A DNA stretch of 64,000 bases from positions 1,760,001 to 1,824,000 of the forward strand of contig OY760074.1 in the NCBI GenBank assembly GCA_963663035.1. The letters run 5' to 3'. Positions 1-64,000 of the stretch are shown here, piece after piece. A program made the position numbers and the translations under genes. Origin of the DNA: Acidobacteriota bacterium (lineage in GTDB: Bacteria; Acidobacteriota; UBA6911; RPQK01; JADFOI01). A model generated the notes under the pieces. That model saw nothing but the letters and a program-made list of their open reading frames with translations. It was not told the DNA's origin and ran no database searches. Every line of letters begins with the position of its first letter. Position 1 is the first letter of the stretch.

Positions 1-95
1 TCTAACCACTCCATAATCAGCCCAGAAAAGGAGATTGTCACTACTAAAGTGAAAAAGGCAAATCCGATGTGTCTTAAGTCAAGCGTGTACTTCAC
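1..95 (-). CDS. possible N-terminus of a membrane protein running off the window
   Basis: Minus-strand GTG at 95 opens VKYTLDLRHIGFAFFTLVVTISFSGLIMEWL, hydrophobic and open to the edge; no family recognised. Confidence 0.2.
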   Translation of the reverse strand, partial: MKYTLDLRHIGFAFFTLVVTISFSGLIMEWL

Positions 96-375
96 AGACC
101 AGGTGGGGATCTTTTGTTTACTTATATCTTTTGCTTCGCATCGACAAGTAGGAGCCCGCCGTCGACCGATTTGCCGAAGCCTACATGACAGGTGGGACTA
201 CGCAAAAGAACTATCTTGCCGCTGGCCTCAGTTTGCGCTTCGCGCCTGTCACTTACAGCTTCCAACTCCAGGTGGGACCCAACAGGCTTATGAGACCTAG
301 CCTTGAAGCACAGGGAAGGAGGATGCCCTTCAACATAGCAACGGGGCATCAGCGGTGAACAACGCACAGCCGACC

Positions 376-474
376 TCCAAGCCCATCAATGTTAAGTAAG
401 CAGAGGCTTTTAATCCCTACAGTTCTTGGGAATTAGGCGGCGACATTCGGGAATTTTGCGACAGAATTTTGGAG
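376..474. repeat. ~100-bp duplicated intergenic (putative regulatory) element, copy 1
   Basis: tccaagcc..gttaagt..ccctacagttcttgggaattaggc..gggaattttgcgacagaattttggag aligns with 1188-1287. Confidence 0.8.
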
Positions 475-583
475 ACAGTAGACAACTGGTATTAGACCAG
501 GAGAGAGGAGACAATAATGTGGAAAGGAGCTTTAAAGACGACGTCGAACAAAGTCCCAGTCTGGCGGCCTCATCGACAGTTGA

Positions 584-1117
584 TCAACGACGGCCAACAC
601 CAAATAAGAGAAAAATCCCGCCTCTCTCAACTCCTGTCAATTGTATTGATTTCTTCCATCAAAAATAACCGGGTACTTCAGCAACAACATCAAACTCATG
701 GGGTGTTAAAGACGAGATCTCTTGGGATATCTTATCGGCTGTCCCCACCGGAACAGTACTTTTGGTGACGACGATCTTATAGCCGTCCATCGCCTTTGCG
801 ATGGATCGCACCGCCTCCATGAGGTAGCTCAAGTCTGGGGAACCACCTTCACCTTCAGGAGTTCCAACGGCGATGGAAACCACCAGGGAGTTTCTCACCG
901 CCCAGGGGAGGCCGGTGGTAAAATTGAGACGCTGTTCGTGCACATTTCGCTGGATCAATTCCTGCAAGCCGGGTTCATGAATCGGGATCCTGCCTCTTTT
1001 CAGTTCGGCAATCTTCTCTTTATCGACATCCATACAGATGACGTCATTGCCGGTTTCGGCGAAGCAAGTTCCCGCCACCAAGCCGACATAACCTGTTCCA
1101 ACTACACAGATCTTCAT
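584..1117 (-). pseudogene. ugd: UDP-glucose 6-dehydrogenase with large internal deletion
   Basis: N-terminus MKICVVGTGYVGL..VTKSTVPVGT..FDVV joins out of frame at ~682 to the C-terminal LKYPVIFDGRNQYN*QELREAGF..GVGRR*; the central SNPEFL/catalytic region is missing. Confidence 0.9.
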
Positions 1118-1187
1118 GACTTACGAAAAAACACGAAGAGAAGAAAGGAAGCAGAGGGCCTTAACCCTGAATCATTCGAAGCTCGCT

Positions 1188-1287
1188 TCCAAGCCATTCA
1201 AGGTTAAGTCAGGCTCAGACCTTCAGTCCCTACACTTCTTGGGAATTAGGCAGCTTAAAATGGGAATTTGGCGACAGAATTTTGGAG
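1188..1287. repeat. ~100-bp duplicated intergenic (putative regulatory) element, copy 2, upstream of ugd
   Basis: tccaagcc..gttaagt..ccctacacttcttgggaattaggc..gggaatttggcgacagaattttggag. Confidence 0.8.
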
Positions 1288-1300
1288 TGTGGTCAGGCGG

Positions 1301-1807
1301 TCAGCTGATCTTCACTATGTCGCAAGCATCGACTTCGCAGGCGACTGCCTGTCGGATCAGGTCGATCGACAAGATGAATCTGTAGGCGCCCTTTTTCTCG
1401 AGGAGAATTCCCGGCAGTCCTTTCAGTGGACCTCTAACGATTTCCACTCGATCCCCTTCCACAATGTATGGGTAGGGGTCGTAGGGTAAGGTGCTGAAGA
1501 CCAGCCGCTTTACGGCTTGGAGTTGTCCTTCAGGGACAGCAACTGGCTCACCCTCGAACCCGATGATGCGAACCACCGAGGGAACCTTCAGAATATCCAG
1601 ACGCCGCTCTTGAATGGGAACGTGGACGAAAAGATAACCCGGGAAGAGAGGGAACTGAACTTTCTTTCTCCGGTCCTTCCATCTGGAGAGGACTTCACGA
1701 AGGGGCAAGAAGCACTCGATTTCCTTCTGCCACAACTGTTCAGCCACCACTTTCTCATGCCTGGACCTGGTCGTGAGGGCATACCAACGCAGCTCAGGAT
1801 CTGCCAT
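1301..1807 (-). CDS. UpxY/RfaH-like NusG-family transcription antiterminator
   Basis: WYALTTRSRHEK..PLFPGYLFV NGN domain plus KOW motif GDRVEIVRGPLKG; polysaccharide-gene context. Confidence 0.9.
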   Translation of the reverse strand: MADPELRWYALTTRSRHEKVVAEQLWQKEIECFLPLREVLSRWKDRRKKVQFPLFPGYLFVHVPIQERRLDILKVPSVVRIIGFEGEPVAVPEGQLQAVKRLVFSTLPYDPYPYIVEGDRVEIVRGPLKGLPGILLEKKGAYRFILSIDLIRQAVACEVDACDIVKIS

Positions 1808-1917
1808 GAAAAATCCTTTAGGTTAGGGTTGCGGTAGCATCATCAATCTACCATACCGAACCGACTGAACAGCAGGGTTGGAGTTGGCCCGTGGGCTCAC
1901 GAGATGCATCGGAAGGG

Positions 1918-1944
1918 GATTCGGCACCCTGAGGTGCCTCCCAC
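1918..1944 (-). repeat. REP-like palindrome (GTGGGAGGCACC-TCA(G)-GGTGCCGAAT)
   Basis: Same unit recurs at 9729-9798 (x2) and 21808-21873 (x2). Confidence 0.8.
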
Positions 1945-3213
1945 ACTCTAGGGGCCTCGACTAAGACTCAATGCCGTACTGCTGGATTTTGGTGAGGAGG
2001 GTTTTGTAGCTGACTTTGAGTTCCTTGGCGGCCTTCCACCTGTTCCACTGCAATCTGCGTAGAGTCTTGGTAATCATGTCCTTCTCAGCCACGGCGGCCG
2101 CTTTCTTGCTGACTTTCTTCAGGTCCATCTCACCGTCGCCCTCTTGCAGGTACCTCTCGGCAATCTCATCGATCTCTTCCGAAACCCCTCCCGTCATTTT
2201 GTTTTCCAGCTCTGCTCGTATGGAATCGGCGTCCTGCAGAACAATATAGCGTTTGATCAGATTCTCTAATTCGCGGACGTTACCGGGCCAGTTAAAGGAG
2301 CAAAAGAGCTGCTCCAGGTCTTTGGGTAACTTGCTTTCGGTGCCGCCGTACTGGGGACCGAGCTTTTCCAGAAAATGCTTACAGAGGAGAGGAATCTCCT
2401 CTCGGCGCTCTCGTAGAGGAGGAATGTCAATGTTGACCACGGCTATCCGGTAGTAAAGATCTTCCCTGAATGTCCCGTCCTTCAGGGCTTTCTCCAGTGT
2501 CCGGTTGGTGGCGGCGATGATCCTGACATCGACCTCTGTCTCCTGGTTGCTCCCCAAGCGTGTGAACCTTCCCTCCTGAAGAACCTGCAGTAACTTGGCC
2601 TGGATGGAAGATGTAAATTCTCCAATCTCATCCAGGAAAATCGTCCCTCCGTTGGCAAACTCAAATTTCCCCACCCGGTCGATATGAGCACCGGTGAAAG
2701 CTCCCTTTCGGTAACCAAAAAGCTCGCTCTCCACCAACTCGGCGGGCATGGCTGCACAGTTCACCTTGACAAACGGCTGATCGCTTAAGCTGGACTTCTG
2801 ATGAATCATCCGAGCCACTAGATCTTTGCCGACACCGGTCTCTCCCTCAATCAGGACCGGAACCTTCGTTTCAGAAATCTGGAGAACCGTATTATAAACC
2901 CGCTCCATTTCTGTACCGGCGATGACAAGCTCAACCTCTTTTGGCTGAGTTTTGGTGTGGGCCCTTTCTAAAGGCCTCTTAGAATTGAGAGTCGTGGAGA
3001 TCGTCTGACACAACTGCTTAAACTCGATGGGCTTGCAGACGTAGTCCCTGGCTCCAGCCTGAATGGCCTGGACAATGCCTTGGGGGTCTCTGGAGGTCGA
3101 GAGTACAATGACAGGAGTCTGCTCAACATCTGCACAAATCTCCTGCAGACTGCGGCTGCCATTGTTTCCCTTCAACAATGGTTCAATGAATATGACTTCC
3201 GGCTGAACGTCGG

Positions 3214-4593
3214 GAGCTACCCTCAAAAGGTGTGTAAATAGCACAGGCGGTGATTATCCTTCCGGGTGAAAATAAAAACCCGGGCGGAAGAGCCCGAAAG
3301 GAAGGAGTCACACCGCCATGAGCAAGAAGAACATTGATCACAGTGTGGAGTCAAGAGTCTGCTTTGAACAGCTGGAAGAGTGGGTGCGAGAGCAGATCCA
3401 GTTTTACGTACAGGAACTGCTGGAGGATGAAGTGACACAGCTGCTGGGACGAAGAAAGAATGAGCGTCGCCGAGAAGTGGACGCCTCCGGTGGCTATCGC
3501 AACGGCTACGGCAAGGAGCGGCGACTGACGATGAGTTGCGGAACGATCAAGCTGCGGCGTCCCCGAGTGCGGGATCTGGAAGAGCGTTTTGAGAGCCGGG
3601 TCTTGCCGCTGTTTGCCAAGCGAACGCGAGAGGTACGAGACTTGATTCCAGAACTCTATTTACATGGTCTGGCCGAGGGGGATTTCGATCTGGCCTTGAG
3701 AGGGCTTTTAGGGGAAGAAGCGCCGCTGTCCCCCAGCACCGTAGCCCGGTTGAAACAGAAGTGGCAGGGAGAAATGGAGGCCTGGCAGAGCCGTCGGCTG
3801 GATGATCTGGAAGTCGTGTATTTGTGGGCGGACGGCGTGTACATCAAAGCAGGGCTGGAGAAGGAGAAGGCCGTGATTCTGGTAGTGATCGCCGCTTTAA
3901 GTGATGGCACTAAAGTGGTGGTGTCCGTCAGTAGTGGTTATCGAGAATCGACCCAGAGCTGGTCCGCAGTGCTGCGGGATCTCAAAGAGCGGGGGATGAA
4001 CCCACCCCGTCTGGTGATCGCTGACGGGCATCTGGGGATCTGGGGAGCGTTGCGCAACGTGTTCCCAGAAGCCGACGAGCAGAGATGCTGGAATCATCGC
4101 ATCGTCAACTTGCTGGCCAAGATCCCCAAGAGTCGGCACAAAGCGGCCTTGTTGATGTTGCGGCAGATCCCTTATGCAGAAACACGGCAGGAAGCCGAGC
4201 GAGTCAAAGGACGATTCCAACATTGGTGTAGCAAGAGAGGCCTGGAGGCAGCGGCTGATCTGATCGACCAGGACTGGGAGCGGATGGTGACGTTTTACAA
4301 CTATCCCAAACAGCAGTGGCAACATCTGCGGACTACCAACCCAGTGGAGTCTCCCTTCTCTGCTCTGCGACTGCGAACCGATGCTGCTCGAAGGTTCAAG
4401 AAAGTGGCCAACGCACGGGCTGTCATCTGGAAGATGCTGCTGGTCGCTGAGAAGAGATTTCGCCGTTTGAAGGCTCCCCACTTGATGAAGGATGTCTACC
4501 AAGGAGCCCAATATGTCAATGGAGTTCCAGTCAACCCAGTCACCCAGGAGAAAGCCGCCTGATGTCTATTTACACACTTATTGACGGAACCTC
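3214..4593 (+). mobile_element. IS256-family insertion sequence (1380 bp)
   Basis: 28-bp imperfect terminal IRs (gagctaccctcaaaaggtgtgtaaatag / ctatttacacacttattgacggaacctc); 9-bp direct repeat gaacgtcgg at 3205-3213 and 4594-4602. Confidence 0.95.
3318..4562 (+). CDS. IS256-family (Mutator-type DDE) transposase
   Basis: YRNGY, YLWADG, IADGHLG, QRCWNH, LRTTNPVES motifs; RBS aaggag. Confidence 0.95.
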   Translation: MSKKNIDHSVESRVCFEQLEEWVREQIQFYVQELLEDEVTQLLGRRKNERRREVDASGGYRNGYGKERRLTMSCGTIKLRRPRVRDLEERFESRVLPLFAKRTREVRDLIPELYLHGLAEGDFDLALRGLLGEEAPLSPSTVARLKQKWQGEMEAWQSRRLDDLEVVYLWADGVYIKAGLEKEKAVILVVIAALSDGTKVVVSVSSGYRESTQSWSAVLRDLKERGMNPPRLVIADGHLGIWGALRNVFPEADEQRCWNHRIVNLLAKIPKSRHKAALLMLRQIPYAETRQEAERVKGRFQHWCSKRGLEAAADLIDQDWERMVTFYNYPKQQWQHLRTTNPVESPFSALRLRTDAARRFKKVANARAVIWKMLLVAEKRFRRLKAPHLMKDVYQGAQYVNGVPVNPVTQEKAA

Positions 4594-4814
4594 GAACGTC
4601 GGGGTCTTTGAGTAAGCTCTTGGCCTCATCCCAATCCGTGCTGGTGAGAACATCATAGCCAAAAGATTGAAGATTTTTACTGATGTACTGCAAAACTCCT
4701 TCTTCGTCGTCAACAATCAGGAGTTGGGGTAGTGGGTGGTTCATGTTGGTTGACTGATTGGGTAGAGGGAGTCCGAGAGAAGGGTGCCGTTAAGAGCTCT
4801 TCAACTCGAATCCT

Positions 4815-5054
4815 CTAGTTTAAACTAGGGCCGGGTTTTCGGCAGATCTTCGCTTGCGGTGACTTGTGCACCACATCTAAGGCGATCCGCAACTCTCGCT
4901 CATCTGTGAATTCTGATGCCGTTAGGCATTTCTGAGTGAGTTTTAGGAAATCGGCTTGGTATCTTTGAAGTTCATAATCTGTTAGGTCTGGCCGCTCCAG
5001 GAGGGATCCTAACCTTTGGACGACATCGATGAGTGACTCACTTTTCTGTGGCAT
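4815..5054 (-). CDS. hypothetical protein (79 aa)
   Basis: Protein-like helical composition; lies between the sigma54 promoter and the regulator, same strand. Confidence 0.4.
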   Translation of the reverse strand: MPQKSESLIDVVQRLGSLLERPDLTDYELQRYQADFLKLTQKCLTASEFTDERELRIALDVVHKSPQAKICRKPGPSLN

Positions 5055-5066
5055 GCCACTCTGATA

Positions 5067-5082
5067 AGCAAGTTGCGTTCCA
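5067..5082 (-). promoter_or_regulatory. sigma54 -24/-12 promoter
   Basis: Minus strand TGGAACG-CAAC-TTGCT versus consensus TGGCACG-N4-TTGCW. Confidence 0.7.
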
Positions 5083-5211
5083 TGAGATAAAGGATCAGGC
5101 GTGGAATCTATTTAGAGGCCCACAGTTCGTGGATTTGGGAACCGGTGGCGGATTGAGATCACGAGCCGAGAGGACTCCAATTCGTCAATTCCTTCAACTG
5201 AGAGCTTAAAG

Positions 5212-5229
5212 TGTCAACATCTGTTGACA
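5212..5229. promoter_or_regulatory. palindromic putative enhancer (activator binding site)
   Basis: Perfect IR TGTCAACA-TC-TGTTGACA about 130 bp upstream of the sigma54 -24 element. Confidence 0.5.
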
Positions 5230-5286
5230 GAAGAGGTCACATCTTTTTATGTGAGAGGGATGAGGATTAGGGCGCCCAAGGGGGCG

Positions 5287-6288
5287 TCAGTTGTCAACTT
5301 CTCTTTCTCCCTCTACGCGCGAAGTGCGCTTTCGGTGCCAGAGCCAAGCGGTGTCAATGATAGTGCGAAGGTCGGGATATTCAGGCACCCAACCCAGTTC
5401 GCTTCGGATCCGTGCTGAGCTAGCTGTTAGGCGAGCAGGATCGCCAGAACGCCGTGCAGCGGAGAGAGCAGGCAGCGGATGGCCTGTCACCTGCCGTGCC
5501 GTCTCAATGACTTGAAAGTTAGAATACCCATTACCGTTGCCCAGGTTGTAAACACGGGCCTTGTGGTTATCGAGGTGTTCCAAGGCAAGAACATGGGCCT
5601 TGGCGAGATCCACCACATGGATGTAATCCCGGATGCAGGTGCCATCTGGGGTGTCATAATCGGTACCATATACTTGGACTTCCTCCCTGCGGCCCAAAGC
5701 CACTTCCAAAACGACAGGGATCAAGTGGGTTTCCGGCTCATGGGCCTCACCGAATCTTTCCGAAGCACCCGCAGCATTAAAATAACGTAGAGAAATGTAC
5801 TGCAAACCGTAGGCCCGATGGTACCAGTCCAGAATACGCTCGAACATGAGCTTTGACTCTCCGTAGGAGTTAATCGGTCTCAGGAGTGCATCCTCGCTAA
5901 CCGGGACTTCGCTTGGCTCACCATAGACAGCGGCCGTCGAGGAAAAGATGATGCGCTGGACCCGATGAGAAAGCATTGCATCTAACAAGTTCATGCCCCC
6001 TCGAACGTTTGTGGAAAAGAAGCGGCGGGGGTTGCTCATGGATACGGAAACGAGTGCCTCAGCAGCCATATGGACTACAGCATCTAAAGAGTGCTCGCGA
6101 AAGACCTGATTCAGGGCCTCTTGGTCAGCCAGGTCAGCCTGAACGAACTCGGCCCCGGGATGAACAGCCTCTCGGTGGCCTGCCTGGAGGTTGTCAAAGG
6201 CGACGACTGAATGGCCTTGATCCATGAGTACTTCGGTCACAATGCTACCGATATACCCAGCTGCACCAGTCACCAGAATGTGCATCAA
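5287..6288 (-). CDS. galE: UDP-glucose 4-epimerase
   Basis: TGAAGYIG, SSTAAVYG, YGESK, LRYFNAAGA, DGTCIRDYIHV. Confidence 0.95.
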   Translation of the reverse strand: MMHILVTGAAGYIGSIVTEVLMDQGHSVVAFDNLQAGHREAVHPGAEFVQADLADQEALNQVFREHSLDAVVHMAAEALVSVSMSNPRRFFSTNVRGGMNLLDAMLSHRVQRIIFSSTAAVYGEPSEVPVSEDALLRPINSYGESKLMFERILDWYHRAYGLQYISLRYFNAAGASERFGEAHEPETHLIPVVLEVALGRREEVQVYGTDYDTPDGTCIRDYIHVVDLAKAHVLALEHLDNHKARVYNLGNGNGYSNFQVIETARQVTGHPLPALSAARRSGDPARLTASSARIRSELGWVPEYPDLRTIIDTAWLWHRKRTSRVEGEREVDN

Positions 6289-6502
6289 GACACCTTCTCG
6301 CCTTCCAAAGTTCTCTACTATCTTACCAGGAAGGTTCCAAGGTCCAACTCTGATCAGCTTAGCGCGCTCCGCGCGCGTTCCAGATGTTAAGGATCTTCTG
6401 ACTTCTGGATTCTGACCCCGGCTCTGGTCTGCTGGGCGACGGAGGGGTTTGTTATACTCAACTCCGCCGATGGGGCTGGTTGAGACTGGAAACGGTTACG
6501 AC

Positions 6503-6856
6503 ATGGATCGCTACTTTGGATTTATTGTGCTGGTGTCCTTTGCAGCGATTACCGCTGGTGCCATGCTTGCCATCAGCCAGTGGTTGGGGCCGCGCCGACA
6601 CAGTCGTATCCATGACATGCCATTCGAATGCGGAGTCGAGCCCAGGCAAATCATGCGCGGCCGTTTTTCCGTCAAGTTCTTCATCGTGGCACTTCTCTTC
6701 GTCCTTTTCGACATCGAACTGATTTTTCTTTTCGCCTGGGCCGTCATTTACAAGGAGCTGGGATTGTTTGGTTTCACGGAGATGCTGATTTTCCTCCTTG
6801 TCGTTCTCTCAGGGCTGTTCTATTCCGTTAAAAGCGGAGTTTTTCAATGGAAGTAG
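6503..6856 (+). CDS. nuoA: NADH-quinone oxidoreductase subunit A
   Basis: PFECG, LFVLFDIE; start placed at ATG 6503, downstream of an extended -10 TGtTATACT at 6450-6458. Confidence 0.93.
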   Translation: MDRYFGFIVLVSFAAITAGAMLAISQWLGPRRHSRIHDMPFECGVEPRQIMRGRFSVKFFIVALLFVLFDIELIFLFAWAVIYKELGLFGFTEMLIFLLVVLSGLFYSVKSGVFQWK

Positions 6857-7326
6857 ATCTCAAAGGAAGCCCACAGACGGGATTCTTCACCAGCCGGCTG
6901 GACAAGATGCTGGGATGGGCCCGAAAGTACTCGATTTTCCAGTATCCCTTCGTCACCGCCTGCTGTGGGATGGAGTACATGGCCACAGCCTCTGCTCACT
7001 ATGACATTGACCGGTTTGGCGCCGGGCTTCCCCGCTTCTCCCCCCGTCAAGCGGACGTGCTGTTCGTGGTGGGAACGATTAGCCAAAAACTGGCTCCGGT
7101 GCTGGTGCAAATCTACCAGCAGATGTGCGCTCCAAAGTGGGTAGTGGCCTTTGGTGTTTGCACCTGTACCGGGGGTTTCTACGATAACTATGCCACCGTG
7201 AGAGGAATCGATCACATCGTCCCGGTGGACATCTACATCCCGGGCTGTCCCCCCCGTCCGGAGACGGTCCTGGAGGGGTTAATGCTCTTGCAGAAAAAAA
7301 TTCAGAATCAGAAACAGGAAATCTGA
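6847..7326 (+). CDS. nuoB: NADH-quinone oxidoreductase subunit B
   Basis: TACCGME, SPRQAD, PGCPPRPE. Confidence 0.95.
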   Translation: MEVDLKGSPQTGFFTSRLDKMLGWARKYSIFQYPFVTACCGMEYMATASAHYDIDRFGAGLPRFSPRQADVLFVVGTISQKLAPVLVQIYQQMCAPKWVVAFGVCTCTGGFYDNYATVRGIDHIVPVDIYIPGCPPRPETVLEGLMLLQKKIQNQKQEI

Positions 7327-7368
7327 TGACCCATCGACCCGTCGGAACCCAAGGTTATTTCTAGATAA

Positions 7369-7851
7369 ATGGACTTAAGTATAACAATACAAAGGATAAA
7401 AAAAACACTCGATGAGGCCGTCATTGAGGTCCATTCCCAACTGAGTCAGGACACGGTCATCATTGCTCAATCAGGACTCCTGGAAGTGGCCAGGTTATTG
7501 AAGGATGATCCCCAGCTCGAGTACAACTACCTCATGGACCTCACGGCAGTCGACTACTGGAAGCGTAAGCCTCGATTTGAGGTGGTGTACCACTTCCTGT
7601 CGCTCAAGAACAACTTTCGGATTCGCGTCAAGGTTCCCGTCCCTGAGCCTGATCCCACGGTGGACAGCCTGACCTCACTCTGGTCAGCAGCCAACTGGTA
7701 TGAGCGTGAAGTGTACGACATGTTTGGCATCCAATTTGTGGGCCATCCTGACCTGCGGAGAATCTTAATGTATCCAGAGTTTGAGGGTCATCCACTACGA
7801 AAGGACTACCCCATTGAAAAGCGGCAGCCTCTGATCGGGCCCAAAGTCTAG
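7369..7851 (+). CDS. nuoC: NADH-quinone oxidoreductase subunit C
   Basis: WYEREVYDMFGI..GHPDLRRI..GHPLRKDYP. Confidence 0.95.
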   Translation: MDLSITIQRIKKTLDEAVIEVHSQLSQDTVIIAQSGLLEVARLLKDDPQLEYNYLMDLTAVDYWKRKPRFEVVYHFLSLKNNFRIRVKVPVPEPDPTVDSLTSLWSAANWYEREVYDMFGIQFVGHPDLRRILMYPEFEGHPLRKDYPIEKRQPLIGPKV

Positions 7852-7934
7852 TTTCTAACTCTGATCACACCGCGATCTGTACGGATCACAAGGATATCGT
7901 CATCACAGAGACCACAGAGCTCAAAACAAAAACC

Positions 7935-9239
7935 ATGCTGCTCAATGTCGGGCCCGCACACCCGGCAATGCATGGAGTCATACAGATCCAGGTGGAACTG
8001 GATGGGGAGATCCTACGCAAGGCGGACATTGAAATCGGCTATCTCCACCGTGCCTTTGAGAAGCACTGCGAGGCCGCCACCTATACCCAGTGCTTTCCCT
8101 TTACCGATCGACTCAACTACGTCTCTCCTCTCATCTCCAACTTTGGCTTCGCCGCGGCTGTCGAAACTCTGATGGACTTGCAGGTACCCGAACGGTGTCA
8201 CTATATTCGGGTCATCCTGAGCGAGATCTCTCGCATCACCGACCATCTCACCTGCATCGGCGCATCAGCCATGGAGCTGGGTGCCGTCTCGGTCTTCCTC
8301 TACATGATGAAGGCACGGGAGTGGCTCTACGAACTCATCGAAAGCGTTACCGGCGCCCGTCTGACCGTTTCCTATGGTCGTATTGGAGGGGTGAAGGCTG
8401 ATCTGCCAGAAGGATTCGAAGAAAGATGCCGGGCCCAGCTGAAAAAGACGCGTGAAGTACTCAAAGAGGTCGACGAGCTCCTGACCCGAAACCGGATTTT
8501 CTATGATCGCATGCGCGGAATTGGTGTCATCTCCCAAGAGGAGGCGATCTCATACGGTATTACGGGACCCTTTTTGCGCTCTACCGGCGTTGCCTACGAT
8601 GTACGAAAGGCGTTTCCCTACTCCCTCTACGAACGGTTTGAATTTGATGTCCCCATCGGAGAGCACGGCGACAACTACGACCGATACCTGGTGCGCATGG
8701 AGGAGATGCAGCAGGCCATTCAGATTATTGAACAAGCACTCGATACTCTTCCCAGCGGGCCCACCAATGTCGATCCTGAGGGCAAGGTCATTGAAGCGGA
8801 TCTGATGGCAGACCTGGGCAAATTTGGACAGACTTCTGGACTTTTAAAACACGAAGTTCTCATCCAACCGACTCTACAGGGTTCGGAAAAGCGCTATCAC
8901 GACCGGATTTCCGCCCCCACCAAAGAGGCCTGGCTGCCTTCCAAGGAGCAGGTCTATTCCAACATTGAAGCATTAATGCATCACTTCAAGATCATCATGC
9001 TGGGACACGGGCTTCAGCCCCCTCCAGGAGAGGTCTATTTCCCAGTAGAGGGAGCCAACGGAGAGCTGGGCTTTTACATTGTCAGCGACGGAACCGATCG
9101 GCCCTGGCGAGTACGATGCCACCCACCCTGTTTTCCTATAGTGGGCGCATTGGGCCAAATTCTGGTGGGTGACCAGATGGCGGACATCGTGGCGACCTTC
9201 GGCTCCGTCAATATGGTTGCAGGAGAGTTGGATCGGTGA
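7935..9239 (+). CDS. nuoD: NADH-quinone oxidoreductase subunit D
   Basis: GPAHPAMHG, GYLHR, DRLNY, GELDR; true start may lie upstream. Confidence 0.95.
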   Translation: MLLNVGPAHPAMHGVIQIQVELDGEILRKADIEIGYLHRAFEKHCEAATYTQCFPFTDRLNYVSPLISNFGFAAAVETLMDLQVPERCHYIRVILSEISRITDHLTCIGASAMELGAVSVFLYMMKAREWLYELIESVTGARLTVSYGRIGGVKADLPEGFEERCRAQLKKTREVLKEVDELLTRNRIFYDRMRGIGVISQEEAISYGITGPFLRSTGVAYDVRKAFPYSLYERFEFDVPIGEHGDNYDRYLVRMEEMQQAIQIIEQALDTLPSGPTNVDPEGKVIEADLMADLGKFGQTSGLLKHEVLIQPTLQGSEKRYHDRISAPTKEAWLPSKEQVYSNIEALMHHFKIIMLGHGLQPPPGEVYFPVEGANGELGFYIVSDGTDRPWRVRCHPPCFPIVGALGQILVGDQMADIVATFGSVNMVAGELDR

Positions 9240-9802
9240 GTTCCAGCTTTGAGTTCACGGCGGAGAACCAGGAGCGATTCCAGCAGATCCTGAGTCGCTA
9301 TCCCCAGAAGCGAGCGGCCATGCTGCCCGCGCTCCACCTGAGCCATGAGCAGCAGGGATACATTTCGCCTGAGGTGGAAGAGTATGTGGCCAAGCTTCTG
9401 GAAGTCCCTCTGGTTGATGTCCACGAGGTGCTCACCTTCTACAGCCTTTACTTCCAGCGACCTATGGGACGCCATCATCTTCGTCTGTGCATGAGCATCA
9501 GCTGTTGGATTCGGGGGTGCGACGAGATGAGAGATCACCTGAGAGCCAAACTGGGTGTTGAGAGTGGCTCCATCACAGAAAACGGCACTTTTAGCTGGGA
9601 GGCGGTTCCGGATTGCTTAGGGGCCTGTGAACTGGCCCCCATGATGCAGCTGGACAAGGACTACCACGGCCCTCTGACCGCGGAGAAGCTGGACGAAATC
9701 CTGGAGGCAACCTCACCGAATCACAGCAGCAGAAATTCGGCACCTGAGGTGCCTCCCACAAGCAAAGGCAGAAATTCGGCGCCTGAGGCACCTCCCACGT
9801 AA
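9236..9802 (+). CDS. nuoE: NADH-quinone oxidoreductase subunit E with REP-derived C-terminal tail
   Basis: CMSISC..CLGAC [2Fe-2S] ligands; tail RNSAPEVPPT/RNSAPEAPPT. Confidence 0.93.
   Translation: MSSSFEFTAENQERFQQILSRYPQKRAAMLPALHLSHEQQGYISPEVEEYVAKLLEVPLVDVHEVLTFYSLYFQRPMGRHHLRLCMSISCWIRGCDEMRDHLRAKLGVESGSITENGTFSWEAVPDCLGACELAPMMQLDKDYHGPLTAEKLDEILEATSPNHSSRNSAPEVPPTSKGRNSAPEAPPT
9729..9798 (-). repeat. two tandem REP units (39-bp period) inside the nuoE 3' end
   Basis: gcagaaattcggcacctgaggtgcctcccac and gcagaaattcggcgcctgaggcacctcccac. Confidence 0.85.
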
Positions 9803-9805
9803 GCC

Positions 9806-11086
9806 ATGCCCATTGTCAAATTACTCTCCGAACATTTCGGAAACGGCCAGGCCAAGGAGCTGGACTGGTATCGCAAGCAGGGCGGATATGAGGGGGCACG
9901 CAAAGCTCTTATTGAAATGCAGCCTCAGCAAGTCATCGATGAAGTGATCCAATCCGATCTTCGCGGCCTGGGGGGTGCCGGTTTCCCCACGGGCCGAAAA
10001 TGGAACTTTGTCCCTCAGGATACCGGTAAGCCCATCTACCTGACGGCCAACGCGGACGAGTCAGAGCCGGGAACCTTTAAGGACCGCTACATCCTGGAGT
10101 GGGATCCTCACCGCCTTCTGGAGGGAATCATTATCTGTGCTTACGCGGTCGGTATCCATACCGCCTATATTTACATTCGCGGTGAATACGTCCGTCCAGC
10201 CGAGATCTTGCAGGAGGCCATCGATGAAGCTTATAGAGAAGGGGTACTGGGTGAGCGCGTTTTAGGCCAGAAATTTCAACTGGATGTCTACCTCCATCGC
10301 GGTGCTGGCGCTTACATCTGCGGAGAAGAAACCGGATTGCTGGAATCGCTGGAAGGGAAAAAGGGTTGGCCTCGACTCAAACCTCCTTTTCCCGCGGTGG
10401 TGGGTCTTTTTGGATGCCCCACGGTCGTGAATAATGTAGAAACGCTCTCCCACCTCCCCAAGATTCTTCTCAACGGGGCAGCTTGGTTTGCTGACATTGG
10501 TTGTGAACACAATGGAGGAACGCGGCTCTTCGCTCTTTCAGGGAACGTCAACAGACCAGGCGTTTACGAGCTGCCTCTGGGAACTTCGATGCGGGAGCTG
10601 ATCTACGAGCATGGCGGCGGGATCGTGGGTGACAAGGCACTCAAGGCAGTCATACCCGGCGGGGCCTCATCAGCTGTTCTGACTGAGGAGGAGCTCGATG
10701 TGACTCTGGATTTCGACAGTCTGATGAAGGCGGGTTCCATGTTGGGATCAGGCGCTGTGATTGTCATGGATCGAGACGTTTGTATGGTCAAGGCCTCTCA
10801 AAACATCATGCGCTTCTTCTCTCATGAATCTTGCGGGCAGTGCACACCCTGCCGCGAAGGAACCGATTGGGTCTATCGGATCCTGACTCGCATCGTGGAG
10901 GGCAATGGGATCAAGGACGACATTGGTCACCTGACAGAGCTTGGCGAGAACATGACCGGCACAAGCATCTGTCCGCTCTGTGACGGCTCCGTCATGTCCT
11001 TCAGCAGTTACGTGCAGAAGTTCAGGTCAGAATTCGAATACCACATCCATCACAAGCAGTGTGATGTCGAGGCGGGTCAATGCTAA
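9806..11086 (+). CDS. nuoF: NADH-quinone oxidoreductase subunit F
   Basis: GLGGAGFPTG, NADESEPGT, GAGAYICGEE, SCGQCTPCREG. Confidence 0.96.
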   Translation: MPIVKLLSEHFGNGQAKELDWYRKQGGYEGARKALIEMQPQQVIDEVIQSDLRGLGGAGFPTGRKWNFVPQDTGKPIYLTANADESEPGTFKDRYILEWDPHRLLEGIIICAYAVGIHTAYIYIRGEYVRPAEILQEAIDEAYREGVLGERVLGQKFQLDVYLHRGAGAYICGEETGLLESLEGKKGWPRLKPPFPAVVGLFGCPTVVNNVETLSHLPKILLNGAAWFADIGCEHNGGTRLFALSGNVNRPGVYELPLGTSMRELIYEHGGGIVGDKALKAVIPGGASSAVLTEEELDVTLDFDSLMKAGSMLGSGAVIVMDRDVCMVKASQNIMRFFSHESCGQCTPCREGTDWVYRILTRIVEGNGIKDDIGHLTELGENMTGTSICPLCDGSVMSFSSYVQKFRSEFEYHIHHKQCDVEAGQC

Positions 11087-12651
11087 GGATTGAGATCAAC
11101 GGGCAAGTCGCCAACGTGGAAGCTGGATCAACCGTCATCCAGGCAGCGGAGAATCTGGACATCTTCGTTCCCCGTTATTGCTATCACCCGGGACTCTCAA
11201 TAGCCGGCAGCTGCCGGATGTGTCTGGTTGAAATCGAGAGAATGCCCAAGCTGGCCATTTCCTGCCATACCCAAGCCCAGGATGGCATGAAGGTCACCAC
11301 CGATTCTGAAAAAGTCAGGCAAGCCCGCAAATCCATGCTGGAGTTCCTGCTGGTCAATCATCCCCTGGACTGCCCCGTGTGCGACCAGTCCGGAGAGTGT
11401 GACCTTCAGAATTACTACATGGAAATTGGCCAGTACGACAGCCGCTTTTTGGAAAATAAGTTGAAGAAAAGAAAGGCTCTTCCCATCGGACCCCACGTCA
11501 TTCTCGATCAGGAACGGTGCATCTTGTGTACGCGCTGTACACGGTTTTGTGAGGAAGTCTCCAAAAGCAACGAGCTGGGTGTTTTCCATCGCGGCAACCG
11601 CTCGGTCGTCGATCTCGCTCCGCAGAAAACTCTGGACAATCCCTACTCGGGAAATGTGATTGATATCTGCCCGGTAGGAGCCCTGACAGAGAGAGAATTT
11701 CGCTTTCAGTGTCGCGTCTGGTATCTCTCCACACAAGAATCGATCTGTAACGGCTGTGCAAGGGGGTGCAACATCAGCATCCATTACAACACCTCACGCC
11801 CCTACAAAGCCGGTGGAAAGCGCGTTCAACGGCTCAAACCACGTTTCAATCCCTTTGTGAACCGCTGGTGGATCTGCGACGAGGGACGCTTTGGCTACGA
11901 ATTCATCGACCACAATCGAATTGAGTTTCCCTACCTTCGAGTCACCGGTGGCGACCTTGAAGTATCGGACTGGAAGAGGGTCGTCCAGGAGGTTTCGACG
12001 GCTTTGAAGACAACTCTGGAGAAGTTCGGAGCTGAGAGCATAGGCGTGATCGCTTCCCCCCAGCTCTCCAACGAAGAGCTTTACCTCATTCAGAAGCTTT
12101 TCGGTGAACTGATGGGGATTGAGCAGATTGGGTATCAAAATCCCTGGGAGAAAGAGGGTCTTCAAGATGACTTTCTCATGCACGGGGACAAGAACCCCAA
12201 CAGCCGGGGAGCTCAAGAGCTCGGCCTAAAATTCGAGGTGAGAAACATTCTGGAAGGGGCTGCTTCCGGAAAGATCAAAGTCCTCTATATTTTTCAGCAC
12301 AACTTTGAGAGCCGGGAAGCTCAAGAACTGCTGAAAGGAGCGGACTATGTCATCTTTCAAGGGACGAATTGGAACAAGACCGTGGAATTTTCCAACCTGG
12401 TCCTTCCAGGAACCACCCATGCCGAAGAGGATGGAACCTTCACCAACTTCGAAGGTCGGCTCCAACGCTACCAACAGGCATTTCTTCCTCTGGCTGAATC
12501 CAAAGCCGGTGTTGAGATCCTGACTGGGCTGGCTCAGAAACTCGGATATCCATTGCCTTACCTGGGCGCTGAAGATGTCTATATGGAATGGTCTGGATCC
12601 TCCTACGGGGAGCTGGAAGAGTTTGGAAAATTGATTGAAGAGCATCCCTAA
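11080..12651 (+). CDS. nuoG: NADH-quinone oxidoreductase subunit G (short form, 523 aa)
   Basis: CYH..GSCRMC, HPLDCPVCD..GEC, CILCTRC, CNGCARGC. Confidence 0.92.
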   Translation: MLRIEINGQVANVEAGSTVIQAAENLDIFVPRYCYHPGLSIAGSCRMCLVEIERMPKLAISCHTQAQDGMKVTTDSEKVRQARKSMLEFLLVNHPLDCPVCDQSGECDLQNYYMEIGQYDSRFLENKLKKRKALPIGPHVILDQERCILCTRCTRFCEEVSKSNELGVFHRGNRSVVDLAPQKTLDNPYSGNVIDICPVGALTEREFRFQCRVWYLSTQESICNGCARGCNISIHYNTSRPYKAGGKRVQRLKPRFNPFVNRWWICDEGRFGYEFIDHNRIEFPYLRVTGGDLEVSDWKRVVQEVSTALKTTLEKFGAESIGVIASPQLSNEELYLIQKLFGELMGIEQIGYQNPWEKEGLQDDFLMHGDKNPNSRGAQELGLKFEVRNILEGAASGKIKVLYIFQHNFESREAQELLKGADYVIFQGTNWNKTVEFSNLVLPGTTHAEEDGTFTNFEGRLQRYQQAFLPLAESKAGVEILTGLAQKLGYPLPYLGAEDVYMEWSGSSYGELEEFGKLIEEHP

Positions 12652-12654
12652 CCC

Positions 12655-13731
12655 ATGGACTACTTGATTCAGTTCGTCACAGCTTTCTTTATTTTCAACG
12701 TTGTCATGGGGTTCATGTTCGTCCTCACCTGGATGGAAAGGAAGCAAAGCGCCCTGATGCAAGACCGGATTGGCGCCAACCGGGCTGATATTTTGGGATT
12801 CCGGCTGCTGGGACTTTTCCATCCCATCGCCGACGCCATCAAGCTTCTCACCAAGGAAGACTTTATTCCACCGGGTGGCAACCGCCTCCTGCATACCCTG
12901 GCTCCCTTGATGGCCATGTTTTTTGCCCTCATCAGCTTCGCAGTGATTCCTTTCGGTGGAACCTACCGCTTCGGCGACTATTCGGTTTCCCTGCAAGTCC
13001 TCCCTCTCAATGTTGGTCTGCTCTTTGTCTTCGCCACCATGAGCATGGGTATCTACGGCTTCGTCCTGGCCGGATGGGCCTCAAACAATAACTACGCCCT
13101 CCTGGGAAGTGTGCGGGCCTCGAGCCAGATGATTTCCTACGAAATCACTATGGGTGCCACCATCATTGGCCTCCTAATGATTTATGGGACCTTGAGTCTT
13201 CAGGAAATGGTTCTCGCCCAGGGTGAGCTACTGTGGGGGTGGATCCCCATGTGGGGAATACTCCTGCAGCCGCTGGGTTTCATTCTCTTCGCTACAGCCG
13301 CCATGGCGGAAACAAAGCGGGTCCCTTTTGATATTCCTGAAGGGGAGTCAGAGATCATCGGTTATTTCGTGGAGTACAGCGGCATGAAGTTTGGCATGTT
13401 TTATGCGACAGACTTCATCGAGACAGTTCTGGCAGCCGCATTGATCACTACTCTGTTTTTTGGCGGGTGGCAGGTACCCTTCCTCTACTCAGACGGCTTT
13501 CACCTTCCGTGGAATTGGAGTGTATCGCTCTCTCAGGTCACGGTCATGGGACTGCAAGTGGGCGCCTTTCTGATCAAGTTGAGTTTCTTCTGTTTCTTGA
13601 TGATGCTGATTCGCTGGACACTACCCCGCTTTCGCTGGGATCACTTAATGCGACTGGGATGGACTATCATGCTGCCGCTCTCGATCATCAACATCCTGGT
13701 CACCGCACTAGTCATGCTGTGGATAGGATAG
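12655..13731 (+). CDS. nuoH: NADH-quinone oxidoreductase subunit H
   Basis: ERK..QDRIG, ADAIKLLTKED, RVPFDIPEGESE, TLPRFRWD. Confidence 0.95.
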   Translation: MDYLIQFVTAFFIFNVVMGFMFVLTWMERKQSALMQDRIGANRADILGFRLLGLFHPIADAIKLLTKEDFIPPGGNRLLHTLAPLMAMFFALISFAVIPFGGTYRFGDYSVSLQVLPLNVGLLFVFATMSMGIYGFVLAGWASNNNYALLGSVRASSQMISYEITMGATIIGLLMIYGTLSLQEMVLAQGELLWGWIPMWGILLQPLGFILFATAAMAETKRVPFDIPEGESEIIGYFVEYSGMKFGMFYATDFIETVLAAALITTLFFGGWQVPFLYSDGFHLPWNWSVSLSQVTVMGLQVGAFLIKLSFFCFLMMLIRWTLPRFRWDHLMRLGWTIMLPLSIINILVTALVMLWIG

Positions 13732-13744
13732 GAGAATAGGAAAA

Positions 13745-14248
13745 ATGGCAATCAAAAGGATTCACAGAGAGCTCGGATTTTGGGAAAGGACTTACATTCC
13801 GGAAGTCCTCAAAGCGCTTCGCCTCACGGCACGCCATTTCTTTCGAAATCTCCTGGTTCATATCGCTCATCGCTTTGGGCTTGCTCAACATCTGCGGGGA
13901 GGCGTGACCTACCAGTATCCAGAACAACGGCGACCCTTATCATCGCGCCTGAGGACTCTGCATCGCCTGACCCGACGCCAGGATAAGTCTCCCCGTTGTG
14001 TGGCATGCATGATGTGCGAGACGATCTGCCCGGCTCACTGCATCTCCATTGTGGGCGGAGAGCATCCCGATCCTCAGATTGAGAAATACCCGGTGCGCTT
14101 CGACATTGATTTGGGGCTTTGTGTCTTTTGCGGATATTGTGTGGAAGTCTGCCCTGAGGACGCCATTCGAATGGACACCGGCGTTCTGGAATTTTCTTCC
14201 TATAGCCGCGAAGGAATGATCTACGATCTGAAGAAACTACTTCATTGA
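13745..14248 (+). CDS. nuoI: NADH-quinone oxidoreductase subunit I
   Basis: CVACMMCETICP and CVFCGYCVEVCP. Confidence 0.95.
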   Translation: MAIKRIHRELGFWERTYIPEVLKALRLTARHFFRNLLVHIAHRFGLAQHLRGGVTYQYPEQRRPLSSRLRTLHRLTRRQDKSPRCVACMMCETICPAHCISIVGGEHPDPQIEKYPVRFDIDLGLCVFCGYCVEVCPEDAIRMDTGVLEFSSYSREGMIYDLKKLLH

Positions 14249-14911
14249 GAAAACTTCCTGAAAGCTCCGCTGCAAGACGGTTTTCACTTCACTCAGGTCT
14301 ACAGGTCTGCCCGAGGAGTGGCTCAAGGAGGTCATCTGACAGTTCACGATTCCACAGGGGTTGATTCGCTGAAAATAACTGAGATCCGTGCTGACATTCA
14401 GAGCAAAACCATGGGTGGTGATCCAGTGGCGTACACTGATACCGATGGAAGCCAGCTTTCCCGAGCAGGCCCAGACACCGGTCAAACCGGGCCTGACGAA
14501 GGCATTGACACCAAAGTGAGCCACGGTCCGGATCAAACTCTTCTCCAGATTTCTCAAGAAAAGATGGACATTCCTTCCCCGCTCACGCAAATCGAGATGA
14601 GGGTAGACAACCAACTGCCCCGGACCGTGATAAGTCACATCTCCCCCCCGGTTGATTGCAACCAATTCGATGGGACTCCCTTTCCGGTCTTTCCTGGCTA
14701 AGACATTCTCTGCTTTCCCGGTCCGTCCCATGGTGAAAACGTGGGGATGCTCCAGCAAATAGACCGTCTCGGGCTGGCGGCGATGAAGTGTTTCCTGCAG
14801 CGACCTCTCCTGCCTCTGCAAGGCCTCCTGAAGAGAAACCAGACCCAGGTCAATGAATCTCATGGCTTTTGATTGTAACCGATCAGAGATTTTCACCCCA
14901 GCCACAGCCAT
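14237..14911 (-). CDS. lipB: lipoyl(octanoyl) transferase
   Basis: LEHPHVFTMG, RGGDVTYHGPGQ, HGFALNV, INPCG; start uncertain (14911 or 14863). Confidence 0.93.
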   Translation of the reverse strand: MAVAGVKISDRLQSKAMRFIDLGLVSLQEALQRQERSLQETLHRRQPETVYLLEHPHVFTMGRTGKAENVLARKDRKGSPIELVAINRGGDVTYHGPGQLVVYPHLDLRERGRNVHLFLRNLEKSLIRTVAHFGVNAFVRPGLTGVWACSGKLASIGISVRHWITTHGFALNVSTDLSYFQRINPCGIVNCQMTSLSHSSGRPVDLSEVKTVLQRSFQEVFSMK

Positions 14912-14956
14912 GGTCTTTTGATAGAATGAGGTGGCCATGTCGATGCAGGAGAGGCG

Positions 14957-17293
14957 GTGAAGGCGAAGAAGATCCACCGGGTCATTTACTCAGAGATCCT
15001 CCCCCCTTCCCTGATAGCTTTAGCCGTACTGACTTTCGTGGTATTCACCCGGGAGTTTGGCCGGCTGGCAGAGCTGCTGATTCGAAAACATGCAGATGCC
15101 ATGACGGTTCTTGAAGTCGTGGTTTCCCTTCTTCCCCAGATTCTCATCTTCACGGTGCCCTTTGCTTTTCTGATCGGGACCCTTATTGGTTTGAGTCGTC
15201 TTTCCTCCGACAGCGAGATAGTAGCGATGAGCTCCACCGGAGTCAGCATCTATCAGATGTTGTGGCCCGTCCTCAAAATCAACCTGGGAGTGGCGGCCAC
15301 CACCCTTCTTTTGACCTTTGTTTTCCTTCCCCAGGGGAACTGGACCCTACGACAGATTCGCCACCAAGTCGGCCTGCGCCCGGTCCAATCCGAGATCAAG
15401 CCGCGGGTCTTCAACGAAGATCTTCCCGAGATTATCCTCTATGTCGAGGACCAGGACTTGCAAAGTTCGGCCTGGAAGGGAGTTTTCCTGTCTGACTCGC
15501 AAGACGGCGGTGAGAGGCGAATCATCCTCTCCAGTTTGGCTTACCCCCTCTTCAGCCCCGACAGTCAGCGTCTGCAGCTCCACTTCGAAGAAGGTTTGGT
15601 TTACGCGCTGGACTCGGAGTCTCCTGAGAAAGACAGCCTGACGCGCTTTCAAACCTTGGATGTTCCTGTGCAGTTTCCAGAGACCCAACAGGTTGATGCG
15701 GGTCCCAAGAGGCCCAACGAAAAGAGTTTCAGCGAACTTTGGGTGGACCTGGGAGATTCTGATAGGGAACACCGAAGGCCCAGCCTGATTGAACTGCAGA
15801 AGCGTCTTGCCTTGCCTCTCTCTGCTTTGATTTTCGCTGTCCTGGGAGTCGCCTTGGGCGTGCACACGCCCCGAGGCATTCGGGGTTACGGTGTCATCGT
15901 CAGCATGCTCATCGGATTGCTCTACTACATGCTGTTCGCCACCGGAACGAAACTGGCCGAGGATGGAACCCTGTCCATTGGATGGGGAGTATGGGGCGCG
16001 GACCTCGTGCTGGGACTCATTGCCCTATTTGCTCTTCGTTACTCCCAAATAACCTCCGAGGTGCTCAGCGCCATCCCCAGCAGTGGACTGCTGGCTCGGT
16101 TAGTGCGATTCTTCGGGGAGCTCCTTGACTCCGCAGGACGCCTCTTTCGTGGGTTCTTTTCCCGGCTGCTCGGTTGGTTCTCTTCTCTTTGGAGAATTCA
16201 CCTTCAGCTCGCCCGGATCCTTGATCTCTACCTCACTCGAACTTTTCTGCTCTACTTCTTGCTGACCCTGGTCGTATGTGTGTCGTTGTTCTTCATGTTT
16301 ACCTTTTTCGAGCTGCTCGACGATGTCTTTGAAAACAGTGTGCCGAACACACTGCTCCTGGATTACTTCTTCCATCTGCTTCCCCATACTCTGATGCTGC
16401 TCGTCCCCATTTCCGTGCTGATCGCAACCCTGGTAACCTTTGGGGTACTGGACAAAACAAACCAGGTACTCGCCCTCAAGGCCTGCGGTGTCAGTGTTTA
16501 CAGAATTGCCCTTCCAGTCCTGACATTCGCCCTGATGGTGAGTGTTTTCATCTTTGTCATACAGGAATACGTTCTTCCCTACGCCAATCAAAGACAGGAT
16601 AACCTGCGAAACATCATCAAAGGCCATCCTGTTCAAACATACTATCAGGAGGGACGCAGCTGGATCTTTGGTGAGGAGAATCGGCTTTACAATTACAGCT
16701 ACTTTGATTCAGAACGAGACAGCTTTGCGGAGCTATCGATCTACCATCTCGACATTGCCGAAAATCGCCTCTTCCAGCATATCTACGCTAGAAGAGCGAC
16801 CTGGAATGCGACCGATCAAAGCTGGCAACTGTATAATGGCTGGGAACGCAGCTTCAGAGGCGATCAACTTGAGTTTTCGACCTTTGATGAGAAGATCTCC
16901 CCTATGAATGAGGAGCCAAGTTATTTTGCACAAGAAGTGAAGGAATCTAGTAAAATGACCTTCCTTGAACTCAGGGACTATATTGCAAGCCTGCAACAGG
17001 GTGGATTCGAAGTGGATCATCTCAAAACGGAGCTCTACAAGAAACTCTCCTTTCCCGTGGTGAGTTTTATCATGTCCATTCTGGGCATTCCCTTTGCCTT
17101 CTCTATCGGTCGGAAAGGGACTCTTTACGGGGTCGCAGTGGGAGTTCTGCTGGGCATTGTCTACTGGGGAGCATTTGGCGTGTTTGGTGTTTTGGGTTCT
17201 AATGGTTTACTATCCCCAATCCTGGCCGCCTGGGGGCCTAATCTACTTTTTGGGTCGGGTGGAGCGGTGCTCCTCTTCGGAGTGAGAACTTGA
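14957..17293 (+). CDS. lptFG: fused LPS export permease LptF-LptG
   Basis: Two tandem YjgP/YjgQ units (RLSSDSEIVAM; LDKTNQVLALKACGVS; AAWGPNLLF). Confidence 0.88.
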   Translation: MKAKKIHRVIYSEILPPSLIALAVLTFVVFTREFGRLAELLIRKHADAMTVLEVVVSLLPQILIFTVPFAFLIGTLIGLSRLSSDSEIVAMSSTGVSIYQMLWPVLKINLGVAATTLLLTFVFLPQGNWTLRQIRHQVGLRPVQSEIKPRVFNEDLPEIILYVEDQDLQSSAWKGVFLSDSQDGGERRIILSSLAYPLFSPDSQRLQLHFEEGLVYALDSESPEKDSLTRFQTLDVPVQFPETQQVDAGPKRPNEKSFSELWVDLGDSDREHRRPSLIELQKRLALPLSALIFAVLGVALGVHTPRGIRGYGVIVSMLIGLLYYMLFATGTKLAEDGTLSIGWGVWGADLVLGLIALFALRYSQITSEVLSAIPSSGLLARLVRFFGELLDSAGRLFRGFFSRLLGWFSSLWRIHLQLARILDLYLTRTFLLYFLLTLVVCVSLFFMFTFFELLDDVFENSVPNTLLLDYFFHLLPHTLMLLVPISVLIATLVTFGVLDKTNQVLALKACGVSVYRIALPVLTFALMVSVFIFVIQEYVLPYANQRQDNLRNIIKGHPVQTYYQEGRSWIFGEENRLYNYSYFDSERDSFAELSIYHLDIAENRLFQHIYARRATWNATDQSWQLYNGWERSFRGDQLEFSTFDEKISPMNEEPSYFAQEVKESSKMTFLELRDYIASLQQGGFEVDHLKTELYKKLSFPVVSFIMSILGIPFAFSIGRKGTLYGVAVGVLLGIVYWGAFGVFGVLGSNGLLSPILAAWGPNLLFGSGGAVLLFGVRT

Positions 17294-17314
17294 CGATGGA
17301 AGGAAACGTTCAGA

Positions 17315-18244
17315 ATGAAATCTAGTTGGACGGCAGTGAGTAAATGGTTCGACAGCTCTGTGAATGATGGACCCGTCCCAGAGAGCGAGTTCAAAGACAT
17401 TGACTGGGTCCGAGGGCTCCCCTTCCTGGGGCTTCATCTCATGTGTTTTGGCGTGATCTGGGTGGGGTGGAGCTGGATCGCAGTGCTGGCGGCCGTTTCA
17501 CTTTACTTCATCCGAATGTTCGCGGTAACCGGTTTCTATCATCGCTACTTTTCTCACCGCTCCTTTAAAACCTCGCGTTGGGGACAGTTTCTTTTTGCAG
17601 TCTGGGGCAACAGTGCCGTTCAGAAGGGACCCCTGTGGTGGGCTGCCCACCACCGCCACCATCATCGCCATTCCGACGAAGAAACAGATGTTCATTCTCC
17701 TCACCAGGACGGCTTTTACTGGAGTCACATTGGGTGGATTACCTGCAAGGGGAACTTCCCAACCAAACTGAAGAATGTTCCCGACCTGGCAAAATATCCC
17801 GAACTGCGCTTTCTGGACCGCTTTGAGACAGTGGTTCCGTTCTTCCTGGCTTCATTCCTGTTCGCCACCGGTGCCGTTCTCAACTCGGTTGCTCCACAGC
17901 TGGGAACTTCCGGAATGCAAATGCTGATTTGGGGATTCTTTATCTCCACAATCGCTCTTTTTCACGGGACCTGTACGATTAACTCTCTCTCTCACCTGAT
18001 GGGAAAAAAGCGCTACAAAACCTCCGACGAGAGCCGGAACAATCTGCTACTGGCCCTGATCACACTAGGAGAAGGCTGGCACAACAACCATCATCATTTC
18101 TCAGCTTCAGTCCGGCAGGGTTTCTACTGGTGGGAGATTGATATCACCTATTATGGTCTCTATCTGATGTCCTGGACCGGCTTGATTTGGGATCTCACCC
18201 CGGTGCCCCAGAGCGTCCGGGGGGCAAGACGAGTGGGTTCGTGA
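17315..18244 (+). CDS. acyl-CoA/acyl-lipid (delta-9-like) desaturase
   Basis: His boxes HRYFSH, HRHHH, GEGWHNNHH. Confidence 0.92.
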   Translation: MKSSWTAVSKWFDSSVNDGPVPESEFKDIDWVRGLPFLGLHLMCFGVIWVGWSWIAVLAAVSLYFIRMFAVTGFYHRYFSHRSFKTSRWGQFLFAVWGNSAVQKGPLWWAAHHRHHHRHSDEETDVHSPHQDGFYWSHIGWITCKGNFPTKLKNVPDLAKYPELRFLDRFETVVPFFLASFLFATGAVLNSVAPQLGTSGMQMLIWGFFISTIALFHGTCTINSLSHLMGKKRYKTSDESRNNLLLALITLGEGWHNNHHHFSASVRQGFYWWEIDITYYGLYLMSWTGLIWDLTPVPQSVRGARRVGS

Positions 18245-18309
18245 CTTCGGGCTCTCCACAACCATTTTCTACCCTCTTGCTCGGCCCAAACCGCTCAAAA
18301 AATACTCTG

Positions 18310-18338
18310 TTGACCTACTTTCCCCTCCCAGATAGACT
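18310..18338 (+). promoter_or_regulatory. sigma70-type promoter
   Basis: TTGACC-17 bp-TAGACT upstream of 18417. Confidence 0.5.
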
Positions 18339-18416
18339 AGCTTCCAGAAAGCAACTTCTTATCTACTGTGAGGGTTCGCTGACAATCGCAATTCCAGTAT
18401 CAGGCAGGAGGTTTCT

Positions 18417-19718
18417 ATGCGCCGTGTGAATGCGGAATCACGCCAGGTGAGGTTCCTTGCGAGTCTATTTTCGATTCCTCTCTTCTTGGTGACGGGTTGT
18501 TCAACGCCGGAGACGGTCGAGGCACCGCAGGCGACAGCCGTGACGGTGTTCGAGGGGGCGCTGCTCATTGTCGGGGACGGCAGCGAGCCCATCGAGGATT
18601 CCGCATTCATCGTTGAGAACGATCGGTTCACCGCGGTCGGCCGAAGAGAGCAGCTCGACGTTCCGGCGGGCGCAACGCGTGTGGATCTGACCGGCAAGAC
18701 TGTCATGCCGGCGATCATCGACACCCACAAGCATCTGGCGGGGACTCGAGAGGTAATGGTTGATCAGTTACAGCATCTGGCCTACTACGGGGTCGGCGTG
18801 GTGATGAGCCTCGGCCATGATGTCGGCGATCTAGCGTTCCAGGTGCGGGAAGAAACGATTCCCAACGCCGCACGATCGCGCACCGCAGGACGTGGGATTA
18901 CGGCGCCGGAGCCGGGGCGCTCTGAGGAGTCGTACTGGATCACAAGCGAAGACGAGGCCCGGACGGCCGTCCAGGAGCTGGCCGAGAGGAGGGTCGACCT
19001 GGTCAAGATCTGGGTCGACGACCGAAATGGCCAGTACGAGAAGTTGAGCCCAGCCCTGTATGGCGCAATCATCGACGAGGCCCACATGCACAACCTCCGC
19101 GTCACGGCCCATATCTTTGCGCTCGAGGATGCCAAGGGGCTCCTCCGGGCGGGCGTCGACGCCTTCGCTCATGGAATCAGGGACAGGGACATCGACGAGG
19201 AGATCGTCGAGCTGTTCCAGGAGCGCCCGAACGTATTCCTCGTGCCGAACCTTCCCGATCAAGGAGTGGTGATGGACATGAGCTGGCTCGGCGAGACCGT
19301 CCCCGCCGAAGAGTTGCAGCAACTTCAGGAGGCGAGCACGGACCGGCCGGTCGTCCAGGAGGCGTTCGGAATCCAGGCCCGCAATCTGGCAAGGCTCCAT
19401 GCGGCAGGCGTTCGGATCGCCTTTGGCACGGACGGAAGCACCGCTTGGGGGCCGTCCATCGAGTTGGTGGACATGGTGGCGGCGGGGATGACGCCGGCTC
19501 AGGTCATCACGGCTGCCACCCACAACTCGGCCGAGCTGCTGCAACTCGCTGACGTCGGCATGGTGGAGGCGGGCAAGAGCGCGGACTTCATCGTACTGGA
19601 CGCCAATCCGCTCGACGACATCACGAATACGCGACGAATCGCCGCAGTCTATCTCCGTGGAACGGAAGTCGATCGCGCCGCCTTGAGTGCTCGGTGGACC
19701 GGCGAGACATCGCAGTAA
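18417..19718 (+). CDS. amidohydrolase-family lipoprotein
   Basis: Lipobox VTGC; DTHKH, VKIW, AFGTD, GKSADFIVLDANP. Confidence 0.88.
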   Translation: MRRVNAESRQVRFLASLFSIPLFLVTGCSTPETVEAPQATAVTVFEGALLIVGDGSEPIEDSAFIVENDRFTAVGRREQLDVPAGATRVDLTGKTVMPAIIDTHKHLAGTREVMVDQLQHLAYYGVGVVMSLGHDVGDLAFQVREETIPNAARSRTAGRGITAPEPGRSEESYWITSEDEARTAVQELAERRVDLVKIWVDDRNGQYEKLSPALYGAIIDEAHMHNLRVTAHIFALEDAKGLLRAGVDAFAHGIRDRDIDEEIVELFQERPNVFLVPNLPDQGVVMDMSWLGETVPAEELQQLQEASTDRPVVQEAFGIQARNLARLHAAGVRIAFGTDGSTAWGPSIELVDMVAAGMTPAQVITAATHNSAELLQLADVGMVEAGKSADFIVLDANPLDDITNTRRIAAVYLRGTEVDRAALSARWTGETSQ

Positions 19719-19773
19719 TTCGGGCGAGGTTGACTTTTCTTTCGTTGAGGCCGCGCTTGAAGTCCTCTACGGG

Positions 19774-19812
19774 TTTGAAGAACTCAAAGGCCTGATGCCT
19801 ACGGGGAACTGA
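19774..19812 (+). pseudogene. C-terminal relic of a kinase/TolB-repeat protein
   Basis: FEELKGLMPTGN* resembles the (W)FEELKRLVP terminus of kinase-PD40 proteins. Confidence 0.4.
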
Positions 19813-19851
19813 CCGCAAGATTAGGCTCCATATAGTGGCTAGAACAGCCCC

Positions 19852-19912
19852 ATCTATCTTTCGGTTGAGTATATAAGCCAGTTGATTTTGCCTTCTAATC
19901 CATTAAGCCTTA
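19852..19912 (+). repeat. duplicated kinase-gene leader, copy 1
   Basis: atctatctttcgg..agtatataa..tgccttctaa.ccattaagcctta; copy 2 at 21466-21526. Confidence 0.8.
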
Positions 19913-19958
19913 TCATCTAGAGTAACTTCCTTCTGTGCAAGTGGAGGAAGGGGACTTC

Positions 19959-20024
19959 ATGGTCGGCCAGACCATTTCGCAGTACAAAGTCCTAGAGAAA
20001 ATCAGCCAAGGCGGCATGGGAGAG
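19959..20024 (+). pseudogene. N-terminal relic of a Hanks-type Ser/Thr kinase
   Basis: RBS ggagg then MVGQTISQYKVLEKISQGGMGE (subdomain I), abruptly ended. Confidence 0.7.
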
Positions 20025-20105
20025 CCTGTTTTTTGTCTCCGCAACTCTTTTCCTGCGCCGCTGGGAGATGTATCGGCAGGACCCCGTAGCTTTTTTCGAT
20101 AAACG

Positions 20106-20597
20106 ATGGGTATGCCTTTCCTGAATAAGCACCAACAGACCACCACCCTCAGGGCCATTCGTTGGTTTCTCATGGCCATCCTTCTCATGGGGTTGCTGGG
20201 CACCGGCACCGAGTTGCTCTTGTTGGAGCACACTGAGGGCCTTTGGCAATGGGTGCCACTCTTCCTGATCGCTATCGGCGTGTTCGTGTTATGCTCGGGC
20301 GTCCTCAAGCCGGGACGCCGCAACATCAGAATACTTCAGGGAACCATGATCCTCTACGTGTTGAGTGGACTGGTCGGGTTCATCCTGCACTATCAGGGGA
20401 ATGCGGAGTTCGAATTGGAGATGTACCCTTCTCTGAAGGGGAGGGAGCTTTTTTGGGAGGCAATCCGGGGAGCAACGCCGACCCTTGCTCCGGGAACGAT
20501 GATTCAACTCGGATTACTGGGATTGGTCTACACTCACAGGCACCCACATTTGGGCTCCTCGAAGGGAGGACCATCGAACAACAAAGGAAAAACATGA
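20106..20597 (+). CDS. hypothetical 4-TM membrane protein
   Basis: Four hydrophobic segments; ELLLLEH, LHYQGNAEFELE, PTLAPG; ATGA overlap with next gene. Confidence 0.75.
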   Translation: MGMPFLNKHQQTTTLRAIRWFLMAILLMGLLGTGTELLLLEHTEGLWQWVPLFLIAIGVFVLCSGVLKPGRRNIRILQGTMILYVLSGLVGFILHYQGNAEFELEMYPSLKGRELFWEAIRGATPTLAPGTMIQLGLLGLVYTHRHPHLGSSKGGPSNNKGKT

Positions 20598-21292
20598 TGA
20601 ATTCAAAGAACATACTGATCAGCGGGATTATGATGTGGGTCCCTCTTATTGTCGGTCTGGCCGGCTGTGCTGGGTCTGGTACCGAAGAGGAAAGGGAGGA
20701 GCCTCAGAATCGGAGCCAGGTTGAAGAGCAGGGGGGAGGCGGCTCAGGCATGGTCAACCCTAACCGGGCGGGCCAGGCAGAGTTCCTGGCCTTACCCCAC
20801 TTGGATTCGGCGCTGGTGGAAGGGATCCTGGAACGACGCCCTTTTTTGAGCATGAAGGAGCTGAATGCGTTTCTCAGCGAGTCACTGGGTGAGGAGCAAC
20901 TGGCCGAGCTTTATGTTCAGTTGTTTGTTCCCATGAACCTGAATAGGGCTGCCGAGGAGGACTTCCTGCTTGTTCCGGGCGTGGGACCGCGTCTGGCCCA
21001 TGAGTTCGAAGAATACCGTCCCTACCAAGCCATGGAACAATTCAGACGGGAGATCGGCAAGTACGTAGATGAAGAGGAAGTGGCGCGGCTGGAGCAGTAC
21101 GTCTTTGTCCCCATCAACCTCAACACGGCCAGCGACGAGGAGATCCTCACTATTCCGGGCGTGGGTTCGAGACTGCTCCATGAGTTCAAGGAGTACCGAC
21201 CCTACGACAGTATCGAGCAGTTTCGGCGGGAGATCGGCAAGTACGTGAGTGAGGAAGAGGTCTCAAGGCTGGAAAGATACGTCACCCTCTAG
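20594..21292 (+). CDS. lipoprotein with repeated ComEA-like helix-hairpin-helix domains
   Basis: Lipobox LAGC; repeats NLN.A..E..L.(V/I)PGVG.RL.HEF.EYRPY..EQFRREIGKYV.EEEV.RLE.YV; start at MMNSK with RBS aagga. Confidence 0.85.
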   Translation: MMNSKNILISGIMMWVPLIVGLAGCAGSGTEEEREEPQNRSQVEEQGGGGSGMVNPNRAGQAEFLALPHLDSALVEGILERRPFLSMKELNAFLSESLGEEQLAELYVQLFVPMNLNRAAEEDFLLVPGVGPRLAHEFEEYRPYQAMEQFRREIGKYVDEEEVARLEQYVFVPINLNTASDEEILTIPGVGSRLLHEFKEYRPYDSIEQFRREIGKYVSEEEVSRLERYVTL

Positions 21293-21330
21293 ACGAGAAC
21301 ATCTAAATAGGAAGGAAGGCCCTTGCCTAA

Positions 21331-21436
21331 GGCTACCCAGATGTTTTCTGGGCGAATGTGGCCAGAGTTCGACCTCTTCCGCGACGACCCTCGCTTTCAA
21401 AAGGTACTACGGCAGATGATTTTGGACCCCGATTGA
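21331..21436 (+). pseudogene. C-terminal relic of a TPR-tailed kinase/cyclase protein
   Basis: GYPDVFWANV / WPEFDLFRDDPRFQKVLRQMILDPD* (frameshifted); typical FD.LR.DPRF terminus. Confidence 0.55.
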
Positions 21437-21465
21437 CGCCATTTTATGGCAGGTCAGTGCATCCA

Positions 21466-21592
21466 ATCTATCTTTCGGATTAGTATATAAAGCCGTGGCT
21501 TCTGCCTTCTAACCCATTAAGCCTTAACATTCAGGGAAGACTTCACGGCCTGGGGAGAGTCTCGTGGTGGACCAGACTATTTTGCACTACAA
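21466..21592 (+). repeat. duplicated kinase-gene leader, copy 2, followed by kinase start relic VVDQTILHYN
   Basis: Alignment with 19852-19912; gtggtggaccagactattttgcactacaa at 21564-21592. Confidence 0.7.
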
Positions 21593-21609
21593 CCAAAAGG
21601 AGAGCCGAT

Positions 21610-21815
21610 ATGAATAGAATGCGATTTGTTTTTGCCGCAATAATGCTGGCTATACTAGCCTCGCATGCGGTGTTTGCCCAAAACGCGGATCCCGCATGAG
21701 CTTCTTTCTCACAAGCGCAGGCCCCGGCAAAGGAGCCGATCTAGGAGGCTTTGCCGGAGCCGACCGGCACTGCCAGATGTTGGCCGCTGCCGTGGGGCAA
21801 GGCAACCGCACCTGA
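21610..21815 (+). pseudogene. truncated secreted endostatin-like/'lectin' protein
   Basis: Signal peptide MNRMRFVFAAIMLAILASHAVFAQ, frameshift, then MSFFLTSAGPGKGADLGGFAGADRHCQMLAAAVGQGNRT* ending in a REP. Confidence 0.7.
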
Positions 21816-21873
21816 GGTGCCTCCCACGCACGAACTACGACCGCACAGATTCGGCACCTGAGGTGCCTCCCAC
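21808..21873 (-). repeat. two REP units (first one partial)
   Basis: gcacctgaggtgcctcccac and gattcggcacctgaggtgcctcccac. Confidence 0.85.
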
Positions 21874-21874
21874 G

Positions 21875-23591
21875 TCACGAATTCACGGCTTCTCGGAAGG
21901 AATCGAGGGCTTCTTCCACACTGTCTCTGAAATCTCGGTGAATCTGATCATATTGTCCTTGAACGCGAGCAAAGAGATCTTGTACAGCAGAACCCGCTTC
22001 CTCGATTCCCTGGCTCTGCGCTTTTGCAAATCGAGCAAGGGTTTCCTTAAAGGCCTCCAGTTCCGCCTTCAGGTATTTTGCGACATTGTGAACGGCGATC
22101 TGCTGGTGGGTGATCTTCTCGAAATGATAGCCCATGATGGCGAGACGCACAGCCTCTGGGAACTTCTTGGGGTGATCCTGGAAAACCTTCACCAGGAACC
22201 GGAAATAGGCCGGACCCGGTCTGGAAAATAGTTGTCGTTTCATTGATTTCGCTATCGCCATGACTTCAGTTTTTCCAACTTTCCTGACACGATGCTCCTT
22301 ATGCTTCAGGCGTTTTAGCATAGTCAGACAACGCTCAAAGTAATTCTCGAGGGTGGGGATCATAAATGGTCGTCAGGACCCGCTTATATCCCTCTATCAG
22401 AGTCTCCCGGTCCATCTCAGTCTCATAGTTCAAGGATATACTGACATTGTTACCGTTTGACTCCTCAAGCAATCGGCCTTCCTTTTGCAAACGGTGGTAC
22501 AAACCGGTACCCTTCACGGCGGTTAACAGTCCGACCATGGCAATGGGTATGCCAGCTTCCTGGATGAATTGAATCTGAGCATCGAAGGCATCTTCGCTGT
22601 CACCATCCAACCCCAGGATAAAGCCTCCCATAACTCCCATGCCTTTTTCCTGAATCTTCCGTACCGCATTGATGAGATAACGCTCTTCTCCCTTCCTGGT
22701 GTTCTGCTTCTTTTTTGTTTTCAGCAAGGCCTCTGGATTGGGTGTTTCAATGCCCAGGAAGACGGTGCCAAAGCCGGCATCGATCATGGCATCCATTAAG
22801 GGCTCCAACCTGGCCAGGTTCACGCTTGCCTCTGTGAAGATGAAGAAAGGATATTCTCTCTCCTTTTGCCATCGGGCAACGTCTGACAGCAGAGCCAAGG
22901 CAGCGCGCTAATTTCCGATGAAGTTATCATCAACCAGGAAAAGATTGCCGCGCCAACCCAGCCGATAGAGAAGATCAAACTCCGCCAGGATCTGCTCATT
23001 TGTCTTGGTGCGAGCCACCCTGCCAAACAGTTTGGTGATGTCACCAAACTCACAATCGAAGGGACAGCCTCGAGAAAACTGAAGTGCCATCGATCCATAC
23101 TCATTCAAATCGATGAGATCATAGCGGGGCAGGGGCGATTTGCTCACAGCGGGCCTTTCTGGCGCTCTGTAAATCCTTTTGGCCGTGCCCTTTTCCAGAT
23201 CGTGCAAAAAGTCCGGTAGTGTCTCTTCAACTTCGTCCAAAACGAAGTGATCCACACCCTCAATCTCCTCGTGAAATGAGGTGGGATGCGGTCCACCGGC
23301 AATAATCGGAACTCCGGCCCGCTTGCCTCGCTCAATCACCTCGCGCAGAGAATCCCGTTGAACGATCATGGTGGACGTCAGGATCATGTCGGCCCAGTCC
23401 AGATCCTGGTCCATCAGTGGTCTGACATTCATGTCCACAACCTTGAGTTGATACTCACCCGGGAACATCGCGGCCACGGTCAACAGGCCCAGTGGCGGCA
23501 TGCTTGATTTTTTGCCGACAAAGTCCAACGCGAAGTTGTATCCCCAGTAGGAGACAGGAAACTCTGGATAAACCAAAACGGCGTTAGGCAA
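21875..23591 (-). pseudogene. B12-binding radical SAM protein (DUF4070/HpnP-like family), inactivated
   Basis: PPLGLLTVAA, RGCPFDCEFG (third Cys lost), in-frame TAG at 22908-22910, +1 frameshift near 22355. Confidence 0.88.
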
Positions 23592-23690
23592 GATCTATCT
23601 CTCCGTGCACCAGCAATCCGACATCTAACCTACAAAAAGGCCACCGCACTGGCTTCAAGACGTCAACGAGCGGAACTGAGCACAACTGTA

Positions 23691-23717
23691 GAAATGTGGG
23701 GGCTGTCCCCGCATTTC
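23691..23717. repeat. short palindrome gaaatgtggggg-ctg-tccccgcatttc
   Basis: Imperfect IR related to the ggggacag/ctgtcccc ends of the 47443-47512 hairpin. Confidence 0.5.
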
Positions 23718-23751
23718 CTAGACCAGAAGCGCCTATGTTAGGATCCACTCA

Positions 23752-24861
23752 GTGCTAGACACCGCGCTGAGGGATGTCAGGATTGCCAGCCGCCTTTTTC
23801 ACAAGAGAGGACTCCCGGTCAGCCTCATTTTTTTCGTCACCTCCCGCTGCAACCTTCTGTGCACTCACTGCTTCTATTGGAAGGAACTCAACCAGAAGAA
23901 GGACGAACTGACACTGGATGAAATTGAGAAGATTAGCCGCTCCCTACCCAACCTTCTGACCGTTTCCCTGACCGGAGGCGAACCCTACCTGAGAGCGGAT
24001 CTTCCCGACATCGCTCGAGCGTTCGAGCAAAACTCCCATGTCCGCAACATCCAGATTCCCTCCAACGGCTTTCTGGTGGACCGGATCATCCCTCGGGTCG
24101 AAGAGCTCATGCAAAAGGTGCGTACAGCACGTGTTTCGACGGGCGTTTCCCTGGACGGTCCGGAGGATGTTCACAATCGCATCCGCCAGGATCCCAGGAG
24201 TTTCAAGCGAGCCTTGCAAACACTGACGGAACTGAAGAAACTCAAACCTTCTTTCCCCAATCTGAGTGTGGGCGTTGCGCTGACCGTTTCCTCAGCCAAT
24301 CAGCACCGCCTGAATGAGTTTTACCGATTCATTGAAACGGACCTTCAACCTGACGCCGTGACGATTACACTGGTGCGCGGCAATCCCATAGATCCCTCTC
24401 TCAAGGAGGTGGACCCGGCTCTTTACCGCGAATTTGCCGGGCGCGTGATCGAGTACCGCAAGGCTCATGGTCTGAGTGATGGATGGATGGACCGGCTGGT
24501 CACGGCCAAAGAAGAGGCGACCTATCGTCTCATCGGTGAAGCTGCCAGCGCAACCAGCCGTATCTCCCCCTGCTATGGAGGAGAGCTGTTCGGAATTTTG
24601 GGCGAGACCGGAGAGGTTTACGTCTGCGAGCCACTGAACAAGAGCATGGGAAATGTTCGTGACTTTAACGGTGACTTAGCCAGACTGTGGCGGGGCCAGC
24701 TGGCCGAAGAGAGTCGACACTTTCAAAAAGAGCTGGGATGTCAATGCACCTACGAGTGTGCCATGAGCGTCAACACCCTCTTTCATCCCCGACGAGCCCT
24801 GGGCATCCTACGCGCTTCGCTTGGTAAAAACAGGATCACAGCTTGCGCCCCCGGGGATTAA
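23752..24861 (+). CDS. radical SAM protein with SPASM/twitch-like C-terminus
   Basis: CNLLCTHC, TGGEP, PCYGG..VYVCE..GNV..CQCTYEC. Confidence 0.9.
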   Translation: MLDTALRDVRIASRLFHKRGLPVSLIFFVTSRCNLLCTHCFYWKELNQKKDELTLDEIEKISRSLPNLLTVSLTGGEPYLRADLPDIARAFEQNSHVRNIQIPSNGFLVDRIIPRVEELMQKVRTARVSTGVSLDGPEDVHNRIRQDPRSFKRALQTLTELKKLKPSFPNLSVGVALTVSSANQHRLNEFYRFIETDLQPDAVTITLVRGNPIDPSLKEVDPALYREFAGRVIEYRKAHGLSDGWMDRLVTAKEEATYRLIGEAASATSRISPCYGGELFGILGETGEVYVCEPLNKSMGNVRDFNGDLARLWRGQLAEESRHFQKELGCQCTYECAMSVNTLFHPRRALGILRASLGKNRITACAPGD

Positions 24862-25591
24862 AAATCGAAAAGTGTAAGATTCCCAGCTTCTGAAGCCTGA
24901 ACTGAAGCGCCGTCATTAAAACCCCCAACCCATATCTCACGGACCGGGAGAAGTTGATTGTGGAAGCTTCCGGAAAGTAATGGGCTGAACAGCTGATCTC
25001 ACCAATCCGAAAACCAAAGAAGAGAGCCTGAACGATCATCTGATTGTCGAAGAGGAAATCGTCTGAGTTCTCCTCCAGTGGGAGGGTCTCCAAAAGTTCA
25101 CGCGAGAAAGCCCGGTAGCCAGTATGATATTCAGAAAGCTTGGCCAGAGTCAGAAGATTTTCTACCGCAGTCAGAAAGCGATTGGAAAGGTACTTGTACA
25201 TCGGCATTCCTCCTTTCAAGGCTTGACCACCCAAAATTCTGGAAGCCAGAACCATGTCATATTCACCACTCACCACCATGGAGGCCATGGCGGGGATCAG
25301 TTTAGGCGGATACTGATAGTCAGGATGAAGCATGATGAAAACATCGGCCTTCAGCTTGAGAGCCTCCCCATAACAGGTCTTTTGATTTCCCCCGTATCCA
25401 CGATGGGTGGGGTGGACGAAGGTCTTTACTTCGAGCCGCCTGGCGATGGAAACGGTCTCATCCTGACTCGAGTCGTCTACCAGGAGTATCTCATCAACCA
25501 GGTCCAGGGGGACCTCGCGATAGGTGCGTTCCAGAGTGGCAGCGGCGTTGTAAGCAGGTAAAACCACCGCGATTCTTTGACCTTGCAACAT
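24836..25591 (-). CDS. GT2 glycosyltransferase (polyprenol-phosphate sugar synthase-like)
   Basis: VVLPAYNA, LVDD, GYGGNQK, HPDYQY, TGYRAF; start MLQGQ overlaps upstream stop. Confidence 0.9.
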   Translation of the reverse strand: MLQGQRIAVVLPAYNAAATLERTYREVPLDLVDEILLVDDSSQDETVSIARRLEVKTFVHPTHRGYGGNQKTCYGEALKLKADVFIMLHPDYQYPPKLIPAMASMVVSGEYDMVLASRILGGQALKGGMPMYKYLSNRFLTAVENLLTLAKLSEYHTGYRAFSRELLETLPLEENSDDFLFDNQMIVQALFFGFRIGEISCSAHYFPEASTINFSRSVRYGLGVLMTALQFRLQKLGILHFSIFNPRGRKL

Positions 25592-26658
25592 CAGTGAGGA
25601 ATCCGAAAAGAGCCTACCAGAGCCAGTTCTGCCCAAAGCATCTCGAGGAAGAGAAAGAGCGCGGCCTTGAGAGCAAATCCCACTCCTCGCCGCCCTCTCA
25701 AGTAAAGCAGAAAAGGCAAGTTGCACAGATAGAAGATGACCAGCAGTGAACAGGCGATCTTGCCAAAGATGGGACCCACGAAGGTGAGAAGGGCAAAAAT
25801 CAGCACTGGGCCAGGCAAAGCTACTGACAAAAGCCTGCGGAAACGATGGGCCCGAAGGGCAAAGCGCTTCTGCTCTCCCTCCAACTTCATGGCGCGAAGA
25901 TCGCCAACGCGCCGCCAGTCTTCCCTCAGGATCGTCCTGAGCTGGTACCGCTTCAGGTGGACACCTTCAATTTTCCGATCGATCACGAATCGGAAGCCCT
26001 GGGAACCCAGCAGAATGCCCAGCCGAAAGTCTTCCGCCCATTTGAACTGGGGGTCAAAACCGCCAATTCCCTCCAGAATCTCCTTCTTCACACAGAAGAT
26101 GGGGGTGTGCAAATATGGGCTCAGGGTGTTGGTACTCTTATAAAGAAAGCAGATGGAAAGATTTCTGAAGTTGGTGAGAAAGTCATCCCATGGAATCGCT
26201 TCAGCATAGGACCCCAAAACACCTGCAATGTCGGATCGATGAGAGTAAAGATCAAGACTCTCCCGTATCCGCTGGAGGCTTTGCCTGGGCAGAACGACGT
26301 CCGAATCCAAGAAAAGAACATAAGGATTCTTTGCTCGCTTCAATCCCTCATTGCGGGCGGCGGCGGGGCCCGATCTCTGTTTCAAAGGCAGGTACTGAAG
26401 ACTAACATCCCCTTCTTTTCGACCCTGGGCAATAGCTCCAGCCACCTTTGCAGTGGAATCGGTGGAGGCATCGTCCACGATCAGGATCTCCACGTTTGTC
26501 ATGTCGTTTTTCAACAGCGCTTCCAGAGAAAGCTTTAACTCCTGGGCCGTGTTGTGCGATGGAATCACGACCGAAAGGGGAAAGGATTCCGCAAGAGTAC
26601 GCCTTGACTTTGATGGGCGTGCCCTCACCTCTCGACTGGTCCCTCCAAACGATTGCAT
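25591..26658 (-). CDS. GT2 glycosyltransferase with C-terminal TM helices
   Basis: SVVIPSHN, IVDDASTD, GPAAARN, FLDSD, AEDFRLG. Confidence 0.9.
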   Translation of the reverse strand: MQSFGGTSREVRARPSKSRRTLAESFPLSVVIPSHNTAQELKLSLEALLKNDMTNVEILIVDDASTDSTAKVAGAIAQGRKEGDVSLQYLPLKQRSGPAAARNEGLKRAKNPYVLFLDSDVVLPRQSLQRIRESLDLYSHRSDIAGVLGSYAEAIPWDDFLTNFRNLSICFLYKSTNTLSPYLHTPIFCVKKEILEGIGGFDPQFKWAEDFRLGILLGSQGFRFVIDRKIEGVHLKRYQLRTILREDWRRVGDLRAMKLEGEQKRFALRAHRFRRLLSVALPGPVLIFALLTFVGPIFGKIACSLLVIFYLCNLPFLLYLRGRRGVGFALKAALFLFLEMLWAELALVGSFRIPH

Positions 26659-26666
26659 GTGTGATG

Positions 26667-28298
26667 TTATGGTACTTCTGGAAGACGATAGATAAAAATC
26701 GTGTAGCCAACCCTGTCTATGGCCTCATACTGGTTTAACCAATCGAAACAACCCCAGAACTGCAAAGCGGTGGCACTGACGCCTATTAATCCTTCCTCGG
26801 GTTGAGGGGCCCCACAGAGCAGAGGCTCGAAATCGATGCCATAGTGCTGGGGGTCGGCTGTCCCAAAATATGCGAGCTGGATTCGATCCAGTTCGTTTCG
26901 CTGCAAGTAGTTTTTCAGGCCCTTGAGTTCTTGTCCCCAGTCGAAATCCGCCTCGTACAAATACTTATACCCATGGGAGGGACCGCCTACCAACTCGTTG
27001 AAATAGGCAAGGTAATGCGGTGCGACCCACAGCGAGCCGGCCATCTGCCAAAACAGCAGACCCAAGAGCACCCACTTGAGTCGAGGCATGACTCGTTCCG
27101 GAGTCCAAGGAACGAGGCGAGCTACCCACACACACAGCAGCGGATAGATGGGAAGCAAGTAACGGATCCCACGACTGACCTGGAACACGCTGAAGTAAAG
27201 GGGAAAGAGCAGGATGGGAATCAGCAGCAGCAACTGGAGCTGGTCCTGTCCTCGCTTCAGGCTGAGCACGACTCCAGCTCCCAACAAGATGAGCAGTGGA
27301 AGCGGCGTCTTTACCAGGAATGCCACAAGATAGTAATGAAGCCAGCCTTCTTGAGACGTCTCTCCCAACAGGTAGTAGTTAAACCCTCTCTCTACCAGCG
27401 TATACTGCAGATCCAGGCCCATGACGTAGGCTTCCGGAAGCGGTGAAGGAATCCATCTGAAGGCTCCAGCGCTTTGGAGCCCTTGAAAAAGTTCACTTTG
27501 AAAGGCTTCTTCCTGAAGCAGTCTGAAACTCCCTGAGAAGAAATATCCCAGGTTGATCACCAGAATGGCAATGAGCAGAATCACTGCCACATGAGGGAGT
27601 GAAAGTCGACCTTTCTGCCCATGATTCTGATCGTCTCGGTGAAACGATTGGACGAGAACAAAGATGGGTAGAGACAGAACCACCAGAATGGCACTGTACT
27701 TGGAGAGCAGACTCAGCCCAAGTGCCAGGCCCGCTCCCAGCAGCAGGGTCGCTTTCTGAGTGACCAGGAATCTCCACACACAGTAGAAAGTCAACACGGC
27801 AAAGAAGGTCAGGCAGAAGTCCGGCGTGATCAAAGAGGCATTGCTCAAGATAGCCGGGCTGAAAACATACAGGAAGAGAGCAAGCAAAGCAGCTGAGAAG
27901 CCATAGGTCTGAACAACCCAATAATAAATCAACATTCCCAGCACAGCACCCATCAAAAGCATTGGAGTCCGAGCCAGCATCAGAAGCCGATCATCGGAGC
28001 GGGAAGCCAAAATCGTTCGACCGCGCTCGTTCCTATCGGGAATGAGAAAGACATTTTCGTCGATGTCAGTGAGGAAAAGAGGCAGGCTGTGCAGGTAATA
28101 GGAAAGAGGTGGGTGCAGCAAGGCATCATCCAGCACATCCCACTGACGGTTCTTCATCAGATAGATTCCCATCCCCAAATAGTGGGTTTCATCAGAGGTG
28201 GAAGACATATGCCAGAGAGCAGCACCACCTTGAAAGAGAAAGGCTCCCAAAAGAAGAATGACGACATGCCTTGCCCGCTTCCCTTCAGACCCAATCAT
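26667..28298 (-). CDS. ArnT/PMT-like (GT-C) membrane glycosyltransferase
   Basis: TSDE..HPPL, ITPD, SKYSA, RYLLP, LAYFNE..DWGQ; many TM helices; start MIGSEG. Confidence 0.82.
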   Translation of the reverse strand: MIGSEGKRARHVVILLLGAFLFQGGAALWHMSSTSDETHYLGMGIYLMKNRQWDVLDDALLHPPLSYYLHSLPLFLTDIDENVFLIPDRNERGRTILASRSDDRLLMLARTPMLLMGAVLGMLIYYWVVQTYGFSAALLALFLYVFSPAILSNASLITPDFCLTFFAVLTFYCVWRFLVTQKATLLLGAGLALGLSLLSKYSAILVVLSLPIFVLVQSFHRDDQNHGQKGRLSLPHVAVILLIAILVINLGYFFSGSFRLLQEEAFQSELFQGLQSAGAFRWIPSPLPEAYVMGLDLQYTLVERGFNYYLLGETSQEGWLHYYLVAFLVKTPLPLLILLGAGVVLSLKRGQDQLQLLLLIPILLFPLYFSVFQVSRGIRYLLPIYPLLCVWVARLVPWTPERVMPRLKWVLLGLLFWQMAGSLWVAPHYLAYFNELVGGPSHGYKYLYEADFDWGQELKGLKNYLQRNELDRIQLAYFGTADPQHYGIDFEPLLCGAPQPEEGLIGVSATALQFWGCFDWLNQYEAIDRVGYTIFIYRLPEVP

Positions 28299-28305
28299 AT
28301 GTCCG

Positions 28306-29838
28306 CTACTCAGATTGAGGTCTGCCGGGATGGCGCCACAGCACGGCTTGAGTTTGGTCGGGTAGATCCCAGCTCTCGACGCGGGGCCAACCTTGTTCCT
28401 CCAGCTCGCTGTACACCACATCATTGAAACCGGTGATATAGGAAAGTCCCTGAAAGCCGGTCTTTCCCACCACGAAATCCAGTGAGCCAAGGGTATCGAC
28501 TGAATCAGGAGTCTCGCCTAGCCGTATCACCTCCAGTGAACGGCCCTCTCTGAAGGCAAAGAGCTTCAAGGCCAGGGGATGAAAATGGGCCTGGTCCGGC
28601 ACAAAGCCGATCACACGGGCATCCCTGGTTGCCTCGGCGAGTTCCTGATGCCGCCAGTTCTCACGACGAGGGGGTCCGGCGACATCGAAAAGGTAGGACT
28701 GGTACAGCACCCACTCCTGCTGCACTGTCTGATAATCGCTATCGTGGGTTTCAAAGAATGCGATCTTGACCCGATCGAAGGGCAGCTCAAAGGAGACACT
28801 AAGGAATTGGACAAAGGCCAGGAGCACAATCCCCACAGCCCACTTCCTCGAGTCCTTCCAGGGATAGATGAGAAGCACCGCCAGGGGAGGAACCAGAGGG
28901 ATCGCGAAGCGCGGATCCTTGGGTGTCACGAAGATGAGCAGTACCAGACCCCCTAAAAGCCACCACCAGAGAAAACCCAGTCGTCCATGAACTTCCCGGA
29001 CTCTTTTCACTGAGAAGATTGCGCTCCACCCGAAGAGAATTGTGAGCGGCAGAAAGAGATAGTAGCTGGCCAGGACTCGGGGATAATAGATCCAGCCCAG
29101 TATACTGGCCAATCCCGGTTCCCCGTGACGCGGGTCCGCCTGCCATGGGATCAGCGTGCTTTGCAGGGTGGTTGGATAGCGGTTGAAAAGACCGTTCAAA
29201 TTGGGAAGGTACCAGACGAAGACAATGGGAAGGGCCAGAATCGAAGCATCGGCCAGATTCAACAGAGATCTCTTCCGATCCTCCGAATGGATGAGAGCAT
29301 AGAGTAGAGGAAAAAGTAAATACACCGGAAAGGTCCACTTGGTGAGGGTTCCCGCCGCACAAGCCAGGCCGAATCCCAAACTCCAGGCCTTGCGCTGCAA
29401 CAGATTACTTTTGAGCAAACAGTAGCCAGCCGCTGCAGCCCATCCCGCCAGAGTTGGATCCAGGAGCGAGGTGCGGCTGATCCAGGCCACAAAGGGGAAA
29501 AGCAGCGTCAGCAGTCCGGTCCACACCGCCATCCCCCGTTCCAGATAAAAAGTGGCAATGCCGAAGGTACAGTAGGAGAGGAGAAGCAAGCCCACAAGAT
29601 TGGAAAGCAGTGGAAGAAACTGGGTTTGAGGAAAGAAACGCAAAAGGATGGCTTCCTGAAGATAGTACAGGGGGGGATAATGGGTTGTGATTTGCGAAAA
29701 GTGTGCCAGGAATTGTCCTTGCTGCAAGGCCTGCCGGTATTCCCACCCTTTGAGTTCGTGGTAGGCCATATCCCACACCGGCGGTGTTTCATTCCTGATT
29801 TCCCAGACCGGGTGCAGAGAGAAAATCAGAGCGAACAA
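28306..29838 (-). CDS. ArnT/PMT-like (GT-C) membrane glycosyltransferase
   Basis: PVWD..YPPLY, LLD, LTKWT, KDPRF; multi-TM; start uncertain. Confidence 0.78.
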   Translation of the reverse strand: MFALIFSLHPVWEIRNETPPVWDMAYHELKGWEYRQALQQGQFLAHFSQITTHYPPLYYLQEAILLRFFPQTQFLPLLSNLVGLLLLSYCTFGIATFYLERGMAVWTGLLTLLFPFVAWISRTSLLDPTLAGWAAAAGYCLLKSNLLQRKAWSLGFGLACAAGTLTKWTFPVYLLFPLLYALIHSEDRKRSLLNLADASILALPIVFVWYLPNLNGLFNRYPTTLQSTLIPWQADPRHGEPGLASILGWIYYPRVLASYYLFLPLTILFGWSAIFSVKRVREVHGRLGFLWWWLLGGLVLLIFVTPKDPRFAIPLVPPLAVLLIYPWKDSRKWAVGIVLLAFVQFLSVSFELPFDRVKIAFFETHDSDYQTVQQEWVLYQSYLFDVAGPPRRENWRHQELAEATRDARVIGFVPDQAHFHPLALKLFAFREGRSLEVIRLGETPDSVDTLGSLDFVVGKTGFQGLSYITGFNDVVYSELEEQGWPRVESWDLPDQTQAVLWRHPGRPQSE

Positions 29839-29879
29839 AAGCAGAAACCAAATTCTCGGTGTGATTCTTCGTCCCTCGA

Positions 29880-31331
29880 TTAAGCCAGCTTTTCACGAAG
29901 ATACATGGGAGTAAAGGAGTAGGTTTCGTTTCTGCGGGCAAACATTCTGAGCTTTTGCAGGCTTCGCCACAGGACTTCCCGATTTCTGATCCCCTCCTTC
30001 CCAACATCCCAGATGATCCCGGGGCGGCCATAAAATCTTGAATAGGCGTGCTTCTGCAGCTCCAGCAAGCGTCTGCCGGAAACGTGCCTTCGTGGGAAGG
30101 CAACCTGATCACAGGTCAGGGTATCCCAGTTGATTTGCCCAAGTTTGAGCAGCCCTTCTTGCAGCAGTTCCTGGAAAATAGCGGTTCCAGGAATCGGAAT
30201 CACCAAGTTGAAATTGGCGCGCTGGAGCGGCAGTTCCACTGCCAGCCCAATGGTGTCCATGATCTCTTCTTCAGTTTCGTCCAGAAAACCAATCATGAAG
30301 TAGCCGACCATACGAATATCAGTGCATCCAGCCACCTGGGCCGCTTTCTCTCGAATCGTCTCCACGGTCACTCGCTTGTTGATAAGTCGCTGGATCCTTT
30401 CGTTTCCAGACTCAATCCCAACCGCCATGGCCTCACAACCCGCAGCCTCCATGATCTTCAAGAGCTCAGGATCAAGAGAATCGAGACGAACACCTGCCGG
30501 TATATCCCACTTGAGTTCCAAATTAGAGTCGATGAGTGCCTGGCACAGACGGGTGGCGTATTTTCGAGCCAGGGTGAACTCATCATCAATAATGCTGAAT
30601 CGTCCCACTCCGTATCGGTTCTTCAAGAAGCTCAGTTCCTGGATGACATGCTCGACGCTTCTGTGGCGCAACTTTTTACCCGACAACCCGGGGGTATTAC
30701 AGTAGGTACAGGGATAGGGGCATCCGCGAGTGGTCGATATCGGATAGTATTCATCCCAGATAAAGCCAGGATAGGTCTCCGGTCTGAGAAGATGCCAGGC
30801 TGGAATCCCGTAGCTGTCCAAATGGGCTGTGAAGGCGGGAGGGTTCACCACCGTTTGCCCTGTTTGCTGGCTTCGCCACACCAATCCCGGGATCTTCTCC
30901 AACCGACCTTCCGGCATCTTCCGACCATACTCCGCAAAACAGGACAAAAGCTCGGGAAGACCCTCTTCCGCTTCGGCCTTCCAGGCCAGATCCAGATTCG
31001 GCATGCTGGAGAGAACAAACTCCGGCAGAGCTGAAGGATGAGGTCCGCCCATCAAGGTCAAGGCATTGGGGCTGACCTGCCGGACAATATTCAGGTGATG
31101 ATTCACGTAGTTGTGATCTCGACTGTAGCAGCGAAAACCAACGACATCAAAATGGTGTTCCTGGAGAAAAGTTCTGAAATCGTCAAAAGAAAAACTGTCC
31201 TTTGGACAGTCCAGCAAGGTAACATCGAATCCCTTGTGAAGGAGAGCCGTTCCCAGGTAGAGGATGCCCAAATCGGGAGCAATTTGAGTATTCACACCCT
31301 CTCGAATGGGCAAAACCAGCAAAACTTTCAA
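29880..31331 (-). CDS. B12-binding radical SAM protein
   Basis: PDLGILYL, GGPHPS, TRGCPYPCTYC, GIESG, FMIG. Confidence 0.92.
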   Translation of the reverse strand: MKVLLVLPIREGVNTQIAPDLGILYLGTALLHKGFDVTLLDCPKDSFSFDDFRTFLQEHHFDVVGFRCYSRDHNYVNHHLNIVRQVSPNALTLMGGPHPSALPEFVLSSMPNLDLAWKAEAEEGLPELLSCFAEYGRKMPEGRLEKIPGLVWRSQQTGQTVVNPPAFTAHLDSYGIPAWHLLRPETYPGFIWDEYYPISTTRGCPYPCTYCNTPGLSGKKLRHRSVEHVIQELSFLKNRYGVGRFSIIDDEFTLARKYATRLCQALIDSNLELKWDIPAGVRLDSLDPELLKIMEAAGCEAMAVGIESGNERIQRLINKRVTVETIREKAAQVAGCTDIRMVGYFMIGFLDETEEEIMDTIGLAVELPLQRANFNLVIPIPGTAIFQELLQEGLLKLGQINWDTLTCDQVAFPRRHVSGRRLLELQKHAYSRFYGRPGIIWDVGKEGIRNREVLWRSLQKLRMFARRNETYSFTPMYLREKLA

Positions 31332-31345
31332 ACCTGTACTCCTCA

Positions 31346-33112
31346 GTGCCGATCATATGTAAACATACGAGTCTGCTGCAAACTGTGAGTCTCACCAAGG
31401 TAAAATTGTCACCTAAGGTTGTTCTGGTTCTCTTTGTCGCGCTGACCTACCTCCCATTCATCAATCAGGCCTTCCACATCGATGATCCCTTCTATCTGGA
31501 AGTCGCTGAAAATACGCTCAAAAAACCTTTCTTCCCCTACGACTTTCCCGCGCAACAGCAGGGTCTTACAGCTCCCGACGCAGCCAGTCACAGTCACTTA
31601 CCTCTGACCTCCTATTACCTGGCTTTGATCAAGGCCATCAGCGGCAGTGATCAGGAATGGATTTATCATCTCGCTTTTCTCATTTTCCCTCTACTGGCCG
31701 CTCTGGAGTTCTTCGACCTGGCAGGAGCCTTTGTCCAGTCTCGCTTAGCGGTCACCCTCCTGCTGGTCGGCTCTCCGGCTTTTCTGGTGCTCAGTCACAC
31801 CTTAATGACGGATGTCCCGCTCCTGGCTTTCTGGATCCTCACCCTTTCCCGGTTTCTGAAGATCATGGAGGGAAAGGGCATGCGTCGCGACTGGATTGCC
31901 CTCACCCTGGGCCTGTTAGCAGCGAGCTTCATCTCTTTGCTGAGCCTGGGTCTGATTCTCCTGATGGGTGCCTCCATACTCATTCGGCGTTTCTCACCTG
32001 CTCAAACCCACCTCTCAGACATCCATCTCCGAAGACTGCTTCTCATTTTCAGTCTTCCCCTTCTTCTCTGGACGCTGTGGTACCTTCGCGCTTATCTCCA
32101 CTACGACCGCTTTGTCCTTGTGAACACCCTGCTCCACATGAACAAGAGGGAGGCCTTTTCCCTCGACCTGATTGGCCTCAAATTTATCAGCCTGATCGTG
32201 AACCTGGGCGGAGCATTTCTGTTTCCCCTGGTCTTCTGGTACGGATTCGCGCGCCATGTGGCAACTCGCATTTTCCTGTTGATCTTCCTTCTCAGTTTTG
32301 TCCCATTTTACATGGGCTTCCCATGGTCTCAGGAGTGGAGCTGGACTCATGTGCTTCTCTTCTCGCTGTTTCTCTCGACAGGACTTCTCATCCTCAACAA
32401 GCTTCTTGCCCTGTTTTTCAATACCGCCAAAAACCTGACTCAAAACTTCGAACTGCATCAAAGTTTCTTACTTCTCTGGCTTCTGGGTATCTTCGCTGCC
32501 TATCTCCTGATTTTTTACAGCGGATCTGTACGCTATGCTCTGCTGGCCTTGCCCCCTGTCATTCTTCTGTGGATGAATCACCTGGAAAGACGGTTCAGAA
32601 ACCCATTCTCCCGCAGAAATCTGATCTGGCTTGCCGTGTTTCTCACCACCTCCTACTCACTGGCCATTGCCACTGCCGATTACCGGTTTGCAAACCTGTA
32701 TCGCAGCAGCGCCAGCGAGCTCAGCTCAGACTATTCTCAACCCGATAGAACGATCTGGTTTGCGGGAGAATGGGGATTCAAGTATTACATGACAAAACAT
32801 GGTGCGAAATCGATAACGAGGGCACAGATCGGGCCACGTGCGGGAGACATCATTGTCAAACCCTACCAAGCCCTGCCCTGGGTGACTCTCTACGATGGGC
32901 CCTCCTACACCCAGCTGCTCGAGCAGCGCCAGGCTAGCGTGACCGGTAGCGTTCGCATTCTGGACTTTTTCTCACATGCCGGCTTTTACAGCACAGGCTG
33001 GGGTATTCTTCCCTTCAGCATCAGTACTTCAGATCGATGGGAATGGTTCAACGTGTATCTGGTCACACAGGAGTATGACGGACCCATCCCCGAACCCGAA
33101 ACGGCCTGGTAG
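31346..33112 (+). CDS. GT-C-like polytopic membrane protein
   Basis: AFHIDD..HLPL, LMTDVP, SVRY; many hydrophobic segments plus a soluble tail; start uncertain. Confidence 0.72.
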   Translation: MPIICKHTSLLQTVSLTKVKLSPKVVLVLFVALTYLPFINQAFHIDDPFYLEVAENTLKKPFFPYDFPAQQQGLTAPDAASHSHLPLTSYYLALIKAISGSDQEWIYHLAFLIFPLLAALEFFDLAGAFVQSRLAVTLLLVGSPAFLVLSHTLMTDVPLLAFWILTLSRFLKIMEGKGMRRDWIALTLGLLAASFISLLSLGLILLMGASILIRRFSPAQTHLSDIHLRRLLLIFSLPLLLWTLWYLRAYLHYDRFVLVNTLLHMNKREAFSLDLIGLKFISLIVNLGGAFLFPLVFWYGFARHVATRIFLLIFLLSFVPFYMGFPWSQEWSWTHVLLFSLFLSTGLLILNKLLALFFNTAKNLTQNFELHQSFLLLWLLGIFAAYLLIFYSGSVRYALLALPPVILLWMNHLERRFRNPFSRRNLIWLAVFLTTSYSLAIATADYRFANLYRSSASELSSDYSQPDRTIWFAGEWGFKYYMTKHGAKSITRAQIGPRAGDIIVKPYQALPWVTLYDGPSYTQLLEQRQASVTGSVRILDFFSHAGFYSTGWGILPFSISTSDRWEWFNVYLVTQEYDGPIPEPETAW

Positions 33113-33226
33113 GGGAGTTCCAGGTTTCAAGTTTGGGATTTGAGATTTGGAATTTGTTTGGGATTTGGAATTTGCGAATTTGGAATTTCCCGCTGACACA
33201 GCCGGCAGACCGGCTGTGTCAGCGGG
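33113..33226. repeat. degenerate heptamer tandem repeats followed by a 17-bp perfect hairpin (possible bidirectional terminator)
   Basis: (a)tttggga/tttggaa units; cccgctgacacagccgg-caga-ccggctgtgtcagcggg at 33189-33226 between convergent genes. Confidence 0.7.
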
Positions 33227-34790
33227 TCAGGTATTTTTTCAACTGGGCTCTATGGAACAGTCCCACATAGAGCCTCTCCATGACTCGAATGAGCGGAATT
33301 TCAGGCATGAAAGCAAAAAACCTCCAGCGCAGCCGCCAGCGCAAATAGTGATAGTAAAGGCTAAAAATCGCCATGAGCAGTGGCTTGAAGCGATGGTCAC
33401 AGAACCTTTCAAAGGCGCGCCGCTCGAAGAATCGACTCATGACATTGATCTTGCTGATAAATTTTTTCTGTCGAGGGGAGAGAAACGGATTATTGTTTTC
33501 ACCAAAGTGAAAGTGGCTCCATCCCTCCAGGGTATCGGGAAACTTCATCCCATAAACGAGACGAGCCTTGTCGTAGAGAGTGGTCCCTGGATAGGGGGTG
33601 TAAATAGCAACGGGAGCGGTGCCGGCATTCGGGTTTGTGCTCAACAACTCCATCATGAAGTCCACCGTTTTCAGGGTTTCTTCACGCTCTTCCTTGGGAA
33701 AACCGGCCATGAATCCATATTTGATGTACACATCTGAACGCGACAGGCGCTGATTGACTTCCCTGACCTGCTCCAGGGTTGTTCTCTTGAGAATCTCCTG
33801 AAGACGTTGCGGGGAACCCGACTCGATGCCCACCCATAGCTCCTTGAAACCTGCCCGGAAGAGCTTATCGATCATCTCATCGTTTTGCCGATACAGGTAA
33901 TCAATCCGGCAAGGGACCTGAATAAGAAGATCGAGCCTCTCCTTGAGCAGAAGGTCACATATCTTCTCGACTCGACCCGGATGCCCGAAAAAGTAATCGT
34001 CCTCAAGGAAAAGGGCCTTCACTGAGAAACGCTCCACCAGGTAAAGGAGGTCCCGGACAACCCGCTCCGCTGAATGGTAGCGGAAACGACGCTCGTTGAA
34101 CTTGAGGTTGTAACAAAACTCACAATCGAATGGACAGCCGCGGCTGGTGACCATTTGAAGCTGGGCTTCACCCGTGGAGGGAGCGCGGGTCACGTATTGC
34201 TCCATCTGGATAAGCCCGTAGTCGGGTGGCGGGATGACATCCAGATCCTGGATGAGTGGCCGGGCAGAGGTAAACCTGAGTTGGTCCCTGGACTTATAGC
34301 CGATACTCTGAACGGAGGCCAGGTCTCCACCTGTGCGAAGGCAGTCAGCCAATTCAATGAGGGTGATTTCACCCTCTCCCATCACCACAAAGTCGCACAA
34401 TTCATCCTTGAGTGTAGAGTCGGGACAGAGGGTAGGATGGACGCCCCCCCAGACAATGGGGAGAGTCGAATCCAGGCGGCGAAGCATGCGAGCGGCGCTT
34501 AACCCTCCACGAAGCTGCATTCCTGTCATGCAGGAGATTCCCGCCAGAAGAGGCTTCTCGCGGGAAATCGAGTGGGCGATGTCCTCCTCAAAAGTCTCGG
34601 TCACCCGTTCATCCAGGATCTCAACTCTGTATCCCGCCTGCTCCAGCACCGTTCCCAGATAGAGGCAGGAGAGTGGTAGTCCGACATTGATCCCATAGAC
34701 ATCCATGCCGGTGATGGGATAGATGAGTAAGATTTTCCCCAGATCGCGCTGGGTTGATCTGAGCCAGGGAAAATTTTTACTGCTCTCCAT
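33219..34790 (-). CDS. B12-binding radical SAM protein
   Basis: PLSCLYL, WGGVHPT, SRGCPFDCEFC, GIESG. Confidence 0.92.
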   Translation of the reverse strand: MESSKNFPWLRSTQRDLGKILLIYPITGMDVYGINVGLPLSCLYLGTVLEQAGYRVEILDERVTETFEEDIAHSISREKPLLAGISCMTGMQLRGGLSAARMLRRLDSTLPIVWGGVHPTLCPDSTLKDELCDFVVMGEGEITLIELADCLRTGGDLASVQSIGYKSRDQLRFTSARPLIQDLDVIPPPDYGLIQMEQYVTRAPSTGEAQLQMVTSRGCPFDCEFCYNLKFNERRFRYHSAERVVRDLLYLVERFSVKALFLEDDYFFGHPGRVEKICDLLLKERLDLLIQVPCRIDYLYRQNDEMIDKLFRAGFKELWVGIESGSPQRLQEILKRTTLEQVREVNQRLSRSDVYIKYGFMAGFPKEEREETLKTVDFMMELLSTNPNAGTAPVAIYTPYPGTTLYDKARLVYGMKFPDTLEGWSHFHFGENNNPFLSPRQKKFISKINVMSRFFERRAFERFCDHRFKPLLMAIFSLYYHYLRWRLRWRFFAFMPEIPLIRVMERLYVGLFHRAQLKKYLTR

Positions 34791-34808
34791 GAGTGACACC
34801 GTGAGCAC

Positions 34809-35771
34809 TTAGCCAGTCACCTTCATCAACCACTGTTTGTAGAGATTCTCACCCATGGTTGTGAGCCGAGGAAGGTTCTCCTGAAGGTAAGGACGCATTC
34901 GAGCCAGGGGCGCAGTCCAACTTGGATGATTGATGTAATCGCAGCGGGCACAGAGCCCCAGCTTTTGAAAGTTTCTGTTGTACAACCAGCGCCTTTTCTG
35001 GTCAAAAGCCTCCGAGTGCCAGACTTCATAGACGCTTTGCTGCCTGATATCTCCTAACAAGTACTCACCCTCGGAATCAAAACAGCACAGGGCAACCTGG
35101 CCATTCGCCAAAATGGTGATGTAGTGATAAAGGCGCTCACAAAAGTTGATCTTGTTTTGGGAGCGGCCTTTATTCTTCAACCTTCCGGCCCAATTGAAGT
35201 AGACAGAAAACCGCACCTCGTCGGCTTCCCTCCACACCTTTTTCAGCTCTTGGCGGGTATGCCTGTTCTCTGGTACCGTGACCATGGCAATGGACACCGT
35301 GGGTCTTGACTTCCCCAACTGGTTCCTGCGACGGATAAAGTCGAGGACATTGCGTCGTACCTGCTCATACTCCAAACCTATTCGAATACTTTCAAAGGTG
35401 GCCTGATCTCCCCCATCAATGGAGACGATGACGCTGTCCAGAAGGTCTTCCTGCAAGAGGGTCTCGGCCAAATCGCCACACAACTTCGAGCCATTGGTGG
35501 TGAGATTGATATGGGTTTGCCTGGCACCTTCCCTTGCCGTGCGAAAATAATCGACAACTCCAGGAACCAGCAGCGACTCTCCATGCAGAAAAGGCAGAAT
35601 CTTCTTGGCCTTGTAACGCCCACATTCATCCACTATCTTTCGAAACAGCGGCATGGGCATGACCTCGCGCTTGCGCTTCATGGCGGGGGTGGCGCAAATT
35701 GTACAGAGGGCATTGCAGGCGTTGGTGAGCTCGATATACACATGGTCAGGAAAGTCAGGATAGTGGTACAT
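34809..35771 (-). CDS. radical SAM protein with SPASM/twitch domain
   Basis: ELTNACNALCTIC, HGES, FCERLY..LCCFD..LCARC. Confidence 0.9.
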   Translation of the reverse strand: MYHYPDFPDHVYIELTNACNALCTICATPAMKRKREVMPMPLFRKIVDECGRYKAKKILPFLHGESLLVPGVVDYFRTAREGARQTHINLTTNGSKLCGDLAETLLQEDLLDSVIVSIDGGDQATFESIRIGLEYEQVRRNVLDFIRRRNQLGKSRPTVSIAMVTVPENRHTRQELKKVWREADEVRFSVYFNWAGRLKNKGRSQNKINFCERLYHYITILANGQVALCCFDSEGEYLLGDIRQQSVYEVWHSEAFDQKRRWLYNRNFQKLGLCARCDYINHPSWTAPLARMRPYLQENLPRLTTMGENLYKQWLMKVTG

Positions 35772-35777
35772 TTCAGG

Positions 35778-37196
35778 CTAGTTGGTTCGGGAGGTTGCGC
35801 CCCTGATAAAGCGGGGCAGAAAGTGCCGTTCCACGGCTCTAAGGTATCTCTTGCTGGAACGTAGGTCTAACAGTTTGGGCAGCATTTTAAGAAATCTAAA
35901 GCGCGTCAGGAAAAACATCAAATAGGCCTTCCGTTGCAGCCTCTTCAAGGCCCTGAAATCAAAATCGGGTGTCTGAATCCTCCCCACCTGGTGGAGAAGA
36001 TCAGGCTGCTCAGTGAGATCAACCATTCCCTGCTCTACCACCTGCCGGCTCAACTCGCTTCCGGCATAGGGGATGACAATGCTGAAGAGGGCTTCATCCA
36101 GGTCCGTCTGACAAGCGAAGCGAATAGTCATGTTGATCTCTGCTACTGTTTCTGTGGGAAAACCGATCATGAAGAACCCCAGGATGTGGATCTGGTACTT
36201 TTTCGCCCAACCCACCACATCCTTCACCTGATGAAGCTTCAAATATTTTTTGCTCAACCTCTGAATCCGTGGACTGGCTGACTCGATGGCAATACAGATG
36301 TGGTGTGTTCCAGCTGCCGCAAGCTTTTGCATGAGTTCCTCATCGAGCCGCTCCAGGCGAACACCGTTTCCAAACTGAATTCCGATTTCGAGTCCTTCCT
36401 GGACAATCATGTCGCAGATCTTCTTGGCCCGGTCCATGTCGAAGTTAAAGATGTCATCTTCAAACATGAATTCCCGAATGGCGTAGTCGTAGTACAACAT
36501 CTTCAGCTCTTTGAGCACGCTCTCGGGACTGCGCGGCCGGAACTTCTTGCCAAAGAGGTCATGGCAGTAAGTACAGTGCCAGGGACAACCTCGACTGGAG
36601 AAGACCTGAATGGCTCGGCTGTACTTAGGAGGATAGCGGGACGATTGCGCTTCTACATAGCGATCCAGGTCGAGCAGGTGGTAGGCCGGCAAAGGAATCG
36701 CATCCACATCCGCGATGGGAGGACGAGGTGGATTCTTCCTGATTGCCCCACTTTCATCCTTCCAGGCAAGGCCCTGAACCTGAGAGAGGTCTCGAGAGGA
36801 AGCAAGCACATCCAGAAAGTGACCAAAGGTCTCCTCTCCCTCCCCCACACACACGAAATCACAGTACGGCTGGCTCAGGACTTCCTCGGTCACTATGGTG
36901 GGATGCTGACCACCGAAAATGACCTGGATCTCCCGATCAAACCCCTTCACCTTGCGGGCCGTCATCTCCGTCCCTTCAAACTCCGCCGTCATGCAACTCA
37001 GACCCACCAGATTCCACTTTCGCTCTCTCAACTTACCGTACAGAATCGGATCGGGGTCCTCCTCCAGAGCCAAATCAAGGATCTCAACATGATGGTCTCT
37101 CTTTTGGGCCATCGGTGCCACAGAGACCAGCCCGGTGGGAATTCCCACGATCATGTCCGTGTATGTCGGCTTCCCACGGATGAGCAGAATGTTCAT
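35778..37196 (-). CDS. B12-binding radical SAM protein
   Basis: GGQHPT, GEGE, SRGCPWHCTYC, AIESA, FMIGFPTE. Confidence 0.92.
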   Translation of the reverse strand: MNILLIRGKPTYTDMIVGIPTGLVSVAPMAQKRDHHVEILDLALEEDPDPILYGKLRERKWNLVGLSCMTAEFEGTEMTARKVKGFDREIQVIFGGQHPTIVTEEVLSQPYCDFVCVGEGEETFGHFLDVLASSRDLSQVQGLAWKDESGAIRKNPPRPPIADVDAIPLPAYHLLDLDRYVEAQSSRYPPKYSRAIQVFSSRGCPWHCTYCHDLFGKKFRPRSPESVLKELKMLYYDYAIREFMFEDDIFNFDMDRAKKICDMIVQEGLEIGIQFGNGVRLERLDEELMQKLAAAGTHHICIAIESASPRIQRLSKKYLKLHQVKDVVGWAKKYQIHILGFFMIGFPTETVAEINMTIRFACQTDLDEALFSIVIPYAGSELSRQVVEQGMVDLTEQPDLLHQVGRIQTPDFDFRALKRLQRKAYLMFFLTRFRFLKMLPKLLDLRSSKRYLRAVERHFLPRFIRGATSRTN

Positions 37197-37209
37197 TGGG
37201 TGCTTTCTT

Positions 37210-38226
37210 TCATCGGTCTCGGAACAGTGGAAACTTGTAAAAGATGGCCGCCTTCTCCATCTTCGGGATCCACCGACGGACCTTCATCATATCTACCATG
37301 AAGCTTCCCAAAATCACGGGCAGCCGCGGATTTGGCGCATGGCAATTCTGACATTCCGGGTAATCGCCAAGATCCCCATCCAGATGTGCCTGCCGCATCC
37401 GCTGCATCTCGTGAGAGTTCCACAACTCAAAAATAGAACTTTCCTGAACGTTTCCAAGGGGTTTTGATTGCCACATGTGGCAGCACGGGAAAAAATCCCC
37501 TTTATAGTTGATGGTGGCCGGGCCTTGCCAAAGCTGGTGACAAGGATGACGGCGGCGCTGGTGGTGTATCCGCTCCTCTAAAGCTACTTCCGGGATCACA
37601 ATTTCATCTTCCTTAATGCGGATCTCATCGACCCCTTTTAGGGACCACATCTGGTGGAAATCGCGCACCTGGTGTTGGTTATCTGGCAAGCGCACCATCT
37701 GCAGCACCACAAAAAGATCCGCTCCCCTTTCCTGCTTGATTTCCAGAAAGCGCAAAATATTGGCCCGAACCTTGTGGAACTTGGCTCCTTTGCGGTATTT
37801 CTCATAGACTTCCGGCGTGGCTCCATCAAAGGCAATAATCAGACTGTCCAGGCCCGAATCAATGAGTGCATGGCTCCTCTTCTCGTTCAAAAAGGTAGCG
37901 TTGGTGGAGACCACCGTGTAAAGATCCGCATCCTTACAGTAGCGCAGCATCTTGTAAATATCAGGGTTCATCAAAGGTTCTCCGGCACCCCAAGGAAAGA
38001 CCAATTCGGTACGATCTCGAATCTCGTCGATAACCTGCCTGAAGAGACTGAAGTCGAAGTCCTCGGGAGGATAGTAACCGAACTCCCGAGGACACATGGG
38101 ACATTCCAGGTTGCACTTGGTAGTATTCTCCACGATGAGCGTCATGGGATAGGCTTGGAGATCACTGAATCCCGTCAGATACCCTGACAGGAGTTTCCAG
38201 CGGTTCTGAATCTGAGAAAACTTCAT
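37210..38226 (-). CDS. radical SAM protein with SPASM/twitch domain
   Basis: ENTTKCNLECPMC, GEP, PCHQLW..PCCHMW..ECQNC. Confidence 0.9.
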   Translation of the reverse strand: MKFSQIQNRWKLLSGYLTGFSDLQAYPMTLIVENTTKCNLECPMCPREFGYYPPEDFDFSLFRQVIDEIRDRTELVFPWGAGEPLMNPDIYKMLRYCKDADLYTVVSTNATFLNEKRSHALIDSGLDSLIIAFDGATPEVYEKYRKGAKFHKVRANILRFLEIKQERGADLFVVLQMVRLPDNQHQVRDFHQMWSLKGVDEIRIKEDEIVIPEVALEERIHHQRRRHPCHQLWQGPATINYKGDFFPCCHMWQSKPLGNVQESSIFELWNSHEMQRMRQAHLDGDLGDYPECQNCHAPNPRLPVILGSFMVDMMKVRRWIPKMEKAAIFYKFPLFRDR

Positions 38227-38265
38227 CGTGACTCCCTGAACTAACTGCCTGGTTAGATATACTAG

Positions 38266-39738
38266 ATGATAATGCTGAACAAGAAACAGTGCTACTGTTC
38301 TTTTCTTTTTCTTTTGGTCCTTTTCGCCCTGACCGACTGCGCCAAAAATCCGGTCACCGGAAAACGTCAGATCGTCTTGATTTCAGAACGTCAGGAGATC
38401 GCCTACGGTCAGGAGGCACATCCGCAGGTGCTGGAGGAATTCGGTCGAGTTGAAAACTCCAATCTTCAAAACTACCTCGACCAGGTGGGTCAAAAGCTGG
38501 CCGGCATCTCCCACCGTCCCGAGCTGGAGTGGTATTTTACCGTCGTGGACGTCCCCGTCGTCAACGCTTTCGCCCTGCCCGGAGGCTATATTTATTTCAC
38601 CCGGGAGATTCTGGCCTACATGAACAACGAAGCGGAGCTCGCCAGCGTCCTGGGACATGAGATTGGACACGTCACGGCTCGACATGCGGTTTCGCAAATC
38701 AGCAAGAGTCAACTCTTCGGAGCGGGATTGGGATTGGGCAGCGTCTTTTCACCGACCTTCGCTCAATTAAGCGATGTCGCCCAGCTTGGGGTGGGACTGC
38801 TCTCCCTCAGATACGGTCGTGATGATGAACGGCAGTCTGATGATCTGGGAGTCCAATACATGAGCACTGCCGGCTACGATCCTCGGGAAATGAGCAAGTT
38901 CTTTGTCGTCTTTCAGCAGATGAGGGAGCAATCCGATCAATCCGTGCCCAGCTGGCTCACCAGTCACCCCGAACCTCCGGATCGGATCAGTGCTACCAGG
39001 CAAGCGGCCCAGTCTATCGTTCGTACCCGGCCCGACAGAAGCTGGAACATCGGCCGGGAGACCTTCCTCAGGCAGATCAGCGGCATCGTGTATGGGGAAA
39101 ATCCAAGGGAGGGATTTGAATCAGATGGATGGTTTTCACAGCCTGACCTGAGATTCAGAATTCGCTTTCCGCAGGGCTGGAAGGTACAAAATAGCAAACG
39201 TGCCGTCGTGTTCGCCCCCGAAAGTGGAGACGCTGCCATTCAGTTGACCCTGGCCGAGGCTCCCCGAGGGACCTCTCCGGAAGAGTACGCTAGAAGCCTG
39301 GCCGAGCAGCCAGGTGTGCAACTTGTGGAAGGGCGCAGGAACAGTATCAATGGTAATTCTGCCTATCTGGGCGTCTACCGGATCCAGGATTCCCAGGGAA
39401 ATCAAATCAACGGGATGGGAGCCTTCATTGTGCATGAGGGAAGGCTCTACGAGATTATGGCCCTGACCCCAAGCCAGAAATTCCAGCAATACTCCGCGAC
39501 CTTCGAAAACAGCCTCACCAGTTTTTCTGAATTAACGGACCGGAGAATCCTGAATGTCCAACCCGATCGACTCGAGCTTCGGTCGGCCCGAGCAGGCCAG
39601 ACCCTGCGTTCGATGGCCGATGATGTGAACAACCCACGGGTGAGTGTGGAGGAGCTGTCCCGACTGAATCGTATCGATGCCTATGAGGAACTCAGGGCGG
39701 GCACATTGGTCAAGGTCATCGTGCCGGGAAGAAGGTAG
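38266..39738 (+). CDS. M48-family metalloprotease lipoprotein (BepA/LoiP-like)
   Basis: CAKNPVTG, NAFALPGG, HEIGH, ERQSD, SHP. Confidence 0.9.
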   Translation: MIMLNKKQCYCSFLFLLVLFALTDCAKNPVTGKRQIVLISERQEIAYGQEAHPQVLEEFGRVENSNLQNYLDQVGQKLAGISHRPELEWYFTVVDVPVVNAFALPGGYIYFTREILAYMNNEAELASVLGHEIGHVTARHAVSQISKSQLFGAGLGLGSVFSPTFAQLSDVAQLGVGLLSLRYGRDDERQSDDLGVQYMSTAGYDPREMSKFFVVFQQMREQSDQSVPSWLTSHPEPPDRISATRQAAQSIVRTRPDRSWNIGRETFLRQISGIVYGENPREGFESDGWFSQPDLRFRIRFPQGWKVQNSKRAVVFAPESGDAAIQLTLAEAPRGTSPEEYARSLAEQPGVQLVEGRRNSINGNSAYLGVYRIQDSQGNQINGMGAFIVHEGRLYEIMALTPSQKFQQYSATFENSLTSFSELTDRRILNVQPDRLELRSARAGQTLRSMADDVNNPRVSVEELSRLNRIDAYEELRAGTLVKVIVPGRR

Positions 39739-39890
39739 GTTCCAGGTTTCAGGTTCCAAGTTCCGGATTTCGAATTTGGGAATTGAGATTTCCGCCGGCC
39801 AAAGGCCGGCGGTGGTTCCAGGGCCCGTGGGCTAAAGCCCACGGCTCTGACTCCTGACTCCTGACTCCTGCCTCCTGTCTCCTTCTTCCT
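39739..39890. repeat. heptamer repeats plus two GC hairpins between convergent genes
   Basis: gttccag/gtttcag units; ccgccggcc-aaa-ggccggcgg; ccgtgggct-aa-agcccacgg; (ctcctga)n. Confidence 0.7.
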
Positions 39891-40603
39891 CAGTTAATCC
39901 AGAAATCGTCCTTTGGCTTCCGTTTCTCACCGTCGTAGACCTTGAATCGTTTCCGCATCCGCTTCAGCTTCCAGCGAAAGTAGACCTGACGCGCTCCCGA
40001 AAGTGAAAGCAAACCTTTCATGTAGAGAAAGGCAAACACCATCCCTCCCAGATGGGCCATGTGAGCAATGGGACCACCAGGCGACCTGAGTGCGGAAAGA
40101 AAGGCCAGACCGCCCACAACCGCCACAAAATATTTCACTTTTACGGGAAAGAGAAAATACAGGTAGATCAGGCGCTCGGGAAACATGAACCCAAAAGCAA
40201 TTAAGATTCCATAAATTGAGCCGCTTGCCCCGATGGTGGGGATTTCAGAGAAGGGCTGAAAGACAATCGAGAACACCCCTGCTCCCATGCCGGTGATCAG
40301 GAAAAATTTTAGAAACTCCTTGCTTCCCCAGTGGCGCTCCAGTTCGCAGCCGAACATCCAGAGCGCAAACATATTCACGAACAGATGCCCAAAGCCCCCG
40401 TGAAGAAAAAGATAGGTAACGATCTGCCACAGAAAGAGTTTGCTGAGAACCAGGTAAGGAGTCAGACCGAAGATCTGGACCATCTCTCTGCCAGCACCCA
40501 GCCCCTGCAGCAGGAAAGTCCCCACACAGGCGATAAGGAGATATTTGACCATGGGAGTCAGTTGCGGGCCAATTCTGATCTGGTGTCGAGGGCTGAAACT
40601 CAT
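39890..40603 (-). CDS. rhomboid-family intramembrane serine protease
   Basis: HLFVNM, GASG, AHLGG. Confidence 0.92.
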   Translation of the reverse strand: MSFSPRHQIRIGPQLTPMVKYLLIACVGTFLLQGLGAGREMVQIFGLTPYLVLSKLFLWQIVTYLFLHGGFGHLFVNMFALWMFGCELERHWGSKEFLKFFLITGMGAGVFSIVFQPFSEIPTIGASGSIYGILIAFGFMFPERLIYLYFLFPVKVKYFVAVVGGLAFLSALRSPGGPIAHMAHLGGMVFAFLYMKGLLSLSGARQVYFRWKLKRMRKRFKVYDGEKRKPKDDFWIN

Positions 40604-40650
40604 TACGCTGATGATAGCATCGCGTGCAAGTTGAGGGAAAGCAGCGAACC

Positions 40651-40748
40651 GCTGACAGCTGACACCTGACACCTGACAGGACTTCTAGGTTCCGAGTTTT
40701 GAATTTAGGATTTGGAATTTTGAATTTCCGCCGGCCTTCGGCCGGCGG
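40651..40748. repeat. heptamer repeats plus GC hairpin (putative ahcY terminator)
   Basis: (ctgacac)n, tttgaat/tttggaa units, ccgccggcc-ttc-ggccggcgg directly after the ahcY stop. Confidence 0.65.
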
Positions 40749-42071
<1,323 letters not shown>

Positions 42072-43253
42072 TCAGACGATGACTGGTTTGGCAGCCATCT
42101 CAGGCAGCTCCGCCTCGCGACGGAGCAGGTCAGCCTTGTCGGTGAGTTCCCAGGTGAAACCTTCCTCTTCTCTCCCAAAGTGACCGTAGGCAGCAGTCTT
42201 CCGAAAAATGGGCTTTCTCAAATCAAGCGAGTCGATGATCCCTTGAGGAGTGAGCTGAAAATGGGATTTGATCAGTTCTGTGATTGTCTCCTCGCTCACC
42301 TGTGCAGTACCAAAGGTATCCACCATCAGGGAGACCGGTTCGGGAATCCCAATAGCATAGGCCAATTGAATTTCCATGCGATCAGCCAGACCCGCAGCCA
42401 CACAGTTCTTGGCGATGTGACGGGCCATGTAAGAGGCCGACCGGTCGACCTTGGATGGGTCCTTGCCTGAAAAGGCTCCGCCGCCATGGCTTCCCACCCC
42501 GCCATAGGTATCGACAATGATTTTGCGTCCTGTCACACCACAATCCCCCTGGGGCCCTCCAATCACAAAGCGGCCAGTGGGATTGATGTGAACCTTGGTG
42601 TTGTTGTCGAGTAATTCTTCGGGAATGACTGGCTTGATCACCTTCTCTAGAATGGTCTCTTCGATCTCATCAGTGCTGACCTGGGGACTGTGCTGGGTGG
42701 CAATCACTACGGCCTCTATCCGGGTAGGCTTTTCCCCATCGTTTTCAACAGTGACCTGTGACTTGCCATCTGGTCGAAGCCAATCAATGATTCCCTCTTT
42801 TCGACACTGTGCCAGCCGCATGACCAATTGATGAGCCAGCATAATGGGCATGGGCATGAGCTGTGCAGTCTCAGAACAGGCATAACCGAACATCAACCCC
42901 TGGTCGCCGGCACCTCCAGTGTCCACTCCCTGAGCGATATCCGAGGACTGACTGTCAATGGAACAGATGATTCCACAGGTTTCGTAGTCGAATCCGAACT
43001 TGGCTCTGGTGTACCCCACATCACGGATAACCTCTCTGGCGACTCGAGCAAAATCCACATAGCCACTAGTGGTGATCTCCCCGGCGATGATCACCAGGCC
43101 TGTCGTCACCAGAGTCTCACAGGCCACCCGTCCTCGCGGCTCCTGTTCCAAGACTGCATCCAGGATAGCATCAGAGATTTGATCGGCAATCTTATCTGGA
43201 TGTCCTTCGGTTACCGACTCCGATGTAAATACGTGTTTACCCTTTCTTGACAT
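42072..43253 (-). CDS. metK: S-adenosylmethionine synthetase
   Basis: [28 protein letters not shown]. Confidence 0.97.
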
Positions 43254-43295
43254 CACTCCTCCCCACGAAAACACTTCTCTGGAAGATGGGTGCAA

Positions 43296-43324
43296 AACCT
43301 AACACAGCCCTACTGACCTGTCAA
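43296..43324 (-). promoter_or_regulatory. sigma70-type promoter of metK
   Basis: TTGACA-17 bp-TAGGTT on the minus strand. Confidence 0.55.
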
Positions 43325-43344
43325 TTTGTGCATTCGTGCTGCGG

Positions 43345-43393
43345 TCTGTCGCCTGTTGACAGCTGTCAGTTGTCAGTTGTCAGTCGTCAGTTG
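43345..43393. repeat. heptamer tandem repeat (tgtcagt)n
   Basis: ctgtcagttgtcagttgtcagtcgtcagttg. Confidence 0.7.
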
Positions 43394-43394
43394 T

Positions 43395-44357
43395 TTACCC
43401 CTTCCAGGCCGCAAACTTCTCCAGCCGCATGTAGCGACCCAGCTCCTTGGGAGCAAGCAGAAGAAGCAGCAGGGCCTTCTGGACGTGAAGCCTATTTTCC
43501 GCCTGTTCAAAGACCAGTGATTGGGGCGAGTCGATCACCGAATCGGTCACTTCCTGGTTGCGATGGGCAGGGAGACAATGCATGAAATAGGCATTTCTCC
43601 CGGTTGATGCCATCAACTCGGGTGTGACCTGATAGCTCTGTAAAACTTCAATCCGATCCCTGGTTTCTTCTTCCTGACCCATACTCACCCAGGTGTCGGT
43701 GTAGACAACATCCGCTCCTTGAAGCCCGTCAAGAGAATCGGTCCAACGATAGGAGGCTGAGGCGGAAATGGAGAGGTTCTCAAAGTCTTGAGCCGCTTGT
43801 GAGTAGGGTTGATGAGAGCTGGGAGTGACCGCTACAAGGGACATCCCAGACAAGGCGGCAGCATGAATGAGGGATGCGCAGACGTTGTTCCCATCCCCAA
43901 TATAGACAAGGGTTTTGGCTTGAATCTCTCCCCACTTCTCCTGCAGCGTAAAAACATCAGCCAGAGCCTGACAGGGATGTTCAGCATCACTGAGCCCATT
44001 GATGACAGGGACCGAGGCATGCTCGGCCAGCTTGACCGCTGCCTCATGGGAAAAGGTTCGCGCGACAATGCAATCAAACCATCGCTCCAGATTTCGGGCC
44101 ATATCAGTGATCGATTCACGGCCACCCAAACGGGACTCCTGATGGTCGAGGTAAACGGCATCACCTCCCAGCTGTTTCATTCCCAACTCGAAGGTGAGAC
44201 GGGTCCGCAGTGAAGACTTCTCAAAGAGCAGGACCGAGCTCTTCCCCACCAGCATCTGGCGAAAATTGGAGGGCCTCTCCTTGATTTCCGAGCTGGCGTG
44301 AAGCAGCTGGTTCCACAGCTCTACTGTGAGATCTTTCAGGGAAAGAAAGTCTTTCAT
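43395..44357 (-). CDS. argF: ornithine carbamoyltransferase
   Basis: SLRTR, HPCQ, DTWVSMG, HCLP. Confidence 0.95.
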   Translation of the reverse strand: MKDFLSLKDLTVELWNQLLHASSEIKERPSNFRQMLVGKSSVLLFEKSSLRTRLTFELGMKQLGGDAVYLDHQESRLGGRESITDMARNLERWFDCIVARTFSHEAAVKLAEHASVPVINGLSDAEHPCQALADVFTLQEKWGEIQAKTLVYIGDGNNVCASLIHAAALSGMSLVAVTPSSHQPYSQAAQDFENLSISASASYRWTDSLDGLQGADVVYTDTWVSMGQEEETRDRIEVLQSYQVTPELMASTGRNAYFMHCLPAHRNQEVTDSVIDSPQSLVFEQAENRLHVQKALLLLLLAPKELGRYMRLEKFAAWKG

Positions 44358-45748
44358 GAGAGATCTCCGATCCGTTCCCTCCAATGGACGATCTGCTGCT
44401 CAATGGACACCAGTCCCGAACTCCCTTTGTGCCAGCGGCGTCTCAAGAAGCTATCCAGCTTGAGGACCTCGCTGACTTCAGGGCCACATTCGGGAGCCAG
44501 CTCCTGAAGCTTCTTCAGAGGCAATTGCTCCAGTGTCAGCCCTTCATCCAGACAGTATGCCACCAGCTTTCCCACCGTCTCATGGGCTACCCGAAAGGGA
44601 GTGCCTCGAGTCACCAGATACTCGGCCAGATCGGTGGCCATGAGAAAGCCCTGTTTCATGGCCGTCTGGACTTTCTCCTGCTTGACCCGAAAGCCCGAAA
44701 CAACCAAGGGAATCACCTCCAGAGTCCCGCTAACGGCATCGATTGTGCCAAAGAGGTGTTCCTTGTCCTGCTGGAGGTCGCGATGATAGGACGTGGGCAG
44801 ACCCTTGATCAGGCAAGCCACCGCAGTAGCGTGACCCAATACTGAGGCGGTTTTACCGCGAGCAAGTTCCAGGACATCCAGATTCTTTTTTTGCGGCATC
44901 ATACTGCTTCCCGTGCAAAGCGAATCTGGCAGCTCAATCCAACTGACCGCGGTACTGGAGAAATAAAGAAAATCCTCAGCCAGACGACTGAAATGCAGCA
45001 TCAGCTGGCAGGCAATTTGAAGGAGTTCGAGAAGAAAGTCCCGATCCCCCACCACGTCATAACTGTTGGCAAAGCTAGCAGAAAAACCGAGTTCCTGAGC
45101 ACTTCGTTCCGGGTCCAGAGGAAGAGTACTCCCGGCCAATGCTCCTGCACCCAAAGGACTGGTCGAGTGGAGCTGCTGATAAAAGGCCAAACGACGATCA
45201 TCCCGCCCCAGCATCTCACCAAAAGCCAGCAAGTAGTGTCCCCAGGAAAGAGGCTGTGCGGCCTGCAAATGAGTCCACCCTGGGAAGAGGTTGCTTTTGA
45301 GTTCCTGAGCTCGCTCCAGCAGTGCTTTTTGAATCTCGAGAATCTGAGCCCGCCAGCCTATCGCCGTCTTCAGACAAAGCAACTTCAGGTCCAAAGCCAC
45401 TTGATCATTCCGGCTTCTGCCGGTATGAATTCGACCTCCTGCTTCGCCCACAATCTCCTGTAGGCGAGATTCAATATTCATATGGATGTCCTCCAGTTCA
45501 TCTCGATAGGGAAACTGACCCGATTCGATTTCCTCCTCGATCTGCCCAAGGGCCTTGAGGATTTGCTCTTCATCCTGGGAGGTGACGAGCCCCTGGGCCG
45601 CCAGCATCCGCACATGAGCTCGACTGCCTTGAATGTCTTCAGGAGCTAGCCGGCTGTCCACATGCACGGAACGAGTGTATTCCTGGACGATGGGATCCAA
45701 CTCGGATTTGAATCGGCCCGCCCAAGGTTTCTTCTTCTTCTCATTCAT
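44354..45748 (-). CDS. argH: argininosuccinate lyase
   Basis: EDIH, GRSRNDQ, GSSMMPQKKN. Confidence 0.96.
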   Translation of the reverse strand: MNEKKKKPWAGRFKSELDPIVQEYTRSVHVDSRLAPEDIQGSRAHVRMLAAQGLVTSQDEEQILKALGQIEEEIESGQFPYRDELEDIHMNIESRLQEIVGEAGGRIHTGRSRNDQVALDLKLLCLKTAIGWRAQILEIQKALLERAQELKSNLFPGWTHLQAAQPLSWGHYLLAFGEMLGRDDRRLAFYQQLHSTSPLGAGALAGSTLPLDPERSAQELGFSASFANSYDVVGDRDFLLELLQIACQLMLHFSRLAEDFLYFSSTAVSWIELPDSLCTGSSMMPQKKNLDVLELARGKTASVLGHATAVACLIKGLPTSYHRDLQQDKEHLFGTIDAVSGTLEVIPLVVSGFRVKQEKVQTAMKQGFLMATDLAEYLVTRGTPFRVAHETVGKLVAYCLDEGLTLEQLPLKKLQELAPECGPEVSEVLKLDSFLRRRWHKGSSGLVSIEQQIVHWRERIGDLS

Positions 45749-46959
45749 TTCTGCGATTCCGGCTGGCGACGCCTCTCCGCAAGCGAGGCGATCTTCAAGC
45801 GCAGCCCCTGGAGTCGAATAAAACCTTGCGCATCAGCCTGCGTATAGACCTGGTCTGCCTCAAAGGTAGCGTAAGAGGGATCGTAGAGATTCAAGGGTGA
45901 ACTTCGACCCTGTACCACGCAGTTTCCCTTATAGAGCTGCATTTTGACTTTACCCGTGACACGGGCCTGGGAGCTCTTGATCAGCTGCAAGAGGAGCTGC
46001 ATCTCGGGAGCAAACCAAAATCCATAGTAGATCAACTCGGCCATACGGGGAGCCAGTTCATCCTTCAAGTGTTGCACTTCACGATCCAGCGTCAAGGACT
46101 CGAGAGCACGATGTGCCTTGTACAGCACGGTCATGCCTGGAGTTTCATAAACACCACGCGACTTCATACCCACCATCCGATTTTCCACCAGGTCTACACG
46201 ACCCACGCCGTTGCTACCAGCCAGGCGATTCAACTCCTCCAGAAGCCCCACCGGCCCCAACTCCTCGTTGTCCACTCTCACCGGAACGCCCGCCTCAAAA
46301 TCGATGACGACTTCGGTAGGGGAATCAGGGGCTTGCTGTGGCGCTACGCTTCGCAAGAAGAGTTCTTCCGGGGGAGGCTGCCAGGGATCCTCCAAGATAC
46401 CCCCTTCGTAAGAAGTGTGCATAATATTCTGGTCGATACTATAAGGCTTCTCTTGGGTTGAGGTAACAGGAATCCCATTGGACTCGGCATAGCGAATCAG
46501 GTCACTGCGCCCGCTAAACTCCCAGCTTCTCCAAGGGGCAAGAATCTTCACTTCCGGAGCCAGCGCCTGGTAGGTCAATTCAAAACGAATCTGATCATTT
46601 CCCTTGCCCGTCGAACCATGAGCAACGGCGTCAGCACCCCAATCCGCGGCCACTTGCACCTGTTGACGGGCAATCAGGGGCCGCGCCAGGGAGGTTCCCA
46701 AGAGATATTCTCCCTCGTAAAGCGCGTGTGCCTGCATAGCCGGAAAAACGAACTCCTGGACAAACTCCTCTTGCAGGTCGGAAACCACCACCTTCTCGGC
46801 ACCCGTTTCATAGGCCTTCTTTTCAACGGCTTGCAGATCCTCACCCTGGCCCACATCCGCCACAAAGGCCAGGATTGGACACCCATATTTTTCCTTCAGC
46901 CAATGCAGCATGATGGAAGTGTCCAGTCCACCCGAATAGGCCAGAACAATTTTCTTCAC
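45745..46959 (-). CDS. argG: argininosuccinate synthase
   Basis: AYSGGLDTS, TGKGNDQ, KSRGVYETP; start 46959 (GTGA overlap) or 46980. Confidence 0.96.
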   Translation of the reverse strand: MKKIVLAYSGGLDTSIMLHWLKEKYGCPILAFVADVGQGEDLQAVEKKAYETGAEKVVVSDLQEEFVQEFVFPAMQAHALYEGEYLLGTSLARPLIARQQVQVAADWGADAVAHGSTGKGNDQIRFELTYQALAPEVKILAPWRSWEFSGRSDLIRYAESNGIPVTSTQEKPYSIDQNIMHTSYEGGILEDPWQPPPEELFLRSVAPQQAPDSPTEVVIDFEAGVPVRVDNEELGPVGLLEELNRLAGSNGVGRVDLVENRMVGMKSRGVYETPGMTVLYKAHRALESLTLDREVQHLKDELAPRMAELIYYGFWFAPEMQLLLQLIKSSQARVTGKVKMQLYKGNCVVQGRSSPLNLYDPSYATFEADQVYTQADAQGFIRLQGLRLKIASLAERRRQPESQK

Positions 46960-47387
46960 TTCGCCTGAACTCCTTTCCATAAATCCTTTCTCACTTTGCG
47001 GGCATCGTGCCCTTCCGCCACCACAACCAGGAGGGTGTCCTCGCCAGCCACTGTCCCCAGAACCCCGGACAGACGGAGGGCATCAATCCTGTAAGCCACA
47101 ATAGCTGCCGTACCAGCCTCCGTGTGCAAGACGAGTAGGTTTCCGCTGACCTCACAGCTGAAGATCTGAAAGCCCGCCCATTCGTTGAGAATCGCATATT
47201 TGTATTCACCCTCTTCACTGGTTGTCTTCACCACATTCAGGTCTTTCAGGTCACGGGACAGAGTCGCCTGTGTCACCTCAAATCCAAGTTTTCCCAGCCT
47301 TTTTCGCAGGTTTTCCTGACTGGAAATATTGACTCGACCCACTAGATCGAGAATCGATTGTTGGCGTTGCTCCTTTTCTCTATACAC
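46956..47387 (-). CDS. argR: arginine repressor
   Basis: TQATLSRDL, GTVAGEDT. Confidence 0.95.
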   Translation of the reverse strand: MYREKEQRQQSILDLVGRVNISSQENLRKRLGKLGFEVTQATLSRDLKDLNVVKTTSEEGEYKYAILNEWAGFQIFSCEVSGNLLVLHTEAGTAAIVAYRIDALRLSGVLGTVAGEDTLLVVVAEGHDARKVRKDLWKGVQAK

Positions 47388-47391
47388 AAAC

Positions 47392-47425
47392 TATGTATAT
47401 TTATACATTCAGGCCTCAATGTCAA
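47392..47425 (-). promoter_or_regulatory. ARG box overlapping the argR promoter
   Basis: aaTGTATAAATATACAta matches the ARG-box pattern; TTGACA at 47420-47425. Confidence 0.75.
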
Positions 47426-47430
47426 GGGGG

Positions 47431-47512
47431 AAATATGGGGACAAATATGGGGACAGACTACCCGTTCACCTCATTTCAAAATGAGGTGAACGGGTAGTCT
47501 GTCCCCATATTT
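47431..47512. repeat. 34-bp perfect inverted repeat (47443-47476 / 47479-47512) with a duplicated 12-bp left end
   Basis: aaatatggggacagactacccgttcacctcattt-ca-aaatgaggtgaacgggtagtctgtccccatattt. Confidence 0.9.
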
Positions 47513-47530
47513 CTCGGAGCGCGCTCACCG

Positions 47531-48610
47531 TTAAGCGATTCTGCGATAGGTCTGATAGAGGGTGTCTCTTTGGGCTGGTATGAAACCCGCTTCCTGGATA
47601 ACGCCGATGAGGTCGTCTCGATTGGCGGAGAAGTGAGCACCTGCCGTACTCATGACATTTTCTTCAATCATGATACTGCCCACGTCATTGGCACCAAAGT
47701 GGAGTGCTATCTGGGCAACCTTCAAACCCTGGGTGAGCCAGGAAACCTGGATATTTTGGAAGTTATCCAGGTAGATACGGCTGAGAGCCAGGAGCATGAG
47801 GTATTCCACCGAGCCCACCTGTTTGGAGGTAGAGGCCTGCAAAGGAGTCCCTTCCAGCTGGACGTTCCAGGGAATGAAGGCCACAAATCCACCTGTCTCA
47901 TCCTGCAGTCTGCGAAGACTTTCCAGATGTTCGACGCGTTCTTCCAGCGTCTCCCCTGCGCCGATCATCATGGTGGCCGTGGTGAGAAGACCTTCTTCGT
48001 GAGCGATACGCATGACCTCCAGCCACTCCTTGGCACTGCACTTCCCGGGACTGATTTCCTTGCGCATTCGCTGGACCAGAATTTCGGCGCCGCCTCCCGG
48101 GATAGAAACCAAACCAGCTTTCTTCAGGCGGCATATCGCCTCCCGGATGTCGATCTTACTCAAACGGGCCAGGACCACAACTTCAGGCGGTGAGAAGCAG
48201 TGCAGATGAATGGAGTAGCGCTCTCGGATGGAACTGAGCAGATCTTCATAGTAGTCAATTTTCAGTTCCGGGTGCATTCCTCCCTGCATCAGGATTCCGG
48301 TCCCACCCAGGGCAATGGTCTCTTCGATCTTCTTGAAAATGGTCTCCAAGGGGAGGACGTACCCTCCCTCTTCTCCTGGTTTCCGATAAAAGTTGCAGAA
48401 GCTGCAGCGCGCCACACAGACATTCGTGTAGCTGATATTCCGATCGATCAAGAAAGAGACAACGCCATCGGGACTTTTCTGACGGCGCACGAAGTCGGCA
48501 GCCTCTCCTACCTTGTGAAGCTCCCCGGATCGGAGAAGGGCCAATCCTTCCTCGGAGTCAATCCGCTCCTCACGGTGAACTTTCTGCAGAATTTTCTCGA
48601 CTGACGGCAT
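47531..48610 (-). CDS. mqnC: cyclic dehypoxanthinyl futalosine synthase (radical SAM)
   Basis: IDRNISYTNVCVARCSFC, QGGMHP, PGGGAEIL, GANDVGSIMIEENV. Confidence 0.9.
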   Translation of the reverse strand: MPSVEKILQKVHREERIDSEEGLALLRSGELHKVGEAADFVRRQKSPDGVVSFLIDRNISYTNVCVARCSFCNFYRKPGEEGGYVLPLETIFKKIEETIALGGTGILMQGGMHPELKIDYYEDLLSSIRERYSIHLHCFSPPEVVVLARLSKIDIREAICRLKKAGLVSIPGGGAEILVQRMRKEISPGKCSAKEWLEVMRIAHEEGLLTTATMMIGAGETLEERVEHLESLRRLQDETGGFVAFIPWNVQLEGTPLQASTSKQVGSVEYLMLLALSRIYLDNFQNIQVSWLTQGLKVAQIALHFGANDVGSIMIEENVMSTAGAHFSANRDDLIGVIQEAGFIPAQRDTLYQTYRRIA

Positions 48611-48629
48611 GGCAGCTATTCTAGCTAGA

Positions 48630-50402
48630 TCACAAATTATAGGTCTGTGCCTGCAAAAGACTGCTGGCGATATCCCTTCGCATCTGGATGGAAGGAAGCA
48701 GGCTGTGTTTGCAAAATCGTCGCAGAGCAGCCAGGTAGGTGCGTTGATCGTCCCCTTCAGAGACCGAGGCCACAACCTTCTTCCCGAAGAGATGGATTTT
48801 TTCGATCGCATCATGGATGTAACACTGGATTATTTTTTCATACAGCTGAACACCCTCAGGCCGGCTTTGAGCAATCTTCAAGACCCTGAGCAGCCCGCTT
48901 TCCATCGCATAAACCTCCATCGTCATGTCAGCCACGGCCATGACGATCTCCTGCTCATCGGTCAGCTCCTCACCATATTTTTGGGCTGCCAGACCCGCCA
49001 CCATCAAAGCGGCGTTTTTGGCATTTTCGACCATTCGCTTCTCTTCCGCCAGTGCCTCTGTCTGATCCAGCTCTTCGGGAAAAGCAGTGAGTTCGGAGAA
49101 GATTCGCTCGGTCGCCTGGATGAGTGCCAGTTCCCCCTTCATCGAACGCCGCAGCAGCATTCCAGTAATCAGAAGACGATTGATTTCGTTGGTCCCTTCA
49201 AAGATGCGATTGATCCGAGAATCTCGATAGTAGCGTTCCACTGGGTATTCCTGGCTATAGCCATTGCCGCCATAGATCTGAACCGCCTCGTCCACCACAT
49301 AGTCCAGCATTTCGGTGCCCCACACCTTGATGATTGAGCACTCTACCGCGTACTGTTCGATGGCCTTCAGGGCCTCGTCTGGCTTGTCCGCATCCACTTC
49401 CTGGAGCTCTCGGTCGATGAGACCCACCGTGCGATAGGCCATGCTTTCTCCAAGCCAGGTGCGGATCGCCATCTCTGCCAGTTTTTCCTGGATGGCCCCG
49501 AATTCGGCGATGGGACGCCCAAACTGCTGACGTTCCAGGGCGTAGCCAAGACTATCGCTGATGGCGGTCTTGGCGGCACCCACGCATCCCGCGCCCAATT
49601 TGAACCGGCCAATATTCAAAATGTTCAAGGCAATTTTGTGCCCCTTGCCTCTCTCTCCCAGGAGATTCTCAACCGGCACCGAAGCGTCCTGGAGGGCCAG
49701 AATGCGGGTTGAGGAGCCTTTGATTCCCAGCTTTTTCTCCTCCTCACCCAGCTTGACTCCCTCGAAATCCCGCTCCACGATAAAGGCACTGAAATCCTTC
49801 CCCTCGATCTGGGCAAAGACGATGAACAGATCGGCAAAACCCGCATTGGTGATCCACAGCTTTTCGCCGTTGAGAACCCAGTGCTTTCCGTCCTCGCTCA
49901 AGACGGCCGTGCTCTTGGCAGCCAGCGCATCAGACCCTGAGCTGGCTTCGGTCAAGGCGTAGGCTGCAAAAAGCTCACCCTTGGCCAGCTTGGGAAGATA
50001 ATTTTGCTTCTGCTCTTCGGTTCCAAAATAGACAATGGGAAGAGTGCCAATACCACAGTGGGCCCCGAAGGAGATGGCGAAGGATCCCACCTGCGACAGT
50101 TTCTCAGCCACGATGGTTGAACTGGGCTTATCCAATCCCAATCCTTCATATTTCTCAGGAACATCGATGGCCAGAAGATCCAGCTCAGCAGCTTTCCGGA
50201 GAAGCTCAACGGTGAGTTTGAGATCCTGATGTTCGATCTGCTCAATGCGGGGGAGTATCTCCTGTTCCACGAAACGCTCTGCCGTGGCGGCGATCATCTG
50301 ATGCTCCTCAGTAAAATCCTCGGGAGTGAAAACATCCTCCGGCTGGCTTGCGCTGATCAGAAATTCCCCACCCTTGAGTCTTGCTTTGCCCTCGGATTCC
50401 AT
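48630..50402 (-). CDS. acyl-CoA dehydrogenase (FadE/VLCAD-like)
   Basis: ALTEASSGSD, KLGIKGS, RQQFG, RIFEGTNEI. Confidence 0.94.
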   Translation of the reverse strand: MESEGKARLKGGEFLISASQPEDVFTPEDFTEEHQMIAATAERFVEQEILPRIEQIEHQDLKLTVELLRKAAELDLLAIDVPEKYEGLGLDKPSSTIVAEKLSQVGSFAISFGAHCGIGTLPIVYFGTEEQKQNYLPKLAKGELFAAYALTEASSGSDALAAKSTAVLSEDGKHWVLNGEKLWITNAGFADLFIVFAQIEGKDFSAFIVERDFEGVKLGEEEKKLGIKGSSTRILALQDASVPVENLLGERGKGHKIALNILNIGRFKLGAGCVGAAKTAISDSLGYALERQQFGRPIAEFGAIQEKLAEMAIRTWLGESMAYRTVGLIDRELQEVDADKPDEALKAIEQYAVECSIIKVWGTEMLDYVVDEAVQIYGGNGYSQEYPVERYYRDSRINRIFEGTNEINRLLITGMLLRRSMKGELALIQATERIFSELTAFPEELDQTEALAEEKRMVENAKNAALMVAGLAAQKYGEELTDEQEIVMAVADMTMEVYAMESGLLRVLKIAQSRPEGVQLYEKIIQCYIHDAIEKIHLFGKKVVASVSEGDDQRTYLAALRRFCKHSLLPSIQMRRDIASSLLQAQTYNL

Positions 50403-50413
50403 GAGTCTCTCCT

Positions 50414-50609
50414 TAGCTGGGATTATGCATAAATTGTCTACTGCAGTGCCGCAATCATCCACGCTGACTGCGTTGTACTTCCTTGGGCTCCTCGGCGCAC
50501 TGCATGAGTACGCCTGCGGGGCCCGACCCGCAAGCGGGTACCCCTGTCCGCCTTGTCATCGCAGCGCCTGCGGCACTTCGTCACGAAAACCTATGCATAA
50601 TACCAGCTA
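50414..50609. mobile_element. TA-flanked structured MITE-like element, copy A
   Basis: Ends tagctgggattatgcata / tatgcataataccagcta (17/18 IR); aligns end to end with 58900-59096. Confidence 0.75.
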
Positions 50610-50614
50610 TGAAG

Positions 50615-51127
50615 CTAGCCTTCGCTGACCCCACCTTCTAATTCCAGCAGCTTTTCTTTGGTAGCAAGGCCCCCGGCAAACCCCACCAGCGAGCCATCCT
50701 GACCAATCACGCGATGGCAGGGGACGACAATCGGCACCGGATTCCTTCCCACTGCGGCCCCCACAGCCTGGCTTGCGCGTGGATTGCCAATTCGGCTGGC
50801 CACTTCCCCATAGCTTACCGTCTCTCCGTAAGGGATCCTGAGCAGCTCATTCCAAACCTGAAGTTGAAAAGGTGTTCCCCTCAGATCCAAGGGCAGCTCA
50901 AAAGCGCCTCTTTTCCCCTCGAAGTACCCGGCGAGTTGTCCGATGGCCTTATGGACGGTCGGCTGCACACCCTTCTCAGGTAAGCAGGAGAAATGTCGAT
51001 TGAACCAAGAGGAGGAGTCAGCCGAAGATTGAACGGAGAAGCAGATTCGGCAGATCCCCTTCGGGCTTCCCGACACCACCAGTGTACCAACCGAACTCTC
51101 CAGCTCTTGAGAGTAAAGCGTGTTCAC
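50615..51127 (-). CDS. ogt: methylated-DNA-protein-cysteine methyltransferase
   Basis: GTPFQ..IPYG..NPVPIVVPCHRVI. Confidence 0.93.
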   Translation of the reverse strand: MNTLYSQELESSVGTLVVSGSPKGICRICFSVQSSADSSSWFNRHFSCLPEKGVQPTVHKAIGQLAGYFEGKRGAFELPLDLRGTPFQLQVWNELLRIPYGETVSYGEVASRIGNPRASQAVGAAVGRNPVPIVVPCHRVIGQDGSLVGFAGGLATKEKLLELEGGVSEG

Positions 51128-51140
51128 AATCCCTTTCTCC

Positions 51141-52907
51141 CTATTCCGGCAAAGCAAAAACATAAATCGCATTGTGGCCCCGGGGAGGATGGATCTGGGG
51201 GACCATCCGCAGGGGACCGCTGGTACCCGAAGTTCCGTCTCCCGTCAGCACGGCGACGTATTGCCTTCCGTTGACCGAGTAGGTGATGGTGCTCATTTGA
51301 ATGACACCCCCAAGAATCGTTTCCCAAAGAATCTTCCCGCTTTCGGCATCCAAGGCTCGGAGCCTTCGATTCAGATCTCCCCAAAAAATCAGGTCTCCGG
51401 CTGTAGCCAGCACAGCACCATTCCCGGGAATAGGCGCTTCGTAGAATCGCTGGATCTGACCTGTAGCCATGTTCACCTTAGCGATCCCGGCCAAAGTGCT
51501 GGGGTCAGAGCCGGGACGAGCGACCGACGTTCGGAGGTGCCCGTTCAGACTCTGCAGATTGGCGGTTCTATCGGAGCAGACATCGAAGTAGGGGATGTAA
51601 AGAGAATTTTTGCCCGGATGGTAAGCCATGGGCCAGTAGCCCTTGGTATTGTGGTAGCAAATGAGGTGTCTTTCACCGTCCTCTCTCAAGATCTTCTCCC
51701 CGTCGATAAAAGTCTGACCGGTCTCCACGTCGATGTCGGAAATATGGAAGTCAGGGGTGTCGTAGGGGAAGGGTGAGGTCCACAGGAACTGGCCCTGGTC
51801 GCGGTCCAGCACCCATATCCCTCCAGGCTCTCCTACCGAAACCACGATGTCCCGCTCCTGTCCGCGAGGTATCTGGGGGTTGATCCATTTGACCTCCCCG
51901 GGATCAGGTTCAACGGCCGTTCGGAAAAGAATGCGTTCCTGGGTATGATCGGCGTCCCAGTCGTCCCCCGGTATGTGCTGGTAGTACCAGGCCAGCTTGC
52001 CGGTGTCGGGGTCCAGGGCCAGGGTCGAATTGGTGTAAAGCTCCGCTGGCGTTGACAGCGGAACGGCCTCCATGTTCTCACCATGACGTTTGATCCGAGT
52101 GTGCGGCTTGGGATTGGCGGTTCCCCAGAAAACCAGATTGCGCACCGGGTCGTAAGATCCCGGCAGTCCCCAGGGCGAGGTGATCCTTTTCTCCACGGGC
52201 AAACCGGCCCAGGTGTCACCCCCCGGCTCGTTCGGCCCGGGGGTAGTGAAAAACCGCCACAGTTCCTGACCCGTCCGCGCGTCATTGGCCACGATGAAGC
52301 AACGCTCGTTTGGACAGGACCGTCCCGTGATGACCTTCCCCTCCACGACTATGGGCCCTGAGGTGTGCTGCGTGCCGGTCGTGTAGTCCTGCACCCTGGC
52401 TTCCCAGCGCAGCTCGCCCGTCCGCGCGTCCAGGGCCACCACGTAGCCGTCCGGGGCAGAGTAGAAAATGAGGTCCTCATAGATGGCAACGGTGCGGGCC
52501 CGTCCAACGTTGTTAACAAAGTCGCTCAAGTCCTCCGGTAGTGTGCGCCGGTACTCCCAAAGCAGATCTCCGTTGGTGGCATCGAGAGCCTGAACGACGG
52601 CCGTGGGAACGACGAGGTACATGACCCCGCGGTACACGATAGGAATAATCTCCTGAACACCGGGCGCCATTCCCCGTACCCACTCCATTCGGAGGTGCTC
52701 CACATTTTGCCCGTTGATTTGATCGAGCGGACTGAAGCGTTGGTTGTCATAGGTTCGGCTGAACATCAGCCAGTCATCCGGGCTGGGGTTCAGGAGCATC
52801 TCTCGCGTCACCGGAGTAAAGTTCTCGACCTGCGCCAGGGCCTCAGTCGCGATCACTCCGAAAAGGATGGAAGTAATGGAAATCATGAAAACTAAAGTTC
52901 TCAACAT
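51141..52907 (-). CDS. PQQ-dependent dehydrogenase (periplasmic beta-propeller)
   Basis: Signal peptide; RFSPLDQIN, ALDA.TG..W repeats, WYYQH..DDWDAD, GRQYVAV. Confidence 0.9.
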   Translation of the reverse strand: MLRTLVFMISITSILFGVIATEALAQVENFTPVTREMLLNPSPDDWLMFSRTYDNQRFSPLDQINGQNVEHLRMEWVRGMAPGVQEIIPIVYRGVMYLVVPTAVVQALDATNGDLLWEYRRTLPEDLSDFVNNVGRARTVAIYEDLIFYSAPDGYVVALDARTGELRWEARVQDYTTGTQHTSGPIVVEGKVITGRSCPNERCFIVANDARTGQELWRFFTTPGPNEPGGDTWAGLPVEKRITSPWGLPGSYDPVRNLVFWGTANPKPHTRIKRHGENMEAVPLSTPAELYTNSTLALDPDTGKLAWYYQHIPGDDWDADHTQERILFRTAVEPDPGEVKWINPQIPRGQERDIVVSVGEPGGIWVLDRDQGQFLWTSPFPYDTPDFHISDIDVETGQTFIDGEKILREDGERHLICYHNTKGYWPMAYHPGKNSLYIPYFDVCSDRTANLQSLNGHLRTSVARPGSDPSTLAGIAKVNMATGQIQRFYEAPIPGNGAVLATAGDLIFWGDLNRRLRALDAESGKILWETILGGVIQMSTITYSVNGRQYVAVLTGDGTSGTSGPLRMVPQIHPPRGHNAIYVFALPE

Positions 52908-53084
52908 GCCTGCCCTCCACATGGGAACCAGGATAGCCGCCTTTGCGCAACAGGCCCACCCTGTACCACAAATCCGGCGACTCCGAATCCAGTTTTAACA
53001 TGGTGTTTTCTCAACCGGGTTTCACGCTCCGACACATTGTAAGACAGTCATACATTACCCGGCAAGCGACAGGGAAACCGAAGC

Positions 53085-53113
53085 TTGACGTAACCGCTTG
53101 GTACGTGTAGTCT
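53085..53113 (+). promoter_or_regulatory. sigma70-type promoter of the amidohydrolase array
   Basis: TTGACG-17 bp-TAGTCT. Confidence 0.55.
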
Positions 53114-53201
53114 GCGGAACAATTCGAGAGGATCAATGGGGAGCTTTGTCAATCACCGGAGGCCTTAAAAGGTAACTTCAACAACCGGGAAGGATCATAC
53201 C

Positions 53202-55070
53202 ATGAAGAAGCACCACTTTTGGATGGCAGCTGCAGCCCTAGCAGCGAGCATCAGTTTCGGCTCTGCCCAGCAGGCTGCGGATACCATTTTGCACAACGGG
53301 AAGGTTCTGACCGTGGACGCGAATTTCAGCATTGCAGAGGCGGTGGCGGTTCGCGGCGACCAGATTCTGGCGGTGGGAACCAACAATGAGATTCTGCGGC
53401 TGGCCGGCCCCGACACGGTCAGGATTGACTTGAAGGGGAGAACGCTGACGCCGGGACTCGTCCATACCCACGTGCATCAGGAGTCCCCAGGGGGTTATGG
53501 CAGCGACCTGACCGCCGCGCAGCGCAAGCGATATCCTATAAACTTCAGACTGGTGAAGACCAAGGACGACGTCCTCAAACAGATCGAGGACATTATTGCG
53601 GCCTTCCCTTTCCAGCCGGGCGAGTGGATCCAGTTCTCCACCAATCCAAGGGGAGATCAGGCTCGGATGCTCTATGACGAGCTGGACCGGTGGGAACTAG
53701 ACAAGGCCGCTCCAGACAATCCGATTGCCTTGTCCATGGGAATACCGATCCTGAACATGGCGCTGGTCAACAGTAAGGCCATTGAAGCACTGTGGGACAG
53801 GTATGGCGACTTTGTTGAAACCTACGGGCGTTACTGGCTCGATTCCTCGGGCAGGCCCGATGGCCACCTGGAGCCTCCCGCCGTCCGCACCCTTGTTCAA
53901 GAGTTTATGCCGGAGCCCGACGTCGAACTCATGGCCCCGCTCTACAAGCAGGCTCTCCAGGAACGGGCAGCATTGGGTGTCACCACCATGTCAGGGGGTC
54001 TCCATGAATTCTCTGTGGACGTCTATCAATGGCTGGACGCCCGCGGTGAAATGCCACTGAGATATGGCTACGGTGTAGCCTGGACGTTTGGGATGCCCGG
54101 CGTGGACATGAAGCAGTATGAAATGGGCGGCGGCACCGATACGGTCTGGATCACTTCGATGAGTCCCCGGGCGATTGACGGGGCGGGCTCCAGAATGTGC
54201 ATTTCGCTCGACAGAGACTCCGACGCAGTGACCGCTGCTGCGGGAGAAGTCAGTGGGATGATGGGACTCTCTGCCATCTCCGAGTGGTGGCCGCGAGGGC
54301 AATGCCACATGGATATCGAGTACAGTGGAGGTTCCCGGGGAGCGAGTCTGAAGGGCAACTATTACCCCGAGTGGTTCAACGAGGTTGCCCAGGACGGTCT
54401 GCGCTCCGCCAATAATCACGTGTCTGGGGATGAGTCCCACTCCCGCTATATTTCGACGCTGGAAAGTATCGACCGGGCCAATCCGGGAGCGGTCAAAGGC
54501 TGGGGCCTGGATCATTGTAATATGATCAATCCCCAGGACATTCCCCGCGCAGCAAAGCTCGGACTGATGTGGAGCTGCAACATGGTAGACGCCATCATGA
54601 CGTCCATAGCCGATGCCTTTGGCGAGCAAGTGCTGCACAACTATGCAGTACCGATCAAGTCGATGCTTGATGCCGGCATTAACGTCTCCCAGGAGGGTCA
54701 GTGGGAAGGCATAGAAACCCTGGTCACGCGAAAAGACGTCAACGGCAAGGTCTGGGGAGCCCATGAACGGGTGGATCGGGAGACCGCCCTGAGGATCTCC
54801 ACCCAGAACGGGGCCAATTATGTTCTGAAAGGGGACAAGCTTGGCTCCATCGAGCCGGGAAAGCTGGCCGACCTGGTGGTCATCGATCGCGATTACCTGT
54901 CGATGCCCGAGGACGATTTTTCTGAAATCCAATCCCTGCTGACCATGCTGGGGGGTAAATTCATTTTCGTGCACACCGATTTTGCCGACGAGCAAAACCT
55001 GAGGCCAGCCGGCGCGCTCATCAGCACCTTGGAGGGTTTGCAGAGCCGCCGACCGGCGAGGACCTTCTAG
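53202..55070 (+). CDS. secreted amidohydrolase (Amidohydro_3, YtcJ/NfdA-like), paralogue 1
   Basis: Signal peptide; IDLKGRTLTPG..THVH; GSIEPGKLADLVVID. Confidence 0.9.
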   Translation: MKKHHFWMAAAALAASISFGSAQQAADTILHNGKVLTVDANFSIAEAVAVRGDQILAVGTNNEILRLAGPDTVRIDLKGRTLTPGLVHTHVHQESPGGYGSDLTAAQRKRYPINFRLVKTKDDVLKQIEDIIAAFPFQPGEWIQFSTNPRGDQARMLYDELDRWELDKAAPDNPIALSMGIPILNMALVNSKAIEALWDRYGDFVETYGRYWLDSSGRPDGHLEPPAVRTLVQEFMPEPDVELMAPLYKQALQERAALGVTTMSGGLHEFSVDVYQWLDARGEMPLRYGYGVAWTFGMPGVDMKQYEMGGGTDTVWITSMSPRAIDGAGSRMCISLDRDSDAVTAAAGEVSGMMGLSAISEWWPRGQCHMDIEYSGGSRGASLKGNYYPEWFNEVAQDGLRSANNHVSGDESHSRYISTLESIDRANPGAVKGWGLDHCNMINPQDIPRAAKLGLMWSCNMVDAIMTSIADAFGEQVLHNYAVPIKSMLDAGINVSQEGQWEGIETLVTRKDVNGKVWGAHERVDRETALRISTQNGANYVLKGDKLGSIEPGKLADLVVIDRDYLSMPEDDFSEIQSLLTMLGGKFIFVHTDFADEQNLRPAGALISTLEGLQSRRPARTF

Positions 55071-55104
55071 GGGTATGGGAATAACGAGGTTTGAAGGGAT
55101 CACC

Positions 55105-56973
55105 ATGAAGAAGCACCAGTTTTGGATGGCAACTGCAGCCCTGGCAGCGAGCATCAGTTTCGGCTCTGCGCAACAGGCTGCAGACACGATTTTGCACAAC
55201 GGGAAGGTTTTGACCGTGGACGCGAATTTCAGCATTGCCGAGGCGGTGGCGGTTCGCGGCACCGAGATTCTGGCGGTGGGAACCAACAATGAGATTCTGC
55301 GGCTGGCCGGTCCCGACACGGTCAGGATTGACTTGAAGGGGAGAACGTTGACGCCGGGGCTCATCAATACCCACGTGCATCAAGAATCTCCTGGGGGTTA
55401 TGGCACTGACCTGACCGCACCGCAGCGCGCCCAGTATCCTTTGAACTTCAGAACCGTCAAAACCAAAGACGACGTCCTCAAGCAGATCGAGGACATTATT
55501 GCGGCCTTCCAGATCCCGCCGGGCGAGTGGATTAATTTCTCCACCAATCCGAGGGGAGATCAGGCCAGGATTCTCTATGACGACCTGGACCGGTGGGAAC
55601 TGGACAAGGCCGCTCCAGACAATCCTATTGGTTTGTCCATGGGAATACCGATCCTGAACATGGCGCTGGTCAACAGCTTGGCCATTGAAGCGCTGTGGGA
55701 CAAGTATGGCGACTTCGTTGAGACCTACGGCCGCTACTGGGTGGATGCCTCCGGCCGTCCCGACGGTCACCTGGAGCCTCCCGCCGTGCGCACCCTTGTT
55801 CAAACGTTTATGCCGGAGCCCGACGTCGAACTCATGGCCCCGCTCTACAAGAAGGCTCTCGAGGAACGGGCAGCCTTGGGTGTGACCACCATGTCGGGAG
55901 GTCTTCATGAATTCTCCGTGGATGTCTATCAATGGCTGGACGCCCGCGGTGAAATGCCGCTGAGATATGGCTACGGTGTAGCCTGGACGTTTGGGATGCC
56001 AGGTATGGACATGAAGCAGTACGAAATGGGCGGCGGCAGCGACACGGTGTGGATCACTTCGATGAGTCCCCGGGCGATTGACGGGGCGGGTTCCAGAATG
56101 TGCATTTCGCTCGACAGGGACTCCGACGCTGTGACTGCTGCTGCGGGGGAAGTCAGTGGGATGATGGGACTCTCTGCCATCTCCGAGTGGTGGCCGCGCG
56201 GCCAATGCCATATGGACATCGAGTACGGTGGAGGAACCCGAGGGGCGAGTCTGAAGGGCAACTATTACCCCGAGTGGTTTGCCGAGGTTGCCCGGGACGG
56301 TCTGCGCTCCGCCAATAATCACGTGGATGGGGATGAGTCCCACGCCCGCTATATTTCGACGCTGGAACGTATCGACCAAGCCAATCCGGGATCGGTCAAA
56401 GGATGGGCCATGGACCATTGTAATATGATCAGGCCCGAGGACATTCCACGCGCTGCAAAGCTCGGACTGATGTGGAGTTGCAACATGGATAGAGCTGTCT
56501 CGACGCCCGTGGCCGCGGCCTTTGGCGATGAAATACTGCACACCTATGCTGCACCCATCAAGTCCATGCTGGAGGCCGGCGTTAACGTCTCCCAGGAGGG
56601 GCAGTGGGACGGAATCGAACACATGATCACGCGAAAGGACGAAGATGGCAAGGTCTGGGGAGCCCATGAACGGGTGGACCGGGAGACCGCCTTGAGAGTC
56701 TCCACCCAGAACGGGGCCAATTATGTTCTGAAAGGGGACCAACTTGGCTCCATCGAGCCGGGCAAACTGGCCGACCTGGTGGTCATCGACCGCGATTACC
56801 TGTCGATGCCCGAGGATGATTTTTCTGAAATCCAATCCCTGCTGACCATGTTGGGGGGCAAATTCATTTTCGTGCACACCGATTTTGCAGACGAGCAAAA
56901 CCTGAGGCCAGCCGGCGCGCTCATCAGCACATTGGAGGGTTTGCAGAGCCGCAGACCGGCGAGGAACTTTTAG
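55105..56973 (+). CDS. secreted amidohydrolase, paralogue 2
   Basis: Same motifs; start at MKKHQF by alignment with siblings. Confidence 0.9.
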   Translation: MKKHQFWMATAALAASISFGSAQQAADTILHNGKVLTVDANFSIAEAVAVRGTEILAVGTNNEILRLAGPDTVRIDLKGRTLTPGLINTHVHQESPGGYGTDLTAPQRAQYPLNFRTVKTKDDVLKQIEDIIAAFQIPPGEWINFSTNPRGDQARILYDDLDRWELDKAAPDNPIGLSMGIPILNMALVNSLAIEALWDKYGDFVETYGRYWVDASGRPDGHLEPPAVRTLVQTFMPEPDVELMAPLYKKALEERAALGVTTMSGGLHEFSVDVYQWLDARGEMPLRYGYGVAWTFGMPGMDMKQYEMGGGSDTVWITSMSPRAIDGAGSRMCISLDRDSDAVTAAAGEVSGMMGLSAISEWWPRGQCHMDIEYGGGTRGASLKGNYYPEWFAEVARDGLRSANNHVDGDESHARYISTLERIDQANPGSVKGWAMDHCNMIRPEDIPRAAKLGLMWSCNMDRAVSTPVAAAFGDEILHTYAAPIKSMLEAGVNVSQEGQWDGIEHMITRKDEDGKVWGAHERVDRETALRVSTQNGANYVLKGDQLGSIEPGKLADLVVIDRDYLSMPEDDFSEIQSLLTMLGGKFIFVHTDFADEQNLRPAGALISTLEGLQSRRPARNF

Positions 56974-57033
56974 AGCTATGGGATTATGAGGTTTGAAAGT
57001 TAAGGGGCACTTCAACGACCGGGAGGGATCACC

Positions 57034-58902
57034 ATGAAGAAGCACCAGTTTTGGATGGCAGTTGCAGCCATTGCAGCGAGTATCAGTTTCGGCTCTGCCC
57101 AGCAGGCTGCGGACACGATTTTACACAACGGGAAGGTTCTGACCGTTGACGCGGATTTCAGCATTGCGGAAGCGGTGGCGGTTCGCGGCGACCAGATTCT
57201 GGCGGTGGGAACCAACAATGAGATTCTGCGTCTGGCCGGCCCCGATACGGTCAGCATCGACTTGAAGGGGAAAACGGTGACGCCGGGAATCATCCATACC
57301 CACGTGCATCAGGAATCCCCTGGGGGTTATGGCAGCAACCTGACCGCCGCGCAGCACAAGCGATATCCTTTGAACTTTAGAACCGTCAGAACCAAGGACG
57401 ACATCCTCAAGCAGATCGAAGACATCATTGCGGCCTTCGACTTCGAGCCGGGCGAGTGGATCTCTTTCACCACCAACCCGACGGGGGATCAGGCCAGGAT
57501 CCTCTATGACGACCTGAACCGGTGGGAACTGGACAAGGCCGCTCCGGACAATCCGATCACCGTGTCCCTGGGAGTACCGATCCTGAACATGCTGCTGGTC
57601 AACGGTAAGGCTATCGATGCGCTGTGGGACAGGTATGGCGACTTTGTTGAAACCTACGGGCGCTACTGGGTCGACGACCGCGGCCGTCCCGACGGTCATC
57701 TGGAGCCGCCGGCCGTCCGTGCTCTGGTTCAAACGTTTGTGCAGGAGCCCGAGGTCGAGCTCATGGCCCCGCTCTACAAAAAGACTCTCGAGGAGCGGTC
57801 AGCAATCGGTATCACGACCCTTTCTGGGGGTCTCCATGAATTCTCAGTGGATGTCTATAAATGGCTCGACGCCCGCGGTGAAATGCCGCTGAGATACGGC
57901 TACGGTGTAGCCTGGACGTTCGGAATGCCAGGCGTGGACATGACGGAGTACGAAATGGGAGGCGGCACCGACACGCTCTGGATCACTTCGATGAGTCCCC
58001 GAGGGATTGACGGGGCGGGCTCCAGAATGTGCATTTCGCTGGACAGAGACTCCGACGCAGTGACCACCGCCGGGGGAGGAGTCAGTGGAATGATGGGACT
58101 CTCTGCCATCTCCGAATGGTGGCCGCGCGGGCAGTGCCACATGGACATCGAGTACAAAGGAGGTGCTCGGGGGGCAAGCATCAGGCGCAACTACTTCCCG
58201 GAGTGGTACACCGAGGTAGCCCGGGGCGGTCAGCGCGCCGCCAATACTCACATGTCTGGGGATGAGTCCCACACCCGCTATATTTCGGCGCTGGAACGTC
58301 TCGACCGGGCCAATCCGGGAGCGGTCAAAGGCTGGGCCATGGACCATTGCAGTATGATCAAGCCCCTCGACATTCCACGCGCGGCAAGGCTCGGACTGAT
58401 GTGGAGCTGCAACATGGCCAGCGCTATCTCGACGCCCCTGGCCGCGGCCTTTGGCGATGAAGTGCTGCACACCTATGCTGCACCCATCAAGTCCATGCTG
58501 GATGCCGGCGTTAACGTCTCCCAGGAGGGGGCGTGGGACGGTATGGAAACCATGATCACGCGCAAGGACGATGAAGGCAAGGTCTGGGGACCCGATGAAC
58601 GGGTGGACCGGGAAACCGCCTTGAGAGTCTCCACCCAGAACGGGGCCAATTATGTCCTGAAAGGCGACAAGCTTGGCTCCATCGAGCCGGGAAAGCTGGC
58701 CGACCTGGTGGTCATCGACAGCGACTACCTGACGATGCCCGAGGAAGATATTTCTGAAGTCCAATCCCTGCTGACCCTGTTGGGGGGCAGATTCATCTTC
58801 GTGCGCTCCGATTTTGCCGACGAGCACAACCTGAGACCGGCCGGCGCGCTCATTAGCACCTTGGAAGATTTGCAGAGCCGCCGCCCGGCCAACAACTTTT
58901 AG
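57034..58902 (+). CDS. secreted amidohydrolase, paralogue 3
   Basis: Same motifs, 622 aa. Confidence 0.9.
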   Translation: MKKHQFWMAVAAIAASISFGSAQQAADTILHNGKVLTVDADFSIAEAVAVRGDQILAVGTNNEILRLAGPDTVSIDLKGKTVTPGIIHTHVHQESPGGYGSNLTAAQHKRYPLNFRTVRTKDDILKQIEDIIAAFDFEPGEWISFTTNPTGDQARILYDDLNRWELDKAAPDNPITVSLGVPILNMLLVNGKAIDALWDRYGDFVETYGRYWVDDRGRPDGHLEPPAVRALVQTFVQEPEVELMAPLYKKTLEERSAIGITTLSGGLHEFSVDVYKWLDARGEMPLRYGYGVAWTFGMPGVDMTEYEMGGGTDTLWITSMSPRGIDGAGSRMCISLDRDSDAVTTAGGGVSGMMGLSAISEWWPRGQCHMDIEYKGGARGASIRRNYFPEWYTEVARGGQRAANTHMSGDESHTRYISALERLDRANPGAVKGWAMDHCSMIKPLDIPRAARLGLMWSCNMASAISTPLAAAFGDEVLHTYAAPIKSMLDAGVNVSQEGAWDGMETMITRKDDEGKVWGPDERVDRETALRVSTQNGANYVLKGDKLGSIEPGKLADLVVIDSDYLTMPEEDISEVQSLLTLLGGRFIFVRSDFADEHNLRPAGALISTLEDLQSRRPANNF

Positions 58903-59096
58903 CCCGCATTATGCATAAATTTTCTGCTACAGTGGCGCAATCATCCGCGCTGACGGCGTTGTCCTTCCTTGCGCTCCTCGGCGTACTGCACGAGTACGCC
59001 TGCGGGACGCGACCCGCAAGCGGGTACCCCTCACACGCCTTGTCATCGCGGCGCTTGCGCCACTTCGCTACGAAAACCTATGCATAGTGCGGGCTA
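58900..59096. mobile_element. TA-flanked structured MITE-like element, copy B
   Basis: Ends tagcccgcattatgcata / tatgcatagtgcgggcta (17/18 IR); sits at the stop codon of paralogue 3 and is absent from the sibling spacers. Confidence 0.8.
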
Positions 59097-59125
59097 GGGC
59101 ACTTCAACAACAAGGAGCAATCACC

Positions 59126-61006
59126 ATGAAGAAGCACCAGTTTTGGATGGCAGCTGCAGCCCTAGCGGCGAGCATCAGTTTCGGCTCTGCCCAGCAGGCT
59201 GCGGACACGATTTTGCACAACGGTAAGGTTCTGACCGTGGACGCGAATTTCAGCATTGCAGAGGCGGTGGCGGTTCGCGGCGACCAGATTCTGGCGGTGG
59301 GAACCAACAATGAGATTCTGCGGCTGGCCGGCCCCGACACGGTCAGGATTGACTTGAAGGGGAGAACGCTGACGCCGGGACTCGTCCATACCCACGTGCA
59401 TCAGGAGTCCCCAGGGGGTTATGGCAGCGACCTGACCGCCGCGCAGCGCAAGCGATATCCTATAAACTTCAGACTGGTGAAGACCAAGGACGACGTCCTC
59501 AAACAGATCGAGGACATTATTGCGGCCTTCCCTTTCCAGCCGGGCGAGTGGATCCAGTTCTCCACCAATCCAAGGGGAGATCAGGCTCGGATGCTCTATG
59601 ACGAGCTGGACCGGTGGGAACTAGACAAGGCCGCTCCAGACAATCCGATTGCCTTGTCCATGGGAATACCGATCCTGAACATGGCGCTGGTCAACAGTAA
59701 GGCCATTGAAGCACTGTGGGACAGGTATGGCGACTTTGTTGAAACCTACGGGCGTTACTGGCTCGATTCCTCGGGCAGGCCCGATGGCCATCTGGAGCCT
59801 CCCGCCGTCCGTACCCTTATTCAAGAGTTTATGCCGAAGCCCGACGTCGAACTCATGGCCCCGCTCTACAAGAAGACTCTCCAGGAACGGGCAGCAGTGG
59901 GTGTGACCACCATGTCGGGGGGGCTCCATAAATTCTCTGTGGATGTCTATAAATGGCTCGATGCCCGCGGTGAAATGCCGCTGAGATATGGCTACGGTGT
60001 AGCCTGGACGTTTGGGATGCCAGGCATGGACATGAAGCAGTACGAAATGGGCGGAGGTAGCGACACGGTCTGGATCACTTCGATGAGTCCCCGGGCAATT
60101 GACGGGTCGGGCTCCAGAATGTGCGTTTCGATCGAGAGAGACTCCCAGGCAGTGACCGATGTTGCGGGAGAAGTCAGTGGAATGATGGGACTCTCTGCCA
60201 TCTCCGAGTGGTGGCCGCGCGGCCAATGCCACATGGATATTGAGTACAGTGGAGGGACCCGGGGGGCCAGCCTGAAGGGCAACTATTACCCCGAGTGGTT
60301 CGGCGAGGTTGCCGCACAAGGTCTGCGCTCAGCCAACAATCACACCTCCGGGGATGAGTCCCACTCCCGCTATATTTCGACGCTGGAAAGTATCGACCGG
60401 GAGAATCCGGGAGCAGTCAAAGGCTGGGCCATGGACCACTGTGATCTGATCAGGCCCGAGGACCTTCCACGCGCGGCAAAGCTCGGAATAATGTTCAGCT
60501 GCGACATCAGGTTCGGCGTCTCGGAGGGCTTCTCCGATGCCAAGGCCGCGGCCTTTGGCGAGGAGGTGGTACACAACTATGCGGTACCGATCAAGTCGAT
60601 GCTCGACCTGGGCATTAACGTCTCTCAGGAGGGACAGTGGGACGGTGTGGAACTCATGATCACGCGCAAGGACGGACAGGGCAAGGTCTGGGGACCCGAT
60701 CAACGAGTAGACCGCGAGACTGCCCTGAGGATCTCCACCCAGAACGGAGCCAATTATGTCCTGAAAGGCGACAAGCTTGGCTCCATCGAGCCGGGCAAGC
60801 TGGCCGACCTGGTGGTCATCGACAGCGATTACCTGTCGATGCCCGAGGACGATATCGCTGACATTCAATCCCTACTGACCCTGTTGGGGGGCAAATTCAT
60901 CTTCGTGCGCTCCGATTTTGCCGACGAGCAAAACCTGAGGCCAGCCGGCGCGCTCATCAGCACCTTGGAGGATTTGCAGAAGCGACGCCCGGCGAGAAAC
61001 TTTTAA
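59126..61006 (+). CDS. secreted amidohydrolase, paralogue 4
   Basis: Same motifs; 4-aa insertion near GVSEGFSDAK. Confidence 0.9.
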   Translation: MKKHQFWMAAAALAASISFGSAQQAADTILHNGKVLTVDANFSIAEAVAVRGDQILAVGTNNEILRLAGPDTVRIDLKGRTLTPGLVHTHVHQESPGGYGSDLTAAQRKRYPINFRLVKTKDDVLKQIEDIIAAFPFQPGEWIQFSTNPRGDQARMLYDELDRWELDKAAPDNPIALSMGIPILNMALVNSKAIEALWDRYGDFVETYGRYWLDSSGRPDGHLEPPAVRTLIQEFMPKPDVELMAPLYKKTLQERAAVGVTTMSGGLHKFSVDVYKWLDARGEMPLRYGYGVAWTFGMPGMDMKQYEMGGGSDTVWITSMSPRAIDGSGSRMCVSIERDSQAVTDVAGEVSGMMGLSAISEWWPRGQCHMDIEYSGGTRGASLKGNYYPEWFGEVAAQGLRSANNHTSGDESHSRYISTLESIDRENPGAVKGWAMDHCDLIRPEDLPRAAKLGIMFSCDIRFGVSEGFSDAKAAAFGEEVVHNYAVPIKSMLDLGINVSQEGQWDGVELMITRKDGQGKVWGPDQRVDRETALRISTQNGANYVLKGDKLGSIEPGKLADLVVIDSDYLSMPEDDIADIQSLLTLLGGKFIFVRSDFADEQNLRPAGALISTLEDLQKRRPARNF

Positions 61007-61068
61007 CGTTTGGAAGTCTATAACCACAGCCCTCTGACGGGCACCGAAGAAAACAGGGAGAGATTACC

Positions 61069-62937
61069 ATGAAGAAGCACCAGTTTTGGATGGCGGCTGC
61101 AGCCATAGCAGCGAGCATCAGTTTCGGCTCTGCCCAGCAGCCTGCCGACACGATTTTTCACAACGGCAAGGTTTTGACCGTGGACGCGAATTTCAGCGTT
61201 GCCGAAGCGGTGGCAGTTCGCGGCGACCAGATTCTGGCGGTGGGAACCAACACTGAGATTCTGCGGCTGGCCGGCCCCGACACGGTCAGGATTGACTTGA
61301 AGGGAAGAACGCTGACGCCGGGGCTCATCCATACCCACGTCCATCAGGAATCCCCCGGGGGTTACGGCAGCGACCTGACCGCCGCGCAGCACGCGCGATA
61401 TCCTTTGAACTTCAGAACTGTCACAACCAAAGACGACGTCCTCAAACAGATTGCGGACATTATTTCGGCCTTCCAGATCCCGCCGGGCGAGTGGATTAAC
61501 TTCTCCACCAACCCGAGAGGAGATCAGGCCAGGATGCTCTATGACGAGCTGGACCGGTGGGAGCTGGACAAGGTCTCTCCAGACAATCCTATTGGTTTGT
61601 CCATGGGAATACCGATCCTGAACATGGCGCTGGTCAACAGCTTGGCCATTGAAGCGCTGTGGGACAAGTATGGCGACTTCGTTGAGACCTACGGGCGCTA
61701 CTGGCTTGATTCCTCCGGCCGACCCGACGGTCATCTGGAGCCACCGGCCGTCCGCACCCTTGTTCAAGAGTTTATGCCGGAGCCCGATGTCGAACTCATG
61801 GCCCCACTCTATAAGTTGGCTCTCCAGGAACGGGCAGCCTTGGGTGTCACCACCATGTCGGGGGGTCTTCATAAATTCTCTGTGGATGTCTATCAATGGC
61901 TCGACGCCCGCGGTGAAATGCCGCTGAGATATGGCTACGGTGTAGCTTGGACGTTTGGGATGCCAGGCGCGGACATGACTCAGTACGAAATGGGCGGCGG
62001 CACCGACACCGTCTGGATCACTTCGATGAGTCCACGGGCGGTTGACGGATCGGGTTCCAGAATGTGCATTTCGCTTGACAGAAACTCCGACGCAGTGACC
62101 GCTGCTGCGGGAGAAGTCAGTGGGATGATGGGACTCTCTGCCATCTCCGAGTGGTGGCCGCGCGGCCAATGCCACATGGACATCGAGTACAGTGGAGGTT
62201 CCCGGGGAGCAAGTCTGAAGGGCAACTACTTCCCGGAGTGGTACAACGAGGTCGCCCGGGACGGTCTGCGCACCGCCAATACTCACATGTCTGGAGATGA
62301 GTCCCACACACGCTATCTTTCAGCGATGGAACGAATCGACCAGGCCAATCCGGGATCGGTCAAAGGCTGGGGCATGGACCATTGTGATTTGATCAGGCCC
62401 GATGACATCCCACGAGCGGCAAAACTCGGACTGATGTGGAGTTGCGACCTTGGAGACGCCGTCTCGACGCCTGTGGCCGCGGCCTTTGGCGATCAAGTGC
62501 TGCACACCTATGCCGTACCGATCAAGTCGATGCTGGATGCCGGCATTAACGTCTCCCAGGAGGGGGAGTGGAACGGTATTGAACTCATGATCACGCGCAA
62601 GGACAGAGACGGCAAGGTTTGGGGGCCCGATCAACGGTTGGACCGGGAGACCGCCCTGAGAGTCTCCACCCAGAACGGGGCCAATTATGTCCTGAAAGGC
62701 GACAAGCTCGGCTCCATCGAGCCCGGCAAACTGGCCGACCTGGTGGTCATCGACAGCGATTTCCTGTCGATGCCGGAAGAGGATATTTCTGAAATCGAAT
62801 CCCTGCTGACCCTGTTGGGAGGCAAATTCATTTTCGTGCACTCCGATTTTGCCGACGAACAGAACTTGAGGCCAGCCGGCGCGCTCATCAGCACGTTGGA
62901 GGGCTTGCAGAGCCGACGCCCGGCGAGAGGCTTCTAG
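61069..62937 (+). CDS. secreted amidohydrolase, paralogue 5
   Basis: Same motifs, 622 aa. Confidence 0.9.
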   Translation: MKKHQFWMAAAAIAASISFGSAQQPADTIFHNGKVLTVDANFSVAEAVAVRGDQILAVGTNTEILRLAGPDTVRIDLKGRTLTPGLIHTHVHQESPGGYGSDLTAAQHARYPLNFRTVTTKDDVLKQIADIISAFQIPPGEWINFSTNPRGDQARMLYDELDRWELDKVSPDNPIGLSMGIPILNMALVNSLAIEALWDKYGDFVETYGRYWLDSSGRPDGHLEPPAVRTLVQEFMPEPDVELMAPLYKLALQERAALGVTTMSGGLHKFSVDVYQWLDARGEMPLRYGYGVAWTFGMPGADMTQYEMGGGTDTVWITSMSPRAVDGSGSRMCISLDRNSDAVTAAAGEVSGMMGLSAISEWWPRGQCHMDIEYSGGSRGASLKGNYFPEWYNEVARDGLRTANTHMSGDESHTRYLSAMERIDQANPGSVKGWGMDHCDLIRPDDIPRAAKLGLMWSCDLGDAVSTPVAAAFGDQVLHTYAVPIKSMLDAGINVSQEGEWNGIELMITRKDRDGKVWGPDQRLDRETALRVSTQNGANYVLKGDKLGSIEPGKLADLVVIDSDFLSMPEEDISEIESLLTLLGGKFIFVHSDFADEQNLRPAGALISTLEGLQSRRPARGF

Positions 62938-62970
62938 GAAGGGGCATTTCAACAACAAGGAGCAATCACC

Positions 62971-64000
62971 ATGAAGAAGCACCAGTTCTGGATGGCAGCT
63001 GCAGCCATAGCAGCGAGCATCAGTTTCGGCTCTGCCCAGCAGACTGCGGATACCATTTTTCACAACGGCAAGGTTCTGACCGTTGACGAAAATTCCAGCG
63101 TTGCCGAGGCGGTGGCGGTTCGCGGCACCCAAATACTGGCGGTGGGAACCAACAATGAGGTTCTCCGCCTGGCCGGCCCCGACACGGTCAGGATTGACTT
63201 GAAGGGGAGAACGGTGACGCCGGGGCTGATCCATACCCACGTGCATTCGGAATCACCCGGGGGTTATGGCGGTGACCTGTCTGCCGCGCAGCTCAAGCGA
63301 TTTCCGGTGAACTTCAGAGACGTCACAACCAAGGACGACGTCATCAAGCAGATGAAGGACATTATTGCGGCCTTCCAGATCAAGCCGGGCGAGTGGGTCG
63401 CCTTCACCGGCAATCCGCGGGGAGATCAGGCTAGACTGCTCTGGGACGACCTGAACCGGTGGGAACTGGACAAGGCCGCTCCAGACAATCCGATCTCTCT
63501 GTCGGGGGGTATTCCCGTCGTAAACATGATGCTGCTCAACAGTAAGGCCCTGGACCAGCTGTGGGCCAAGTATGGAGACTTCATTGAAACCTACGGGCGT
63601 TACTGGATCGACGCCTCCGGCCGTCCCGATGGCCACCTGGAGGCTCCGGCCGTCCGTATCCTTCTGGAGGATGATGACTTTGTGCCGAATGCCGCGCCCC
63701 AGGACGTGGGTCCACTCTTCAAGAATGTTCTAGAGGAACGGTCAGCAGCGGGTATCACGACCATTTCAGGGGGCCTACACACCTCCAGCGTCCGGGTCTA
63801 TCAATGGCTCGACGCCCGAGGCGAAATGCCGCTGAGATATGCCTACGGTGTCATGTCGACATTTGGATTCCCAGACAGAGACAACAAGCAGTTCAAAATG
63901 GGCGCCGGCACCGACATGGTGTGGATCAGTTCGATGAGTGCGCGGGCGGTCGACGGGGCGGGCTCCAGAATGTGCATTTCGATCGAGAGAGACTCCCAGG
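62971..64000 (+). CDS. secreted amidohydrolase, paralogue 6 (partial, runs off the window; not in the ORF track)
   Basis: atgaagaagcaccagttctgg at 62971 after RBS aaggag; open to the edge; most divergent copy (HSESPGG, LLEDDDFVPNAAP). Confidence 0.88.
   Translation, partial: MKKHQFWMAAAAIAASISFGSAQQTADTIFHNGKVLTVDENSSVAEAVAVRGTQILAVGTNNEVLRLAGPDTVRIDLKGRTVTPGLIHTHVHSESPGGYGGDLSAAQLKRFPVNFRDVTTKDDVIKQMKDIIAAFQIKPGEWVAFTGNPRGDQARLLWDDLNRWELDKAAPDNPISLSGGIPVVNMMLLNSKALDQLWAKYGDFIETYGRYWIDASGRPDGHLEAPAVRILLEDDDFVPNAAPQDVGPLFKNVLEERSAAGITTISGGLHTSSVRVYQWLDARGEMPLRYAYGVMSTFGFPDRDNKQFKMGAGTDMVWISSMSARAVDGAGSRMCISIERDSQ

Follow-up and report, generated by a model that had tools for sequence, protein, structure and literature searches.

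The window considered here is the whole stretch of DNA that was analysed, 64,000 nt of an Acidobacteriota genome, and it ends inside a head-to-tail array of genes for putatively exported amidohydrolases. The six array genes, all on the + strand, are given the working names c1 to c6, and their coordinates refer to the window. The first, c1 (53202..55070; PF07969, E 1.2e-42), encodes a putatively exported Amidohydro_3 paralogue of 622 aa. It is followed by c2 (55105..56973; 622 aa), c3 (57034..58902; 622 aa), which is the furthest diverged of a young clade of copies, c4 (59126..61006; 626 aa), c5 (61069..62937; 622 aa) and c6, an older paralogue of 626 aa that starts at 62971, reaches the end of the window at 64000 and continues to window-equivalent position 64851. 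The rest of c6 was taken from the genome contig (G000:C1:1822971-1824851), its final 851 nt lying beyond the window. The genes c1, c3 and c5 are ORFs as called, while the starts of c2 and c4 were set at MKKH because of homology with the other copies (their longest ORFs begin at 55075 and 59087, respectively). A preliminary description of this DNA proposed a tandem array of at least six paralogues with intact copies and near-identical signal peptides, and suggested following it past the window end to count them. From the ORF calls and the genome contig, there are exactly six such ORFs between 53202 and 64851, all with intact reading frames, and the near identity of the signal peptides holds among the six. 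The downstream neighbours are a 192-aa ORF and then RmuC; the array and the 192-aa gene make up a seven-gene, same-strand cluster.

The intergenic spacers from c1 to c6 measure 34, 60, 223, 62 and 33 nt, so that the short spacers of the preliminary description apply to four of them (33-62 nt) but not to the one between c3 and c4 (58903..59125, + strand). The first ~195 nt of this spacer belong to a high-copy repeat (227 blastn HSPs across the genome) that has terminal inverted repeats and folds as a single long hairpin (-100.9 kcal/mol, z -6.5), and the last ~30 nt of the spacer are, according to a leader comparison, the common leader with a ribosome-binding site. Each copy carries its own start codon and ribosome-binding leader. 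A scan of the 14-kb locus against Rfam gave no family match, the repeat included. The single evident sigma70-type promoter that had been reported does not stand. A sigma-70 consensus scan of the region, the only promoter class it covers, returned three sites, all on the - strand (5.1 were expected from shuffles), and none on the + strand, in the spacers or elsewhere. What can be found by eye is a weak sigma-70-like candidate, TTGACG-17 nt-TAGTCT (53085..53113, + strand), 89 nt upstream of c1, which fails the consensus scan.

Tandem repeats are hard to assemble, and the short-read contigs across this array are fragmentary, both of which would agree with a mis-assembled repeat that contains fewer real copies. 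Against such an artefact, whose probability we regard as negligible, the copies differ from each other by 8-22 % in DNA, and one DNA-type run covers 30 of 30 bins at 97 % or more. Furthermore, copy-specific counterparts with 94.6-100 % identity are found in other assemblies. A second assembly of 3.44 Mb contains counterparts of c2 (an identical protein), c3 and c4, and a contig with a length of 66,200 nt is given as the source of those of c2-c6, the one of c5 being 99.0 % identical. The c3 counterpart P0005, in another assembly, is 99.8 % identical, and those of c4 in other assemblies reach 97.4-99.0 %. Since every copy has its own counterpart elsewhere, the array is real and stable, and each copy has been retained as a distinct gene across related strains. 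Near-identical DNA was also found in a run labelled as a marine sediment metagenome. In addition, metatranscriptome contigs from one study (97-100 % identity) cover each of the six copies and the small gene in part, and one of these contigs spans the junction between c6 and the small gene; some bins have no RNA-library contig, and this coverage is not proof of transcription.

The classification of the products as amidohydrolases is borne out by profile and structural comparisons. Full copies match PF07969 (Amidohydro_3) with E values of 1e-42 to 2e-37, with a match of 147.4 bits against a cut-off of 29.7 over profile positions 3-472 of 472; c4 scores 130.1 bits, and the fragment of c6 within the window 56.8 bits. 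The AF2 model of c1 (pLDDT 89.2, pTM 0.89) is a (beta/alpha)8 barrel with a composite beta domain built from the N- and C-terminal parts, and its closest solved folds in Foldseek are the YtcJ-like structures 3IGH and 3ICJ (E 2e-25, TM 0.52-0.67), with TrzN, deaminases and further members of the superfamily ranking next. No NCBIfam equivalog was matched at its cut-off (best 63 bits against 391, partial and on terminal composite-domain segments), PDB sequence searches gave matches only to short terminal segments, and the clusters obtained from the ESM Atlas, all of them from Acidobacteriota, carry no more than the generic label "amidohydrolase family". The N-terminal sequence is MKKH-FWMAAAALAASISFGSA-QQ, and a crude hydropathy test detects an N-terminal hydrophobic segment in 60 of the 61 full-length paralogues of this genome, whereas an internal region used as control gives 8 of 61.

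In an alignment of 66 sequences, the invariant residues of c1 are H90, H92, H438, D437, E498, S496, C333, C368 and C459, and H406 is nearly so. The HxH at the end of strand 1 (H90 and H92, in six of six copies) aligns to the HxH of 3GGM and 3ICJ, H406 occupies the strand-5 position, and the strand-6 H438 aligns to the His of the "IEH" of 3ICJ; these conserved putative metal-site residues are present in all six copies. By contrast with the canonical site, the same alignment contains no invariant or near-invariant Lys at residues 260-400 that could be the carbamylated Lys of strand 4, and the Lys of this genome's canonical paralogues aligns to Ser321. The strand-8 Asp of 3ICJ aligns to Ser496, with Glu498 two residues further on, while an alternative alignment, to 7WW2, puts its Asp at the variable residue 500. 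Judged from these alignments, the metal site appears to be non-canonical, with HxH, H406 and H438 kept, the strand-4 Lys absent, and Ser496/Glu498 at the strand-8 Asp position. As the canonical Lys and Asp are missing, catalytic competence is something that we infer.

The loss of these two residues of the canonical binuclear site could also mean that the proteins are pseudoenzymes, that is, binding or structural subunits that assemble with the neighbouring cohesin-like protein instead of acting as hydrolases. The low confidence with which a highly conserved motif region (about residues 349-376) is modelled would be compatible with that proposal. Nevertheless, the three His elements just described are invariant or nearly so in the 66 sequences, an invariant Glu lies two residues past the Asp position, and mononuclear amidohydrolase subtypes work without the strand-4 Lys, all of which makes this alternative improbable.

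The copies c1-c5 share 81-90 % amino-acid identity and form a single clade that takes up 11 of the 70 rows of the tree (SH-aLRT 100), while c6 is 70-72.5 % identical to the others and groups in a separate clade with P0013, P0012 and P0010. The array is thus a recent tandem duplication (c1-c5) next to an older paralogue (c6). Its members swap segments by gene conversion, from which part of the patchwork of differences comes. A tract of 566 nt in c1 (53301..53866, + strand) is identical to c4 59225-59790, with a probability of about 8e-23 given the 157 differences in the pair, and a tract of 118 nt in c2 (55613..55730, + strand) is identical to c5 61577-61694 (P about 8.5e-4). The first 120 nt of c6 are also unusually similar to the other copies, with 9-11 differences where about 25 are expected in four of the five pairs (P 5e-5 to 4e-4); the pair with c2 shows 16 differences against 26 expected (P 0.013).

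Mosaic identity blocks between copies, the mosaic variants P0001 and P0002 in other samples, and the predicted export of the products are features that a cassette system for surface variation would also present, with silent copies donating segments to one expressed copy as in antigenic-variation loci. This is very improbable, because all copies are intact and equipped with their own start codons and ribosome-binding leaders, RNA-library contigs fall on all six, the copies are stable across strains, and conservation extends to the enzyme fold and the active-site residues.

The variation among the copies follows a defined pattern. The preliminary description had placed the differences in segments near a set of motifs, with a 4-aa insertion in copy 4. 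The motifs ESPGGYG, EWxxF, N-x-H-x-x-GDE, DHC, SC and SQEG are all present (SLEG in c6), the insertion occurs in c4 after the second SC, and the clustering is confirmed statistically. Among c1-c5, 174 of 629 columns vary in amino acid, and these are clustered (index of dispersion 1.27-1.61 vs 0.73, P<=0.0002 with 5000 permutations), whereas columns with only synonymous differences show no clustering (P 0.23-0.33). With strand boundaries taken from the predicted model and the motif positions, variable sites make up 29 of 60 positions in five post-strand loops compared with 141 of 562 elsewhere (P=3.5e-4), an excess that stems from the loops following strands 7 and 8. The strongest case is a hypervariable loop after barrel strand 7 (residues 460-476 of c1; 54579..54629, + strand), which lies in the same place in every copy, carries the insertion in c4, and was assigned by DSSP of the c1 model and profile alignment to 3ICJ. 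In this loop, c1-c5 differ at 12 of 16 residues (460-475), whereas 26 % of residues are variable elsewhere (P=8e-5), pN/pS is 1.28, and the minimum changes are 20 replacement to 2 silent, the remainder of the gene having 193:235 (P=2.5e-5). Replacement differences are therefore concentrated in the strand-7 and strand-8 loops. The earlier statement that several of the variable segments follow predicted barrel strands holds for these loops. One variable segment (residues 101-120 and 136) coincides in part with the surface that is predicted to dock the cohesin-like protein and so may not be a substrate-specificity loop.

Pairwise dN/dS values of 0.20-0.38, with dS among c1-c5 of 0.19-0.36, reveal that every copy is under purifying selection. 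Positive selection at the variable sites, a check also suggested in the preliminary description, was sought with window and minimum-change counts (recombination among the copies would bias site-wise codon models). In no window is dN/dS significantly above 1, and the replacement excess of the strand-7 loop does not differ significantly from neutrality (P=0.07-0.25). Moreover, the sites that vary in the array are mostly those that vary across the family (AUC 0.75), and only 8 of 192 family-conserved columns vary in the array, all of them conservatively. This coincidence is the pattern that relaxed constraint alone would give. It agrees with dosage amplification and concerted evolution, in which all copies do the same job and provide more enzyme, their differences being neutral drift at weakly constrained surface loops that conversion partly erases; the conversion tracts and the homogenised signal peptides and leaders point in the same direction. 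However, the dS values and the separate counterpart (95-100 %) of each copy elsewhere indicate that the copies have long been maintained separately, and the strand-7 loop combines its excess of replacements with an indel. Dosage amplification is consequently rather unlikely, although it deserves serious attention. Maintained, differentiated isozymes fit the copy-specific counterparts better than a transient amplification. The proposal of a repertoire diversified for related substrates is therefore sustained in part: purifying selection, the counterparts and the strand-7/8 enrichment favour it, while the lack of any dN/dS significantly above 1, the family-wide variability of the same sites and the conversion mosaic do not.

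The 192-aa gene that follows the array (window-equivalent 64851-65429, L012:12851-13429, + strand) is translationally coupled to c6, its ATG overlapping the c6 stop by 1 nt. The array's own protein has no match to Pfam Cohesin (PF00963) at E<=0.1, but 26 of 31 members of its family match at E<=0.01 (best 2.6e-6), and the score of one of its paralogues in this genome exceeds the Cohesin cut-off. The core of its AF2 model (residues about 45-180, pLDDT mostly 72-95) is a nine-stranded jelly-roll of the cohesin type, and the top Foldseek matches listed are cohesin or cohesin-like modules (best 5NRM_A, E 4e-6, TMt 0.67). Members of this small-protein family end in an invariant CFF(Y/F)MH motif, with the longer form PP-x-F-x-CFF(Y/F)MH, for which NCBIfam and Pfam gave no match. 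Eleven ORFs of the genome end in this motif, and 8 of the 11 have an amidohydrolase gene no more than 760 nt away, while only 5 % of the genome is within 600 nt of one. The adjacency occurs at least eight times across the genomes G004, G005, G006 and G015, and the presence of the cohesin-like gene agrees with that of c1-like amidohydrolases in 16 of 17 genomes. No cohesin-like gene adjoins three other c1-like paralogues, which are located at genome positions 832 k, 1090 k and 1843 k.

A complex between c6 and the cohesin-like protein is predicted with ipSAE values of 0.73, 0.69 and 0.69, compared with 0.00 for the best of three controls; of the solved complexes, 116 of 157 attain the mark used, as do 2 of 215 mismatched pairs, a calibration that is only rough for the alignments used. 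The runs agree in at least 67 % of contacts, with partner pLDDT of at least 85. The predicted partner surface is a helix and a loop of the amidohydrolase catalytic domain, and of the 20 residues predicted to form the interface, 14 do not vary among c1-c5. No dockerin (PF00404) was detected in the genome at E<=0.01, nor in the amidohydrolases. Outside subscription journals, nothing relevant was found among the publications listed on cohesins with amidohydrolases, or on non-cellulosomal cohesins or dockerins in Acidobacteria, those listed on the latter subject all dealing with cellulosomes or the gut.

The array is one of about ten in a lineage-specific expansion. The genome yields 68 matches to PF07969 in 67 ORFs, of which 61 are of at least 540 aa, so that this 3.6-Mb Acidobacteriota genome encodes 61 full-length paralogues, many of them in arrays. 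Genes similar to c1 are found in 13 of the 31 genomes searched, including tandem sets in G005 and G015; the named relative L009 has an 80 % homologue as a single copy in a different neighbourhood, which is thus uninformative about synteny. The TonB-dependent receptor gene nearest to the array is located 11 kb downstream, beside another paralogue. A literature search outside subscription journals found nothing relevant on amidohydrolase expansion, paralogues or YtcJ in Acidobacteria or Acidobacteriota, marine sediment included. The 61-paralogue expansion, the coupled cohesin-like gene with its CFF(Y/F)MH motif, the recurrence of this gene beside amidohydrolases and the predicted binding to c6 are reported here as new.

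Taken together, these data make it somewhat probable that the array encodes six exported YtcJ-like isozymes that differ in substrate preference and that it includes a docking cohesin-like protein, within a lineage-specific expansion. The Sec signal peptides would export the enzymes to the periplasm or the cell surface, where they would hydrolyse C-N (amide-type) bonds of related organic-nitrogen compounds, and the remodelled strand-7/8 loops would set the preference of each copy. The enzymes may dock onto the cohesin-like protein via the conserved helix ~127-136 and the adjacent segment 104-117, and the invariant tail of this protein may anchor or sort the complex. A broader proposal, which we hold only tentatively, is that of a dockerin-independent cohesin system, in which small exported cohesin-fold proteins would capture exported YtcJ-like amidohydrolases directly through a conserved helix of the catalytic domain, as isozyme batteries at the surface or in the periplasm (an "amidohydrolosome") with which these Acidobacteriota would harvest many amide-linked nitrogen compounds. 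The six-gene array would then supply interchangeable catalytic units to one docking protein, and the PP-x-F-x-CFF(Y/F)MH tail might be a new sorting or anchoring signal.

About 3 % of the 3.6-Mb genome (61 genes of roughly 1.9 kb each) is devoted to putatively exported enzymes from a single, uncharacterised branch of this superfamily of amidohydrolases, a trait common to related genomes, and the scale of this investment suggests a major, undescribed route for organic-nitrogen processing in these bacteria. The young array is a natural experiment in enzyme diversification: its paralogues share 81-90 % identity, and their differences lie mainly in two loops of the active-site face, so that a few chimeras could map the specificity determinants. 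If the cohesin-like neighbour does bind the enzymes, cohesin-based tethering would extend beyond dockerins and polysaccharide degradation, and a new conserved C-terminal motif would be defined.

The closest structural relatives, the solved but uncharacterised YtcJ-like proteins 3IGH and 3ICJ from Pyrococcus, share the barrel-plus-composite-domain fold and the HxH and strand-5 and strand-6 His. However, the array proteins are only 17-18 % identical to them, have no conserved Lys at strand 4, exhibit Ser496-x-Glu498 where 3ICJ has the strand-8 Asp, and add a predicted Sec signal peptide and the extra conserved WWPRGQCxxDIEY region. Among characterised enzymes, BwBSH1/2 from Bilophila wadsworthia are described as secreted, metal-dependent bile salt hydrolases of PF07969, with Sec signal peptides, that cleave amides outside the cytoplasm, with two or three paralogous genes in tandem or colocalised (BwBSH1 and BwBSH2 are about 51 % identical; bioRxiv 10.64898/2026.04.05.716592). 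Compared with that published description, the array shares tandem PF07969 paralogues, with putative Sec signal peptides, but its proteins are of 622-626 aa, have no such Lys, and are encoded six in a row beside a cohesin-like gene, whereas the BwBSHs are reported to have 945 aa, an extra C-terminal domain, five metal ligands and a carboxylated Lys, and to be encoded beside a type II secretion system (bioRxiv 10.64898/2026.04.05.716592). With such tandem secreted enzymes published, and with 61 full-length paralogues in this genome, the statement that the repertoire is unusual for a metabolic enzyme was too strong.

The likeness to the cohesin-dockerin tethering of cellulosomes lies in a cohesin-fold module whose gene accompanies a battery of genes for putatively secreted hydrolases, one of which the module is predicted to bind. 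In contrast to cellulosomes, no dockerin is detected in the enzymes or the genome, the predicted docking involves the catalytic domain's own helix and loop, and a single small module with a CFF(Y/F)MH tail takes the place of a multi-cohesin scaffoldin. Finally, remodelling of loops 7 and 8 sets specificity in enzymes of the amidohydrolase superfamily, such as phosphotriesterase and its lactonase relatives. In the array, the young copies diverge most in the strand-7 loop, which also holds their only indel, and next in the strand-8 loop, and it is by this analogy that both loops may be linked to substrate specificity.

The array consists of six head-to-tail genes for probably exported amidohydrolases of the Amidohydro_3 family (PF07969, YtcJ-like), hereafter c1 to c6, all on the + strand of a single 3.59-Mb contig, of which the window covers positions 1760001-1824000. 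Four of them, c1 (53202-55070), c2 (55105-56973), c3 (57034-58902) and c5 (61069-62937), encode proteins of 622 aa, while c4 (59126-61006) and c6 (62971-64851, completed from the genome beyond the window) encode proteins of 626 aa. The preliminary description had counted six or more copies; extension past the window fixes the number at exactly six, all of them intact, with the array stopping at c6. The motifs that it had listed and the 4-aa insertion in c4 have all been found in the copies. As for the sigma-70 promoter that it had also described, a consensus scan returned no site on the + strand, and by eye only a weak TTGACG-17-TAGTCT is seen at 53085-53113. Amino acid identity is 81-90 % within c1-c5 and 70-72.5 % between c6 and the rest (DNA identity, 86-92 % and ~78 %). 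From c1 to c6, the spacers measure 34, 60, 223, 62 and 33 nt, and a leader with a ribosome-binding site right before the ATG is common to most of them. One DNA-type run covers, at ≥97 % identity, 30 of the 30 bins of the locus, and the array is real.

The spacer between c3 and c4 (58903-59125) is filled by a ~195-nt repeat with terminal inverted repeats, of which further copies lie at ~50422-50599 and at the window-equivalent positions ~65440-65640. With 227 blastn HSPs genome-wide and a fold into a single long hairpin (-100.9 kcal/mol, z -6.5), this repeat resembles a MITE- or REP-like element. No Rfam family was matched in the 14-kb locus, two copies of the repeat included, and the depth of the DNA run rises to 565 in the bin of the c3/c4-spacer copy.

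Pfam Amidohydro_3 is matched by each copy tested, namely c1 (147 bits against a cut-off of 29.7), c4 and the in-window part of c6, and none of the NCBIfam equivalogs comes near its cut-off for the array proteins. The solved folds closest to the AF2 model of c1 (alignment of 66 homologues, pLDDT 89.2) are the YtcJ-like 3IGH and 3ICJ (E 2e-25, 17-18 % identity, TM 0.52-0.67), themselves uncharacterised, followed by TrzN, deaminases and other members of the superfamily. In the 66 sequences, H90, H92, H406, D437, H438, S496 and E498 are invariant or nearly so, as are C333, C368, C459 and a WWPRGQCxxDIEY stretch. Contrary to canonical members, these sequences hold no conserved Lys at the position aligned with the carbamylated Lys of strand 4, and at the strand-8 Asp of 3ICJ the alignment places Ser496, followed two residues on by Glu498. 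The absence of the Lys, together with the alignment of Ser496 to the Asp, indicates that the metal site is non-canonical, and from these alignments we infer a metal centre that would be mononuclear or otherwise bridged. Among the most conserved parts of the family is SEWWPRGQC-x-MDIEY (c1 residues ~349-376, 54246-54329, with an equivalent place in every copy), which contains the conserved W362, P364, G366, Q367, C368, D371 and E373. Despite this conservation, its pLDDT in the AF2 model is just 42-56; the stretch may act as a flap that depends on metal or substrate, or may form a disulfide-linked element together with C333.

The array belongs to a much larger expansion. The PF07969 profile matches 68 places in the genome, corresponding to 67 ORFs, 61 of them of at least 540 aa. 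An N-terminal hydrophobic segment is present in 60 of these 61 full-length paralogues, versus 8/61 in an internal control region, and most of their N-termini are signal-peptide-like. There are about ten tandem sets genome-wide, and many paralogues lie in groups of two to four copies whose N-termini are near-identical (examples in this genome are the regions 180058-186177, 1111306-1119431, 1364955-1373828, 3186357-3191729 and 3434412-3439796). Only about ten paralogues keep both the canonical Lys of strand 4 and the Asp of strand 8, and the remaining ones form several subfamilies with non-canonical motifs, the c1 type being one of them. The closest relatives with a name are Acidobacteriota MAGs. 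Genes similar to c1 (E≤1e-60) have been found in 13 of the 31 related genomes searched; the 13 represent three of the four same-family genera sampled plus one genome of a second family, and tandem sets are seen in two of them (G005 and G015).

The flanks of the array are unrelated. Upstream, they encode a divergent, exported PQQ-dependent dehydrogenase with a beta-propeller (51141-52922, - strand, 279 nt from c1), followed by Ogt and an acyl-CoA dehydrogenase; downstream, they encode RmuC and MurJ. Paralogues recur 10-25 kb downstream, where three of them lie together with a TonB-dependent receptor, a tannase-family esterase and a further hydrolase. This second hydrolase-rich stretch (window-equivalent 73473-89952; loci L010:9473-20000 and L011) contains an Amidohydro_3 gene and then the receptor (CarboxypepD_reg, Plug and barrel), and continues with a polysaccharide-deacetylase-like gene, another pair of Amidohydro_3 genes (of which one shares 68 % identity with c1), the tannase/feruloyl-esterase-family gene and an alpha/beta hydrolase.

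All six array proteins were retrieved from public assemblies by exact look-up. A quick ML tree with 70 rows (the six copies, four other paralogues of the genome and the homologous public proteins P0001-P0060) groups c1-c5 and their near-identical counterparts in one 11-row clade (SH-aLRT 100) and places c6 in a separate clade with P0013, P0012 and P0010. Cluster members from a 66,200-nt contig are 97.4, 97.6, 97.4, 99.0 and 94.6 % identical to c2, c3, c4, c5 and c6, respectively, versus just 69-88 % to the non-matching copies, and a second assembly of 3.44 Mb holds c2 (100 %), c3 (99.8 %) and c4 (98.9 %). These copy-specific counterparts show that the duplications are older than the divergence of the strains and that each copy has been kept as itself. 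Gene conversion between copies has been demonstrated, with identical tracts of 566 nt in c1/c4 (P ~8e-23) and 118 nt in c2/c5 (P ~8.5e-4), and the first 120 nt of c6 are far closer to the other copies than its remainder. At the protein level, c1 and c4 show no difference over residues 34-221. P0001 and P0002, from a 2,965-nt public contig, are intermediate mosaics with 88-91 % identity to each of c1-c5 and no single best partner, a pattern suggesting that array copies are still recombining in natural populations.

Pairwise dN/dS values of 0.20-0.38 (dS within c1-c5, 0.19-0.36) indicate that every copy is under purifying selection. The differences among copies had been said to cluster, and they do: 174 of the 629 columns are variable in amino acid among c1-c5, with a dispersion of 1.27-1.61 vs 0.73 (P≤0.0002), and the 170 columns with only synonymous changes show no clustering. 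Several of them had also been proposed to follow barrel strands. With strands located by DSSP of the AF2 model and by the catalytic motifs, the five post-strand loops are enriched (29/60 variable vs 141/562 elsewhere, P=3.5e-4), driven by those after strand 7 (12/16, P=8e-5) and strand 8 (residues 499-514; 8/16, P=0.05), and no significant enrichment is seen after strands 1, 5 and 6; the segments originally named are variable at 43/83 positions vs 127/539 elsewhere, a test which is circular. For the most part, the clustering reflects constraint across the family: family entropy is higher at array-variable sites (1.75 vs 0.98 bits, AUC 0.75), and only 8 of the 192 columns conserved in at least 90 % of the family vary in the array, all conservatively. 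In the strand-7 loop (residues 460-476), pN/pS is 1.28 and the minimum changes are 20 replacement to 2 silent, against 193 to 235 in the remaining gene (Fisher P=2.5e-5, with the window selected post hoc). Since the excess over neutrality in this loop is not significant (P=0.07-0.25), diversifying selection on the copies is possible, not demonstrated. The idea of a diversified enzyme repertoire is favoured by the clustering and by the enrichment after strands 7 and 8, while the dN/dS values not significantly above neutral and the family-like distribution of sites speak against it; the same two observations fit the main alternative, dosage amplification with neutral drift of the loops, which we regard as less likely.

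Directly after c6, a gene on the + strand (window-equivalent 64851-65429), whose first base coincides with the final one of the c6 stop codon, encodes a 192-aa protein with a signal-peptide-like N-terminus. The protein itself has no Pfam match and no meaningful NCBIfam match, but Pfam Cohesin is matched at E≤0.01 by 26 of the 31 aligned family members, which comprise this protein and 30 homologues, and the core of its AF2 model is a beta sandwich whose top listed Foldseek matches are cohesins or cohesin-like modules. A C-terminal PP/SP-x-F-x-CFF(Y/F)(M/L)H is present in 29 of the 31; one more ends in CLFYMH and one is truncated. In the source genome, 11 ORFs end in a CFF(Y/F)MH-type motif, all of them short (2-240 aa as called, including a broken remnant). 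For eight of these ORFs an Amidohydro_3 gene lies within 760 nt, and for seven it lies within 220 nt, with just 5 % of the genome lying within 600 nt of such a gene. The family occurs in 11 of 17 relatives; in 16 of these 17 genomes its presence agrees with whether c1-like amidohydrolases occur, and in at least eight further cases (G004, G005, G006 and G015) an amidohydrolase gene is followed on the same strand, after 7-250 nt, by the small gene. In two other genomes (G007:C10:14892-15335 and G010:C276:330-776), a cohesin-like module with the same C-terminal end is found in open frames of 560-565 aa, so the partner may also occur in longer forms, possibly as fusions. No dockerin was found in the genome.

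The complex predicted for c6 (residues 25-626) and the small protein (30-192) reaches ipSAE values of 0.73, 0.69 and 0.69, versus 0.00 for the best of three controls; of the solved complexes, 116 out of 157 attain the mark used, as do 2 out of 215 mismatched pairs, a calibration that is only rough here because custom alignments were used. The runs share at least 67 % of contacts, with a partner pLDDT of at least 85. The predicted interface comprises residues 104-117, 127-136, 150-152 and 623-624 of the enzyme and 42-44, 53-57, 84-94, 127-135 and 183-185 of the partner, among them G42, F43, D44, L89, S90, A91, Q92, A93, P127, S128 and G129, which are invariant or nearly so across the partner's family; GLSAQA and IPSG are motifs of the partner. 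Since c1-c5 do not vary at 14 of the 20 enzyme residues, docking to the small protein could be common to all six copies. Part of the variable segment described after ESPGGYG falls in this predicted surface. Regarding expression, metatranscriptome contigs (two runs of one study, 97-100 % identity) match parts of each of c1-c6 and the small gene, one of them spanning the c6/small-gene junction, which suggests transcription of the locus, although DNA can contaminate such libraries; near-identical pieces also appear in a run labelled as marine sediment metagenome.

The most likely reading, to which we give somewhat better than even chances, is a set of exported isozymes that hydrolyse amide bonds, are distinguished by their strand-7/8 loops and dock to the cohesin-like protein. 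The boldest reading that the evidence allows, put forward only tentatively, is a cohesin-enzyme system that works without dockerins and bears a new signal at the C-terminus. According to a 2026 preprint (bioRxiv 10.64898/2026.04.05.716592), characterised PF07969 members include imidazolonepropionase, cytosine and pterin deaminases, aminoacylases, FhcA, NfdA, AtzC and PhnM, as well as the secreted metal-dependent bile salt hydrolases of Bilophila, with two or three colocalised paralogues. Among published systems, the latter come closest to an array of tandem secreted Amidohydro_3 isozymes, but, unlike the array proteins, they are larger and keep the canonical Lys. A literature search on a cohesin-like partner of amidohydrolases found nothing in print. 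Four features are new here: how far the family has expanded within a genome of 3.6 Mb, the recent origin and mosaic make-up of c1-c5, the non-canonical metal site and, most of all, the cohesin-like partner, which recurs beside the enzymes and has a conserved tail.
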